Assembly: GCA_965246885.1 (NCBI GenBank) | Contig: OZ251992.1 | Span: 2,208,001 to 2,272,000, forward strand | From: Abditibacterium sp. | GTDB taxonomy: Bacteria; Armatimonadota; Abditibacteriia; Abditibacteriales; Abditibacteriaceae | Direction of reading: 5' to 3' | DNA: 64,000 bases | In this document: piece by piece, positions 1 through 64,000 of the stretch | Numbering within the stretch: position 1 is the stretch's first letter | Layout of the letters: every line of letters begins with the position of its first letter | Notes under the pieces: model-generated | What the model saw: the letters and a program-made list of their open reading frames with translations, nothing else | Databases searched by the model: none | Told to the model about the DNA's origin: nothing | Position numbers and translations under genes: made by a program

Positions 1-2
1 TT

Positions 3-1796
3 CCGACTGCTCCTGAAGCCGCGCCCGAAGACAAGAAGGCGGCGCCGATTACGGTCGAGGTGGCGCGCGCGACACTGGGCCGGATTGAGACGACGGTCGC
101 GGCCAAAGGCACGCTTGTGGCGGCGCAAGGGAAAAGCGCGCGCGTGGCCGCGCTGTCGGCCAGTCGTTTGGCGCGGGTGCTGGTGTCCGAAGGGGATCGC
201 GTCCATGCTGGGCAGTTGGTGGCGCTGTTGGACAATCGGAGCAGCCAATCGGCGGCGAGGAGCGCGGCGGCGGCGTTGTCGGCGTCTTTGGCGGACGCTC
301 AGAGCGCTGAACTGGCAACGCGCGCGGCGCAGTCCGACCAAGCCAATGCGCTCCGAGCGGCGCGGCTGGGTTTGCAAAGCGCGCAAACGGAAAGGGACGG
401 AGCGATACGCGCGGCGGCGAACGCGTTGCGTGGAGCGGAAAGCGACGCGCGCAAAGCGGCAGTCGGCGCACGCGCCGGGGATGTCGCCGGTGCTCTGGCG
501 GCGGCGCGGCTGGCGCTCCGCTCGGCGCGCGTGGATAGGGGGGCAAGTGTGCGGGCCGCGCGTAATGCGCTCCAAAGCGCCCAAACCGACCTCGCGCGCC
601 TGCGGGCAGGCGCGCGACCGTTGGAATTACGGCAGAGTGAAGCCGCCGTCACCCAAGCGCAGGCCACGCGCGACCGCGCGGCGACCGAGGTGACGCGCTT
701 GCAGTTCCTGTATGAACGGGGCATCAAAGCGCGCCGCGATTTGGACGACGCCCAAACCGCGCTTCGCGTCGCGGACGCGAATCTGGCGAGCGCGCGCGCG
801 GCGTTGTCGCTTCTGCAAGCCGGGGCGCGAAGCGAGGATGTGCAGGCCGCGCTCTTGCGGGTCAGTGGCGCGCGCGAGGCACTCACGGCGGCGGCGCAAA
901 GTGGTGACGCGAAGGTTGCCGAAGCGACGGCAGCGCTCCGCTTAGCGCAAAACGGAGCGAGCCAAGCCGCTCAGTCGCGCCCGGAAGATGTGAGGTCGGC
1001 CACTCTGCGCGTGCAAGCGGCGCGCGAAGCCCTTGCCCAAGCGCAGTCGTCGGGAGCGTCTCGCGTCGAGTCGGCGCGCGCGGCTTTGGATGCGGCGCGG
1101 GCGAGCGCGATTCAAATTAACCTCAAAGCGCAGGACGCGCGCTCGAAGCGGGCATTAGCGAGTGGCAAAGCGGCGGATTTACGGAGCGCCGAAGTCGCGG
1201 CGGGCGTGGCGGAGCTACGCGCACCCTTGTCCGGCATCGTGGCGAAGCGCCTGCTCAACCCCGGTGACTTGGCCGACACGACCGCGCCCGTGCTGGAGAT
1301 TGCCGATACAAGCGAACTGAACCTGCTCGCCAACGTGTCGGGCGAAGCGGGCGCGCGCATCCAAGCCGGTCAAACGGCGCGCGTCACGCTCGCCGATGCG
1401 CGCGGGCGCACATGGACGGGCCGCGTGGTGAGCGTGGGGCAAATAGACCCGCAGACGAACTTGCTTGCTATTCGTATCGCGGTTCCCAACCCCGACGGCG
1501 CGCTGAAAATTGGCGCGTTTGCGAACGCGCGTATCGTGGTGGCGGCCAAGCCGCTCGCGGTGCAGGTGCCCGCGTCGGCGCTGCTTTCGCGCGACGGCAA
1601 AGCCCTTGTCCTCGTTGCCGGAAAGGACGGCAAAGCCCACGAGCGCCCCGTCGAGCCGGGGCAAGAGCAAGGCGGGCAACTAGAAATCAAGCGCGGCCTG
1701 CAACCGGGCGATGTGGTGATTCGCGCGAACAACTACCAGTTGGACGACGGCGCGGCCATCACTACCGGGGGCGCCCATGCCAAGGGAGCGGGCTAA
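3..1796 (+). CDS. RND efflux periplasmic adaptor (membrane fusion protein), 5'-partial
   Basis: Frame open from position 3. Lipoyl-like halves (VLVSEGDRVHAGQLVALLD ... LRAPLSGIV) flank a long Ala-rich coiled coil. Lies directly upstream of an RND permease. Confidence 0.9.
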   Translation, partial: PTAPEAAPEDKKAAPITVEVARATLGRIETTVAAKGTLVAAQGKSARVAALSASRLARVLVSEGDRVHAGQLVALLDNRSSQSAARSAAAALSASLADAQSAELATRAAQSDQANALRAARLGLQSAQTERDGAIRAAANALRGAESDARKAAVGARAGDVAGALAAARLALRSARVDRGASVRAARNALQSAQTDLARLRAGARPLELRQSEAAVTQAQATRDRAATEVTRLQFLYERGIKARRDLDDAQTALRVADANLASARAALSLLQAGARSEDVQAALLRVSGAREALTAAAQSGDAKVAEATAALRLAQNGASQAAQSRPEDVRSATLRVQAAREALAQAQSSGASRVESARAALDAARASAIQINLKAQDARSKRALASGKAADLRSAEVAAGVAELRAPLSGIVAKRLLNPGDLADTTAPVLEIADTSELNLLANVSGEAGARIQAGQTARVTLADARGRTWTGRVVSVGQIDPQTNLLAIRIAVPNPDGALKIGAFANARIVVAAKPLAVQVPASALLSRDGKALVLVAGKDGKAHERPVEPGQEQGGQLEIKRGLQPGDVVIRANNYQLDDGAAITTGGAHAKGAG

Positions 1797-1799
1797 GAG

Positions 1800-4700
1800 A
1801 TGAACCTTTCGGCTTGGATGTGGGTGCATCGCAAGGCGGCGGCGACGTTGCTGCTCATTCTGTGCTTGCTGGGCGGCTATTTCGCCCTCCACTTGCCAGT
1901 CGCCATCTTCCCGCAACTGACGGTGCCGCGCATCGTGGTGGCGGGCGAAGCGGGCGATATTCCCATCGAAACGACCGTGACGCAACTCACGCGCCCCTTG
2001 GAAGCGGCGGTTTCGACCGTGCCGGGGGTGACGAAGGTGCTTTCCACGACGAGCCGGGGCGCGGATGGGTTGGATGTTTCATTTGTATCGGGGACGGATA
2101 TGCAATTGGCGCTGGGCCGCGTGCAGGGCAAAATCTCGGAAGTGCGCGCTTCGCTCCCAACGGGCGCGAACGTGACGGCGGAAGTCATTAACCCGTCCAT
2201 CTTCCCCATCATGGGCTACAGCCTTAGCTCGAAGACGCGCGACCTTGCGGGTTTGCGCCGCTTGGCGGTCTATACGCTACGCCCCCGCTTGGCGCGCTTG
2301 CCGGGGGTGGCACAGATTCGCATCACGGGCGGCGACGTGCCGGAGTTCTTGGTGTCGGTGCGTCCTGCCGCGCTCGCGGCGCGCGGCTTGTCCTTGGGGG
2401 ATGTGCAAAGCGCGCTCGCGGCCTCGAACGCAATTGCCTCGGTGGGCAACTTCGACCGCGCTTACCAGCGCACGGAGATTTTTGTGTCGGGGTTGCTTCA
2501 CGATGAGAACGACTTGCGCCGCGTTACCATCGCCGCCAAAGGTGGCATCCCCGTTCTGCTATCCGATGTGGCGACCGTGTCGCGCTCGGTCGCGCCGCAG
2601 ACGATTCTGGCGACAGGCAACGGGCGCCCCGCCGTGATTCTCAACGTCATCAAGCAGCCCGACGCCAATACGGTGCAAGTCGCTTCCGAAGTGCGCGACG
2701 CGCTCGCGGCGCTGAGGTTGTCGCTTCCCGCCGATGTGACGACCTCCTTGTTTTACGACCAGTCCCAGATAGTCAGTGAGTCGGAAGCGAGCGTGATCGA
2801 GTCCATCGTCATCGGCGGCGTCCTCGCGCTGGTGGTCTTGATGCTGTTTCTGGGCAATGCGCGGGCGGCGAGCATCGTGCTGATTCTGCTGCCGATGAGT
2901 TTGCTCATCACTTTTGGCCTCATGAAGGCGCTCGGCCAAACGCTGAACATCATGACGCTGGGCGCCTTAGCGGTGGCGTTGGGGCTGGTGATAGACGACG
3001 GCATCGTGGTGGTCGAGAACATGGTGCACGAGTTGGAAGCGGGCCGCGCGCGGCCCGACGCGGTTGGCGCGGGGCTGGCCGCCATCACTCCGGCGATGAT
3101 TGGCTCGTCTCTGACGACGATGACCGCGTTCCTGCCACTCACGTTCTTAGGCGGGGTGACGGGCCAGTTCTTCGCGCCGCTCGCGCTCGTGATGATTGCG
3201 ACGCTGTTCGTGTCGCTGGCGTTGGCGCTCCTGCTTACGCCGCTCTTGGCGAGCGTCCTTCTGCCGCTTCACGCCGCGCACGCGGGGCAGGGAAGCAAAA
3301 TAGAGCGGGCGCTTCAGTTCTTTCCGTCGCTGTTCGACCGGCTCGCCATCCGCTACCGGCGCGCGTTCGAGTGGTGCCTGCGCCGTCCGCTTGTGGTGCT
3401 CCTCGCGCTCGTGCCAGTCGTGCTCGGTTCGTACTGGCTCGTGGGCCGCTTGCAAACGGGCTTCTTTCCGGAGTTCGACGAGGGCGCGTTCGTGATAGAT
3501 TACCGCTTGCCGTCGGGCACCTCGCTCGCCGAAACGGATGCCGTGTGTGGCAAGGTCGAGGCGTTGCTGGCCCACACGCCGGAAGTGGTGAGTTGGTCGC
3601 GCTTGACCGGAGCGCGTTCGGGGTCGGGGTTGGAACTGACGGAGCAGAACCAAGGCGATATTCTGGTGCGGTTGCGCCCCGACAAAAAGCGCGCGTCGGA
3701 TGAGGTCATGACCGACGTGCGCGGGCAAATCGAAGCGAGCCAGCCGAAGATGGAAGTGGACTTGATCCAGATCCTCCAAGACGGCATCGGCGACATCGCG
3801 GGGTCGCCCTCGCCCATCGAAGTCAAGATTTTCGGCGACAACCCCGCGACTCTCACCCGCTTGGCGCACAAGGCGGGCGCCATCGTAGCGAAGACGCCCG
3901 GCGTGGTGGACGAAAGCGACGGTATCATCCTGAGCGGCCCAGAGTTGGTCGTTCATGTGGATGGGCAACGCGCCGCGCGCGCCGGGTTGACGACGCAAGC
4001 CGTGACTGCCGCCGCCGAAGCCGCCTTGCGCGGCACGGTCGCAACGACCGTTCAGCAGGGCGAGGAAGGCGTGGCGGTTCGGGTGCGCGGCGCGCGCGAG
4101 AACACAGGACTCAGCGCCGATGCGCTTCCCGACGTACCTATTGCCTCTCCCGCACTTGCGGCGGCGAGTGGCAACACTGCGCTTCCCAACGGCGGGACGG
4201 TGCCACTCCGCAGCGTGGCGAATTTGGAATCCGCGCTCGGAACGCCGCTCATCACGCGCGAAGACCAAGCGCAGCGCGTCGCAGTGACGGCGCGCTTGGA
4301 AGGCGTGGACTTGGGAACGGGCGTGCGGACGGTGCGAAGCCGCTTAGAACGGGGGTTGAAGTTGCCGCCCGGTTATCGCATCGAATACGGCGGGCTGTAT
4401 GCGTCGCAGCAAGAGTCGTTCGCGCAGTTGGGAACGGTGCTGGGTCTGGCGTTCTTACTGGTAACGACACTACTGGTGATTCAGTTCCGCTCGTTCCGGC
4501 AGTCGCTCGCCCTCTTCATCGCGGCGATTTTGTCGCTGTTTGGGGTGCTGCTTGGGTTGTGGGTGACGAAGACGCCGCTCAACATCTCCAGTTTCACGGG
4601 CGCAATTATGATCGTCGGCATCGTGACCGAGAACGGCATCGTGCTGTTTGACTTTGTGAACCAACAGCGCAAAAAATACCCCGACCGGGCGCTCCTCGAA

Positions 4701-4931
4701 CTGGTCGCGGAGGCGGGGCAGTTGCGCTTGCGGCCGATTTTGATGACCACGCTCGCGGCGATTCTGGCGCTGTTTCCGCTTGCGCTCGGTCTGGGCGCGG
4801 GCGCCGCGATGCAAAAGCCGCTCGCCGTTGCCGTGATTGGCGGCTTGTCGGTTTCGACGCTATTTACCCTCGTCGTCGCGCCGGTTTTGTGGGTGTGGAG
4901 CGAAAGCTGGAAGCGCCCGAAGCCGGACTAA
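1800..4931 (+). CDS. RND efflux permease (AcrB/CzcA-type)
   Basis: 1043 aa with GLVIDDGIVVVEN, RLRPILMTT and PLAVAVIGGL motifs and two-fold TM architecture. Confidence 0.95.
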   Translation: MNLSAWMWVHRKAAATLLLILCLLGGYFALHLPVAIFPQLTVPRIVVAGEAGDIPIETTVTQLTRPLEAAVSTVPGVTKVLSTTSRGADGLDVSFVSGTDMQLALGRVQGKISEVRASLPTGANVTAEVINPSIFPIMGYSLSSKTRDLAGLRRLAVYTLRPRLARLPGVAQIRITGGDVPEFLVSVRPAALAARGLSLGDVQSALAASNAIASVGNFDRAYQRTEIFVSGLLHDENDLRRVTIAAKGGIPVLLSDVATVSRSVAPQTILATGNGRPAVILNVIKQPDANTVQVASEVRDALAALRLSLPADVTTSLFYDQSQIVSESEASVIESIVIGGVLALVVLMLFLGNARAASIVLILLPMSLLITFGLMKALGQTLNIMTLGALAVALGLVIDDGIVVVENMVHELEAGRARPDAVGAGLAAITPAMIGSSLTTMTAFLPLTFLGGVTGQFFAPLALVMIATLFVSLALALLLTPLLASVLLPLHAAHAGQGSKIERALQFFPSLFDRLAIRYRRAFEWCLRRPLVVLLALVPVVLGSYWLVGRLQTGFFPEFDEGAFVIDYRLPSGTSLAETDAVCGKVEALLAHTPEVVSWSRLTGARSGSGLELTEQNQGDILVRLRPDKKRASDEVMTDVRGQIEASQPKMEVDLIQILQDGIGDIAGSPSPIEVKIFGDNPATLTRLAHKAGAIVAKTPGVVDESDGIILSGPELVVHVDGQRAARAGLTTQAVTAAAEAALRGTVATTVQQGEEGVAVRVRGARENTGLSADALPDVPIASPALAAASGNTALPNGGTVPLRSVANLESALGTPLITREDQAQRVAVTARLEGVDLGTGVRTVRSRLERGLKLPPGYRIEYGGLYASQQESFAQLGTVLGLAFLLVTTLLVIQFRSFRQSLALFIAAILSLFGVLLGLWVTKTPLNISSFTGAIMIVGIVTENGIVLFDFVNQQRKKYPDRALLELVAEAGQLRLRPILMTTLAAILALFPLALGLGAGAAMQKPLAVAVIGGLSVSTLFTLVVAPVLWVWSESWKRPKPD

Positions 4932-4935
4932 GCGC

Positions 4936-4961
4936 AAAAGCCCGCCGTTGAGTGGCGGGCT
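4936..4961 (-). terminator. Intrinsic terminator after tRNA-Ser
   Basis: AGCCCGCC/GGCGGGCT stem with a U-tract on the minus strand, between convergent genes. Confidence 0.6.
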
Positions 4962-4973
4962 GTAATGGCTATC

Positions 4974-5058
4974 CAGAGCGAGAGGGATTCGAACCCCCGG
5001 AAGGTTGCCCTTCGACGGTTTTCAAGACCGTTGCCATAAACCACTCGGCCATCGCTCT
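4974..5058 (-). tRNA. tRNA-Ser(TGA)
   Basis: AGAGCGATGGCCGAGTGG...CTTGAAA anticodon loop, long variable arm, GGTTCGAATCC T-arm, G73. CCA not encoded. Confidence 0.95.
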
Positions 5059-5089
5059 ATGTTTTTATTTTAACCAACTGCGTCGGGGT

Positions 5090-5527
5090 TTAGCCGCGCC
5101 CTGTCGATCCGAAGCCGCCCTCGCCGCGCGCGCTGGTAGCCAACTCTTCCACTTCGTCCAGTTCCACGCGCTCGAAGCGGGCGAAGACCAGTTGCGCGAT
5201 GCGCTCGCCGCGCCGGATGGTGAACGGCTCGCGGCCTAAGTTGGTGAGGATAACGCCCACTTCGCCTCTGTAATCGGGGTCAATGGTTCCCGGCGCATTG
5301 AGGAGGGTGATGCCGTGACGTAGGGCCAAGCCGGAGCGCGGACGCAGTTGCGCTTCGATGCCGTCGGGCAACTCCAGCGCGAAGCCGGTGGCGACTAACA
5401 CGGTTTCTCCCGCTGCGACAATGTGCTCGCTCGCGGCGCGCACGTCCATTCCGGCGGCGCCAAGAGTGCCGTAGGCGGGTAACTCCAACCCCTCACTGCC
5501 CGCCAAGCGGCGGATGGCAACTCTCAC
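5090..5527 (-). CDS. dut: dUTP diphosphatase
   Basis: [28 protein letters not shown] and [10 protein letters not shown] motifs. Confidence 0.97.
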
Positions 5528-6108
5528 CCGTGCGCCGCTCCGACCAGTTCCGGCTTCGCTTCTTGTTGGAGCAGAACGGCGACTTGGGCTTGCAGCGACT
5601 GCCCTTTGCGCCCGCCCGTCACCTTCGATTCAAGGGCTTGGATGAGCGCCTGCTGTTCTTCGTCCGTGAGCGGCTGTTGCGCCTGTCCGCCGGAGATCAT
5701 TTTGCCAAAGCAGCGCGAGTTGGTGCGCCCGCAGATGGTCGAGATAATGGCTCCATTGTCGCGCCCATCCAACAGGGCGAGCGAAAAGGACAAGCCTCCG
5801 CTGACGTCGTCAAAGGCATCGTAGCGCACGAGGGCAAAGTGCTGGATGCAGCCCTCGAAGCGCGCCGCCATTTCCGCCACTTGCGCTGACAGAAGGCGGC
5901 TACTTTCGCGGGCGACGCGCGCATCTTCAAGAGTGCGCTCCAGCAACTCTTGCAGGTTCTCGTCTTGGGGGCCGGAAAAGAACTGGCGCAGCATCTTGGT
6001 TTGGCCCGCCAAGCGGCGGTTCATCCCGATTAAAAAGGCGCACTGGACGGCGACGCACGCTCCTAAACCAACGACTACAGCAGGTAACAACGATAAGGGC
6101 ACGGACAT
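5524..6108 (-). CDS. DUF4446-family membrane-anchored protein
   Basis: N-terminal TM, coiled coil, [21 protein letters not shown] motif. Stop overlaps the dut start. Confidence 0.8.
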
Positions 6109-6136
6109 GAGCGCAGAGTGTAAACCGCCCGGAGCC

Positions 6137-6164
6137 AAAAAACCCGCCTTTGGGGGGCGGGTTT
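6137..6164 (-). terminator. Intrinsic terminator after secF
   Basis: AAACCCGCC/GGCGGGTTT stem with a U-run on the minus strand. Confidence 0.7.
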
Positions 6165-6171
6165 CCGCTTT

Positions 6172-7212
6172 TTATTTTGTCCGCTTCACGGCAGAAGAAC
6201 GCGGCGTCTCGCGGACGGAGACTTGCGACCTGTTGGCGCGCAGTTGGGCGGCCTTCTTTTCGTCGAATTGGTGCCACAAGACCAGCACCATCGAGGCGTT
6301 GAAGATGGACGAATACAACCCTGACGCGATGCCGACCAGCATGGCGAGGGTGAAGTTGTAAATGCTGGGGCCGCCGAAGAGGAGCAACACAAACAACATA
6401 ATTAGCACCGTCAGGCCGGTATTGATGGAGCGGCTCATCGTTTCGAGCAGAGAGTCGTTCACCACTTTGTTGAACGGCTCGCCGCGCCGCAAGCGCAGGT
6501 TTTCGCGCAAGCGGTCGAAGATGACAACGGAGTCGTTGATGGAGTAGCCGACGACGGTGAGGAGCGCCGCGATAAAGCCGCCGTCCACCTCGACGCTCGG
6601 CGAAATCTTCCCAATGAGCGCGAACAATCCGACCAGCACCAACACATCGTGCAAGAGGGCGACGATGCCTGCGACGGCATAGCGCAATCCGTCCCCGGCG
6701 AAGTTGTAGCGGATGTAAATCCACAGTGCGATGAGCGCCACACCAATCACCACGCCCTTGACCGCGTTGGCGCGCAGTTCGTCGCCAATGACCGCGCCGA
6801 CCTGCGCGCTGCCTTCTGGCTTAATGGTGGGCACGCCCAACACGGACGCGACGGTTTTGGACGCGATGCCCTCTTGCGCCTGCTTCTCGGACGACGTGAG
6901 CGCCGGGGTGTTGACGATCAAGTCCTGCCCGCCCGCGATTTGGGTGCGGGTGCCAATCAGCCCTTGCGAAGCCAAGCCCGCGTTTACCTTGCCAATGAGC
7001 GCCGCTTGCGCCGCGTCGTTGCCCACGCCCAGTGTCCCGCGCGCGGCTTCCGGGATGCGGTAGGTGAACTGCGAGCCGCCCCGAAAATCTATGCCCTCGT
7101 TGAGGCCAAACAGCGCGAGCGAAACGAGGCCCACGACAATCAGGGCGAGCGACAGGCCGAACCACAGCCACATCTTGCCGACTAAATCGATATTTTTACC
7201 GCGAAAATCCAT
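6172..7212 (-). CDS. secF: Protein translocase subunit SecF
   Basis: GIDFRGG, ALLHDV, GYSINDSVVIFDRLRE and RSINT motifs. Confidence 0.97.
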   Translation of the reverse strand: MDFRGKNIDLVGKMWLWFGLSLALIVVGLVSLALFGLNEGIDFRGGSQFTYRIPEAARGTLGVGNDAAQAALIGKVNAGLASQGLIGTRTQIAGGQDLIVNTPALTSSEKQAQEGIASKTVASVLGVPTIKPEGSAQVGAVIGDELRANAVKGVVIGVALIALWIYIRYNFAGDGLRYAVAGIVALLHDVLVLVGLFALIGKISPSVEVDGGFIAALLTVVGYSINDSVVIFDRLRENLRLRRGEPFNKVVNDSLLETMSRSINTGLTVLIMLFVLLLFGGPSIYNFTLAMLVGIASGLYSSIFNASMVLVLWHQFDEKKAAQLRANRSQVSVRETPRSSAVKRTK

Positions 7213-7218
7213 GATGAG

Positions 7219-9303
7219 TTAGCCCCGCTTAACCGCCGGGGTGGTGGGCGGCGCGGGGAGTTGGGCGGCCATGAGGCCGCGATGCGTTTCGCCAAAGCGC
7301 GCCACGCTCCACATAAAAAGGCGCGTGACCGAAATCGCCGAAAACAAGGAGAGCAAGACGCCCACGCCGAGCGTGAGGGCGAAGCCCTTCACCGGGCCGG
7401 TGCCGAACTGGAACAGGATGACGGCGGCGATGAGGGTAGTGACGTGCGAATCGAGGATGGCCGTCCACGCGCGGTTGAAAGCGGCGCGTAGCGCGGCGGA
7501 AAAGGTCGGCTGGATGGCCATCTCTTCTTTCAAACGCTCGAAAACGAGGATGTTGGTGTCCAGCGACATGGCGAGCGCGAGCAGAAAGCCCGCAATGCCG
7601 GGAAGCGTCAGAGTGCCGCCAATGAGAACGAACAGCGCGAGGTTCAGCACCATGTACACCGCGAGCGCGCAGTTCGCCAAGATACCCGGCAAGCGGTAGA
7701 AGACGACCATGAAGACGGCGACGGCGATGAGGCCGAGGAAGCCCGCGCGCAACGACTTGACGAGCGAGTCGTTGCCCAGCGTCGCCGACACGGTGCGGTT
7801 TTCGACGACATCAATGGGCGCCGGAAGCGCGCCGGAGTTGAGGAGCAGGGCGAAGCCGCGCGCTTCTTCCACGTCTTTGCTGCCCGAAATGATGCCGCTT
7901 CCATTAATGCGGTCGTTGACGACCGGAGCGGAAATGCAGCGTTCGTCCAAGAAAATGGGGATGCGCCCTTTTTGGGCGAGGGCACCCGTCACAGCGGCGA
8001 AGTTACGGCTACCGTCCCCCTGAAGTTCAAAGGCGACTGCCGGGTTGGAATGGTCATCGAAAGTGACTGTCGTAGTTGGCTTGACGTCTTGACCCGTCAC
8101 GACGGCTTGCGGCTCGCCGGTTTTGCTTAGGCCGAGTTGTCGAAGCAAGCGCCCCGACTCCGCTTCGCAGCGTTCGAGGGCTTCGGCGCCGGAAATCGGG
8201 CCGTTTTTGTCGGAGAAGATGGTGACGTGCGGGTCTGCTTTGTCGGCTTCGGCTTGTAAATCGGGGGGAAGCACGACAATGCGCATTTGCGCGGTTTGGC
8301 CAACGACGGCGACGGCTTTTTGCGGGTCGTTAACGCCGGGGAGTTGCACGATCACACGGTCGGGCGGCTGTGGTTGGATGACCGGCTCGGAAACGCCGAG
8401 CTTGTCCACGCGCGACCCCAGAATCTCGACGGTGCGCTTCAGCAGTTGCGTTGAGTAGTCCGCGCCAAAGCCCAACTTCTGTCCGGTGTCGGTTTGGGCG
8501 GCGTAGAACTGCGCGCGTCCGGGTGTGGCGGTGCCAACTGCCGCTTTGACGAGGGCATCGAGGGCGGCTTTTTGCGCGTCGAACTGGGTTTGGTCTTTGG
8601 CTTGCGTGCGGATCTCGAACTGGTTCTCGCTGCCCTTGGATTGGAGAAACGCGACATCCGTGCCGCGTAGTTCGAGATTGGGGGCCGTCGCCGCCAAGCC
8701 CGCGCGGACTTTGGCGAGGATGGCCTCGCGCTCCGTCGCCTTGGCGGGGGCTTGCGGCAAGCGATACGGGAACGCGGCGCGGCGGATTTGCAACACGAGG
8801 TTGACGCCGCCTTGCAAGTCGAGGCCGAGCTTGATGGCCGGAACCGTCTTGCCGTCGCGCTGGCGCGGCGGGAAGATGGCGGAGTCACCGAGCGCAAAGA
8901 GGGGTTTATCGCTCAGCCCCGCGACGGTTTGCGTCCACGACGGCGCGAGCGCCACGCCCTTGAACTTGGTGTTCAGCGCCGTCACGATTTTTTGCGCGCG
9001 GGCCTGCGCCGCGTCGCGCGTATCGCCGGGAGCGGGGTCGTTAATGGTCGCGGTTTTGCCATCGGCGCCGATGGTTAAGGCACCGGGAAGCGTCTGCCCC
9101 GGAAACGCTTTGAGGAGCGCGGCATCGGCTTCGTCGGCGGGCGTTTTGCCTTTGGCCACCAACTGAGCGAACGGGGTCGCCGACACGAGCGGCACTTGAA
9201 GCGCGCCCGATTGCGGCTTGGGGCCAATCGGGAAGAAGATCACCCCCAAAGAAACCAGCAGGAGCAGCAAAAGTGCAAGATATTGAACGGGACGGCTTTT
9301 CAT
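7219..9303 (-). CDS. secD: Protein translocase subunit SecD (extended periplasmic region)
   Basis: LGLDLQGG, LGVSEP, LNSGALP, LTLPGIAG and DTNILVFERLKEE motifs. Confidence 0.97.
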   Translation of the reverse strand: MKSRPVQYLALLLLLLVSLGVIFFPIGPKPQSGALQVPLVSATPFAQLVAKGKTPADEADAALLKAFPGQTLPGALTIGADGKTATINDPAPGDTRDAAQARAQKIVTALNTKFKGVALAPSWTQTVAGLSDKPLFALGDSAIFPPRQRDGKTVPAIKLGLDLQGGVNLVLQIRRAAFPYRLPQAPAKATEREAILAKVRAGLAATAPNLELRGTDVAFLQSKGSENQFEIRTQAKDQTQFDAQKAALDALVKAAVGTATPGRAQFYAAQTDTGQKLGFGADYSTQLLKRTVEILGSRVDKLGVSEPVIQPQPPDRVIVQLPGVNDPQKAVAVVGQTAQMRIVVLPPDLQAEADKADPHVTIFSDKNGPISGAEALERCEAESGRLLRQLGLSKTGEPQAVVTGQDVKPTTTVTFDDHSNPAVAFELQGDGSRNFAAVTGALAQKGRIPIFLDERCISAPVVNDRINGSGIISGSKDVEEARGFALLLNSGALPAPIDVVENRTVSATLGNDSLVKSLRAGFLGLIAVAVFMVVFYRLPGILANCALAVYMVLNLALFVLIGGTLTLPGIAGFLLALAMSLDTNILVFERLKEEMAIQPTFSAALRAAFNRAWTAILDSHVTTLIAAVILFQFGTGPVKGFALTLGVGVLLSLFSAISVTRLFMWSVARFGETHRGLMAAQLPAPPTTPAVKRG

Positions 9304-9369
9304 CGGAAGGCGGCGCAGGGCGCCGGAAAGAACTACTACACACGAACACGGCGGGGAAAGGCCCGAAAA

Positions 9370-9966
9370 TTATAGCCCCTTGAAGGCGCGGCGCGCAAAT
9401 AAGAGGAATGAAGGCGGGGCGAGCGGTGCCCCTTTCGCCGTCTCGAACCCCCCGCACAGCGCGCCGCCCATTGCCAAACACAGCGCCGCGCCCGTGAGCA
9501 GATACAACCGCGACGACGCTTCGCGCAGTGTCCACCAATACGGCACGACGACGACCGAGTGTCGCTTCGAGCCGACGCAATCCCAGAACAGGTGACTTCC
9601 CGTACCGATGGCGCTCCCCAACGCGAACTGGTAAAAGAGCGGCGACGCGAGACCCGGCCAGTGCCAGAGCGCGCCCACAAGGAGCGCCGGAAGCAGGGGC
9701 GAATGCGTCAGCCAGTTGCGGTGCGACGCCGGGCCAAGCAGCAGCACATCCCAGTCGGGGAGCGGGTAGTGCAGAAACTTCCACAGACCCCGCTTAGCCC
9801 ACCTGTCCGGCACCCAAAAGAACGCCGCCGACGACACCACAAGCGCAAAGCTAAACGCCGGAAACTGCAGGAAATAAAGCGGTTGTCCGTGTTGCCACGC
9901 GGCAAAAGCAACGGCAAAAGCCATCGCCGCCGCCATGTGCCACAACCCCGACCAGAAATAGCTCAT
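9370..9966 (-). CDS. Membrane protein, putative metal-binding (DUF2227/YdjM-like)
   Basis: Hydrophobic, with LPDWD, HRNWLTHS and SHLFWD motifs. Confidence 0.65.
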   Translation of the reverse strand: MSYFWSGLWHMAAAMAFAVAFAAWQHGQPLYFLQFPAFSFALVVSSAAFFWVPDRWAKRGLWKFLHYPLPDWDVLLLGPASHRNWLTHSPLLPALLVGALWHWPGLASPLFYQFALGSAIGTGSHLFWDCVGSKRHSVVVVPYWWTLREASSRLYLLTGAALCLAMGGALCGGFETAKGAPLAPPSFLLFARRAFKGL

Positions 9967-9978
9967 CTCCCGCGCCCC

Positions 9979-12696
9979 TTAGCGGCGCCCTGCTCCCCCG
10001 TTATACGGCTCGATGGTGACAACGCTCGCGGCGCCTGCGAACTCAATCGCCAAGCGTCCATGCGCGTCCGCGACGACGGTGAGCGTATCCGTCGCGCCGT
10101 TGCCCCGAACAGTTTTGCCCTTGGGCACCTCGCCGGGGTTGCCTATTTCCGTCACCATGACGCGGTGCCGACTGCGCGGAGGACAACGATACCCATCTGG
10201 TGAATCCACCACCGTCACGCGGAAGTTCGCAACCCCATCCGGCGCGAGGGGTTGCCAGCCGACACCGTTCATCGGCGCCGCGACTTGGATCGTGTCTCCC
10301 CACACCCGTAGCGTCAGCTTGCCTGCCGCCTCGCCCGTAATCTGGCCCGTCACGCCGCCCCCGCCTTGGTTCTGAATAGCGACCGGGCGCATCCGGCACA
10401 CCGTTTGACTTCCCGCCGCCACCGTCGAAAACAGCGACAAAGGCCGCGTCCGTGATTCCACATCGTCGGCATCGGCCACTGGAGAGGGGCGCGCGGCGCC
10501 ATTGGTCAACGCCGACGCGGGGAGCATCCGCGTCAGGGCGTTCGACCACAGCCAGTCTCCGGTGCCGGTCGTGTCAAGGGCGACATTGCGCGTCGCGGCC
10601 CCCGCATCGTGATTGAGGAAGGCGATGCTGGACGGACGGTTGATGGTTTCGGGGAAGCGCGTCGTTCCCAAGCGCGTTCCGGCAGGAAACGGTGTGAGAG
10701 CGTCGGTTCCGATCGCCAAGTTTGCGCCGCGCGCCAGAATATCGCCGAACAAGGGATCAAAGCCGAACTGTCCCGGTCGCCATGTCGCCCACAAGCGAAA
10801 GGGTGCGAACACGAAAAAGCCGCGCCCAACCGGAGCCAGCGACAAAGCCACGCGGCTCGCGGGCGCGGCGGTGCCCTCGCCACCATAACCGCTCGGAACA
10901 ACCATCGAAGGGCCACTCGCCACCGTCGCGGCATTGGCGGGCGCGGGCGCGAAACCCACCGGGCCGGAAAACGCGCTGTCGTCGTCCCCATCGCCGCGCG
11001 AGAGAATCATACCGGGGCGCTCGTCGAGCATCTTACTCCATGTTGGCAAAAGCGGATGCCCTGCTGCGCCGCGCAGGTTAAAGGCGTTCTGGCGCACTTC
11101 AAATGGCCCGACGCCGCCCGCCAAGAGCGCCATTTGCGGTGGCAGAGCGCTCGCGCTTCCTCCGTTTTGCAGTGCGCCCAAACCCAAATCGGCCACCAAC
11201 ACGCCGCCGCCCTTCATCCAATCGGTTAACTTTTGCGCGGCATCGGGCGGGCAGTCGAGCATCTGCGGCGCCAGAATCGTCGCATATTTGGACAAGTCCA
11301 CGCTCGCCAAGTCGCCCGACGAAAGATAATCCACGCTCCCAAACGCTGTTCCCCAGCGCAACGACGCCACCAAGTTGGACGGTTCCCCCGTCGCCAAGCC
11401 GTCGCCAAAGCCATACAAGCCGCGCGGCGCGGCACTTTCGACACTTTGGCCCAACTGCGGAGATGCGCCCTCGGCCAACGGCTCCAGTAGCACGGCGACT
11501 GTTGCGAGCGGCGCCTCGGTGTCTAAAGGCGCCGCTCTAAAACGCGCGAGCGTTTTAGAGACGGCTTGGAGCAACTCCGGGTTGCGTTCAAGCGCGCCAA
11601 ACGAGTCAAACGCGATTCCCCGCGCTCCGTGCGCGAGCGCCGCCTCGACCCAACGCGGCAACAGTTGGGCGACCGCCGCCGAAGTCAATTCCCCGCGCGG
11701 CGCGAGCGAAAAGCGGGCGACCGCCACGCGCGTTCCTCCCCGGCGCGCGATGTCTACGGCCTGCGGGTTGCCCGTCACAATGTCCGGCTCCGCGAGGTTG
11801 GGCGAGGCGCCCGCGACGGCCACATCCACGCCTTCTGGCATTGCCAACAACTGCGCGTAGTCGGGGCAAACGCCCGAAAAAACGGGGTGTTTCGCATCGC
11901 TCCCGCGCACCGTCGCCGCCCAGAGAGTCATCAACTCCGCCCAACTGCTCGCTTTGTAATCGGCCAACGCCAGCGCCGCCGGAGCGAACGCGGCGTTTGG
12001 ATCGGACTCCGCGCCGAGCGAACCGAGCGCGGGTAGCATCCCTTTGGCCCCGCCCGCGATGCGCTCGCGCCACGCTTTGACGAGCGCGTCCACATCCGAG
12101 ACGGCGACGGAATCGAAGTCGGCGTAATTGGTGCCCCAGCGCGCGTTGAGCGCCTCGACCGACGCGAAATGCGACGACAAATAGCGGCGAAACCCGGCAT
12201 CGTCGAAGGTGGCGATGGCGCGCGCGTCATCGGGGAGCATCCAACCCGCGAGGCCCGGCGTGTCGAGGAGCGCGGTGGCGGCGCTTTGCGCCCAGTTTGT
12301 CCACAGCGCGGAGTAGGAGGGCGAATCGGCGCCGATTCGCGCCACGCTCAAACCGTCCGGGGCGGCGGGCAGGGCGAAGATAATCTTCAAGCCGCGTTTG
12401 GCGCCTTCGACAGCGAGGGCGCGCTGTGGGCCGAAATTGGCGTCGAAGAGGGCGTTGTCGGCGCCCGCCCGCCAAGGGAGAGGAATGACGAGAGTGTCGA
12501 ACCCCGCCGCGACATAAGCGGGTAAGTCGCTTTGGTCGGCGACGCCCGCGCACCAGAAAAAGCGCGCGCCCGTCAGGTCAAAGCGCGGCGCCACGAGGCC
12601 AGTGGGCGGCGGCCCCGCCTCTCCCTGCGCCCACGCGGGGACGCCGCACAAAACAAGGCCCACGATGAGGGCGCGGGCAACGAGAAGAAGGCGCAT
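9979..12696 (-). CDS. Secreted GH42/beta-galactosidase-like protein
   Basis: Signal peptide, FRRYL...LNARWGTNY..F motif and trimerisation-like domain. ATG overlaps the tatC stop (TGATG). Confidence 0.6.
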   Translation of the reverse strand: MRLLLVARALIVGLVLCGVPAWAQGEAGPPPTGLVAPRFDLTGARFFWCAGVADQSDLPAYVAAGFDTLVIPLPWRAGADNALFDANFGPQRALAVEGAKRGLKIIFALPAAPDGLSVARIGADSPSYSALWTNWAQSAATALLDTPGLAGWMLPDDARAIATFDDAGFRRYLSSHFASVEALNARWGTNYADFDSVAVSDVDALVKAWRERIAGGAKGMLPALGSLGAESDPNAAFAPAALALADYKASSWAELMTLWAATVRGSDAKHPVFSGVCPDYAQLLAMPEGVDVAVAGASPNLAEPDIVTGNPQAVDIARRGGTRVAVARFSLAPRGELTSAAVAQLLPRWVEAALAHGARGIAFDSFGALERNPELLQAVSKTLARFRAAPLDTEAPLATVAVLLEPLAEGASPQLGQSVESAAPRGLYGFGDGLATGEPSNLVASLRWGTAFGSVDYLSSGDLASVDLSKYATILAPQMLDCPPDAAQKLTDWMKGGGVLVADLGLGALQNGGSASALPPQMALLAGGVGPFEVRQNAFNLRGAAGHPLLPTWSKMLDERPGMILSRGDGDDDSAFSGPVGFAPAPANAATVASGPSMVVPSGYGGEGTAAPASRVALSLAPVGRGFFVFAPFRLWATWRPGQFGFDPLFGDILARGANLAIGTDALTPFPAGTRLGTTRFPETINRPSSIAFLNHDAGAATRNVALDTTGTGDWLWSNALTRMLPASALTNGAARPSPVADADDVESRTRPLSLFSTVAAGSQTVCRMRPVAIQNQGGGGVTGQITGEAAGKLTLRVWGDTIQVAAPMNGVGWQPLAPDGVANFRVTVVDSPDGYRCPPRSRHRVMVTEIGNPGEVPKGKTVRGNGATDTLTVVADAHGRLAIEFAGAASVVTIEPYNGGAGRR

Positions 12697-13727
12697 CAAA
12701 GCCATTTCACAATCCAGATAGACAGCAAATACAGCAGACACGGCGGAAGCGCGCACGCCGTCATAGTGAGCGGATCCCACGTCGGCACCACGAACGCCAC
12801 GAGGGTGAAGATAACCACAACGGCGTGCCGCCAATACTGAATCAACAGGTTGCGCGACACAATCCCAGTCTTGTTAAGAAAGATGGTCAAGACCGGCACC
12901 TGAAACGCGATGCCGAAGATAAGTAGCGTCTTCGCTATTAGTACCATTGATGTGTAATAATCCCAGTTTGCCGCCACACCCGTTGGCTGGAAGGCGAGGA
13001 AGAAGTTGAGGAACATGGGCGTCATTAGATAGCCCATCCCGACGCCCATAAAAAATAGCGCGCTTGAAAGGGGCACTAAAACGAGTGTGTATTTGCGTTC
13101 CTTGTTAGTCAGCGCCGGTTCCAAGAATCTCCAAACTTGAAACAACAGGAATGGCATCGTTAAGATAAGCGCCGATACGAGGGAGACTTGCAGGTATATC
13201 TCAAAGAACCCGGTCGGATTCATCGAAACGGGTGTGCCTCTTCCTTTGAGTGCTTGTTTAATTGGGTGTCCGAACCACTCAGAGATGGCGAGGCTTCTAC
13301 TCCAAGTGAAGATCATCGCAATGCCTACGGCGGCGACGCAATACAATATCCGCGCGCGCAGTTCCGCCAAGTGCGCCCATAGCCCCATTTCCTCGTCGCG
13401 GGGCGTGTTGGGGTCGGGGGCGTATGTCCCGCTTCCACCCGCCGATGTCGGCGGCTCGCCGCCGCCACTACCGCCAAAAGCAGATACGTCTGTAGTCGCG
13501 TCGCGCGCGTCTGTCACCGATTCCCAGACATCTGTCGTCGCGTCGCGCACGTCTGTCAACGGCTGGCGCATGTCTGTCGTCGCGTCCGGGGAAGCGGCGG
13601 ACGCGTCGCCGCCCTCCGGCGTTGGTTCGACGGGGTCGGTGGATAGGAGGCGGCGCGCGGCGCGCTCGCCTTCGGCGGGCCGCAATACAAGAGGGGAGGA
13701 ATGACCGTTGGACGCGGAATCGGGCAT
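12696..13727 (-). CDS. tatC: Twin-arginine translocase TatC with long N-terminal extension
   Basis: HLAELRAR, QVWRFLEPALT.KE, FGIAFQVP and P.WDP motifs. Confidence 0.95.
   Translation of the reverse strand: MPDSASNGHSSPLVLRPAEGERAARRLLSTDPVEPTPEGGDASAASPDATTDMRQPLTDVRDATTDVWESVTDARDATTDVSAFGGSGGGEPPTSAGGSGTYAPDPNTPRDEEMGLWAHLAELRARILYCVAAVGIAMIFTWSRSLAISEWFGHPIKQALKGRGTPVSMNPTGFFEIYLQVSLVSALILTMPFLLFQVWRFLEPALTNKERKYTLVLVPLSSALFFMGVGMGYLMTPMFLNFFLAFQPTGVAANWDYYTSMVLIAKTLLIFGIAFQVPVLTIFLNKTGIVSRNLLIQYWRHAVVVIFTLVAFVVPTWDPLTMTACALPPCLLYLLSIWIVKWL
13481..13578. repeat. Five 21-bp-period units ending (G/A)TCTGT(C/A) inside tatC
   Basis: Units start at 13481, 13502, 13523, 13544 and 13565. They encode DATTDMRQPLTDVRDATTDVWESVTDARDATTDV. 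Confidence 0.8.
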
Positions 13728-13760
13728 GAGGTTAAGTTTGAGGGCGCGGGAGCCAACGGG

Positions 13761-14870
13761 TCAAAGCAGCGCCAGTTGCTCGCCCATCGCGGCATCGCGC
13801 GGCGCGAAGCGATCGAACAAGCGGCGCATCATCGAAGGCATCGCTAAAACGTGCGCTTCTTTAGCGTCAAACCAACGAAGAACAGCGCACTCCCCAAAGG
13901 GCGCGACGCTTATACGCCAACATTCGAGTTCGATGGTGTAGCGCGTGACGCCATGTTTGACCGTCGCGGCGCGGTTTTGGGGCGCGAACAATGCGCCCAG
14001 TTCTTGACCCAAGCGAATTAGCGCGTCCTGCGCCGACTCGCCCGCTCCTCGCGTGGTGCGAGGCAACTCCCACATGCCGCGCCACCAGATTTTGGCGTCG
14101 TCCGGGCGTTGGCGGAGCAAGACGCGCCCCCTCCCGTCAACGGCCAAGGCGCACACGTCGAACAGGGGCGTCGGCGCGGGGCGGGGCGGGATAAAGGGCA
14201 ACTCGTTTTGGCGACCTTGGCGCTTCGCCTCGCACAACCCCGCGACGGGACAGATGGAACAGCGCGGGCTTTTCGGGGTGCAGATAAGGGCGCCCAACTC
14301 CATTATGGCGGGGTTGACGGTGCGCGGCTCAACGTTTGGAACTGCGACGACGTTGGCGGCGGCGTCCCATAACGCCGCTTGGTTGGCGGCGGATTTGAGA
14401 TCGCCTTCGAGGGCCAATACCCGTCCCAAGACGCGGGCGACGTTGGCGTCCACGATAGGCGCGCGGTCGTTGAAAGCGATGGACGCGACCGCGCCCGCCG
14501 TGTAGCGTCCCACGCCGGGAAGCGCGAGCAGAGCGGCCAAATCGCGCGGGAAGACGCCGCCGTGCTCGGCGACAATGACCTTGGCTGCGCGCTGCAAGTT
14601 GCGGGCGCGGGCGTAGTAGCCCAACCCCGCCCATTGCGCTAAGACATCCGCTTCGGGCGCGGTGGCAAGGGAGGCGACGTCGGGGAAACGAGCCAAGAAG
14701 CGTTCATAGAACGGCCCAACGGCGGCGACGGTGGTCTGCTGAAGCATGACTTCCGACACGAGGATTCGGTAGGGGTCACTCGCGTTGTGGGCGTGGCGCC
14801 ATCCCAAGTCGCGCTGCCAGACGGGAAACCACGCGGCCAACTGTCGCGCGAAGAGCAAGGGGGAAAACAT
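13761..14870 (-). CDS. mutY: A/G-specific adenine glycosylase
   Basis: VSEVMLQQT, WAGLGYYARARNL, HhH LPGVGRYTA, VDANVARV, Fe-S motif CTPKSPRCSICPVAGLC and C-terminal NUDIX-like domain. Confidence 0.97.
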   Translation of the reverse strand: MFSPLLFARQLAAWFPVWQRDLGWRHAHNASDPYRILVSEVMLQQTTVAAVGPFYERFLARFPDVASLATAPEADVLAQWAGLGYYARARNLQRAAKVIVAEHGGVFPRDLAALLALPGVGRYTAGAVASIAFNDRAPIVDANVARVLGRVLALEGDLKSAANQAALWDAAANVVAVPNVEPRTVNPAIMELGALICTPKSPRCSICPVAGLCEAKRQGRQNELPFIPPRPAPTPLFDVCALAVDGRGRVLLRQRPDDAKIWWRGMWELPRTTRGAGESAQDALIRLGQELGALFAPQNRAATVKHGVTRYTIELECWRISVAPFGECAVLRWFDAKEAHVLAMPSMMRRLFDRFAPRDAAMGEQLALL

Positions 14871-14904
14871 GGTGTCGTTTCTCCAGTTTCGTAAAACTCT
14901 CCTT

Positions 14905-15543
14905 GTGTCCCAAGCCCTCCAATCTCGTCCCGTGTTGTGGGCGCTCGCGTCCCTTTCGTTCGCCTGTCTGCTCGGCCACTTCTACGGTTTCTGGTCAATG
15001 AAAGTTTTTGCGCCTTGTGTGTTAATCCCCGCGACCGCTTTGCTGGTGGTGTTGGCGTGGAAGGGCGACGCGCAGACGCGCTTTATTATCGTGCAGGGCG
15101 CTTTGGCGGGCTTGTTCGCGGCGGTGCTGTATGACCTGTTTCGCGTTCCGTTCGTGCTCGCGGGCAAGCCGCTTTTTGGGGTGTTTCCGCAGTTCGGGCA
15201 ACTGCTGCTGTATGGCCACTTGGTCAAGGGCGACAAGAGTCTGCCGGTTCAACTGGCGGGCTGGGCGTATCACTTCCAAAACGGCATGGCGTTGGGCATC
15301 ATGGGCGCCGCGATGATTCCCCCGACGGCAACGCCCAAAGCGCGCTTTTGGGCGTGCGTCTTGTGGGCGACGGGTGTGGAAGTGTTTCTGCTCGTGTCGC
15401 CGTATTATCACTACTTGGGATTGGAGATGCCGATGCGTCAGTTCGTGCCCATCACGCTCGCGGCGCACCTTGTTTTCGGGGCGGCTCTGGGCCTGTATTT
15501 TGGGCGGCGCTGGTTGGGCGCGGGGGCGTTACGGGCGGCTTAG
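14905..15543 (+). CDS. Hypothetical multi-pass membrane protein
   Basis: Several TM segments with YDLFR, GWAYHF.NG and AHLVFG. Start codon uncertain. Confidence 0.65.
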   Translation: MSQALQSRPVLWALASLSFACLLGHFYGFWSMKVFAPCVLIPATALLVVLAWKGDAQTRFIIVQGALAGLFAAVLYDLFRVPFVLAGKPLFGVFPQFGQLLLYGHLVKGDKSLPVQLAGWAYHFQNGMALGIMGAAMIPPTATPKARFWACVLWATGVEVFLLVSPYYHYLGLEMPMRQFVPITLAAHLVFGAALGLYFGRRWLGAGALRAA

Positions 15544-15560
15544 GTGGCGGTGCTGCGGTC

Positions 15561-15590
15561 ACTTCCTCCCGCCGAAGGGCGGGAGGAAGT
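15561..15590. terminator. GC-rich hairpin, possible terminator
   Basis: ACTTCCTCCCGCC/GGCGGGAGGAAGT perfect stem. Confidence 0.5.
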
Positions 15591-15605
15591 ATAACTTAGG
15601 GCGTT

Positions 15606-16160
15606 ATGGAAGATGAAAACCCCCTCGAAACACGGGAGCAACTGGAAGAGATGCGCGAGCACGCCAAGGCTGGCGGCTGGGTGCATTACCTGAGCATTAG
15701 CACCGCCATCATCGCGGTTCTGGCGGCGCTCGCCACGCTCTTGTCGGGCAACTACGCCAACGAAGCGTTGCTCCTCAAAAACAACGCCATCCTGAAGCAA
15801 ACTCTGGCGAGCGACCAGTGGAGTTACTATCAGGCCAAGGGCATCAAGCACGACATCGCCCAAGGTTTCCAAGAGTTAAAGCCCGGTGCGGCGCTCGCCG
15901 CGCGCATCGAGAAGCTCGCCTCCGAGCAGGAAGTCATCAAAACCAAAGCCGAGGGCTACGCCAAAGAAGCCGAAGCCGACAACAAGGAATCCGAAACCAA
16001 CCTCGAACACCATCACAAGTTGGCCATTGGCGTGACGCTCTTCCAAATCGCCATCGCCCTGTCCGCCATCGCCGCGCTGCTTCGGCAAAGACCAGTTTGG
16101 CTGCTTTCCCTTGTCGGCGCGGCGGTGGGCTTGTTCTTTCTGCTGGCAGGCGTGCGCTAA
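15606..16160 (+). CDS. DUF4337-family membrane protein
   Basis: TM, ASDQWSYYQAKGIK, coiled coil, then two TMs (FQIAIALSAIA). Confidence 0.85.
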   Translation: MEDENPLETREQLEEMREHAKAGGWVHYLSISTAIIAVLAALATLLSGNYANEALLLKNNAILKQTLASDQWSYYQAKGIKHDIAQGFQELKPGAALAARIEKLASEQEVIKTKAEGYAKEAEADNKESETNLEHHHKLAIGVTLFQIAIALSAIAALLRQRPVWLLSLVGAAVGLFFLLAGVR

Positions 16161-16697
16161 CTACTTGGCTGGTGCCGGTTTGGGCAAAAGCGGGAGAACC
16201 GCCGCTTCCAAGCTCTCGTTGGTCAGCGCGGGACGCCCGCCTCGGAAGATGGCGCGGATGACGCCTTGCCCATCCACAATGTAAGTTGCGGGCAGGCTGT
16301 CTATGTCGCCAAAACCGTTGGCCTTGGCATCGCAGAGCAGGGCGGCGGGAAAGGAGAATGTGCGCATGACCTTCGCTACCGCTTTGCGATCGTGCCGGTC
16401 GTCCACGCTTTCGCCAATCACTAAGACATCGCCCTTGTGAGCAGTGTAAAACGCCGAAAGAAGCGGCATTTCGGCGCGGCACGGCGGACACCACGTCGCC
16501 CAGAAGTGGACGACGACCACTTTACCCTTGCACGCCGCCAAGTCGAACGGTTGCCCGTCCATTTGTGGCCCGATTAAGGCCGGTGCCGTTTGGCCAACGG
16601 CGGGAGCCGCCGCGACGGGGCGGCTCCCAAGGGTGCACAGCGCGACTGCGCCCAAGCCAATCCGCGCCCAGTTGTGTTTGGAAAGAATGTGAGTCAT
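16161..16697 (-). CDS. TlpA-family thiol-disulfide oxidoreductase, exported
   Basis: HFWATWCPPCRAEMP, LPATYIVD and an N-terminal signal. Confidence 0.92.
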   Translation of the reverse strand: MTHILSKHNWARIGLGAVALCTLGSRPVAAAPAVGQTAPALIGPQMDGQPFDLAACKGKVVVVHFWATWCPPCRAEMPLLSAFYTAHKGDVLVIGESVDDRHDRKAVAKVMRTFSFPAALLCDAKANGFGDIDSLPATYIVDGQGVIRAIFRGGRPALTNESLEAAVLPLLPKPAPAK

Positions 16698-16706
16698 GGC
16701 CGGGTT

Positions 16707-17636
16707 TTAGCCGAAGTCGCGGCTGATGGTGAGTTTGAAGAGCGTGTTGGCGGTCAGTTGGTTGCCGCGCACGTTTTGGTAAATGGGGACGCCGACTTGC
16801 GCGAACACGCGCGTGCCGCCGAAGTGCGTTTCCAATCCCGGCGCGAGCAAGACGCGGTGGTAGCCACTGTCTTTGGGCGCCGAGCGGCTTCCCGAATCGC
16901 CCCTGCGATACGAGCCGATGAGTTGCAGGAGCGGCACGACCTTGGTTTTGCCCACGCGCAAGCCGGAATAGTACACGCCCGCCACCCCGTCCACTTCTGT
17001 GCCGGGATGGTAGTCGCCCCGACTGGCGACGGGCTGTTGCAGTTCGCCGTTGAGGAAGTAATTGAAGCGACTGCGTTCCGAGAAGCGGCTGGTCTTGAAC
17101 GCGCCCAACAGAACGTCGGTGCTGCCGCTTCCGATGCTCGTATCGGGGTCGAATCCCGCGTAAGAGGAGTCGCCCGTCGGAAGCTTGAGGCCATAAGTGA
17201 CGCCTGTTGACATATCCGGCGAGAAGCCGGTATAGATGCCGCGCAAGCGAATGTCGCCGATGCTGGCGTGGCGGAAGCTGACAAGGTTTCCGGTGTCGGC
17301 GTCGGTAGTGATAAAGCGGCGTTGCCAGTAAGGAACGTCGAGCATAACGCCGTTTTTGCGGTTGAACATGTACTGCGCGCCAACGGTGAAGAAGTTGGTG
17401 CGGATGCCCTTATCCGGGTTGTTGGCAGCCGGGGCGGATGAGGTGCCGCTCCGGTTGCGGTTCTGGTTCATGGTGTCGTATTCGACGTACGCCACGCCAC
17501 CGGGATGGTTGGGAAGCATGGTGCCGATAGAGACATCGAATACGCCGCATCCGCAAGCGCACGAATGAGCCGTACGCGGTGCGAGCGCCAGCAAAAGGGC
17601 GGCGCCCATTGGGGCCGTGAGAATGAATTTATTCAT
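16707..17636 (-). CDS. Putative outer-membrane beta-barrel (SphA/MetA-pathway-like) with N-terminal CACGC motif
   Basis: Signal peptide (AHS), CACGCGVFD, IGDIRL, GLKLPTGD, GSGSTD and amphipathic strands ending in SRDFG. Confidence 0.7.
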   Translation of the reverse strand: MNKFILTAPMGAALLLALAPRTAHSCACGCGVFDVSIGTMLPNHPGGVAYVEYDTMNQNRNRSGTSSAPAANNPDKGIRTNFFTVGAQYMFNRKNGVMLDVPYWQRRFITTDADTGNLVSFRHASIGDIRLRGIYTGFSPDMSTGVTYGLKLPTGDSSYAGFDPDTSIGSGSTDVLLGAFKTSRFSERSRFNYFLNGELQQPVASRGDYHPGTEVDGVAGVYYSGLRVGKTKVVPLLQLIGSYRRGDSGSRSAPKDSGYHRVLLAPGLETHFGGTRVFAQVGVPIYQNVRGNQLTANTLFKLTISRDFG

Positions 17637-17645
17637 GTTTTGGCT

Positions 17646-18290
17646 TTACAGGCGCGGGATGGCGCAACCCATTGCGGGGGCCTGCGCGCGCGGGACGGGT
17701 TTGCCCGCGACGACGGCGGCGAGGGCGTTGGCGAGGTCATGTTTCGTGGCGGCTTTGGGGTCGAAGGTTTCGTTGTCCACGCGGCCATGATAGCGGAGCA
17801 CGCCCGCGCGGTCGAAGAGGTAAACCTCCGAACTGGCGCGGCCATCGAGCATCTTCAGAAGGCTCTGATTTTGGTCAACGATGGCCGGATAGTCGAGCAA
17901 ATGGTTTTGCATGAAGCGCGCGATTTCGATGGGCTTTTGGCCGGGTGTGGCGAAAACATAGGCAACACGCAGACCCTTAGGGCTGTATTGCTTCGCCAAG
18001 TTCTTGATGCGTTCCTCGACGGCGACGACGCACGGACACTGCGTGTCGGCGAGGACAAAGAGGCCGATTTTGCCCTTGAACGAGGCTTTGGACAAGCCGC
18101 GTCCATCAAGTGTTTGGGCGGCGAAGGGCGGCATCGGCTGCCCAATGCGGGCGGTGGCAGAGGAGGAAGCGTGTGCGAAGTTTTTGGTTTCGGCTTTGAG
18201 TTGGCCGAACCCTTTTTTGGAGAAGTTGTGGGCGAGCGCGGGCGCCGCCAAGGCGCACAGCGCGGCAAGTGTGAGAATGTGTTTGTTCAT
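17646..18290 (-). CDS. Exported thioredoxin-fold (AhpC/TSA/redoxin-like) protein
   Basis: Signal peptide, CPCV, LRYHGRVD and C-terminal GCAI. Confidence 0.85.
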   Translation of the reverse strand: MNKHILTLAALCALAAPALAHNFSKKGFGQLKAETKNFAHASSSATARIGQPMPPFAAQTLDGRGLSKASFKGKIGLFVLADTQCPCVVAVEERIKNLAKQYSPKGLRVAYVFATPGQKPIEIARFMQNHLLDYPAIVDQNQSLLKMLDGRASSEVYLFDRAGVLRYHGRVDNETFDPKAATKHDLANALAAVVAGKPVPRAQAPAMGCAIPRL

Positions 18291-18296
18291 AGTTGA

Positions 18297-18324
18297 CCTC
18301 GACTTTCATAGGGCGAAAGCGAGG
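18297..18324 (-). promoter_or_regulatory. SD-sequestering mRNA hairpin
   Basis: On the minus strand, CCTCGCTTTC (18324-18315) pairs with GAAAG-T-CGAGG (18307-18297). The 3' arm contains GAGG 6 nt before the ATG at 18290. Confidence 0.7.
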
Positions 18325-18773
18325 GCAACGGGTGGGCCGCGATTGGAAAAGGCGCGGGCAAAGCGGCGCGCAGCGAAGTCGCGGCGCGCGGCACACGGGA
18401 CGGCGACGAGGGTGGCGAGGCGCGCGAGGTGTGTGGGCGATACCAACACTCCGGGCATCGCTCTAAGTAGCAGCGCTAAACACTGCGCGTCGTGCGCCAT
18501 TGGGCTGTGGGCGGCGAAGTGGAAGCGCGCGGTGGGCGCGCTTTGGGAACTTCCTTCGGGGTGCGGAGCGCAGAAGCAAATGGGCGCCCCCGATGCCGAG
18601 CGCAAAAGGCGCGGCTCGTGGTGCGCCGCGTCACAGGTCGCGTGAGCGTGCCCGCCCAGTTCGCAGATGTGCCACGTCGGGGCGACGAACGAGAGCAGGG
18701 CCAGCATCGCCACGAAAAAGCGCAACTGACGCGGGAAGCGCTCGAACCAACTCCGTCCCGACAACATGAGCAC
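18306..18773 (-). CDS. DUF2946/CruR-like His/Cys-rich leader protein with C-terminal RGPP motif
   Basis: N-terminal hydrophobic helix, WHICELGGHAHATCD..HH..PICFCAPH, and NRGPP 7 codons before the stop. Confidence 0.7.
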   Translation of the reverse strand: MLMLSGRSWFERFPRQLRFFVAMLALLSFVAPTWHICELGGHAHATCDAAHHEPRLLRSASGAPICFCAPHPEGSSQSAPTARFHFAAHSPMAHDAQCLALLLRAMPGVLVSPTHLARLATLVAVPCAARRDFAARRFARAFSNRGPPVALAFAL

Positions 18774-18869
18774 TCAGTTAAACGCTTTGGTGCCGCGCGA
18801 AAACGCCCGGTTTGCTCTGAACTGAACCGCGCAAAAGCGTTGCTACACTTCCCTTCCCAAAGGCCCGCT

Positions 18870-20108
18870 TTGAATACCTCAACTCTTATCCACACCTTGC
18901 CCAACGGCCTCACGCTCGTGGGCGAACCCTCCAACAAGCAAGTGGTCGCGTGGAGCCTGCAACTGCCCGCCGGAAGCGCGACCGAACCCGAAGGCAAAGA
19001 CGGACTCACAACTGTCCTCGAATCCGTCATGATGCGCGGCGCGGGCGAGCGCGATTCCCGCCGACTCTCGGATGCCCTCGACGATTTAGGCATCGAGCGC
19101 GGCGGAAGCGCCGAGGTTGAATCCGTCTCCTTTGGCGGCGCCACGCTGGGCTTGTATTTGGCCGACGCCCTTTCCCTCTACGCCGACGTCGCCCGCCGCC
19201 CACGCTTGCCAGAGGACGAATGGGAAGCCGCGCGCGACCTCGCGCTGCAAAGCCTCGACTCGCTGGAAGACTCTCCCTCGCGCAAGATGTTCGTTCAACT
19301 GCGCCGTAGCTGGTTCACGTCGGGGCACCGGCGCGCCGCCATCGGCACCCGCGAAGGGTTGGAGTCTCTTTCCCTCGAAGATTTGCGCGCCGACCACGCC
19401 GCCCGCTTCCGACCCGACGGCGCCATCCTCGCCGTCGCGGGCGGTTTCGATTGGGCCGCAACGGTCGCGCAGGTCGAGCAACTCTTCGGCGACTGGACTG
19501 GAAAGGCGCCGGAGTTAGGCGCCCCGCAAGTCGTGAGCGAGCCGCTTTTCCAGCACATCGAGCAAGACACCGCGCAACAGCAAATCGGCGTCGCCTACTT
19601 GGGTGTTCCTTCAACAGACGCCGACTTTTATGCTTTCCGCGTGGCAACCGACATCCTGAGCGGCGGCATGGGCGCGCGGCTCTTTTCCGAAGTGCGCGAA
19701 AAGCGTGGTCTCGTGTATTCCGTCTCGGCATCCGCGTCGTCGCACCGGGGCATTGGCTACACCCTCGGCTACGCGGGCACCACGCCCGAACGCTCGCAAG
19801 AAACGCTCGACGTCCTCCTTGCCGAGCTTGCCAAGATGCGCGAGGGCGTTTCGCCCGACGAACTCGAACGCGCCCAAGTGCGCATGACCTCCAGCCTCGT
19901 CATGGGCGAGGAGTCCTCCCGCTCGCGGGCAGGCGCGCTCGCGCGCGACTTCTGGATGCTGGGCCGCGTGCGCTCCTTGGAGGAAGTGACCCAGAAAATC
20001 CGCGCCGTCACGCCCGCCGCTATCCGCGTCATGTATGAACGCTTCCCGCCGGAGAATTTCTCGGTCGTCACGCTCGGCCCGCGCAAGCTGGAGCGCCCGG
20101 CCTCCTAA
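18870..20108 (+). CDS. M16 (pitrilysin-family) peptidase-like subunit, non-catalytic type
   Basis: LPNGL, ILSGGMGARLFSEVREKRGLVYSV. HxxEH is replaced by TTVLES. TTG start inferred. Confidence 0.88.
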   Translation: MNTSTLIHTLPNGLTLVGEPSNKQVVAWSLQLPAGSATEPEGKDGLTTVLESVMMRGAGERDSRRLSDALDDLGIERGGSAEVESVSFGGATLGLYLADALSLYADVARRPRLPEDEWEAARDLALQSLDSLEDSPSRKMFVQLRRSWFTSGHRRAAIGTREGLESLSLEDLRADHAARFRPDGAILAVAGGFDWAATVAQVEQLFGDWTGKAPELGAPQVVSEPLFQHIEQDTAQQQIGVAYLGVPSTDADFYAFRVATDILSGGMGARLFSEVREKRGLVYSVSASASSHRGIGYTLGYAGTTPERSQETLDVLLAELAKMREGVSPDELERAQVRMTSSLVMGEESSRSRAGALARDFWMLGRVRSLEEVTQKIRAVTPAAIRVMYERFPPENFSVVTLGPRKLERPAS

Positions 20109-20909
20109 ATGGAAATCCTTGCGGCCCTTCTCCTTGGTGGCTTCTTCGCGTTTAATACGCTCGCCACGCCCGCGCGCGTCGGCAAAGCGGCGGAAAGCGC
20201 GCTCCGCAAACAGTTCCCCGGCGCCGCCGTTCATGTCGAAGTGCGCGGCAAACGGGGCCGGGCTGTGCTTCAGGGACGCTTCCAAAGCGTGCGCGTCGAG
20301 ATGAGCGGCGCCCGCTTTGGCGCCACCGCGCTCGCGTCGCAAGCCAATACCTTGGGCGGCATGCCGCCCAAGGTGCGCGTGGGCACGGTCGGCCACATGG
20401 AAGTGCGCCTGCGCGACTGGTCGTTCGGCGAATTGGCCGTGAAGAAGACCGATGTGTCCTTGGACGACGTGAGATACGACTTCGGCGCGCTCAAGAGCCG
20501 CTCGCAGTTGCGCCTCCTTTCCTTTGCCAACGGGAAAGTTGCCTTGGCATTGGATGCGCCCGCGCTTTTGCCCCTCTTTGTGCGCCGCGCGCCGGAAATT
20601 GTCGCTCCGCGCATCGAACTGCGCGATGGCGAGATGATCTTGAGCGGGCGCCGCGAGTTTCTGGGCACCAGCACCTCCGTCGTCGTGCGCGGGCCGTTGG
20701 TCGCGCACGGGCAAAACTTGGAAATAAGTGCGGCGCGCGTCGAAGTCGGCGGCACGACGCTTCCGCCCGCCTTGGCCGCTCCGATACTGCGCGGTGTGAA
20801 CCCGATTTACTCTTTCGACGCGGGGAAGTGGCCCTTCGCTCTCGATATTCGATCCATCCGCGCGCAAAGCGACGCCCTCGAAATCGAGGGCGCTTTGTCC
20901 GCGAAGTAG
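20109..20909 (+). CDS. DUF2993/LmeA-like protein
   Basis: N-terminal anchor and VLQGRFQSVRV beta-rich fold. Confidence 0.6.
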   Translation: MEILAALLLGGFFAFNTLATPARVGKAAESALRKQFPGAAVHVEVRGKRGRAVLQGRFQSVRVEMSGARFGATALASQANTLGGMPPKVRVGTVGHMEVRLRDWSFGELAVKKTDVSLDDVRYDFGALKSRSQLRLLSFANGKVALALDAPALLPLFVRRAPEIVAPRIELRDGEMILSGRREFLGTSTSVVVRGPLVAHGQNLEISAARVEVGGTTLPPALAAPILRGVNPIYSFDAGKWPFALDIRSIRAQSDALEIEGALSAK

Positions 20910-20975
20910 AGCAGGGTGCTTCTTTGCGCGGCGTGGTGCCAATGAAAGGTGGCGCCGGGCGTCAAACTTCCTATC

Positions 20976-21365
20976 ATGCAGTTGCCGCAAGACCGCCATT
21001 ACACGCGCGATGACCTGTGGGTGCGCGCGGATGGCGAGGGAATTTATACGCTCGGCCTCACCCACTACGGGCAGGAGGAGTTGGGAGAATTAGTGTTCGT
21101 GGAATTACCCGCGCTCGACCATCCGGTGCGCTTGGGGCAAAGCGTAGCCGTCGTGGAGTCGGTCAAATCGGTGTCAGAAGTGGCGTCGCCCGTCGCGGGT
21201 GTGGTCGTTGCCGCCAATGCGCGCGCCGGGGCAACGCCAGAGTTGGTGAACGAGTCGCCCTACGAGGAGGGTTGGATCGCGCGTATCCGCGCCGGGTCGC
21301 CGCCGGAAAACCTGTTATCGCCCGCACAATACGCGGCGTGGCGGCGTCTGCCACTGTCCGTATGA
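20976..21365 (+). CDS. gcvH: Glycine cleavage H / lipoyl-carrier protein
   Basis: LGELVFVELP, lipoyl-Lys motif VESVKSVSEV, PELVNESPYEEGWI. Confidence 0.9.
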   Translation: MQLPQDRHYTRDDLWVRADGEGIYTLGLTHYGQEELGELVFVELPALDHPVRLGQSVAVVESVKSVSEVASPVAGVVVAANARAGATPELVNESPYEEGWIARIRAGSPPENLLSPAQYAAWRRLPLSV

Positions 21366-24190
21366 GTTTCCGCCCCTTCCTTCTGGCGCTCTTCCTGTGC
21401 GCCTTGTCGCCCTTTGCCCGCGCCCAAAACGCTACCCCTTCCCTCGCGGCGCAGGGGATGTTCCCGTTCGCCTTGCCTTGGGACGACGGCGCGCCCGGCC
21501 CCACAGATGTTTCCTTTCTCAACACTTCGCCCGCCGGGGCGAACGGGTTCCTGCGAGCAGAAGGCGAGAGTTTCGTGGACGAACGCGGCGGGGCCGTGCG
21601 GTTGTGGGGCGTCAATCTCAACTTCATCGGCGCTTTCCCTGACAAAGAAACGGCTCCCAAGGTCGCCGCGCGTTTGGCCAAGTTCGGCTTTAACGCCGTG
21701 CGCTTCCACCATATAGACGGTCTGCCCGCTCCCGGCGGCTTGTGGAAGGCCAACGGCGGACGGTTGCTCTGGCCGAACGAACTCGACCCCGCCCAATTCG
21801 ACCGCATTGACTTCTTTATCAACGAGCTTCTCAAGCGCGGCATCTACGTGGACTTCAACCTCCACGTCGCGCGCAAGGTCACCGAGCGCGACGGCTTCCT
21901 CGACGCCACTAAGCTCCCCGAAAAGGACAAGGGCATCGCCACCTTCGACGCCCGCTTGGACGCCCGCAACCGCGACTTCGCCCGCGCGCTCTTGACCCAC
22001 GTCAATCCGTACACTTCCCGCGCTTACAACGCCGAACCCGGCGTGTGCGCGGTCGAAGTGGACAACGAATCGAGCCTGTTGCAACTCTGGTTGGACGGCA
22101 AACTGGACGATCTTCCGCCCACCTACGCTGAAACCCTCCGGGCCGGTTGGAACGACTGGGCGCGCGCCAAATACCGAACCGACGAGAAAATGCGCCGCGC
22201 TTGGACGGAGTTGGAGCGGCCCCGCACCGGCCCGGAACTGCTTCTGCCCGCGCCGACGCCCACCCCGCTTCCCACCCCGACGCCCAAACCCACGCCGATT
22301 TCGGTCGCGTCGGCGCTCGCGGGCGTCGCGCTGGTCGTTCCCACGCCCGCGCCTTTGCCCGAAGCGCGCGGCAACGCTGCGCCCACGCTCGAAGATTGGC
22401 AACTGGTCACGTCGGGCGGCGCGCGCGGCGCCGTCTTTCAAGACGAACTGGCTGGCCCCGCCATAGACGGCATCGTGCAACCGGGGCTTTCCCTCCGGCT
22501 GGACGCGGCGGGGGCTGTGAGTTGGGGCTTTCAACTCGCGCGCGACGGTTTGCAATTAGAAAGCGGCAAAATCTACACCTTGAACTTCGCGGCGCGCTCG
22601 CCCAACGGTCGCAACATCTCCGTCAACCTGTGGGAAACACGCCATCCGTTCAAGTGGCTGGGCGTCAAACAGGTCGTTCGCATCCGCGATGACTGGGGCT
22701 TCTATTCCGTCACCTTCCGGCCCGTCGGTGCCTCGCCGGGGTTTGTACGTCTGGCTTTAGATGTAGGCAACATTCCCGGTAGCGTGCAACTGGGCGCCCT
22801 TTCGCTTCATAGCGGCGGGCGCTTGGCGGCGCCGGAGGACTGGACTTTGCGCGGCAACTTGCCCCTTGTTGACGCGCAAAACGAGCCGGTCTTTGCGGTG
22901 CGGCGCGATTTCGCGCGTTACTTGGGCGAGTTGGAAACCAAGCACACCGCCGCATGGCGCCGCTTTTTGCGCGACGACTTGAAGGTGCGCGTTCCCATCT
23001 GGCACACTCAAGCCCAGTTCGGCGGTTGGGGCGGCGCGCTCCGGGAAAGCGAGTCCGACGCCCTCGACATCCACATTTATTGGAAGCACCCCGAATTTCT
23101 GGGCGCCGCGTGGGACGCTGCCAACTGGCGCGTCGGGAACCAATCAATGGCCGCGTCGCCCGACGCCGACCCGCTCGTGACGTTCTCCCTCGCCCGCGAA
23201 GAAGGCAAGCCGCTCGTTGTGACTGAGTGGAACTCCGGCCAGCCCAACGACTACGGCGCGGAAAGCCTCCTCATGGCCGCCTCGCACGCCGCGCATCAAG
23301 GCTGGGCGGGCGTGTGGATGTTCGACTACCACTCCAACGGCGCGTGGAACCGGACGCAGTTCGAGAACTTCTTCTCCATTGACTCGAACCCCGTCAAAAT
23401 GGCGACAGCACCCTTGGCCGCGCTCCTCTTCCGGCGCGGCGATGTGGCGACTTCGACCGACGGCGCGACGCTGGCCATCCCCGCCGTCCGCGCATGGGAC
23501 GAACTGGCGCGCGCCCCGTTCGGCCCGACGATGCAGCCCTTTGTCAAGACGTGGACGGAAAACGGCGGCAAGCGCGACGCCGCCTTGTCGGAGCGCGTCG
23601 GATGGACGAATACGCCTGCCCTCTTCCCGACGCCCTCGCGCGCGGTGCTCGATTCGGAAAGCACCCTCGCGTCCGATACGACCGTTTCCGATACGGGCCA
23701 AATCACGCGCGAAGAGCGCGGCTGGGCGCTCGATTCTCCCCGCGCCAAAGCGTTTGCTGGTTTTGTCGGCGGGCGCCGCTTCCGGTGGGGCGAAGTCGAA
23801 GCGTGGTTCCCCGCGCCCGCGACGTGGGCGGCGGGCGGCGTTGTCGCAATGGACGACCAGCCGATCGCCACTTCCAAGCGTCTGCTCTTAACCGTGTGCG
23901 GACGCGCGGAAAACCCCGGCATGATTTGGAACGCGGCGCGCGACTCCGTTGGCAGCAACTGGGGGCAAGGGCCAACCTTCATCGCGTCGCCGCCCGCGAC
24001 GTGGAAAGTTTGGATAAGCGCATCGGAAGCTCACGTCTGGGCGCTCGACGAACATGGCCAACGGCGCGGCAAGATTCCCTCGACCCTACAAGATGGCGCG
24101 CTGAAATTCACCACCTCGAACGAGTGGCGCACCCCTTGGTATGAGATCGCCATCGGCGCCCCCGCCGAAAGCGCGAGCGGCCCCGGTTAA
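21362..24190 (+). CDS. Secreted clan GH-A glycoside hydrolase with inserted carbohydrate-binding (CBM4/9-like) module
   Basis: Signal peptide, RLWGVN, GFNAVRFHH, DNES, VTEWN and a PT-rich linker. Confidence 0.75.
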   Translation: MSFRPFLLALFLCALSPFARAQNATPSLAAQGMFPFALPWDDGAPGPTDVSFLNTSPAGANGFLRAEGESFVDERGGAVRLWGVNLNFIGAFPDKETAPKVAARLAKFGFNAVRFHHIDGLPAPGGLWKANGGRLLWPNELDPAQFDRIDFFINELLKRGIYVDFNLHVARKVTERDGFLDATKLPEKDKGIATFDARLDARNRDFARALLTHVNPYTSRAYNAEPGVCAVEVDNESSLLQLWLDGKLDDLPPTYAETLRAGWNDWARAKYRTDEKMRRAWTELERPRTGPELLLPAPTPTPLPTPTPKPTPISVASALAGVALVVPTPAPLPEARGNAAPTLEDWQLVTSGGARGAVFQDELAGPAIDGIVQPGLSLRLDAAGAVSWGFQLARDGLQLESGKIYTLNFAARSPNGRNISVNLWETRHPFKWLGVKQVVRIRDDWGFYSVTFRPVGASPGFVRLALDVGNIPGSVQLGALSLHSGGRLAAPEDWTLRGNLPLVDAQNEPVFAVRRDFARYLGELETKHTAAWRRFLRDDLKVRVPIWHTQAQFGGWGGALRESESDALDIHIYWKHPEFLGAAWDAANWRVGNQSMAASPDADPLVTFSLAREEGKPLVVTEWNSGQPNDYGAESLLMAASHAAHQGWAGVWMFDYHSNGAWNRTQFENFFSIDSNPVKMATAPLAALLFRRGDVATSTDGATLAIPAVRAWDELARAPFGPTMQPFVKTWTENGGKRDAALSERVGWTNTPALFPTPSRAVLDSESTLASDTTVSDTGQITREERGWALDSPRAKAFAGFVGGRRFRWGEVEAWFPAPATWAAGGVVAMDDQPIATSKRLLLTVCGRAENPGMIWNAARDSVGSNWGQGPTFIASPPATWKVWISASEAHVWALDEHGQRRGKIPSTLQDGALKFTTSNEWRTPWYEIAIGAPAESASGPG

Positions 24191-24191
24191 C

Positions 24192-24296
24192 CATCGGCGC
24201 ACGCACGGGAATCATCAGCGCGCGCGCGGGAATGATTGACAGACATGCACGAGCGATTCCCGTGCATGCGCCGATAATTCCCACGACTAATTCTTT
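24192..24296. repeat. 21-bp-period intergenic repeat forming an inverted repeat
   Basis: CATCGGCGCACGCACGGGAAT then CATCAGCGCGCGCGCGGGAAT. 24255-24275 is a near reverse complement of unit 1. Confidence 0.7.
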
Positions 24297-24407
24297 CGTT
24301 CCCTCTGGTGGGCGGACGAGAGAAATGGGCCGCTCGCCCCAGAAGCGGCTCCCCGTTGTCTTAAACTGGGGCTTCTCTGCCACAGTGGGCGGAAGCGGAA
24401 TAGAATT

Positions 24408-25298
24408 ATGCCTTGGGTTGCCACTTGCACGTTTCGTGAACCGGTGAAAAGTTACTACCTCGATCCGGGAGAGTTGGAGTTGATGGTCGGAGCGGCGGTG
24501 TTGGCCGAAACCGCGCGCGGCTTGGAGTTGGGCCGCGTCAAATTCCGGGCGCGCGAGGTGCCGCCCGACAAATTCGCCGCGCCGCCGCCGCGCGTGTTGC
24601 GCGTTGCCGACAAGGACGATTTGGAGCGCGACGAAGATAATAAGTCTTTCGAGAACCGCGCGCTCCTCATTGCCCGCAGTCGTGTATCGGCGCACGGCTT
24701 GAATATGAAAGTCGTCAAGTGCGAGGTGATGTTCGACCGCTCGAAGCTGTGGGTGTACTACGAATCGGAGTCGCGCGTGGATTTCCGGGAATTGCTCAAA
24801 GACTTGGGCTTTCGCTTGGGCGTGCGCTTGCATTTGCAGCACGTCGGCCCGCGCGACGCGGCCAAAGTGCTCGGCGGTTGCGGCCCGTGCGGACAAAGTT
24901 TGTGCTGCTCCACGTTCCTCAAGGAAACCCCCGCAGTCAATTTGAAGCTCGCCAAAGAGCAACGCCTGAGCCTCACGCCCTCCAAAATCTCCGGCGCGTG
25001 CGGGCGCTTGATGTGCTGCCTGCGCTACGAGGTCGAGTTCTACCGCGACGCCAACCAGCGACTTCCGAAAAACGGCGCCAACGTGGACACCCCCGAAGGC
25101 CCCGGCACGGTCGTCGAGGTGAACGTCTTCAACGAGACCGTTTTCGTCCGCTTGGGCGATGGCCGCCACATCTCGGTCGAGGGCGAAACTCTGCGCTCCC
25201 TGCGCGAGGAACGCGGCGGCGTCAAAAGCTGCGCCAATCACATAGACAACGGCGGCGGCTGCTCCAAGGGCGCCAAAGCGCGCGATGGGGGGAGTTAG
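24408..25298 (+). CDS. PSP1/RicT (YaaT)-family Fe-S protein
   Basis: RVDFRELLKDL, GGCGPCGQSLCCS and KISGACGRLMCCLRYE. Confidence 0.92.
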   Translation: MPWVATCTFREPVKSYYLDPGELELMVGAAVLAETARGLELGRVKFRAREVPPDKFAAPPPRVLRVADKDDLERDEDNKSFENRALLIARSRVSAHGLNMKVVKCEVMFDRSKLWVYYESESRVDFRELLKDLGFRLGVRLHLQHVGPRDAAKVLGGCGPCGQSLCCSTFLKETPAVNLKLAKEQRLSLTPSKISGACGRLMCCLRYEVEFYRDANQRLPKNGANVDTPEGPGTVVEVNVFNETVFVRLGDGRHISVEGETLRSLREERGGVKSCANHIDNGGGCSKGAKARDGGS

Positions 25299-25307
25299 GG
25301 CGCCAGT

Positions 25308-26036
25308 TCAGTGGGGAAGTCGCTCCAATTCCGAGCGTAACCTTGTATAGCGCGCGTCAACCCAAGCGGGGCGCTGGGCATCTGAGGGCACGTCGCGCGC
25401 GCGAAAGTCGAGCGGGCAGAGCAGCACCTCAATGTTTTCGATGCCCGTTTGCGCGGCCAAGACAAACAGATCTTCGGCGGCCTCATCGCCCATTGCCAAG
25501 CAGCCAACTGAGGCATTGGAGCCATGAATCATGATGTCGCCGCCCAAGCCGGTGCGATGGTCAAGGGCCGCCTGCGCGCGGTCTTCGGCGTTCGGATAAC
25601 CCACGCGAAGCGCGAGGTGAAAAGCGGAGTTCGGGTTGAGCGACTCGATGCGATATACGCCTTCGGGCACTTGTAAGTCGCCTTCGCGCAGCTTGGGGCC
25701 GCTCTTGCCGCTCGCCGCCAGCATGGGAAAAGAGCGAATAAAGCGCGGCTCGCCGTCATCGCCGCACGCGTAGACCTCCAACCGCTTTTCCTGCTTCAAG
25801 CCGACGAGCACCAGTTTGCGCGGCGGGTAGGGGACGTGAGCGGCTTGGAAATACGGGTTCCAGCGCGCCTGAACGACGGAGCCGTATTGCGCGAGTCGGT
25901 CGGAAACGATGGCTTTGCCTTGCAGTTTTTGCATCACAACTGTGCCGCCCGGAAAGCGCGATGGATGTAGGGCGACCACGCCGAGAAAGGCGCAAACTCC
26001 CGCAAACGCGAATAGACCGATGTGGCTCCTTTTCAT
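25308..26036 (-). CDS. L,D-transpeptidase (YkuD) family protein
   Basis: GPKLREGDLQVPEGVY and IMIHGSNASVGCLAM. Confidence 0.9.
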   Translation of the reverse strand: MKRSHIGLFAFAGVCAFLGVVALHPSRFPGGTVVMQKLQGKAIVSDRLAQYGSVVQARWNPYFQAAHVPYPPRKLVLVGLKQEKRLEVYACGDDGEPRFIRSFPMLAASGKSGPKLREGDLQVPEGVYRIESLNPNSAFHLALRVGYPNAEDRAQAALDHRTGLGGDIMIHGSNASVGCLAMGDEAAEDLFVLAAQTGIENIEVLLCPLDFRARDVPSDAQRPAWVDARYTRLRSELERLPH

Positions 26037-26109
26037 GCCATCAGTTTTAGAAAATCCCCGACCGCGCGGCGTCGCCGGACGCGCAAAGGTTCACACTGAG
26101 ACGTAATCC

Positions 26110-28137
26110 ATGCAACCGAAGCCCTTTTTTATCACCACTCCGATTTACTACATCAACTCTGTGCCGCACGTCGGGCACGCTTACACGCAGATTGCGGCGG
26201 ATGCGCGCGCGCGCTTCGAGCGGCTTCGCGGACGCGAAGTGTACTTCCTCACGGGCACCGATGAGAACGCCCTCAAAGTCGCGCGTGCGGCGGGGGCGCA
26301 GGGGCGCGACCCGTTGGAGTTTTGCGATGAGTTGGCGCGCGCCTTTCAGGAGGTGTGGGCCGCGCTCGACATCTCTTACGACGACTTCATCCGCACGACC
26401 GAAGCGCGCCATGTCGGGCCGGTGCGGGAAGTCGTGCAAAAGCTGTGGGACGGCGGGTTCTTGGAGTTGGGGACGTATTCGGGTTGGTATAGCGTTCCCG
26501 ACGAGACCTTTTTCCGCCCCGAAGAGGTCGTCGAGCGCGACGGCGCGCACTATTTGATTTCCCCCGGCGAAGACCAAACCAAAGAGCCGCTCGAATGGAC
26601 GGAAGAGGTCGGGCACTTCTTCAAGCTGTCCAGCTTTGGGGCGCAACTGCTCGCCATCTACGCCGCCCACCCGGAAGTGTTGCGTCCCGAATCGCGCCGT
26701 AACGAAACGCTGCGCTTTATCGAGCGCGGCCTGTTCGATACCTCCATCTCGCGCGCGCAGGAGTGGGGCATCCCGCTTCCAACGGGGGTGCCCGAATCGG
26801 CGGGCAAGGTGGTGTACGTCTGGTTCCCGGACGCCCTGCTCAATTACGCGACGGCTCCCGGCTTTTTGGCGAATGACGAACGCTTTCAGTCGCTGTGGCC
26901 GCCCGACTTGCAACTGATGAGCAAGGACATCTTCACCCGCTTCCACGCGACGCTGTGGCCCGCCTTGCTTCTGGCGCTTGGTCTGGAACTGCCTCGCGAA
27001 CTGTTCGCGCACGGCTTCTGGACGGTGGACGGCGAGAAGGTTTCCAAGCGCAATCCCAACACCATCGTGGAACCCATCGCGTTTGCCACACAAATTGCCG
27101 AAGCTGCGGGGGGCGCTGACATGCGCGTCGGAGTGGACGCGCTCCGCTACTATTCGCTGCGCGAAGTGACGTTTGGCGCGGACGGGGATTTCTCCAAACT
27201 GGGCTGCGTCATCCGCTACAACGCGGACTTAGCGAACGGGCTGGGCAACCTCGTCCAACGCGCGACGGTGATGCTTCATAAATACTTCGAGGGCCGCGTT
27301 CCCGCGACGCACAGCGTGGGCGGCGCGTGGCTGGACGACTTGCGCGCACGGCAAGGGGCAGTCGCGGCGGCCTACGAAACGCTCGACTTTTCCGGCGCGC
27401 TCGCCGAAATATGGGAAGTCGTCGGCATCGCTAACCGGTGGATCGAGGACGAGAAGCCTTGGGCCAAAGTCAAGGCGGGAGATTTGGAAGGCGCCGCCGA
27501 TTTGCTGCTGCGCCTGTTGACCGTAGTCCAATGGGTCGCGGTTTGCACGTGCCCCGCGATGCCACAAAGCGCCGCGCTGTTGTGGGCGGCGTTGGGCCGG
27601 AGCGAGCCAATGACGTGGGAAAGTTCGCTCGCGCCATTCGAGACGGATCACGAACTCCCGCCGCCGTCGCCCATCTTCCCCCGTGCCGATACTAAACCCT
27701 TCGAGCCACAACCCAAGGAACCCATTATGTCCGACACCACACCCGCCACTCAAACCGAACTTACCACAACGAAAAGCGCGGAGCCTGCTTCCGAGGCGCC
27801 CGCCGCCGAGAGCACGTTCATCTCGATAGACGACTTCGCCAAAGTGCAACTGCGCGTGGGCCGCGTTCTCGAAGCCGAGCGCATCCCCAAAGCCGACAAG
27901 TTGCTCCGCTTGCAGGTGGACTTGGGCGGCGAAACGCGCCAAATCCTCGCGGGCATCGCGCAGCATTACACGCCCGATGAAATGATTGGCCGCTCCGTCG
28001 TGGTCGTCGCCAACCTCGCGCCGCGCGCCCTGCGGGGCTATGAGTCGCAGGGAATGTTACTGGCCGCGTCGGACGAGTCGGGGAAACTGGCGCTCATCAG
28101 CCCCGGCGAAGTCGCGCCCGGCGGGGTGGTGCGTTAA
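26110..28137 (+). CDS. metG: Methionine--tRNA ligase with C-terminal tRNA-binding domain
   Basis: TTPIYY, HVGH, LTGTDE, KVSKR (KMSKS-like), DLANGLGNL and a C-terminal OB fold. Confidence 0.97.
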   Translation: MQPKPFFITTPIYYINSVPHVGHAYTQIAADARARFERLRGREVYFLTGTDENALKVARAAGAQGRDPLEFCDELARAFQEVWAALDISYDDFIRTTEARHVGPVREVVQKLWDGGFLELGTYSGWYSVPDETFFRPEEVVERDGAHYLISPGEDQTKEPLEWTEEVGHFFKLSSFGAQLLAIYAAHPEVLRPESRRNETLRFIERGLFDTSISRAQEWGIPLPTGVPESAGKVVYVWFPDALLNYATAPGFLANDERFQSLWPPDLQLMSKDIFTRFHATLWPALLLALGLELPRELFAHGFWTVDGEKVSKRNPNTIVEPIAFATQIAEAAGGADMRVGVDALRYYSLREVTFGADGDFSKLGCVIRYNADLANGLGNLVQRATVMLHKYFEGRVPATHSVGGAWLDDLRARQGAVAAAYETLDFSGALAEIWEVVGIANRWIEDEKPWAKVKAGDLEGAADLLLRLLTVVQWVAVCTCPAMPQSAALLWAALGRSEPMTWESSLAPFETDHELPPPSPIFPRADTKPFEPQPKEPIMSDTTPATQTELTTTKSAEPASEAPAAESTFISIDDFAKVQLRVGRVLEAERIPKADKLLRLQVDLGGETRQILAGIAQHYTPDEMIGRSVVVVANLAPRALRGYESQGMLLAASDESGKLALISPGEVAPGGVVR

Positions 28138-28151
28138 GCGCCACCAACGGA

Positions 28152-28182
28152 AGCAGCCCGCGTCGAAACGACGCGGGCTGCT
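28152..28182. terminator. Hairpin between convergent genes
   Basis: AGCAGCCCGCGTCG-AAA-CGACGCGGGCTGCT perfect stem. Confidence 0.6.
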
Positions 28183-28202
28183 GAGTTTAACCGGGCGGGC
28201 CG

Positions 28203-29219
28203 TTAGCTCTTGGCGACTAAGCGGCGCGCTCCGGCGTAGTGCTCGACCCATTTGGGTTCGTTGAGGGACGAGATGATGGTGCCCACGTGCGAGTTGGCGG
28301 CGTGGATGAAGCGGCCCCGGCCCAGATAAATGCCGACGTGCGACACGCCGGGTTTGTAGGTGTTGGCGAAGAACACGACATCGCCCGGCTTAAGCGACCC
28401 GCGCGCGATGGGCGTCCCGTAGCGGAACTGCTCGGCGGCGGAATGTGGCAGAGCACGGTAGCCCAAGTCGCGCATCACGCGCATGATGAAGCCAGAACAA
28501 TCGAAGCCGCGCGCGCTTTCGCCGCCCCAGACATACGGCGTGCCTAAATAACGTTGCGCGACGCGCACAAAGGGGTGCAAGCCGCTCCCGTCGTCACCCG
28601 CGTCCGCCATAGCGGAGCGCAGGACGGACGTGAATACGCCCAACTGCCGTTGGCTGCGCGCCAAGCTCGCTTGGCTCCTGTTCAAGCGCGGTTCTTCGGC
28701 ACCCAAGTCTGCGTCAAGCTGCACCAGCCGCGCCCGGTTTTGCAGCGCTGCGCGCGAGGCTAAGTCATGAGGACGCGCGATGGCTGGCGCCAGAATTCTG
28801 GGCGCGCTCGCGGGCGCTGGAAAGGCTTCCGGCCCGGTCACTTCTCGCGGCGCCGGTGGGAACAAGGAGCCAATCGACAACGACACGGCGACTTTCACGG
28901 CGGGTGTCGCTTCCACCGGTGCGACGACTTTCTTGCCCAGAGTAGGGGCGGTCGCTTGCAACAGGGGGCGTGGGGCCGAGGAGTGATCGCGGGGCGCGTC
29001 GCGTTTACTATTGGCGACAACACTTTCGGCAATAGCGCTGCCCGGTTTGGCGCTTGGAGACAACACCGGCGCGACCACAATAACGGGAATTGGCGGCGCG
29101 GGCGGAGTTGGGGAGGGGATGGGCACGGCTTTCACCACGTCGGTGCGAGGACTTTCGTCCGCCAGCGCCGGGCGCAATAACATGACCCCTAAAAAGGATA
29201 AGAAGACAAGACGAAACAT
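28203..29219 (-). CDS. NlpC/P60 (C40) peptidoglycan peptidase
   Basis: LGTPYVWGG, GFDCSG, PGDVVFF, SHVGIY, FIHA and a signal peptide. Confidence 0.93.
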   Translation of the reverse strand: MFRLVFLSFLGVMLLRPALADESPRTDVVKAVPIPSPTPPAPPIPVIVVAPVLSPSAKPGSAIAESVVANSKRDAPRDHSSAPRPLLQATAPTLGKKVVAPVEATPAVKVAVSLSIGSLFPPAPREVTGPEAFPAPASAPRILAPAIARPHDLASRAALQNRARLVQLDADLGAEEPRLNRSQASLARSQRQLGVFTSVLRSAMADAGDDGSGLHPFVRVAQRYLGTPYVWGGESARGFDCSGFIMRVMRDLGYRALPHSAAEQFRYGTPIARGSLKPGDVVFFANTYKPGVSHVGIYLGRGRFIHAANSHVGTIISSLNEPKWVEHYAGARRLVAKS

Positions 29220-29287
29220 AAGGGCTACCGGAGATGCAGGGAACGGCGAACAGTGTGCGCGACGGGGGTGTGTCGGTCAAGCGCTCT

Positions 29288-31348
29288 TTAGCTTGTTGCT
29301 TGCACAACGACGGGCACCGCTTTTTTGTCTTCCGGTTTGAGTTGCGAAAGTAGCAGTATCGGTTGGTCTACGACGCGCTCGCCGTCGCGCAGGCCCGACT
29401 TGATTTCGACGTCGAAGGCGGTTTCGTGCGCGATCTGGACGGCCCGCCATGTGAGCGAAGAGGACGCCGATGCCGTGCCGGAGGAAGCGAGAACGGCGAC
29501 AAACGACGCGCCGTCGCGCGGTAACACGACCGAGGCGGGCACGACGACGGACTTCTCGCTGTTGGGAATGTTGGATGCGACGGCGGGCAGGACACCGGCG
29601 GGCAGTTCGGCTTGCACGGACTTCTCGCCGGTTGCAGGCGCGTTGTCGAGGCTCTGGGCGTCAATTTGCGCGGTGCCTCCGTCGTGGTCGGGCGGAGTAA
29701 TGTGAGTGATGCGAACCGAAAACGTCGGCGCGGGAACGGCGTTTGGTGAGGCAGTAGAGCCGGAAGGGCCGCTCGTGGGCATTGCGGGCGAGGGTGCCGA
29801 GGCACTGTTTTCGGGCGCATCGGCAGAAACGCTGGACGCGGCGCGCAAGGTCTGGCCGACTTGGAGCAACTTCCATGCTCCGCTTCGGTCGCTAAAGCGC
29901 AGGAAGCCGTTTTGCCCGCGCGACAGGCCGAAGATGGGTTGCCCAACGCCAACCTCACGCGCCAAGCGCGCAATCCACGTGACCGTCCCTGCGACGGGGG
30001 CGCGCCCAGAAACAAAGGTGGCGCGCGGCACGGACTGCATGACGGTTTCTTGGGCGGACTGCAAATCCTGCGTGGCGACTTCGACGCGTTGCGAGGTGTC
30101 TTTGACTTGCCGCTCGTACTGCGCGACGCGTGCGCGCACGCGGTCGGCTTGCCGGATGGCGGCCTTCGACTCGCGGAGCGCGGAGGCTACCAAGGGTGCG
30201 GCTTGCTCCGCCGTCATGGTGCGCGCGTCGGCGGAAGCATCGGGGGCACCGGCGCTCTCGTCGGGGGCGGAAGCGGCCTTTGGAGCGGTATCGGCGGAGC
30301 GATGAGCGCGCTGGGCTTCGGCTTGCGCGGCGTCCGCTTTTTGTTGGCGGGATGCGGCGGCGCGCTCGGCGACATCGGCGCGCGTTTGGGTGGCCTTGAG
30401 CGTCGAGGCGGCCTCATCGGCGGTGTCGCGGGCGCTTTGCAACACGTCGGCGGTGATTTTCTCGGCCCCAAAATCCGCTTCGGCCTTGCTGAGGGCCGCC
30501 GCCGACTTCTTGGCAGCGCGTTGCGCGTCGGCAAGGGCTGCTTTGGCGTCGTCGGAATCGGACTGGGCGCTCTCTGCGCTTCCCTTGGCACGTTGCGCGT
30601 CGGCCTGGGCGCGCACTTCTTCGCGGCTGGCGGGCGCCGCTTCGGAGTCAGGGTGGCGCAGGCGTTTTCGCTTCTTTCGGGGTGCGGGAGTGCCCGCTTC
30701 GAGCGGGATTTTCTCGCCGTTAATTAAGCGCTTTACAAGGGTGCGTGTCGAGGCGACTTTCTCCTGCGCGCTGGCGACGCGCTCTTGTGCGGCGGCGAGT
30801 TGGGTGCGGGCGATGGCGAGGTTTTGCGACAGTTCGGCCTGCCCCCGGTTGGCTTCAACTTCGGCGCGCTCGGCGCGGTTTTGATGCGTGGTTTCGACAA
30901 CGGGCGCGGAACGGGACGCGACGCCGGTGGAAATTTCGACTACGCGGTCGCCCGCTTCGACGTGCGCACCCGGCTCGACGACCCAGCGCGCGACTTCGCC
31001 GGAAGCGCGCGCGTGCCCAACGGAGTCCGTCGTCAACTTCCACTCGCCCGACAGCATCCGGGCGCTCGTCTTGGTCGGAACAAGGCGCGCCTGCACCAGT
31101 TGCGAGGCGGGCACAACCATCGGCGCGACGGGTTGAACCGTTGGCCCCGTCGCGCTTTGGGAAGTAACGGGCGGCGGCACGAGGCGAACCATGAGCGCGC
31201 CTACAAGGAGGGCGCCGCCGCACGCCGCAACGGGGCGCATAAAGCCCCAGTCGCGCGGGCGTTTGGGAGCGGCGAGGGCGGCGGGTTGAATTTCGGGAGC
31301 CGGAATTTCGGCGGTGACGAGCGAGGAAGGAGGCGAAGAAGCGTTCAT
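29288..31348 (-). CDS. HlyD/MFP-like protein with very long coiled coil
   Basis: TM, VEPGAHVEAGD lipoyl half, APVAGTV, VVVPASVV and SGLRDGERVV. Confidence 0.7.
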   Translation of the reverse strand: MNASSPPSSLVTAEIPAPEIQPAALAAPKRPRDWGFMRPVAACGGALLVGALMVRLVPPPVTSQSATGPTVQPVAPMVVPASQLVQARLVPTKTSARMLSGEWKLTTDSVGHARASGEVARWVVEPGAHVEAGDRVVEISTGVASRSAPVVETTHQNRAERAEVEANRGQAELSQNLAIARTQLAAAQERVASAQEKVASTRTLVKRLINGEKIPLEAGTPAPRKKRKRLRHPDSEAAPASREEVRAQADAQRAKGSAESAQSDSDDAKAALADAQRAAKKSAAALSKAEADFGAEKITADVLQSARDTADEAASTLKATQTRADVAERAAASRQQKADAAQAEAQRAHRSADTAPKAASAPDESAGAPDASADARTMTAEQAAPLVASALRESKAAIRQADRVRARVAQYERQVKDTSQRVEVATQDLQSAQETVMQSVPRATFVSGRAPVAGTVTWIARLAREVGVGQPIFGLSRGQNGFLRFSDRSGAWKLLQVGQTLRAASSVSADAPENSASAPSPAMPTSGPSGSTASPNAVPAPTFSVRITHITPPDHDGGTAQIDAQSLDNAPATGEKSVQAELPAGVLPAVASNIPNSEKSVVVPASVVLPRDGASFVAVLASSGTASASSSLTWRAVQIAHETAFDVEIKSGLRDGERVVDQPILLLSQLKPEDKKAVPVVVQATS

Positions 31349-31450
31349 ATTCGGGCGCAAGATAATACCAAGAGGCAAGTGTGCCCGCTCCAAGGTGAAG
31401 AGGACGTTAGGAAAGACGAGGAATCTCGCCAAAGTTTCAAAAGATGGCAC

Positions 31451-31485
31451 AAAAAAGCCCGCTTCAAGGGATGAAGCGGGCTTTT
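31451..31485 (-). terminator. Intrinsic terminator after rpoC
   Basis: AAAAAAGCCCGCTTCA...TGAAGCGGGCTTTT. Confidence 0.8.
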
Positions 31486-31501
31486 CGGTTGGGGAATGTT
31501 C

Positions 31502-36244
<4,743 letters not shown>

Positions 36245-36304
36245 TGAGTGTTAGGGTGGAACAGGGTGTTCCGGTTAGCTGGTGTTCACTTGCAAAACTG
36301 TCTC

Positions 36305-36571
36305 TTACGAGGGGAAAGGTAGTTGTTTCACGCGCAGTTCAAAGCGTTCAACTTGAAGTTGGAAGCGTTCGAGCGCGGTTTCGACGCGCTCCTTTTGGAT
36401 TCCTTCGCGCTCTTCGAGGCGGGCGACGCGCAGGTTGAGATCATTGACGAGATCAACCAACTTCTCGAAGCCTTCTTGCAAGTCGCCCAAGTCTTGGCGC
36501 GCTTGTCCGACCCTCTCCTTTGTCAAAAATGCGGAGGACAAACCCTCGCCGAGTAACTCCAGAGGGTTCAC
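36305..36571 (-). CDS. Small hypothetical coiled-coil protein (88 aa)
   Basis: GTG start overlaps the upstream stop (GTGA), preceded by GAGG. Heptad pattern LVDLVNDLNLRVARLEERE. Confidence 0.7.
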   Translation of the reverse strand: MNPLELLGEGLSSAFLTKERVGQARQDLGDLQEGFEKLVDLVNDLNLRVARLEEREGIQKERVETALERFQLQVERFELRVKQLPFPS

Positions 36572-36813
36572 GGGCGCATCGCCTCTAACTTCGCCTTAAC
36601 GCGTTTATTGAAGGACTGCATGGATTCCGACATACGTTCTAACTCCTCTCCCGTTTCCTTCTGAAGTTGGATGAATTTACGCAGAAGTTCGAGTTCTTCG
36701 GGAGATAACTCTCTTTCTGCTGCGACGGGGACGATTTGTCCCCGCATTGGGCCGGAGAGCAGAACGGCTTCGAGTGTCTCCTCCGTCAGTGATGGAGCTA
36801 TGGTGTAACTCAT
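36568..36813 (-). CDS. Small hypothetical protein (81 aa)
   Basis: Fills the rpoB-rpoC gap in operon orientation. EAVLLSGPMRGQIV followed by a helical C-terminus. Visibly lower GC. Confidence 0.7.
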   Translation of the reverse strand: MSYTIAPSLTEETLEAVLLSGPMRGQIVPVAAERELSPEELELLRKFIQLQKETGEELERMSESMQSFNKRVKAKLEAMRP

Positions 36814-36845
36814 AATAAAAAGATTTCCCCCATCGGAGCCGCGCC

Positions 36846-36913
36846 CTCTTTTTCAACGCGGGGCGCGGCCCCGTCTCCTTCTCTTTTCCAACGCGGGGCG
36901 CGGCCCCGTCTCC

Positions 36914-36915
<2 letters not shown>
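36846..36915. repeat. 35-bp tandem duplication with internal palindrome
   Basis: CTCTTTT(T/C)CAACGCGGGGCGCGGCCCCGTCTCCTT twice, with 1 mismatch. Confidence 0.9.
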
Positions 36916-41170
<4,255 letters not shown>

Positions 41171-41409
41171 AAAAATGAAGAGAACTGTCTTTGCAAAGAG
41201 AAACGGAGACGCGCTGTTTAAGGGCTAAGAAAAAGCAAAACGGAGCGCATCAGGAGGAGGAAGTCAAAGCGTTCGCGGGCGAACGTAGCAGGAAGGGCGC
41301 CTTACAAACGCCTGCAGTGGCACAGGGTTCCCGTTCTCTCGAACATCTTCTGAGTCCGTCATCTTTAACTTTTCACAACGAAAAAGCCCCGGTGTTTCAA
41401 TTTCTTCAA

Positions 41410-41612
41410 GGCAGACGGCTGCGACTCATTGCACGACGGCGGCGCGGGAAAGGTGGACACCTGTCCTTCGACGGCAGACTGTCGGCAGGGGAGGACAGAC
41501 GTCTGTCGTTCGTCCGCAGCCGCCCCGTTTTGTCTGACAGACGTCTGTCTTTGGGTGAGGGACATCCGATTTTTGGCGACAGATGGCGGTGATTGAGGCG
41601 CCGCCGTCTGGG
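41410..41612. repeat. Degenerate 21-bp-period array, palindromic core GACAGACGTCTGTC
   Basis: Ten 14-nt cores at exact 21-nt spacing from 41410. Perfect copies at 41494 and 41536. Confidence 0.8.
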
Positions 41613-41722
41613 AACCAATGATTTACCGCGTTTGGATGGGCAAAGAGGTCAAACTTGGGAAAGCGCGGATTGAAAAATGCACGCGCGCCCGTTAGTAACA
41701 CTTTGGAGCCGTCGCTGATTTC

Positions 41723-42733
41723 ATGAAATTAGATTCCAACCTTTCGCTCGACTTATTCGCCGCCGAGGAATCCAACCCTGCACAGGAGCCAGCCATCAAA
41801 ATCGTCGCGGATAACATCTACGACGCTTTTGCGTTCTACGTTCGCATGGAAGTCGCCGACGGCGCCGCCACCGAAGATACCGTTGACGCTTACCACCGCG
41901 AGGTTGCCAACTGGGTGAAGTGGTGTCAGCAGCGCGACTTACCGCCCGAAGCCGCGCAACGTTACCATCTCGAAGCGTTCCGCGAAGACATGAAGCGGCG
42001 CGGCCTCAGCATCCCGACGCGTGCGCACAAGCTGTCTATCATCCGCCGCTTTTACGACGCAGCCATTTATGCTGGCCTTCGCAGCGATAACCCCGTCAAG
42101 GATGTCTGGGCTGGCAAAGACATGACCAACCCCGAAGAAAAGCTCAAAATCCTCTCCGAGGAAGCGTTGTCGGCTCTGGTGAATTCGCTGCCCAGCGAAG
42201 GCTTAAGCGGCAAGCGCGACCGTTGTATCGTCGCCCTTATGGCCGCGCACGGTCTGCGCCGTGTCGAAATCCACCGCCTCAACCATGAAGATATCGAAGG
42301 CGACTTTGCTTCAAACGAACCGGGCGCCCTCGTGGTGGACGGTAAAGCCCACAAGCTGCGCCGCGTTCACCTGCGCGCCGACACGTGGAAGACTGTTACC
42401 TCTTATATAGAAGAGAAACAGGCCGCCAACTACCAGACGCAAGGTGCCATTTTCGTCGGACACGGTAATAACGGACGAGGCCAGCGTCTATCCCGCGTTT
42501 CTATTAACGCCATTGTGGACAAGTACCTGAGCGCCTCGCACCTCAAGAAGGAGGGTGTTTCTTGCCACGCCCTGCGCAGTACGTTTGGGACGCTTGCCAT
42601 CGCGGGCGGTGCCAAGGTCGAACACTTGCGCGATGCGCTGGGCCACGCGCGCTTGGAGACGACGGGCATTTACGTGAAGGCGGTGGAGAAAGCGAAGAAC
42701 AACCCGGCCTTTTTGATCAACGTTGACTTTTGA
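41723..42733 (+). CDS. Tyrosine recombinase/integrase (XerC/D-like)
   Basis: Catalytic residues present: R (GLRRVE), K (DGK), HxxR (HALR), H (LGH), Y (TGIY). N-terminal core-binding domain. Confidence 0.92.
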   Translation: MKLDSNLSLDLFAAEESNPAQEPAIKIVADNIYDAFAFYVRMEVADGAATEDTVDAYHREVANWVKWCQQRDLPPEAAQRYHLEAFREDMKRRGLSIPTRAHKLSIIRRFYDAAIYAGLRSDNPVKDVWAGKDMTNPEEKLKILSEEALSALVNSLPSEGLSGKRDRCIVALMAAHGLRRVEIHRLNHEDIEGDFASNEPGALVVDGKAHKLRRVHLRADTWKTVTSYIEEKQAANYQTQGAIFVGHGNNGRGQRLSRVSINAIVDKYLSASHLKKEGVSCHALRSTFGTLAIAGGAKVEHLRDALGHARLETTGIYVKAVEKAKNNPAFLINVDF

Positions 42734-42789
42734 GTTAACACAACGAAAAGCGGCATTAAGTCAATGTTTCCCAACCGAAACCCTGATTT

Positions 42790-44052
42790 CTAACTTTGAA
42801 TGGGCTTTAGTGCTTCCAATCTGTCAAGCCTGCGCACAACAGGCCACTGCGCGGCGACCAAAGCGACAACGACAAGAGTAACGACACCGCCCCCGGCCAC
42901 AGCCAACACTGGCCCCAGCAGTTGGGCGGCAAGCCCGGATTCCAGTTCGCCGATTTCGTTGCTGGTGCCGATAAACACGGAGTTAATGGCGTTGACGCGC
43001 CCGCGCATTTCATCGGGCGTCAGCAGTTGTAAGAGGGTGGAGCGAATGACGACAGAAATGTTGTCCAGACCACCCAAAGCGGCTAACATTAAGAGGGAAA
43101 ACCAGAAAGTGCGCGAAAGGCCGAACAAGATGGTGGCGCCGCCAAAACCCGCAACGGCCCACAACAAAGCGTGTCCGGCGCGGCGCAATGGCGGACGGGT
43201 GGTTAAGTACACGCTCATCAAAATGGCGCCGAAGGCCGGGGCCGCACGGAGAGGCCCTAATCCTTGTGCCCCAACGTGAAGAATGTCTTTCGCATAAACA
43301 GGTAATAGTGCCGTTGCCCCTCCAAATAAAACTGCGACCATATCGAGGGTGATGGTCGAGAGAATGAGGGGGTTGCCACGCACAAAATGCCATCCGCCCA
43401 GTAGGTGTCCCCAGTTCATTTTCTCAGCGCTACGTGTCTGCCCCTGTGGTTGGACGCGCGCCATCAAAACGCAAAAGGCCAACCGACCCACGCTGTCCAT
43501 TAAGTAGATGGGAGCGGCAGCCCCAAAAAAATGGATCAAATACCCGCCAGCGACGGGGCCAAGCGTCGAGGCCAGTTGCCACCGGATGGAACTCCACTTG
43601 GTCGCGTCAGGCAGTAGGTCATCGCCCACGATGTTGGCGACGAGGGCACCGAGCGCAGGGCCGAAAAAAGCGCCCGAAGTGGCCAACGCTAGAAAGAGAG
43701 CGTAGAACCAGCCAACCGGCAACGCTAAGCGCGACACCCAAAAAAGTAGCCCCAAACACAACGCGGAGAACAGCTGCGCCGCGACGACAACAGTTTTGCG
43801 GTTGAAGCGGTCAGCCACAGTCCCGGCGGGAAGCGCGAGCAAAATTACGGGCAGGGCACCAACTAAACCCAAGAAGCCCAACGAAATCGGCTGGCGGGTG
43901 CGCTCATATAGTTCCCAACTCGCCGCCACACCACTCATTTGCGCGCCGGAAGCGGCGAGGGCACCGCCAAGCCAATAGCGGCGGTAATCAGGCAAGCGCA
44001 AAACAGCCAAGCGGTCGTGGGGCGGAGTTTGGCTTTGGTTGTCAGGGGACAT
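42790..44052 (-). CDS. MFS transporter (MFS_3/H+ antiporter-like)
   Basis: About 12 TMs, AGTVADRFNRK and TPDEMRGRV. Confidence 0.92.
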   Translation of the reverse strand: MSPDNQSQTPPHDRLAVLRLPDYRRYWLGGALAASGAQMSGVAASWELYERTRQPISLGFLGLVGALPVILLALPAGTVADRFNRKTVVVAAQLFSALCLGLLFWVSRLALPVGWFYALFLALATSGAFFGPALGALVANIVGDDLLPDATKWSSIRWQLASTLGPVAGGYLIHFFGAAAPIYLMDSVGRLAFCVLMARVQPQGQTRSAEKMNWGHLLGGWHFVRGNPLILSTITLDMVAVLFGGATALLPVYAKDILHVGAQGLGPLRAAPAFGAILMSVYLTTRPPLRRAGHALLWAVAGFGGATILFGLSRTFWFSLLMLAALGGLDNISVVIRSTLLQLLTPDEMRGRVNAINSVFIGTSNEIGELESGLAAQLLGPVLAVAGGGVVTLVVVALVAAQWPVVRRLDRLEALKPIQS

Positions 44053-44064
44053 AAAAGAGAGGGG

Positions 44065-44934
44065 TCAAACGGGGTGCTTGTAACTGAGCGACTGGCCAAT
44101 GAGGGCAGTGGCCTTGGAACGATTGAGGGTATAGAAGTGGAGACCATCCACGCCGTTGGCCAACAAGTCCTCACTTTGGCGGATGGCATATTCGACGCCT
44201 GCGGCGTGGACGCTTTGCGGATCGGATTCCAACGATTCCAGTTGAAGCAACAACGGGTGCGGAATTTTGGCGCCGCACATCGTCACAAAGCGCTTGGTTT
44301 GCGCGACGTTCAGGATGGGCATGAGGCCAGCGACAAGGGGCACATCGCAACCCATCGCGTGCAGGCGGTCGCGCCATCTATAAAAATCGGCGTTGTCGAA
44401 AAACAACTGAGTGATCACGAACGAGGCGCCCAAATCCACTTTCAGCTTCAAATACTCGGCGTCGCGTACCAAATTCAGGGATTGTGGATGACCTTCGGGG
44501 TAACCAGCGACACCGATACAAAAGTCGTGGCGCGCACGGGCAAAGCGAACCAAGTCGGAAGCGTTGGCGAATCCGCCCTCGGTGACCGAAAAAGTCTGCT
44601 GGCCGGGCGCGGCATCGCCGCGAAGCGCGAGGATGTTGCGAACGCCATCGCCCCACGCGCGGTCGAGGATATCGCCGATCTGATCTTGGGTGTATCCGGC
44701 GCAGGTGAGGTGGCTCATGGCACGAAAGCCCAACTCGTTCTGGACACGTGCTGCCAGTTCGATGGTCGGCTCAGCACCGCCACCGGTGCGGGTGATGGAA
44801 ACAAAGGAAGGCTGTAAAGGCCGCAGTTCGTTAATGGCCTCGAACAATTGCTTGTCGGCGTCTTCGTTTTTGGGTGGGAAGAACTCGAAGGAGAGGGTTT
44901 GGCGACCGGCGCCGAACATTTCGTCTATGCGCAT
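44065..44934 (-). CDS. metF: 5,10-methylenetetrahydrofolate reductase
   Basis: SFEFFPPK, HLTC, LALRGD, GYPEGHP, ITQLFFD and LHFYTLN. Confidence 0.97.
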   Translation of the reverse strand: MRIDEMFGAGRQTLSFEFFPPKNEDADKQLFEAINELRPLQPSFVSITRTGGGAEPTIELAARVQNELGFRAMSHLTCAGYTQDQIGDILDRAWGDGVRNILALRGDAAPGQQTFSVTEGGFANASDLVRFARARHDFCIGVAGYPEGHPQSLNLVRDAEYLKLKVDLGASFVITQLFFDNADFYRWRDRLHAMGCDVPLVAGLMPILNVAQTKRFVTMCGAKIPHPLLLQLESLESDPQSVHAAGVEYAIRQSEDLLANGVDGLHFYTLNRSKATALIGQSLSYKHPV

Positions 44935-45095
44935 AGAAACAAGTTAAACGGTACTGCGCCAAACAGGTTGCGCCCGAAAAGAGCAAACTCTGACGCTGAG
45001 CCGGAAGTCAGTTGGCGGCAGAGCGCCTTTCACCTGACCAAATAGAAATTGTGTCATGTAGAAATTCCACTGCCCCGATCAGGGGGCTTTCTTTT

Positions 45096-45130
45096 AAAAA
45101 CAAACCCGCGACACTTCGAGTGTCGCGGGT
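45096..45130 (-). terminator. Terminator of tmRNA
   Basis: ACCCGCGACAC-TTCGA-GTGTCGCGGGT stem followed by a U-rich tract on the minus strand. Confidence 0.8.
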
Positions 45131-45136
45131 CTGGGT

Positions 45137-45493
45137 TGGAGGCGGAGAGAGTTGAACTCTCGTCCTTCAAACGAACAATCGCAGCGTCTACGGGCATAGC
45201 TTCGCTTTAATTTAACGGGCAAGCTCCGACGAAGCGGCGGGATCTTGCGCGCGATTCTGAATTGATGCCAGTTTCAACCTTTGGATCAGACAAACCTCGA
45301 TTGAAACATCCGTCTTTATGATGACAGAGCAGCCCGACGGACAGGAACTACAACGTCACGGCGCCCTTAGGCAGCCAGAGCCACTGGCTCTTGGTAAGTG
45401 TTGGCAGTTAATTTTTTTGCCCCGTTTAACGTCTCTGAGCCAGACGACCCGCAACCGCGATCTTCAGATTCAAAGTCGAAACCTGTCGCCCCC
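45137..45493 (-). ncRNA. ssrA: tmRNA, tag (A)ANTYQEPVALAA*
   Basis: 5' GGGGGCGACAGGTTTCGAC and 3' GAGAGTTCAACTCTCTCCGCCTCCA with a G3-U70 pair. Tag ORF 45405-45367 ends ALAA. Confidence 0.96.
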
Positions 45494-45563
45494 GAAATTC
45501 AGGCACTTCCGTTGGAAGTCTTTATACAACGTCCAAGCACGCCTTTACGTTCCAACGCTCCGC

Positions 45564-48137
45564 CTATGCCTCGACTTCCAAGCTGGACACTTTGGCAAGA
45601 GCATTGGCCAAGCGCACACGCACCCGCAGCACGTTATCGGGGCGGCGCACCCACGCCGACGAGATAGGCCCGTTGAACGTCCAATTACCGGCAGGCGATT
45701 TATCCACCTGCATCTGTCCGGGCAGTTTTTGCCAGACCTTCGTTTGGGTGTTCCACACCTCCAAAGCTACCATCTGCCCCTGATGCGCGGCCATCACTGG
45801 AGGCGCCACCCGTCGCGTCGGATAACGTGGCAAAAAAGAGTAATCTTGGCGAATTCCTATGCCATGCGCCCGCAGAGTCCACGACTTCGCTTCCGGCAGT
45901 TCGCAATTAAACAAGGCGTAGCCGCCCTGACCGGGGTTGGAACCGGAAGAGAACGGTTCAAACGCGACGCGCTGACCGACGACCCGGTGGCTGGCAAGCG
46001 CCGGAGGTAACACTGGCGCGCGGAAGATGAACAGCGTCATTTGGCGGCCCTGCCCGTTCTGGGAGCCGATGGAGAATGGCGCGACCGATTGCTTGCCCCA
46101 CGCCAACAGCATCGGCTTGTTCACTCCCTCGCCCAGCGCCGCCGCGAGCGCGGCTTGGGGAATCCCGTTGGAGCGCGCGCTTGCATCGAAGACGGCGTCC
46201 AGCTGCGACGCTCGGATGATGGCGCCAGTAATATCAGCCCCATAGATGGCCGCGCCTTTGGTAGTCGTCGGGATTAGCACCGATTGACCATTCGGAAGCG
46301 TGCCCAACGCCTTGACTTGCCCGTCCTGCACCCACACGGCGCCGAACAGATCAATGCCCACACCGTTTTGCAGGCGGTTGTTGCTCAGCGTTAGGCCGCT
46401 TTTCAGGTCGCCCAAACTTTGCGCCGAAAAAGCCCGATCCGTCCACATCCGCACCGGAGCGCCCTCGATTTTGAAACTGCTGCCGTCGAGCGGCTCCGTC
46501 ACGCGAAAATCGCCCTGCACGCCCCCGGCCTCCGTCGCATAATCGCACAGCGCCGCGTTCTGCCCGCCCGTCGAGACATCGTACGTCGCGCGGCGCGGCG
46601 AAAACAGCCAAAAGAGCGAGTCCACCCGCCCTACCTTGGAACCAAGAGAGCTTTGCACGACGTCCATCTGGCGCGTCAGGATTGCCCGGCCACGAATCGA
46701 AAGCGCCTCACTGTACGCCCAAACGGAAAACGCGACGACAATGACGGGAATCGTGACCCAAGCCAATTCCCGCCGTTCAATTATGCGCAGGATGGCATAA
46801 TTGAACGGCACCAAAAAGAAAACGTAGAGAGCCAAAAACCACGCGATTTTGGAAACCGGCGGCATCGTCAATTGCTCGGCATGCGACAGAACCGACAGCA
46901 GTTGTCCCGTCAGCGACGACGGCCCAGTGTTGCCCCCATTATAAGAAGGCCGAGGGGAGTAGCCACCACCCGCAAAATTGGTGTACCCGGCGCTTAAGAA
47001 CTCCGCGTCCACTCCTTCCAGCGCCCTTGGCTTAGCAGTTTGACTAAATAGCTCGGCCCACAACTTCCCTTGACCACTCCATCCTTTAAAGGGGGGTTGT
47101 GAGGGGTCGTAAGAAAGAAACAGCACCCGTCCGGCCCCAACTTCGCGCTGCGCAAACAAAGGCTGCGCGGCAGTGCCCTCGCGTGGAGCCAACGCATCAG
47201 GTACTAAAGCGCCACGCGACACCAGAACCGGCGCACCCCCTAGACGGTCGGCGCCATTTCGGGGGTTGTCCACGTAGCGCCCGACTAAATCGGCAACTTC
47301 GGGAGAAGTCGCTGTCGCCGAGCCATTAAGGACGAGCGGCCACAGGTCTTTGAGAGGTGACGAACTTAGCCGCGCCGTGTTCGATCCGCCCATCACCACG
47401 AGCGTTCCGCCGCCGTTGACATACCCCCGAAGCGCATCTATTTGCGTTGGCGACAAGGAGATATGAGGGAAATCGCCCAACACCACCATATCGGCGTTCT
47501 CGAACCCAATCCAACGGTCGGGAATTAGCTCTTTCGGGATGGAAAACGGCGCGACAGGATTAAGCCCAGCCGCATAGTTGTTCATGGGCGCCTTGCCGTT
47601 GCGGAATAGCATCTGCGAGCGGAGCGCACGCAACGTCCCACCCAGACCGATGTCCGTATCGGAAACCACCACCACCTCGCGCTGCTCCGGGTCGGGTTGC
47701 GAAAAAGAAGCACGACCTTGGAGAGTATTAAAGCCCCGTCCGGAAAAAGAGACCTCGAAACCGTCCGCTTCGGCCCGATCCACGCGACCATAGAGCCATA
47801 CCAATTTATTGGACTTGGTGGGCAGGTCAACGCTCACGGTCACCGTATTGGGCGCGTAAGCGAAAGACTGCCCTTGGCCGGAAGCGAGACGAAGTTGCAA
47901 TTGCCCCGTTACTGGATCGCCAGTATTCGACAGCGTCACAGCGATGGGCACCCATTTCCCGGAACGGGCCGCAACGCTAAGAGGTGCATTCGCCCCCGCC
48001 ACCAGCGGAGTGCGGGCAAAGGGCGAACTCAACGCCATCTGGAGCGGCGCAGGCGTGGGTATCGGCGTTTGGGCGTAGCAGGGAACGCTCATCCAACACA
48101 AAAGAAGCAACAGGCCGAGCCATATACGGGGAGGCAT
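45564..48137 (-). CDS. Large membrane/exported protein with class-I GATase-like domain
   Basis: Signal peptide, GKWVPIAVTL, ALRGYVNGGGTLVV, two TMs (YVFFLVPFNY...RRELAWVTIP). Confidence 0.7.
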   Translation of the reverse strand: MPPRIWLGLLLLLCWMSVPCYAQTPIPTPAPLQMALSSPFARTPLVAGANAPLSVAARSGKWVPIAVTLSNTGDPVTGQLQLRLASGQGQSFAYAPNTVTVSVDLPTKSNKLVWLYGRVDRAEADGFEVSFSGRGFNTLQGRASFSQPDPEQREVVVVSDTDIGLGGTLRALRSQMLFRNGKAPMNNYAAGLNPVAPFSIPKELIPDRWIGFENADMVVLGDFPHISLSPTQIDALRGYVNGGGTLVVMGGSNTARLSSSPLKDLWPLVLNGSATATSPEVADLVGRYVDNPRNGADRLGGAPVLVSRGALVPDALAPREGTAAQPLFAQREVGAGRVLFLSYDPSQPPFKGWSGQGKLWAELFSQTAKPRALEGVDAEFLSAGYTNFAGGGYSPRPSYNGGNTGPSSLTGQLLSVLSHAEQLTMPPVSKIAWFLALYVFFLVPFNYAILRIIERRELAWVTIPVIVVAFSVWAYSEALSIRGRAILTRQMDVVQSSLGSKVGRVDSLFWLFSPRRATYDVSTGGQNAALCDYATEAGGVQGDFRVTEPLDGSSFKIEGAPVRMWTDRAFSAQSLGDLKSGLTLSNNRLQNGVGIDLFGAVWVQDGQVKALGTLPNGQSVLIPTTTKGAAIYGADITGAIIRASQLDAVFDASARSNGIPQAALAAALGEGVNKPMLLAWGKQSVAPFSIGSQNGQGRQMTLFIFRAPVLPPALASHRVVGQRVAFEPFSSGSNPGQGGYALFNCELPEAKSWTLRAHGIGIRQDYSFLPRYPTRRVAPPVMAAHQGQMVALEVWNTQTKVWQKLPGQMQVDKSPAGNWTFNGPISSAWVRRPDNVLRVRVRLANALAKVSSLEVEA

Positions 48138-48275
48138 AATGCAATTTTAACCCGTCACATATTATAGGGCAGCGCGATGCGGTACAGGCACCGGGAACTA
48201 ACGGACGTTCCAAGTCTGGGTCAGCACTGTGGCCAACATCCAGCCTCTTTGGTTGTGATAGGTCAAAGTCAAAGA

Positions 48276-48478
48276 GAAACGTGTCTGCCGGGGGACGACA
48301 GGTGTCCGTCATTCAAGGAACGAAGGCGGCGGAGCGCCCGCCGCCGTCCCGGAGCGTTTGCCGCACGTCTCTCTTGTGGTGACAGACGTCTGCCACTCGC
48401 CGCCAGACGGCGGGCAACCCGTGACGGACGGCGGCGGAGCGTCCGCCGCCTCCTGCGGAGCGTCCAGCGACGTCCCGC
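48276..48478. repeat. Second degenerate 21-bp-period array of the GACAGACGTCTGTC family
   Basis: Ten cores at 21-nt spacing, e.g. GACAGGTGTCCGTC (48297), GACAGACGTCTGCC (48381), GACGGACGGCGGCG (48423). Confidence 0.75.
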
Positions 48479-48486
48479 AAAAACCG

Positions 48487-48515
48487 AAAACCCCGCGCCA
48501 GTTGGGGCGCGGGGT
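48487..48515 (-). terminator. Terminator after metallophosphoesterase
   Basis: ACCCCGCGCC/GGCGCGGGGT stem with a U-tract on the minus strand. Confidence 0.65.
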
Positions 48516-48537
48516 CTGGGAGTGAACGGCGGAGGTT

Positions 48538-50088
48538 TCAGGCTTTCTCGACGGTGATGCGATCTATCTCGTCGCCGAATTGGTTGATCTGACGCAGGGT
48601 CAGCCGCTTGCCTTCGACATCAAAAACCGTCAGGGAATGGACGTCCGACACGAAACGGGCCACGTAGTCCACATTGCCGTCTTCGGGATGGCGCAACTTG
48701 GCCGGGTTGGTGTTCCATTCGACCTCATTGTCATAGAGATGCTTGCCGCCCGCGCCAGTAACGATGTGAATAACGCCGTTGGCCCGCGTGTTCTTGGCAC
48801 CATCGAAGGCGCGGTCAACGGCGAAGGTGCCGGGCACGAGGCGGTCTTTGGAACCGACGTTTTTGGCGCCCGCCAAATCGGTGGGAGTAAAGCGGAGCGG
48901 CTGGGCGCGCTGGTAGTTGTGCTCGTGGCCGTTGAGCACGAAGTCCACGCCGTGTTTCTCCCATAAAGGATGCAACGCGCGCATGTGCTGGTTGGCGTAG
49001 TGGTCGTCGCCCACGTTGAACGCCGGATGGTGATAGACGACGAATTTCCACCTGGCGTCGGTGGCGGCCAAGTCCTTTTCAATCCACGCTTGCAATGCGG
49101 GGTCGGTCGGGTCTATGTAGAGGTTAGAATCTATGCAGAGGAAGTGAACATCGCCCGCGTCGTAGGAGTAGTTTGCTTGGCGCATCCACCGCGCGCCTGC
49201 GGCTTTTTGGGCAACCGCGAGCATTTCCTTGCCGTTATCGGTATTGGCGAGGGTGGGCGTGGGAAAGGTGGGATCGAAGCCATTCAGGGGCAAGTGGAGC
49301 GACGTATAATAGGCGAGCGAGTCTGGATTTTTGTCGAAATCGGCGACGGGGTGCTTTTTGGCGTCCTTGCCGTGACAGTCGTGGTTGGCGATGACTGAGT
49401 AGAACGGCACGCTGCGCAAAAGCGGCGCTCCAATGCGCGGGGCCGCTTCGTCGGCGTTGTAAACCGGAAAGAAGTATCGCGCGTATTCGTCGTCCAATCC
49501 GTCCTCATACACATTGTCTCCCGTGTTCATCACGAAATCGGGGTTCTGCTTGTAGGCCTGATACGCGATCATGTGGTCGGACAGATCGCCGAAGGAGTTG
49601 TCGCCAAACGCCACGAAGCGAATTTTCTGGCCGCGCCCGCGCCGGGTGGTGCCGTAACCTTCGAGGATGGTTTGGCCGTTGCAAGAAACGCGGTAGAACA
49701 CTTTCTGGCCCAATTTCAAGCCCTGCAAGGAAGTCGAGTAGTTGAAGCGCAGTTCGCCGTCGCCTGCACTACCCGACCAACGGCGCACGACGGAGACCGG
49801 CGCCATCTGGCCGTAGGACTTATTCGCGCCGTAAACGACTTGAAAGTCGCCCGCGTCGAGCGTCTGCCACGCGACGACAAGTGACTCTTGCCCATCGCGC
49901 AACGTCGGGTTGTCGCCGGGTTGAAGATACGGCAAAACCGAGAAAATCGGCAAGCGGGAGTTGGGGTTGGACTTCGGCTGGAACTTGCGCCCCGCCGCGA
50001 ACAAGCCGGAGCCAAGCGGGGTGAGGGCCAGAAACGTGACGCCGCCCGCACTTTGCAGAAACCGGCGCCGGGAGATGGAGTTGGACAT
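48538..50088 (-). CDS. Tat-exported purple-acid-phosphatase-like metallophosphoesterase
   Basis: SRRRFLQ Tat motif, FN3-like domain, FGD, TGDNVY, ANHD, HHP and GHEHNY. Confidence 0.9.
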   Translation of the reverse strand: MSNSISRRRFLQSAGGVTFLALTPLGSGLFAAGRKFQPKSNPNSRLPIFSVLPYLQPGDNPTLRDGQESLVVAWQTLDAGDFQVVYGANKSYGQMAPVSVVRRWSGSAGDGELRFNYSTSLQGLKLGQKVFYRVSCNGQTILEGYGTTRRGRGQKIRFVAFGDNSFGDLSDHMIAYQAYKQNPDFVMNTGDNVYEDGLDDEYARYFFPVYNADEAAPRIGAPLLRSVPFYSVIANHDCHGKDAKKHPVADFDKNPDSLAYYTSLHLPLNGFDPTFPTPTLANTDNGKEMLAVAQKAAGARWMRQANYSYDAGDVHFLCIDSNLYIDPTDPALQAWIEKDLAATDARWKFVVYHHPAFNVGDDHYANQHMRALHPLWEKHGVDFVLNGHEHNYQRAQPLRFTPTDLAGAKNVGSKDRLVPGTFAVDRAFDGAKNTRANGVIHIVTGAGGKHLYDNEVEWNTNPAKLRHPEDGNVDYVARFVSDVHSLTVFDVEGKRLTLRQINQFGDEIDRITVEKA

Positions 50089-50113
50089 AATGAGTTTGAT
50101 AGAAGGGTCAAGG

Positions 50114-50146
50114 AAAAGCCCCGCGTGAAAGGTCAAGCGGGGCTTT
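50114..50146 (-). terminator. Hairpin after DUF1559 gene
   Basis: AAAGCCCCGC/GCGGGGCTTT stem. Confidence 0.6.
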
Positions 50147-50162
50147 GGGTTGTGGGCGGCAG

Positions 50163-51089
50163 TTAGTTGTTGTTGCGCTCGACTCCCGCAGTGTTGCACG
50201 AGCCGTCACCGTTTTTGTTGTATCCGGGCTGGCTTGCATTACGAATCGGCGAGTAAGTTGGGCCATCGCAAAAACTCTCCGATTGGGCTTTGCTGAGCAA
50301 CGCTTTAACGTGGCCATCAGCAAAAGCGTATGGCGTAGCACTATCGTGCATCCGTTTGAAGCCGTCCTTACCCGCAGTCGCATTTGACCAGTTATTGAGG
50401 TAGCAGTGCATGACCATCGTCTCCGAGGGACGTGCGAAATAGCTCACGGACATCGGATAAGGAGGATCGTTCTTACGGTCCGTAGTGGACGCAGCGCAAT
50501 TTGTCGTTCCGCAACCCATCGTCACAGGAAAGACCGATTTATCCCATTTAGGCGCAGTGCCTTTGTCCGCTACCGAAGTGTATTTTTTGGGGTAAGCGTA
50601 AGTAACATCGTGCGGTGAAAGGGAAAAGCTGTCGAAGTTGAACTTGTAAGAAGTTCCGTAAGCCTGCCAGCCTGTGTAGCTCAACGGCACCTTCACGCCT
50701 GCTGATAGAGCAGTATTCGCGCCGCCGCTGTAGTCAAGAAAACCGGAGTCGTCAGGGCATTGGAACACCTGTTTGCTCTTGATGTAAGGAGCAATCATAA
50801 CGGGGACACCAAACTCTTGAGTGATAGGGGCTTGGCCAATCATGTCGGAACCAGCGCCATCGGCGGTCTTTACGCACAGCGGCATCATCTCATCGTAATC
50901 CTGAGAATACTGCATGATTCCCAGATTGAACTGTTTCAGGTTACTAACACAAGTAGATCTACGAGCGTTCTCACGAGCGCGAGCGAAAGCTGGGAACAAG
51001 ATAGCTGCTAACAAAGCGATGATGGCAATGACGACGAGAAGCTCTATGAGCGTGAAAGCGCCGGAGCGAGTGCGATTGGAAACGGACAT
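50163..51089 (-). CDS. Prepilin-type N-terminal cleavage / DUF1559 protein with H-X9-DG motif
   Basis: [41 protein letters not shown] and [15 protein letters not shown]. Confidence 0.92.
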
Positions 51090-51196
51090 ATGAATCGCTT
51101 ATTCATTGTGCGGCCCAAAGGTTATGCCTACATTAAGAGCCGCTTTGAATAAACGAATTGAACTTATTCTAAGAGAAGGGAGTTTCTCTCCTCCTT

Positions 51197-52813
51197 TTAG
51201 GCGACGCGGCGCTCGGAGAAATGGCCTTTGATGTGGGTGTTGACGAAGGCGCCCTTGGAGTCGTCTTGCAGGAAGCGGATGTAAAGTTCGGGCGGCACGC
51301 CGCGATATTCGTAGACGCCGCCGCCTTGCCACTTGAGGGTGAGGGCGCGCTTTTCGATGTCGTAGGACTGCTCGGAGATGGCGCTCGAACTGACGACGGC
51401 ACGTTCGGGGCGCAGTAAGGGGAACAGCACGACCTCGCGGATAGAGTCGTTGCCGGTCAGGAGCATGACCAAGCGGTCAATGCCGATGCCCAAACCCGCG
51501 CAGGGCGGCAGGCCGTATTGCAGGGCGCGGACATAGTCGTCGTCGTAGGCCTGCGCTTCCATATCGCCCTTGGCTTTTTGGCGGGCTTGCCCGCGGAACC
51601 GCTCGGCTTGGTCTACCGGGTCGTTCAGTTCCGAGAAGGCGTTGCCGATCTCGAAGCCGTCAATGAATAGCTCGAAGCGGTAGGTGAAGCGCGGGTCGGC
51701 GTTGGTCTTCTTGGCGAGGGGCGAGTTCTCGATGGGGAAGTCCATCACGAACGTCGGCGCGACGAGGGTGCCCTCGACGTGCTTCTCGAAAGCGTCTATC
51801 AAGGAGGTGCCCGTGAGGTAAACGCCGATTTTCTCGTAGACCAAATCCTGCATCGTCGCCCGCTTCCAAGGCTGGGCCAAGTCAACGGCGCCCTCTTGAA
51901 TTGTGGTAGTGCCATTGACGGCGAGTGCGATGTCGCGGACGAGGGACTCGGTCAAATCCATCATGTCGTGGTAGTCGGCGAAGGCTTGGTAGCACTCCAT
52001 CATGGTGAATTCGGGGTTGTGCGTGGTGTCCACGCCTTCGTTGCGGAAGTTGCGGTTGATCTCATAGACGCGCTCCAAACCGCCCACGACGAGGCGCTTG
52101 AGATACAACTCCGGCGCGATGCGCAGGAAAAGCGGGATGTCGAAAGCGTTGTGGTGGGTAATGAAAGGGCGCGCCGCCGCGCCGCCGGGGATGGCCTGCA
52201 TCATCGGCGTTTCGACTTCCATAAAGCCGCGTCCGTCCAAGATGCGCCGCATTTCGCGCACGATTTGGCTCCGCTTCTTAAAGACCTCGACCACTTCATC
52301 GTTGGCCAGTAGGTCGGCGTAGCGTTGCCGGTAGCGCAATTCGACATCCTGCAAGCCATGATACTTGTCGGGGAGCGGCTGGACGGAGACGGCGAGCAGT
52401 TCCCAGTCGGAAACGAACAGCGACGGCTCGCCCGACCGCGATTTGCCAACGGTGCCAGTCACGCCGAGGATGTCGCCCAAATCGAGCGCTTTCCACTCGG
52501 TCATCCGCTCTTCCCCTAAGCGGTCTATCTGCGCGATGAGTTGCAGCTTGCCCGACGGGTCATGCAAATCGGCGAAAGCGATCTTCCCCTGCCCTCGCCG
52601 CGACTTGATGCGGCCCGCCAAGCGCACCTCCTGCCCGTCGAGTGCCGCGACACCCTCGACAATATCCGCCGCGAGATGCGTGCGGTCGAAGCGCGTTTGC
52701 GCGTAAGGGTCGCGGTTCTCGTCCTTAAGACGCTGCAAGCGGTCAAAGCGCAGTTGCACGATTTCCGAGTCCATCTCGGTTGCGAAGGCGGGGGTTTCCG
52801 GTTTTGTTGACAT
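51197..52813 (-). CDS. lysS: Lysine--tRNA ligase (class II) fused to a C-terminal KTSC domain
   Basis: YRQRYADL, LRIAPELYLKRL, FRNEG, HNPEFT and GIGIDRL. C-terminus VSSSAI..YD..L...GGVYEY.GVP...SKGAFVN.HIKG. Confidence 0.97.
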   Translation of the reverse strand: MSTKPETPAFATEMDSEIVQLRFDRLQRLKDENRDPYAQTRFDRTHLAADIVEGVAALDGQEVRLAGRIKSRRGQGKIAFADLHDPSGKLQLIAQIDRLGEERMTEWKALDLGDILGVTGTVGKSRSGEPSLFVSDWELLAVSVQPLPDKYHGLQDVELRYRQRYADLLANDEVVEVFKKRSQIVREMRRILDGRGFMEVETPMMQAIPGGAAARPFITHHNAFDIPLFLRIAPELYLKRLVVGGLERVYEINRNFRNEGVDTTHNPEFTMMECYQAFADYHDMMDLTESLVRDIALAVNGTTTIQEGAVDLAQPWKRATMQDLVYEKIGVYLTGTSLIDAFEKHVEGTLVAPTFVMDFPIENSPLAKKTNADPRFTYRFELFIDGFEIGNAFSELNDPVDQAERFRGQARQKAKGDMEAQAYDDDYVRALQYGLPPCAGLGIGIDRLVMLLTGNDSIREVVLFPLLRPERAVVSSSAISEQSYDIEKRALTLKWQGGGVYEYRGVPPELYIRFLQDDSKGAFVNTHIKGHFSERRVA

Positions 52814-52879
52814 AGTGCGCAAGTCTAAAGCGTGAGCGCGAAAGGAGAAAGCCGCACCTTTTCGTTGTGAAAAGTCGAG

Positions 52880-54349
52880 TTACAGGGCGGCGGTCACATC
52901 CCGCCAGAAGTTGAAGCCTGATAGCGCTGCCGCGACGGTGCCTTGGCCGGGAAAAACCGAGTCGCCAATGCACCATAGCCCCGGCGCGATGCGACTCGAA
53001 ACCGCGCGCAGGTTGGCGTTGCGGCGCGTGAGCGGGAAGCCGCCCACGCCGCCCCGGAAGCGATGGGTATACGACTCCCACGTTGAAGGCGTGCCGCAGA
53101 TAACGAACTTGGCATGGGCATCGAAATCAGGGAGCGCGACGCGGACGCCGTCCAGAAGTCGCTCGCGCCACTCGCGCTTGTGGGCGCGGTAGCTCTTGGC
53201 GTCGAGGCCGTCCCATTCGCCCAACCGGGTGTGCGTCGAAACGTTGAGGGCGCGGAAGCCGGACGGGGCTTGCAGCATATCGCCGGGCGAGGAGACCGAA
53301 AGAAACACGTCGCGTCCATCTCCCAGACGCGCACCGTAGTCGCGCAAGACTTGGGCGTGCAAGCCAAAGTCGGATGGAATCGCCGCGTCCGCGACGGCAC
53401 AGTACAGGTTGACGGCGCCCCACTGTTCCCGTCCGCGTTCGATGTTGCGCTTCAAGCGTGGCGCTTCCAACTGCGCGGCTTCGCGCAGCGATTCGAGTCC
53501 GCCGTTCCACGCGACGACGGGCGCGCACCACTGCCCGCGCGAAGTCGTCACTTGCCAGCCGCCCGCGCATCGTTCAAGCGCAAGGGCGCGGGTCTTGAAC
53601 TCGATTGTCCCGCCGCGTTCGAGAAATACTTCGCTCATCTGGCGGCACAATTCGCCCACGCCGCCGCGCAAGTGAAAGGCGCCATGCCGCCACAAGTTCA
53701 ATCCCGCCGCGCCGTTAAGGAAGGGCGTCTCGTCGGCGCCCGCTTGGGTCGTGATGCCCAGCGCCAACTCGACGAGCGCCCGAAATGCCCGATCGTGGTG
53801 AATGTGGAGGGCGCGCATCACCTCACGGACGGTGGGCAGTTGCGCCGGGAGAAGCGGCCACAAGCGCGGGGAAACGAGGCGCAAATTGCGCCGGATGTCG
53901 GCCCAGCGTTCCAATGGCAGCGAAGGATGACGGCTCAGTGACTCAAACCCCGCGTCGGCAACGGCTTCTTGCATCTTCCAAAAGAGCGTTTGCCCGTAGG
54001 TGTGACCACCCAAACGCCGCCGCTCGCGGCGCCACACGCGCGGGTCGTGCGCTATGAAGATGCTCCGGTCGGGCAAATGAACGCGCAGCCCGTCTATCGG
54101 CCCGAAGGACGGCAACTCGGCGCCGACCATCTCGAATATCTGCCGGTGCAAGCCGCCCTCTTCCAAGCCCAGCACGGCTGTCGCGCCGGTTGGGAAGGTG
54201 GTGTCGCCTGCCGCGAAGTAGCCCGCACAACCGCCGACTTTGTCGTGGCCTTCGAGCACCGTCACTCGCGCGCCGGAGTGCTGAAGCAGCAAAGCGGCAG
54301 AAAGTCCGGCACTTCCGGCGCCAACAATGAGAACGTCTGGGGCAGTCAC
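52880..54349 (-). CDS. Phytoene desaturase/CrtD-like FAD oxidoreductase
   Basis: IVGAGSAGL, VGGCAGYF and GDSVFPGQGT. Confidence 0.8.
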   Translation of the reverse strand: MTAPDVLIVGAGSAGLSAALLLQHSGARVTVLEGHDKVGGCAGYFAAGDTTFPTGATAVLGLEEGGLHRQIFEMVGAELPSFGPIDGLRVHLPDRSIFIAHDPRVWRRERRRLGGHTYGQTLFWKMQEAVADAGFESLSRHPSLPLERWADIRRNLRLVSPRLWPLLPAQLPTVREVMRALHIHHDRAFRALVELALGITTQAGADETPFLNGAAGLNLWRHGAFHLRGGVGELCRQMSEVFLERGGTIEFKTRALALERCAGGWQVTTSRGQWCAPVVAWNGGLESLREAAQLEAPRLKRNIERGREQWGAVNLYCAVADAAIPSDFGLHAQVLRDYGARLGDGRDVFLSVSSPGDMLQAPSGFRALNVSTHTRLGEWDGLDAKSYRAHKREWRERLLDGVRVALPDFDAHAKFVICGTPSTWESYTHRFRGGVGGFPLTRRNANLRAVSSRIAPGLWCIGDSVFPGQGTVAAALSGFNFWRDVTAAL

Positions 54350-54406
54350 GCCTAATCCAACGACAAACCCCGTGCCCTGCCCCGGCGTTCCCCTTGTAAG
54401 TGCGCT

Positions 54407-54994
54407 TCAAGTCTGCCCTTCACTCTTCGGAACGCGCACTTTGGCGAAGAAGAGAGCGTCGGACAACTGGCCGAAGTTGTCGCGGTAGGAGTGTTTGAGG
54501 TGGGCTTCTTGCTCGAATCCGGCGCGGCGGGCTACGTTTGAGGACGCGGTGTTGCGGGCGTTGCAGCGAATTTCCAAGCGCGCGAGGTCGAGTTCCTCCC
54601 ACGCGAACTGCTCCAAGCGCGTGACGGCTTCGGCCACCAAGCCGCGCCCGGCGAAGTCGGCGCCAATCCAATACGCCAACTGCGCGGATGGCACTTGCCA
54701 CTGAATCGTGTGGACGGCGCTGTTGCCGACGAATTGGCCGTCCAAGAAGAGGCGGAAGTCGAGACTCTCGCGGTCGTGCCACTCCCACAGCGCGCGGCGG
54801 CACCACAACTTGGTTTCCTCGAACGTGGGAACCGTTTTGGCCCACGACATCCAAGGGTGCAAATGGGCGTGCGAAGCGACAACAGCCGGGTGCATAAAGT
54901 CGGCATCGCCCGGCGTGGGCGCGCGCATTTCCAAACGCGGGGAATGGAGCAAGGTCGGGAAGTCGCGGATCATCGCGCGCTCGCGGTGGGTCAT
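54407..54994 (-). CDS. RimJ/RimL-family GNAT N-acetyltransferase
   Basis: LHPWMSW, AYWIG..FAGRG and N.ASSNVARRAGF. Confidence 0.9.
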   Translation of the reverse strand: MTHRERAMIRDFPTLLHSPRLEMRAPTPGDADFMHPAVVASHAHLHPWMSWAKTVPTFEETKLWCRRALWEWHDRESLDFRLFLDGQFVGNSAVHTIQWQVPSAQLAYWIGADFAGRGLVAEAVTRLEQFAWEELDLARLEIRCNARNTASSNVARRAGFEQEAHLKHSYRDNFGQLSDALFFAKVRVPKSEGQT

Positions 54995-55043
54995 CGCGCC
55001 CTTTTCGTTCCAGTTTGGGGCCGACTCTTAAACTGCCCTCCCA

Positions 55044-55532
55044 GTGAAGATCGCCATTTACCCCGGCACGTTCGACCCCATCACGCGCGGGCACCTCGAT
55101 GTCTTGGACGAAGCCTCTCTCGTCTTCGACCGCGTCGTCGCGGCGGTGGGCGTTAATCCGCACAAAGTCGCGCTGTTCAGCGAAGCCGAGCGCGTCGAAA
55201 TGCTCGCCGACGCCATCCGCGAGGGCGGTTGGAACAACGTCTTCGCGGCCTCGTTTTCGGGCTTGACGGTGGACTTCGCGCGCGAGCAAAACGCTGGGTT
55301 CATCGTGCGGGGGCTACGCGCCGTCACCGACTTCGAGAACGAGATGGCTCTCGTGCTCGCCAACGAACAATTAGACCCCGCTATCAAAACCGTCTTCCTG
55401 CTTCCCTCCCATCGCCACCTCTACCTCAGTTCCAGCGTCGTGCGCCAAGCAGCGGAGCTTGGCCCCCGCATCATCCCCGGAAGCGTGCCCACGATGGTCG
55501 AAGCGAAACTCAAGGAGAAGTTCGGGTTTTAG
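55044..55532 (+). CDS. coaD: Pantetheine-phosphate adenylyltransferase
   Basis: YPGTFDPITRGHLD, VRGLRAVTDFENE and LSSSVVR. Confidence 0.97.
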   Translation: MKIAIYPGTFDPITRGHLDVLDEASLVFDRVVAAVGVNPHKVALFSEAERVEMLADAIREGGWNNVFAASFSGLTVDFAREQNAGFIVRGLRAVTDFENEMALVLANEQLDPAIKTVFLLPSHRHLYLSSSVVRQAAELGPRIIPGSVPTMVEAKLKEKFGF

Positions 55533-55534
55533 GA

Positions 55535-55593
55535 TGTGGGGTTTAGGGTTTGAGGGTTTAAACACTCCAAGCCCCGAACTCCAAACACCACAC
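55535..55593. repeat. Heptamer-repeat imperfect hairpin
   Basis: GGGTTTA/GGGTTTG units facing ACTCCAA/GCCCCGA/ACTCCAA units. Confidence 0.55.
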
Positions 55594-55595
55594 AA

Positions 55596-56300
55596 ATGCT
55601 GTCCATCCGTAACCTGCGCGTGCGCTACGGCCCCATCGAAGCCCTACACGACGTTTCACTCGACGTCGAAGAGGGCGAAGTGGTGACGCTGATTGGCTCC
55701 AACGGCGCGGGCAAAACGACGACGCTGGGCGCCATATCGGGCTTGCTGCCCTTGGCGGGCGGCTCGATTACCTTCGACGGGCGCGACATTTCCGCACTGC
55801 CCGCTCACAAGCGCGTGCCGCTTGGTCTGATTCAAGTCCCTGAAGGCCGCCGCATCTTCGGGACGATGAGCGTGGCCGAGAACCTCGACTTGGGCGCCTA
55901 CGCCCGCACCGACCGCGCCAACCTGCGCGCGGAACTGGACGAGGTCTATGCCCTCTTCCCCCGCTTGTTGGAGCGGCGCGGTCAAGCGGCGGGCACGATG
56001 AGCGGCGGCGAGCAGCAAATGCTCGCCGTTGGCCGCGCCCTGATGAGCCGCCCCAAACTGCTTCTGTTGGATGAGCCATCCCTTGGCCTTGCGCCTTTGC
56101 TGGTCAAAGAAATCTTCGCCGTCGTCAAACGCATCCGCGAGCGCGGCGTCACCGTCTTGCTCGTCGAGCAAAACGCGCACAAGGCCCTCGAAATCGCCGA
56201 CCGCGCCTACGTGTTGGAGACCGGCCACATCGCCATGAGCGGCAACGCCAAAGAGTTGGCCCGCGACCCACGCATCAAAGCCGCTTACTTGGGCGCTTGA
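55596..56300 (+). CDS. LivF-type ABC ATP-binding protein
   Basis: GSNGAGKTT, VPEGRRIF, MSGGEQQM and LLDEPSLGLAP. Confidence 0.92.
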   Translation: MLSIRNLRVRYGPIEALHDVSLDVEEGEVVTLIGSNGAGKTTTLGAISGLLPLAGGSITFDGRDISALPAHKRVPLGLIQVPEGRRIFGTMSVAENLDLGAYARTDRANLRAELDEVYALFPRLLERRGQAAGTMSGGEQQMLAVGRALMSRPKLLLLDEPSLGLAPLLVKEIFAVVKRIRERGVTVLLVEQNAHKALEIADRAYVLETGHIAMSGNAKELARDPRIKAAYLGA

Positions 56301-56312
56301 ATCCTTGAATCT

Positions 56313-57428
56313 ATGAAGCGCATTTTTTGGTTGTGGCCCCTTTGTTTGCTCCTGTCGGGCTGTTTCGATGTTTCGCCGGATGGCACAACCGTCGCCGTGT
56401 CGGGCATGCTTTGGCCGCAGACGTCCCAAACGCTTCGCGCAACGGAGCCAAAGCGCTCACATTATCCGATGTGGCTCGTCAAAACAAACGGAAGCGGGGC
56501 GCGTAAAGTCTCTGGCGGTGACAACGGTTTCTTTCCTGTGTTCTCGCCGGATGGCAAATGGCTGCTGTTCCGTGTGGCCTCGCCAAAGTCCTCCACAACC
56601 GACGGCTGGACTCTCGCCCGCAGCGATGGAGAAGCGCCTCGCGCTTTCGATTTCAGTGTCCCGCACGTTGTCCAAGCGGTCTGGAGCCGCGATTCGCGTT
56701 CAGTCTTTGGCTTTACCCTTGAAAGGGGTTCTATGGGAGGAGTTGACCACATCGTTAAACGAGACAAAGAGGGATTGCGTCCGGCGCAGAATTGGTCTTT
56801 GGGGAGCGTGAGCGTCGAGCCAAGCCCCTGCGCGTTTGAAACGGCCTCCAACGGTTTCGTGTTCTTGGGAAATAAACGCGGGCGCAGCGACCTCTACGCG
56901 CTGCAAAGAGAAGGCGTGCGCGCGCTCACATCAACGGGCGATGTCGTCGGTGCGGGCCAAAACGCGCGGGGCGATATTCTCTGGGCGCGCGTCGGTTCTG
57001 GGCTAAGTGGCGCGTCTATGCTTCGCTTGTTCCGACGGCGGGGAGCAACGGTCGAACAACTGCCGTTTGTTTTTCGCGGGTCAGCCCCAGTGGTTTCGCC
57101 GCGCGCACTCGGCGTTTATTTCAGCCCCGGAGGGGAGACGCTCATCGTGGCAGCAAATTACAAGGACGGAAATGGAAGCCGCTCGCTCGCCCACGAGATG
57201 AACCTTGACGGCTCCGGCTCCCACGAACTCTTGCGAGGGCCATACAAAAAGTTACCCGAACAAAGCGACCTTCCCGGCGAGTACTACGTCATTTTGCCGC
57301 GCTGGTCGGTAGACGGCAAAACGCTGTGCCTGTTTTCTGGCGGCACGCGCGAGGGAGGCGCGCTTCGCGTGGGCGACGGACACGGGCATCATCTCCTCGC
57401 ATTGCCGTTTCCAATCAACTACCCATGA
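56313..57428 (+). CDS. TolB-like beta-propeller lipoprotein
   Basis: Lipobox LSGC and repeated (F/W)SPDG motifs. Confidence 0.7.
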   Translation: MKRIFWLWPLCLLLSGCFDVSPDGTTVAVSGMLWPQTSQTLRATEPKRSHYPMWLVKTNGSGARKVSGGDNGFFPVFSPDGKWLLFRVASPKSSTTDGWTLARSDGEAPRAFDFSVPHVVQAVWSRDSRSVFGFTLERGSMGGVDHIVKRDKEGLRPAQNWSLGSVSVEPSPCAFETASNGFVFLGNKRGRSDLYALQREGVRALTSTGDVVGAGQNARGDILWARVGSGLSGASMLRLFRRRGATVEQLPFVFRGSAPVVSPRALGVYFSPGGETLIVAANYKDGNGSRSLAHEMNLDGSGSHELLRGPYKKLPEQSDLPGEYYVILPRWSVDGKTLCLFSGGTREGGALRVGDGHGHHLLALPFPINYP

Positions 57429-58240
57429 ATCTTAAACATCACCGTATCGGTCAAGGCCAGCCGCTTCTACTCATCGCGGGGCCGTGCATTGCGGAATCTC
57501 TCGAACTCTGCCGGACGGTCGCGGCGCATATGGCGCCGCTTTGCGCGGAGTTGGGCGTCAATTACGTGTTCAAAGCGTCGTTTGACAAGGCCAATCGCAC
57601 CAGCATCGCGGGCGGGCGCGGGCCGGGTTTGGGTGGGGGATTGGAAATTCTGGCCAGCATCAAGGCGGAGTTTGGCGTGCCGGTCACAACTGATGTCCAT
57701 GAGTCCTACCAAGCCGAGGTAGTGGCCCCCGTTGTGGACTTGTTGCAAATCCCGGCGTTCCTGTGCCGCCAAACTGATTTGCTGCTGGCCTGCGGTGAGC
57801 AGGCGGCGCGCTTTGGCGGGGCGGTCAACATTAAAAAGGGGCAGTTCCTCAAACCCGCAGGGATGGCGCACGCCCTCGCCAAAGTGCGCGCGGCGGGCTG
57901 CGAGAACGTGCTTCTCACTGAGCGCGGCACCACATTTGGCTACGACTCGCTTGTTGTGGACTTTCGCGGCTTGGAAATTATGCGCGAACTGGCTCCGGTG
58001 TGTTTCGACGCGACGCACTCAGTCCAGAACCCCGGCGGAGGGGGAGATAAGACGACGGGCGAGCGGCGTTTCGTGCCGGGACTGGTGCGCGCCGCGTGTG
58101 CCGTCGGCGTGGATGCCCTTTTCATCGAGACCCACCCCGACCCCTTAAATGCGCCCTCGGATGGGCCGAACATGGTGCCACTCGGAGAAATGCGCCAATT
58201 ATTGGAGCGCGCGCTTCAAATTCGGGACAACGCGGGTTGA
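57425..58240 (+). CDS. kdsA: KDO 8-phosphate synthase
   Basis: IAGPC, KASFDKANRTS, QIPAFLCRQTDL, NIKKGQF and FDATHSVQ. Confidence 0.97.
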   Translation: MNLKHHRIGQGQPLLLIAGPCIAESLELCRTVAAHMAPLCAELGVNYVFKASFDKANRTSIAGGRGPGLGGGLEILASIKAEFGVPVTTDVHESYQAEVVAPVVDLLQIPAFLCRQTDLLLACGEQAARFGGAVNIKKGQFLKPAGMAHALAKVRAAGCENVLLTERGTTFGYDSLVVDFRGLEIMRELAPVCFDATHSVQNPGGGGDKTTGERRFVPGLVRAACAVGVDALFIETHPDPLNAPSDGPNMVPLGEMRQLLERALQIRDNAG

Positions 58241-58300
58241 CAAGGGGCGCGGGGCGGGCAAACTGAAGGGTACTATTCGCAGCCCGCGCTTTTGACGTCC

Positions 58301-59794
58301 ATGCCCAACTCCAAGTCACGCCCTAAAACGCACTCCAAGTCCAAAGTCATCCGCAACCGCACCCCTGCCGCGCCGATACAAGTTCAGGCGAAGGTCGCCG
58401 CGCCCGCGTTCTCAGAAGCAAACGCCTCGCTCCAAAACGCAGGGCAGGCCGTGCACGAATCCATCGCAGCGCCCATTTCTCAAGCACTCCCGGAGCCGGA
58501 GGCCATGCCCGTCACTGCCAACGTCGCCGCCCCTGTGATTGTAGCCCCAAGAGTTCAAGGCGTGTTGCCGCGCGAGGTGGTGCGCGACGCGAGCGCTAAT
58601 CGTGGCGCTGCCCCCCAAACCACATCAAAAGCTAAGTTGCGCGCGGGTGGTTTCCGGCGCACGCGTCCGGCGGTGTGGCTGGGGGCTGGAGCGGGCGCCC
58701 TTCTGCTTGTGGCGGGCGGCGCGGCGGCGGGGGCTTATTCCAAGTTCGCCGCCAGCGAAATCATCGCGCCCAACGTCGCCATCGGCGGCGTTCCCGTTGG
58801 CGGACTTGCGCCCGAAGCCGCAAGCGCGCGCATCGCCTCGCACTTCAAGAACCCGCGCGTCTCCCTCTTGTGCGACGACAAACGGGTAACTGTGCCCCTG
58901 TCCCAACTGGGCGCCAAGTTGTCCATCGAGCCGACCGTTAAAAAAGCGCTTCTCATCGGGCGCGACGGCTTTTTGCCGGGGAACCTCTTGCGCGTTTATG
59001 GCGGCAACGGTGGCCAGAAGAGCTTCATGCTGCCCATCGAGTGGAACCGCTCTCAACTGGCCAACGGTCTGCACGCAGTGAACGCCCAAGTCGCCGTCGC
59101 GCCCGTCAATGCGCGCCTGCGCGCCGCGTCGGTTGGCTTGGAAGTGGTGCCCGACCATATGGGCCGCGCCCTCGACAGCGACGCCGCCGCGCACCTCTTG
59201 CAGCACAAACTGTTCGTCGGACTTCCCTCACTGCGCCTTCCCACCAAGAAAGTGGCGCCGAAAATCACGGCGCGCTCCTTGGATGGCCACGACGTGCAAC
59301 TCGCGCAGTACACGACGCGCTTCAACCCCGGTTTGGAAGGGCGCACGCAAAACATCCGCATCGCCTGCCGAGCCATTCAAAACCGCGTGCTCATGCCGGG
59401 AGATACCTTCTCGTTCAACGCGTGCACCGGCGAAAGGACGGCGCGCAAGGGCTACCAAATGGCGCACATCTTTTTGCGACAACCCGGCGAGGACGAGCCG
59501 GAAGTCGTCGAAGGTCTGGCGGGCGGCGTGTGTCAGGTTTCCTCGACCCTCTTCAACGCGGTTCGTAAAACCAACGCGGGGGCCGACACGCGCGCCATCA
59601 AAATCGTCGAGCGCAACACCCACTCCCTGCCCGTCACTTATGTTCCGCCGGGGTTGGACGCGACCGTCGCGTGGCCCTACAAAGATTTGAAATTTAAGAA
59701 CGTTACCGATCATCCGGTGTATCTGCGCACGCAGATGGGCCGCTCGAAGCTGTCCATTTCCCTTTGGGGCCGCATCGCGCGCGACGGCGCTTGA
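58301..59794 (+). CDS. VanW-family protein with PG-binding domain
   Basis: TM, R..NI, PGDTFSFN, GGVCQVSSTLFNA and YVPPGLDATV. Confidence 0.9.
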   Translation: MPNSKSRPKTHSKSKVIRNRTPAAPIQVQAKVAAPAFSEANASLQNAGQAVHESIAAPISQALPEPEAMPVTANVAAPVIVAPRVQGVLPREVVRDASANRGAAPQTTSKAKLRAGGFRRTRPAVWLGAGAGALLLVAGGAAAGAYSKFAASEIIAPNVAIGGVPVGGLAPEAASARIASHFKNPRVSLLCDDKRVTVPLSQLGAKLSIEPTVKKALLIGRDGFLPGNLLRVYGGNGGQKSFMLPIEWNRSQLANGLHAVNAQVAVAPVNARLRAASVGLEVVPDHMGRALDSDAAAHLLQHKLFVGLPSLRLPTKKVAPKITARSLDGHDVQLAQYTTRFNPGLEGRTQNIRIACRAIQNRVLMPGDTFSFNACTGERTARKGYQMAHIFLRQPGEDEPEVVEGLAGGVCQVSSTLFNAVRKTNAGADTRAIKIVERNTHSLPVTYVPPGLDATVAWPYKDLKFKNVTDHPVYLRTQMGRSKLSISLWGRIARDGA

Positions 59795-59919
59795 TGCGCG
59801 CCACCCGTCCGCCCATGCGCGCCACCCGAAGAATGACATGCACCATTCCTCCGCCCATGCGCGCCACCCGAAGAATTAGGTGGGCGGATGGAAGAATTAA
59901 CTAACTGATGCCCGAATTA
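59794..59919. repeat. 21-bp tandem repeat (ATGCGCGCCACCCG core)
   Basis: Units at 59794, 59815, 59836, 59857 and 59878, with alternating TCCGCCC/AAGAAT(G/T) tails. Confidence 0.8.
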
Positions 59920-59939
59920 AGCGCGTCGTCGGCTCACCC

Positions 59940-60848
59940 ATGCTATTTCCTGTTGTTATTGTCAACCCCGCCGCCGGACGGGGCGCGCGCTTGTGGCCGC
60001 GCTACGGGGCGCAGCTACGGCAACGCGGCGCCCGCATTTGCGCCACGACGCGGGCGGGGGACGCGCGGGAGTTGGCGCTGCGCGCCATCGCAGAAGGAAG
60101 CAAGTATTTAGTGGCGGCGGGGGGCGATGGGACACTGGGAGAAGTGGCGGGCGCAATTCTCGAATCAGGGCAGGCGGTGCGTTTGGGCGTGCTTCCCATT
60201 GGCACGGGCAACGATTTCGCGCGGACGCTCGGAGTCTGGGGCGCGCCGGAAAGGGCACTGGAGGCCATCTTCGGCGATGCGGTGCGGCGCGTGGACGCGG
60301 GTATAATCGAATGTGATGGAAAAACGCGGGCGTTTGTAAATGTGGCGGGGTGCGGCTTCGATTCCCTCGCGGCGCGGCGTATCAACGAGTGGGGACAACG
60401 GAAGACGATGCGCCACGTGCGCGGTTTGGGCGCGTATTTATTGGCGGTGGCGTGCGAGATGGCCCATTTTCGGGCGTTTGATTTGGCGCTGGAATTAGAC
60501 GGGGAAGCGTTGGAAACTCGCGCCGTCTTGTGTGCGGTTGCGAACGCGCGCTCGTATGGCGGTGGGATGATGGTGTGTCCCGACGCGCAGTTGGACGACG
60601 GCTTATTCGACGTGTGCATCATCGGCGACGCGAGTCGGGCGGAATTTCTGCGCGCGTTTCCGGGCGTTTTCGCGGGAAAGCACACGTCGCACCCGAAGGT
60701 GTTGATGCGCCAGTGTCGGAAGGTGCACGTCCAAGCGACGCAACGGGTGCCGGTGTTGGCGGATGGGGAGATCGTCGGGGAGGCACCGTTTGGATGCGAA
60801 GTGATACCGGGGGCGCTCGAAATGAGTGTTTTTGGCGGGAGGGGCTGA
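59940..60848 (+). CDS. Diacylglycerol/lipid kinase (YegS/DAGK family)
   Basis: NPAAG, GGDGT, PIGTGNDFAR, YGGG and DGE. Confidence 0.93.
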   Translation: MLFPVVIVNPAAGRGARLWPRYGAQLRQRGARICATTRAGDARELALRAIAEGSKYLVAAGGDGTLGEVAGAILESGQAVRLGVLPIGTGNDFARTLGVWGAPERALEAIFGDAVRRVDAGIIECDGKTRAFVNVAGCGFDSLAARRINEWGQRKTMRHVRGLGAYLLAVACEMAHFRAFDLALELDGEALETRAVLCAVANARSYGGGMMVCPDAQLDDGLFDVCIIGDASRAEFLRAFPGVFAGKHTSHPKVLMRQCRKVHVQATQRVPVLADGEIVGEAPFGCEVIPGALEMSVFGGRG

Positions 60849-60873
60849 CAAAGGAGTGCGGACGCGGTAAAAT
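60845..60873 (+). promoter_or_regulatory. Sigma70-type promoter of the tRNA-Ser/SRP operon
   Basis: CTGACA-17 nt-TAAAAT. Confidence 0.65.
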
Positions 60874-60906
60874 GTCTTCGCGCTTCGCTGGAGGCGCGCA
60901 AAAAAT

Positions 60907-60993
60907 GGACAGGTGGCCGAGTGGTTGAAGGCAACGGTCTCGAAAACCGTCATACGGGCAACCGTATCGAGAGTTCGAATCTCTCCCTGTCTG
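60907..60993 (+). tRNA. tRNA-Ser(CGA)
   Basis: GGACAGGTGGCCGAGTGG, CTCGAAA anticodon loop, long variable arm, GTTCGAATC, G73. Confidence 0.95.
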
Positions 60994-61074
60994 TTTCAAA
61001 CGTGGAAAGCGGAAGTGGGAACGAGGAAAAGAGTTGTTTTTTCCGCGTTCCCACTTCCCCGTTGCGCGTTTAAA

Positions 61075-61159
61075 GGACAGGTGTCCGAGTGGTCGAAGGA
61101 GCACGATTGGAAATCGTGTAGGTGTAACAGCCTCGAGGGTTCGAATCCCTCTCTGTCCG
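61075..61159 (+). tRNA. tRNA-Ser(GGA)
   Basis: GGACAGGTGTCCGAGTGG, TTGGAAA anticodon loop, GGTTCGAATCC, G73. Confidence 0.95.
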
Positions 61160-61160
61160 G

Positions 61161-61433
61161 TGGGTCGCGCTAAGTGGGGAGATAGCGGTGCCCTGCATCT
61201 GCAATCCGCTCAGCAGAACTGAATTCTTTTGCCCCGGCCCGCGTTTGTGGGGCCGCGCGGGTGGGGAAACGTTGATGAATGGGCCTCGTGCGACGGTGCT
61301 CTGTGAACCCCGCCAGGGCCGGAAGGCAGCAACGGTAAGCAATCGGTGTCGTGCGCCGCGAGAATCCTGCTCTGAGTTTTTCCCGCCCGTTTCCGCCCGG
61401 AAACGTGGGGTCAAAGCGAGAGTGCGCGACCCA
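61161..61433 (+). ncRNA. ffs: Large (Alu-containing) SRP RNA
   Basis: Terminal helix TGGGTCGCGC/GCGCGACCCA, Alu-like GGGGAGATAGCGGTGCCCTG...GCAATCCGC, helix 8 CAGGGCCGGAAGGCAGCA. Confidence 0.93.
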
Positions 61434-61447
61434 GTGCCCTTGTAAAT

Positions 61448-61482
61448 AAAAGCGCCCGCGACACATTGTCGCGGGCGCTTTT
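61448..61482. terminator. Bidirectional terminator after SRP RNA
   Basis: AAAAGCGCCCGCGACA...TGTCGCGGGCGCTTTT. Confidence 0.8.
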
Positions 61483-61529
61483 GGAGTTTTTAGAAGTCAT
61501 TCCCCGCTTCTGCGGCACCCTGCCCCGTT

Positions 61530-62921
61530 TTAGCGGCGCGTTCTGCGGGGGGCGCCCCCCTCTTCGTGGTCGTGATGTTCCGATTTAGCTTCGCGTTCAG
61601 ACGGCGCGGTTCTGCGCGGAGTCAGCCACCCTAAACCGCGTGGAAACGAGCGCACGAGGGGTTGCGGCTGCAAGCGGGGCGAGCTTGGTTCAGAGCGCGG
61701 CGACTCCATCGGTCTGTCCACCCTCGGACGCCCGACGAGGATTTCCCGCCTTGGGCGCGGCTCCTCGGTGGGATGAAAGGGGCGGCGGTCGTCTCGACGC
61801 GGCTCAAGGGGTGGCAAAGCGCCGACCGGATCATGGCGCCCAACATCAGGGCCGAGCCGCGACGGGCGAAACGGAGCGCCATCGCCAAAATGCTCAATGG
61901 GCGGGCGCTCATCGGGACGCACTTCGGGGCGATACTCGCGGTGGCGGTCACGCTCCCAATCGTCGTCATCGCGGTGCTGAGGGCGCTCCTCGTAAAAGCG
62001 CGGGCGCTCCGACCACAAGGGCACGAGCGGACAACCGTAGTAATCGAAGGGGTCAACCGTCACCCAGATGGGACGCTCAACGACGACGGAGTAATCGGGG
62101 TAGTAGCTGCGCGGCGCGGCACTGACTTCCGGGCGCCATCCGTAGTAGTCGGGCGCGACCGAGCGGTGCGTTTCAAGGTAGCGCAAGCGCACACGGGTGT
62201 AGTTGTCGGGGTCGGGGAAAGAAACAGCGCGCTCCAAGCGGACGCCGAGGGTGGTATCCGGGGCGATTTGGGCGTCCTCGCCGTGTCGTCCTTGCGAACG
62301 CGCGTAAAGATACGCGCCGGTCGCGCCCAAGATGGTGGGCAGTAGGGAGCGCGTCTTGAGCAAGCGGCCCAAGACGAATCCTGCGCCGCCGCCGATGCCG
62401 ATAGCTTGCCACGCATTGACGCGCTCCGTGTCGCGGGCGATGAGACGGCCGCCCCGGTCAACGACTGAGCGGGAATCGAGCGAAGCGATGAAGCCGTGTA
62501 GGGGAACGTCCGTCCCGTCGGGCAAAAGGGCCGATTGAAAGTCCACGTCCAACACGCCGGGGGTGGCACCATAGGCGGGTTGCGCAACGGACACTACGCC
62601 GCCCAAGCGGGTGCCGGGCGGAAATTCGGAATCGCCCGCCACGCGGGAGATGGGCGTCGCCGTCACGATGTCGCCCACGCGCGCAAAGCGCGAGGACAGT
62701 TGGTGGTCGAGGATGACGGGCACAATCACGCCTGCGGGAACAGTCAGGGTGCCCTCAGCGACCGGCTGCGCGTCGCGGTTCCATACGCGCGACCAGTCGG
62801 GATGCAACTCCTGCGCGCGCGCCGACGCCGCGCCCGATAGCGCCAACGGCACAAGCAAGCACCAGAGCGCCCGATGTAAAAGGAAGTGGGGAGAAGCGAA
62901 GACGCGGGAGTGGTGGGACAT
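61530..62921 (-). CDS. Exported hypothetical protein (TrbI-like beta domain, glycine zipper, disordered C-tail)
   Basis: Signal peptide, VPAGVIVPVILDHQLSS...VGD, IGIGGGAGFVLG and a Pro/Arg-rich tail. Confidence 0.65.
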   Translation of the reverse strand: MSHHSRVFASPHFLLHRALWCLLVPLALSGAASARAQELHPDWSRVWNRDAQPVAEGTLTVPAGVIVPVILDHQLSSRFARVGDIVTATPISRVAGDSEFPPGTRLGGVVSVAQPAYGATPGVLDVDFQSALLPDGTDVPLHGFIASLDSRSVVDRGGRLIARDTERVNAWQAIGIGGGAGFVLGRLLKTRSLLPTILGATGAYLYARSQGRHGEDAQIAPDTTLGVRLERAVSFPDPDNYTRVRLRYLETHRSVAPDYYGWRPEVSAAPRSYYPDYSVVVERPIWVTVDPFDYYGCPLVPLWSERPRFYEERPQHRDDDDWERDRHREYRPEVRPDERPPIEHFGDGAPFRPSRLGPDVGRHDPVGALPPLEPRRDDRRPFHPTEEPRPRREILVGRPRVDRPMESPRSEPSSPRLQPQPLVRSFPRGLGWLTPRRTAPSEREAKSEHHDHEEGGAPRRTRR

Positions 62922-63003
62922 GGCGAAGCTGAAAACGGGGCGGTCAGGGCGCCTCTGGCGCCCTGACGTGCGGCAAACGCAGAAGTTCAAAACAATCGCT
63001 GCC

Positions 63004-63032
63004 TTGACGGATGGGCCGCGTTCGATTATTCT
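63004..63032 (+). promoter_or_regulatory. Sigma70-type promoter of tRNA-Ala
   Basis: TTGACG-17 nt-TATTCT. Confidence 0.65.
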
Positions 63033-63066
63033 TTTCCGTGCCGTTTGCAAAGTCGGCGCAGTAGAA

Positions 63067-63139
63067 GGGTCTGTGGCGCAGTTGGTAGCGCGCCTCGTTC
63101 GCATCGAGGAGGTCAGGAGTTCGAATCTCCTCAGATCCA
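63067..63139 (+). tRNA. tRNA-Ala(CGC)
   Basis: GGGTCTG/CAGATCC acceptor with G3-U70, anticodon arm CCTCG-TTCGCAT-CGAGG, A73. Confidence 0.95.
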
Positions 63140-63175
63140 TTCCCCAAAGTCCGCTTCCCCCGAAGCGGGCTTTTG

Positions 63176-63631
63176 CTATTGCTGCTTCACCGGGGGCGCG
63201 GCTTCGGGCGGCTTGGGTGGTGGGAGCAACAAATACGTCCCCACCAGAATAAACACAAGACCCACGCCGCCTTTCCACGTCAGCCGCTCGTGCAGAAACG
63301 CCGCCGCGAGCAGCACCGTGAGCGGCAGGGACAGCTTATCGAGCGGCGCCACGACCGACGCGGGGCCTTCTTGGAGGGCGCGGTAGTAGCACATCCACGA
63401 TAGTCCCGTTGCGACGCCCGACAGCACCAGAAAGAGGAGCGTCGTACGCGATATGCCCGCCAGCGCCGCGTTTTCGCCGCGCGCAAACACCAGTCCCCAT
63501 GCCAACACCAGAATGACGACGGTGCGAATCGCCGTCGCCAAGTTCGACGGCACGCCTTGCACGCCCAGCTTCCCCAGTATCGCCGTCAGCGCCGCAAAAA
63601 ACGCCGACCCCAACGCAAACCATTTCCACAT
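63176..63631 (-). CDS. EamA/DMT-family transporter (single domain)
   Basis: FAALTAILGKLG, SNLATAIRT, SWMCYYRAL and VVAPLDKLS. Confidence 0.92.
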   Translation of the reverse strand: MWKWFALGSAFFAALTAILGKLGVQGVPSNLATAIRTVVILVLAWGLVFARGENAALAGISRTTLLFLVLSGVATGLSWMCYYRALQEGPASVVAPLDKLSLPLTVLLAAAFLHERLTWKGGVGLVFILVGTYLLLPPPKPPEAAPPVKQQ

Positions 63632-63652
63632 AGCGGGCAGTTTGACGGGGCG

Positions 63653-64000
63653 CTAAAAAGCGGGGCCGGGCTTGATGTGCTGATACTCAACTCCGGGAGC
63701 GGGCATCGGACGTTGCGGCGGCCCGTCATAGGCCTCAACGCCATTCGTGGGGTGCGGCAATTCAACGGAGTTAAGCAGCCGGAGCGTCTTCTTGTCGAAC
63801 TGCATGAGTGTGTTGCCGCGCAGGATGAACAAATATGCGCCATCGGCGAGCATGGTGACGGGCGGCTGGGGCGGGGCTTGCATCGGCGCGGGGATGGGAG
63901 ACTCCGGCCCGAACGACCCCGGCCCCGAATAACCAAATCCACCACTAAAGCCCCCTCCGCCACCACCAAGGCCACCATCGCCGCCACGATGCGGATTGTG
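63653..64000 (-). CDS. Hypothetical Gly/Pro-rich protein, 5'-partial
   Basis: Frame open to the window end. Small beta motif TMLADGAYLFILRGNTLMQFDKKTL. Confidence 0.6.
   Translation of the reverse strand, partial: HNPHRGGDGGLGGGGGGFSGGFGYSGPGSFGPESPIPAPMQAPPQPPVTMLADGAYLFILRGNTLMQFDKKTLRLLNSVELPHPTNGVEAYDGPPQRPMPAPGVEYQHIKPGPAF

Follow-up and report, generated by a model that had tools for sequence, protein, structure and literature searches.

We think that a small open reading frame on the minus strand of this window (that is, of the whole 64,000-nucleotide stretch of Abditibacterium sp. DNA that was analysed) is probably a cis-acting arrest leader, 153 amino acids long, whose stalling unmasks the start of the redoxin gene behind it. 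The stall would occur at a C-terminal RGPP motif, as we infer from published work on RGPP and RAPP peptides, and the RNA just beyond this motif is predicted to fold into a hairpin that buries the next gene's Shine-Dalgarno (SD) sequence. A sequence-only reading of the same DNA had proposed a metal-sensing switch of this general kind, and as an interpretation it survives in part: the arrest leader and the masked SD stand up well, and the suggestion that the switch answers to a different ligand from that of CruR does not.

The leader, of the CutF/CruR-like arrest-peptide type, occupies 18306..18767 (minus strand; 153 aa plus the stop) when read from the ATG at 18767, which is the form of the database protein P0001 and the numbering that we use, while an alternative GTG start at 18773 would give an ORF of 155 aa (18306-18773, minus). 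The ORF, hydrophobic helix and His/Cys-rich middle described in the sequence-only reading are all there, and AlphaFold2 backs the helix, placing it at residues 12-32 (18672..18734, minus; block pLDDT 94/89, about 90) as a probable Sec signal-anchor; the model as a whole is mostly low-confidence coil, with a mean pLDDT of 64. No Pfam or NCBIfam family matches the protein. It does have relatives, 59 representatives at E<=1e-3, and these are found only in one Abditibacteriota family; among them is the Abditibacterium utsteinense homologue P0065, which is 40% identical and carries the UniRef name 'DUF2946 domain-containing'. Our family alignment takes in 51 of the 59 representatives, with fragments and long two-stretch forms (P0022, P0031, P0038, P0042, P0050, P0051, P0054 and P0061) omitted. 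In such alignments the N-terminal segment is conserved as well as hydrophobic, and in the Ala-Pro after the helix A29 is invariant and P30 nearly so; a proline after a hydrophobic helix can block cleavage by signal peptidase.

Of the many His and Cys residues in the leader middle the family keeps only three, H33, C35 and C96, and the rest are variable. The first two, which form the leading conserved pair of His and Cys, belong to a WHIC motif (W32 H33 I34 C35; 18663..18674, minus) where the helix has its outer end: across the 51 aligned sequences H33 is invariant and C35 is present in at least 90%, and W32, H33 and C35 are all invariant in 15 loci. The third lies in CLALLLRAMP (C96-P105; 18453..18482, minus), where C96, L97 and L101 are invariant and Cys96 stands in place of the DUF2946 CxxC, 43 residues before R143. 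The fourth position of this Cys motif is rarely a second cysteine (CLAC in 3/87, non-Cys in 84/87), and the window copy reads C96-L-A-L99.

The putative arrest motif itself, R143 G144 P145 P146, is encoded by CGC GGC CCA CCC at 18330..18341 (minus), exactly where it had been reported, 7 codons upstream of the stop, and is followed by VALAFAL and then TGA (18308-18306). Every one of the 89 family proteins has R[G/A/S]PP (59 RGPP, 29 RAPP and 1 RSPP), always 1-10 residues from the C-terminus, which bears out the earlier claim of an arrest-type leader. The Gly/Ala and Pro codons differ at synonymous positions among the loci, so the motif is kept as peptide and not as RNA. According to a recent survey, RGPP is the most robust and EF-P-refractory arrest core, stalling when its third codon is in the P site and its fourth in the A site (PMC12992588), and the toeprints of CruR and ApdA/ApdP given there provide the register for our expectation that the ribosome would stall with Pro145 (18335-18333) as its P-site residue and Pro146 (18332-18330) as the one in the A site. 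In addition, the distance from CLAx to the arginine is held at 42-44 residues in 87/87 proteins, 43 in the window copy, as if set by a ruler; by contrast, the spacing from WHxC to CLA is loose, ranging from 35 to 148.

At the window locus the hairpin covers 18292..18329 (minus) in 15 predicted pairs, with its 5' arm at 18329-18314 and its 3' arm at 18308-18292, and it encloses both the leader stop codon and the SD of the next gene. The sequence-only reading had described a 10-bp stem beginning 5 nt past the last Pro codon, and its core is confirmed (18324-18315 with 18307-18297, one U being bulged), while the starting point needs correcting, for an outer extension, in which GUUG (18329-18326) pairs with CAAC (18295-18292), makes the predicted helix start on the very first base past that codon. 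The GAGG SD of the redoxin gene (18297..18300, minus) sits in the 3' arm, paired with CCUC 18324-18321 and 6 nt ahead of the ATG at 18290, and it is thus buried just as had been claimed; the whole gap between leader and redoxin is 15 nt. In its 91-nt context the minimum free energy is -24.1 kcal/mol, whereas shuffled sequences average -14.55 (sd 2.81; z = -3.40), and 0/200 shuffles folded as well. A promoter and terminator scan of 16000-19100 gave 4 terminator-like sites where 3.7 are expected, and no U tract accompanies the hairpin. What a stalled ribosome would do to this fold is modelled less generously: if unwinding goes no further than +11 from the P-site codon, a hairpin of 10 bp (-12.9 kcal/mol) remains with the SD still paired, and the SD is freed only when structure is barred to about +15. 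The modelled unpaired probability of the translation initiation region (TIR, -15..+3) rises from 0.24 to only 0.32-0.44 upon stalling, and in the window's own copy the models free the SD only in part.

The homologous loci tell us more about what the helix follows. An equivalent helix is present in the minimum free energy fold of 18/19 loci (from 18 genomes), its 5' arm beginning at -5 to +4 nt relative to the point where the PP codons end, its 3' arm lying over the SD and/or the start codon, although in L051 just 4 pairs cover the SD and L058 has no PP-anchored helix in its fold. Across the loci the stop follows the PP codons by anything from 3 to 39 nt, and the next start follows the stop by 15 to 229 nt; what the helix keeps to is therefore the stall site and not the stop codon. 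By our own reading at least 10 distinct sequences occur among the arms, so that many different helices are anchored at one place, and we would argue from this that the RNA switch reads the stall and not termination. That RxPP and the helix both come back in the homologous loci speaks against a chance arrangement. The arms and TIRs of 15 loci were also paired with one another: cognate duplexes average -14.8 kcal/mol and non-cognate ones -7.9 (sd 2.95), 10/15 rows are headed by their own cognate pair, and in 10/15 no more than 5/500 arm shuffles match it (the value for L003 is not meaningful, its TIR window being too short). In an unbiased scan the PP-adjacent window is the best 25-nt partner of the TIR in 11/19 loci against a chance expectation of about 13%, with the best partner elsewhere in 8/19, a scan that cuts compact loci unfairly. 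Modelled TIR unpaired probability, averaged over the 19 loci, goes from 0.40 to 0.54-0.56 upon stalling; it falls slightly in three (L012, L051, L055) and is unchanged in L003. The first genome search had returned 20 loci, from which L015, L016, L017, L019 and L020 (E 1.1e-4 to 9e-3) were dropped because under our filter none has an ORF in which a Cys motif and R[AG]PP occur together. Elsewhere in the window's own genome a second candidate RGPP leader, not related to this one, carries a PP-anchored helix of the same kind before a cupredoxin-like protein; it surfaced when RGPP/RAPP motifs close to ORF ends were counted in all six frames, a count too full of spurious high-GC frames to yield an enrichment figure.

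Downstream of the leader comes the operon that it would regulate. The first gene (17646..18290, minus) encodes a secreted redoxin of 214 aa with a thioredoxin fold (Pfam Redoxin E 1.2e-11, AhpC-TSA 1.8e-9), which has a CPC motif, with MGCAIPR[ILV] conserved at its C-terminus, and whose orthologues directly follow the leader in 10/19 loci. The second (16707..17636, minus), starting 9 nt past the redoxin stop, encodes 309 aa with a CACGCG motif after the signal peptide; it has no Pfam or NCBIfam match, its ESM Atlas neighbours are named porin or lipoprotein, with Phenol_MetA_deg in 13% of one cluster, and we treat its assignment as a probable porin-like outer-membrane protein as a lead only. The third (16161..16697, minus) encodes a 178-aa TlpA/ResA-like thiol-disulfide oxidoreductase with WCPPC (Pfam AhpC-TSA 1.7e-19, Redoxin 6.2e-18), and its NCBIfam scores for ResA (3.8e-20) and TlpA (2.2e-17) both lie under the equivalog cut-offs. 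No gene in the window operon encodes an unambiguous copper protein. Among the 19 loci the first downstream gene is a Redoxin in 10, a DUF1559 pseudopilin-like protein in 6, an HMA/MerP-like protein in 2 and DUF7282 in 1, identities assigned in part by domain match and for the rest by similarity. Of 10 wider stretches, 9 of them with a recognisable leader, 6 hold further genes of interest farther downstream (CusF in 2, HMA, DJ-1 with YHS in 2, DUF4198 in 2 and a further redoxin). Taken together, the HMA/MerP-like, CusF and YHS genes of these relatives point to copper or another thiophilic metal, with the odds tipping modestly towards copper itself, and it is on this account that the idea of a ligand different from that of CutF and CruR loses its footing.

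The mechanism that we favour would run as follows. The hydrophobic N-terminal helix would bring the nascent chain to the membrane, and once translation reached R143-G144-P145-P146 the formation of the peptide bond to the last proline would be inhibited, so that the ribosome would pause with Pro145 in the P site. During this pause Cys96 of the CLAxLL motif would lie some 45 residues from the peptidyl-transferase centre and therefore just out of the exit tunnel, and the membrane helix would hold His33 and Cys35 at its outer face. While paused, the ribosome would sit on the 5' arm of the hairpin, weakening or opening the pairing over the GAGG SD and the start codon, and this release would allow more translation of the redoxin, porin-like and TlpA-like operon. 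The length of the pause would be set by whatever the Cys and His residues of the leader encounter. We lean, tentatively and in line with CutF, to the idea that copper prolongs the stall and does not relieve it: thiol-bound Cu(I), or another thiophilic metal, would block a folding or disulfide event that would otherwise pull the chain out, and the stall would therefore be prolonged and an operon for periplasmic thiol repair and copper handling induced.

The sign of the response could of course be the reverse, as in CruR and as the sequence-only reading had it, although we regard this as unlikely. The stall would then be the default state with the operon on, and metal binding would fold the chain, end the arrest and switch the operon off, as would suit an operon serving copper acquisition or the assembly of cuproenzymes. 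The TlpA-like reductases and the porin-like protein could indeed supply copper to oxidases, TlpA having been linked to CuA assembly. In CruR, copper relieves the arrest via CXXC and a 45-residue spacing matters (PMC9426467), the same ruler that we find in the leader family, and an intrinsically robust RGPP arrest is well suited to a default-on state (PMC12992588). However, the CusF and MerP/HMA-type periplasmic binders in the relatives are usually metal-induced detoxification genes, and the output is also built differently: CruR acts through Rho-dependent termination in an unstructured intergenic region of 162 nt (PMC9426467), whereas at this locus the gap is 15 nt and the output an SD hairpin, the arrangement of copper-induced CutF.

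Still less likely, we think, is a switch that senses redox state and not metal. A Cys35-Cys96 disulfide, put into the nascent chain by the oxidising machinery of the cell at the tunnel exit or translocon where the 43-residue ruler places it, would supply the force that ends an otherwise stable RGPP arrest; failed or reversed oxidation would let the stall persist, and the supply of periplasmic thiol-disulfide oxidoreductases would be set by direct feedback from the disulfide chemistry of the leader. The attraction of this idea is that exactly two cysteines are conserved across the family, that a thioredoxin-fold protein is the commonest first target (10/19 loci) and that the window operon has two thioredoxin-fold genes and no clear metal protein; moreover, the 2025 model for CutF already has disulfide formation relieve the arrest (bioRxiv 10.1101/2025.02.05.636593), and DsbA and thioredoxin genes are reported as enriched downstream of RAPP/RGPP uORFs (PMC12992588). 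Against this, the HMA, CusF and YHS genes in the relatives' operons, where HMA comes first in 2 loci, favour a metal, and an invariant histidine such as His33 beside Cys35 is met more often at metal sites than at disulfides. The 43-residue spacing would, in addition, leave Cys96 at the tunnel exit or translocon of a stalled ribosome, probably before it reached the periplasm.

It is improbable, in our judgement, that plain translational coupling is the whole explanation, with the hairpin linking redoxin translation to the upstream ORF, RGPP acting as a constitutive pause or structural motif and the small protein having a function of its own (as a membrane-anchored metal binder, for example). 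The stop codon lies within the hairpin, so each terminating ribosome opens it, and simple coupling would therefore account for part of the anatomy; the partial SD release modelled for a stall alone in the window sits well with this. Yet the 5' arm tracks the PP codons and not the stop, which is 3-39 nt away, and RxPP is invariant despite being generally avoided in proteomes (PMC12992588). Nor would a protein with its own role be expected to look like this one, which is predicted to be largely disordered, as CruR is, and whose 42-44-residue ruler is without obvious meaning in the mature protein. Finally, a monitor of Sec or YidC translocation of the SecM, MifM or ApdA/ApdP type, in which the pull of export alone frees the arrest and no ligand is sensed, shares with the leader the signal-like N-terminal helix and C-terminal RGPP of ApdA/ApdP homologues (PMC12992588), but 0/19 downstream genes encode a Sec or YidC component and the family keeps both its Cys/His residues and the fixed spacing of these, making it very improbable.

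Does the leader belong with DUF2946, the family of CutF and CruR? The sequence-only reading had set it apart from CruR, and the search that it proposed with the DUF2946 model (PF11162; Pfam gathering threshold 23.7 bits) agrees, giving no match to the window protein at E<=1 and nothing above the cut-off in the window's own genome. Among the locus proteins 2/15 match, with a best E of 0.045, and 9/58 representatives give sub-threshold, full-length matches (profile about 1-117), the best at 22.0 bits. Aligning the family profile with hhalign to 5 true DUF2946 proteins from this phylum joins just 17 C-terminal columns at a probability of 6.6%. Two leads speak for membership, namely the UniRef name of the Abditibacterium utsteinense homologue and, in the ESM Atlas, a DUF2946 cluster at rank 7 with a score of 0.95. 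The window protein has neither the CXXC of CruR nor the CxxxC of CutF. It does have several features of the DUF2946 type, namely the C-terminal RxPP, the ruler of about 45 residues and the N-terminal hydrophobic segment, and L035, which comes from the same taxonomic family and is itself a true DUF2946 protein, has a Cys-to-Arg spacing of 43 by hand count. The anatomy of CutF, a helix after the stall site masking the next start, is there too in 18/19 loci, with the modelled release only partial in the window. Because the DUF2946 threshold is failed and CxxC is missing, we file the family, from its sequences, as a lineage-specific CutF-like variant of the CutF/CruR switches; homology to DUF2946 is not established, and the transfer of mechanism is therefore by analogy.

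A stall-controlled SD hairpin is not new in itself, since it is the published model for CutF (PMC9973294, 2023; bioRxiv 10.1101/2025.02.05.636593, 2025). What the present family would do is to extend the CutF/CruR principle, by which an exported peptide still being made senses a cue from outside the cytoplasm and its stall sets the translation of the next gene, to a little-studied phylum. New with respect to CutF and CruR are the sensor (WHxC plus a single Cys placed by the ruler) and the targets (CPC redoxins, DUF1559 pseudopilin-like proteins and HMA proteins). Two further features, the diverse helices anchored at the stall site and the ruler kept outside DUF2946, do not appear in those parts of the published papers available to us. 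That a family failing the DUF2946 model and without CxxC nonetheless keeps a Cys-to-RxPP distance of about 43-45 residues makes the ruler a testable mechanistic feature. Should the redox interpretation prove right, which we consider unlikely, a ruler common to DUF2946 and to this family would amount to a general geometric rule for sensing at the exit port. The locus would in any case be a natural comparator, with RGPP and without CxxC, for how a ligand outside the ribosome signals to the peptidyl-transferase centre. In the full-text literature we found no paper joining Abditibacteri with 'arrest peptide', and those supplementary lists of PMC9973294 and PMC9426467 that are in text form make no mention of Abditibacter, Armatimonad, redoxin or thioredoxin.

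How, then, does the leader compare with systems that are already known? With ApdA/ApdP, SecM and MifM it shares an N-terminal export signal and an arrest of the RAPP/RGPP type (or RAGP) at the peptidyl-transferase centre; those leaders differ in lying upstream of secA, secDF or yidC and in having no conserved Cys/His sensor. A further shared trait, noted in the sequence-only reading, is the SD hairpin downstream of SecM and MifM, which the stalled ribosome opens.

The RAPP/RGPP uORFs before thioredoxin-domain genes surveyed by Fujiwara et al. 2025 (PMC12992588) resemble the leader in being small secretory or membrane proteins with a C-terminal RGPP or RAPP and a same-strand gene downstream, with two conserved cysteines, and with thioredoxin-domain and copper-related genes among their enriched targets. 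The example SLIV_27375 is unlike our leader in coming from an actinomycete and having four predicted transmembrane segments, and the passages of that survey considered here mention neither an SD-hairpin analysis nor an Abditibacteriota example.

CruR (Bp2923) of Bordetella pertussis (PMC9426467), at about 145-150 aa, has a signal-like N-terminus, an R-x-P-P a few residues from the C-terminus and a sensor Cys fixed about 43-45 residues from the Arg, is predicted to be poorly structured and likewise heads a metal-related operon. It differs in its Cys motif (CXXC where the window protein has CLAL), in its Rho-dependent output and in its target, a TonB-dependent transporter; none lies downstream of the window leader, and the sequence-only reading was right about this as well as about the missing CxxC.

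CutF of Rhodobacter capsulatus, at the head of the cutFOG operon, resembles the window leader in overall design: a small exported leader with a Cys-based sensor and a Pro-rich stall near its stop, acting in cis at the head of a copper-related operon, with a stem-loop just downstream that hides the next SD, there shielding cutO's ribosome-binding site and opened by the ribosome stalled at the C-terminus (PMC9973294; bioRxiv 10.1101/2025.02.05.636593). The two differ in the parts from which that design is assembled. CutF stalls at PPP (PEPEGPPPRL) in an EF-P-dependent manner, whereas the core here is RGPP, a type reported to be EF-P-refractory; its sensor is CxxxC in place of WHxC and the single Cys of CLAxLL; its target is a Tat-exported multicopper oxidase and not a Sec-type redoxin; its host belongs to a different phylum; and the window protein has no significant similarity to the DUF2946 model that describes the CutF/CruR family.

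The leader upstream of the redoxin gene is a real, well-conserved regulatory leader, and its peptide is the best place to begin. Read on the minus strand from a GTG at 18773 or an ATG at 18767 to the TGA at 18308-18306, it has 153 aa in its ATG form, which is the form in the protein database (P0001) and the one by which we number residues. A basic N-terminus leads into a hydrophobic helix (residues 12-32, the sole confident part of an AlphaFold2 model with a mean pLDDT of 64.1), after which come A29-P-T-W-H33-I-C35, a variable linker with His and Cys, C96-LALLLRAMP and, at 18341-18330, R143-G-P-P146, followed by VALAFAL and the stop. A search profile of 15 locus-encoded homologues recovered 59 representative clusters at E<=1e-3 (50 at E<=1e-10) from 1.84 billion proteins, and when 31 genomes of the class were searched with a profile, it turned up in 17 of the 26 that belong to the window's own taxonomic family and in 0 of 4 from the others, where incomplete genomes can hide copies. 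The phylum, going by the source names under which homologues are recorded, is Abditibacteriota. Across 51 aligned leaders, whose mean column identity is 21%, A29, H33, C96, L97, L101, R143, P145 and P146 are invariant, and P30, C35 and A98 nearly so. R-x-P-P stands 1-10 residues from the C-terminal end in 89/89 proteins (59 RGPP, 29 RAPP, 1 RSPP), and the spacing from CLAx to its Arg is 42-44 residues in 87/87, the remaining two having CLT for CLA; that from WHxC to CLA ranges from 35 to 148 residues. Since the RxPP codons vary between loci at synonymous positions, selection acts on the peptide.

On the opposite strand lies a divergent M16 peptidase gene (18492-20108, plus; Peptidase_M16_C, E 6.4e-33), which as listed overlaps the leader and, for that reason, probably starts further downstream. 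The leader promoter must sit in the region shared with this gene, around 18774-18900, where a promoter scan found no sigma-70-like site.

The sequence-only reading had described a His/Cys-rich leader ending in RGPP and a short stem burying the next gene's SD, and every particular of that anatomy was confirmed in the sequence; the stem is real but was drawn too short, the actual helix being longer and running from the base that immediately follows RGPP. Its 5' arm consists of GUUG (18329-18326) and CCUCGCUUUCG (18324-18314), its 3' arm of UGAAAG.CGAGG.CAAC (18308-18292), which takes in GAGG (18300-18297), 6 nt ahead of the ATG at 18290. The folding energy of the 91-nt context is -24.1 kcal/mol against a shuffle mean of -14.55 (sd 2.81; z = -3.40), and 0/200 shuffles were as stable.

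It is the position of this helix that is conserved, not its sequence, and it tracks the stall site, not the stop codon. When 19 loci from 18 genomes were folded from RxPP to 12 nt beyond the next gene's start, 18 of the minimum-energy structures held a helix anchored at the two Pro codons (PP), its 5' arm starting -5 to +4 nt from the end of the second and its 3' arm spanning the SD and/or start codon in the same 18 loci. PP-to-stop distances run from 3 to 39 nt and stop-to-start distances from 15 to 229 nt, and in two of the loci, L002 (229 nt) and L012 (158 nt), the arms pair over the long gap. Arm sequences are lineage-specific (GUUGAC in L004, ACUCCUUUUAA in L011, CCUUUCGUUG in L018, GACUUGUUGAAUU in L008), with at least ten distinct versions by our own reading. 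That the helix follows the stall site and not the stop is our main argument for an RNA element that senses ribosomes paused at RxPP.

The controls give figures that are not probabilities, the loci being related to each other. Over 15 loci (the start region, or TIR, of L003 having been mis-cut), the mean energy of the cognate arm/TIR duplex is -14.8 kcal/mol vs -7.9 (sd 2.95) when the pair is non-cognate; the cognate pair comes top of its row in 10/15 loci, and in 10/15 no more than 5 of 500 shuffled arms equal it. When a 25-nt window was slid along the leader's last 180 nt plus spacer, a scan that cuts compact loci, the window's included, unfairly, the PP-adjacent window was the best TIR partner in 11/19 loci vs about 13% expected. 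Conservation in homologous loci, proposed earlier as a check, is borne out for RxPP and for the position of the helix, and the general mechanism put forward with it is probably right; we consider it likely that arrest at RGPP governs whether the redoxin start region is unmasked.

Individual loci have their own peculiarities. The Pro codons (CCUCC) of L012 and L051 are themselves the anti-SD, with just four pairs over the SD in L051; in both, as in L011, CCU CCN codons pair with the GGAG of the next gene, making the stall site the masking sequence. L058 alone of the 19 has no PP-anchored helix in its fold, and its leader (L058/L060, G014:C6:610876-611281) is split, a TGA interrupting the match and its N-terminal portion matching on its own; it may be a decaying copy.

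The regulated gene (17646-18290, minus, start ATG 18290) encodes a secreted protein of 214 aa with a thioredoxin fold (Pfam Redoxin, E 1.2e-11). Unusually, it carries C-P-C (ADTQCPCV) where thioredoxin has CxxC, as do its orthologues in L002, L004-L010 and L059, all sharing the C-terminus PAMGCAIPR[ILV]; a Cys conserved at DGRxSSEVY in most orthologues is Ala in the window copy and L007. Two further minus-strand genes follow with gaps of 9 nt. The first (16707-17636, 309 aa) is without a Pfam or NCBIfam match, and its product, with a Cys-rich CACGCG motif after the signal peptide, is probably porin-like, a lead taken from ESM Atlas neighbours named porin/lipoprotein (Phenol_MetA_deg in 13% of one cluster); it could be a channel of the outer membrane with some relation to metals. 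After it comes a 178-aa TlpA/ResA-like oxidoreductase (Pfam, with NCBIfam ResA and TlpA scores below their equivalog cut-offs), and none of the three products is an unambiguous metal protein.

The first downstream gene in the 19 loci encodes a CPC-type redoxin in 10, a DUF1559/prepilin-type N-methylation protein in six, a secreted HMA (MerP-like) protein in two and DUF7282 in one, assigned by Pfam in 14 and by near-identical sequence in L004, L005, L007, L009 and L010. Ten wider stretches were taken, nine with a recognisable leader, and six of these supplied fourteen proteins from further downstream for a Pfam search, whose matches include DJ-1/PfpI-YHS fusions (2), DUF4198 (2), HMA (3), CusF (2) and one more redoxin. 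Since HMA, CusF and YHS are copper/thiophilic-metal domains, the family appears to head copper-related operons, and the earlier suggestion of a different ligand is left unsupported. From this gene context we lean towards copper or another thiophilic metal as the ligand. DUF1559/prepilin-type (H-X9-DG) proteins are direct targets in L003, L011, L013, L014, L055 and L058 and second genes in L022, L024, L025, L029 and L030, adjoining DJ-1+YHS, DUF4198, HMA and CusF genes, a hint that this large, uncharacterised family includes some proteins with a link to metal handling.

The genome from which the window comes has a second, unrelated RGPP leader outside the window (145 aa; G000:C1:376787-377236, minus, = L061:2288-2737), with an N-terminal hydrophobic segment, CPRC, CPMC and CGC motifs, the end PPRGPPAL and no DUF2946 match. 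A helix starting just past its last Pro codon pairs across an 86-nt spacer with the next gene's ATG region (-39.6 kcal/mol, z -2.63; 2/200 shuffles as stable), and that gene (L061:489-2201, minus) encodes a 571-aa secreted, Met-rich, cupredoxin-like protein whose Copper-bind match (E 0.0064) is below the Pfam cut-off.

Which way would the switch work? The CusF, HMA and redoxin genes have the look of a set induced by stress, and for that reason we tentatively prefer, at somewhat short of an even chance, that metal prolongs the stall, as in CutF of Rhodobacter; periplasmic thioredoxin-like proteins, for example Scs or DsbC, protect against copper. The ribosome exit tunnel is roughly 30-40 residues long, and with a ribosome at RGPP the 43-residue ruler would put Cys96 just outside it, which suggests that sensing coincides with the stall and takes place at the tunnel exit or the translocon. 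The opposite direction, that of Bordetella CruR, whose arrest is described as relieved by Cu, with transcription terminated by Rho (PMC9426467), seems unlikely to us, and a pure thiol-redox sensor, in a family whose most frequent first target is a redoxin and whose operons also hold HMA and CusF genes, is more doubtful still.

How far would a stall open the hairpin? According to published toeprints of RAPP (PMC12992588), the P site holds the third codon and the A site the fourth, and we modelled a stall by keeping every base single-stranded as far as +11, +13 or +15, counted from the P-site codon. Mean TIR (-15..+3) unpaired probability over the 19 loci rose from 0.40 to 0.54, 0.55 and 0.56 respectively, the helix collapsing at +11 in many (e.g. 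L004, L007, L011). In the window's copy, an inner hairpin of 10 bp (-12.9 kcal/mol) persists at +11 with the SD still paired; the SD is freed only at about +15, and accessibility goes from 0.24 to just 0.32-0.44. For the window's copy this is a genuine caveat: a stall may do no more than weaken the hairpin, and ribosomes that terminate may account for part of the expression through ordinary coupling; coupling as the whole explanation, set against a helix that follows the stall site, is improbable. A Sec monitor, for all the hydrophobic N-terminal helix, we regard as very improbable indeed.

The mechanism inferred earlier has in fact been published, and its class is known. CutF of Rhodobacter capsulatus is described as small and co-translationally exported, with CxxxC and a C-terminal Pro-rich motif (PMC9973294; bioRxiv 10.1101/2025.02.05.636593), and CruR as having CXXC and RAPP 45 residues apart (PMC9426467). 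Fujiwara et al. (PMC12992588) report RGPP as the most robust, EF-P-refractory arrest, place small secretory/membrane RAPP/RGPP ORFs before TonB-dependent receptor, PCu(A)C, YcnI, PepSY, DsbA and thioredoxin-domain genes across phyla, and describe in vitro arrest by a Streptomyces RAPP/RGPP ORF upstream of a thioredoxin-domain gene. Searching full texts for arrest peptides together with Abditibacteri yielded no paper. The DUF2946 (PF11162) search suggested earlier gave no Pfam match for the window leader at E<=1. Sub-threshold matches over the whole profile occur in 9/58 representatives and 2/15 locus proteins (best 22.0 bits vs a cut-off of 23.7), and matches above cut-off in just 7/201 genomes of the phylum, the window's own having none. 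In one genome of the phylum, two true DUF2946 ORFs (CSLC...RAPP and CALC...RAPP; L036:1411-1740 and L036:1792-2124) stand in tandem, 51 nt apart, before a secreted protein, which would be a double arrest-leader arrangement. UniRef calls the Abditibacterium utsteinense homologue 'DUF2946 domain-containing', and one of the leader's ESM Atlas neighbour clusters is 92% DUF2946; we set membership aside, the leader being below the Pfam threshold, without CXXC (CLAL in the window, CLAC in 3/87 relatives) and aligned by profile-profile comparison with five true members of the phylum over only 17 C-terminal columns (probability 6.6%). It nonetheless shares with DUF2946 the order of elements and the Cys-to-Arg ruler, and may be a very divergent relative. 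By analogy the leader would work like CutF; new are a sequence family outside the DUF2946 model, a putative sensor that has one Cys and a conserved ruler, the targets (CPC redoxins and DUF1559 proteins) and the phylum.
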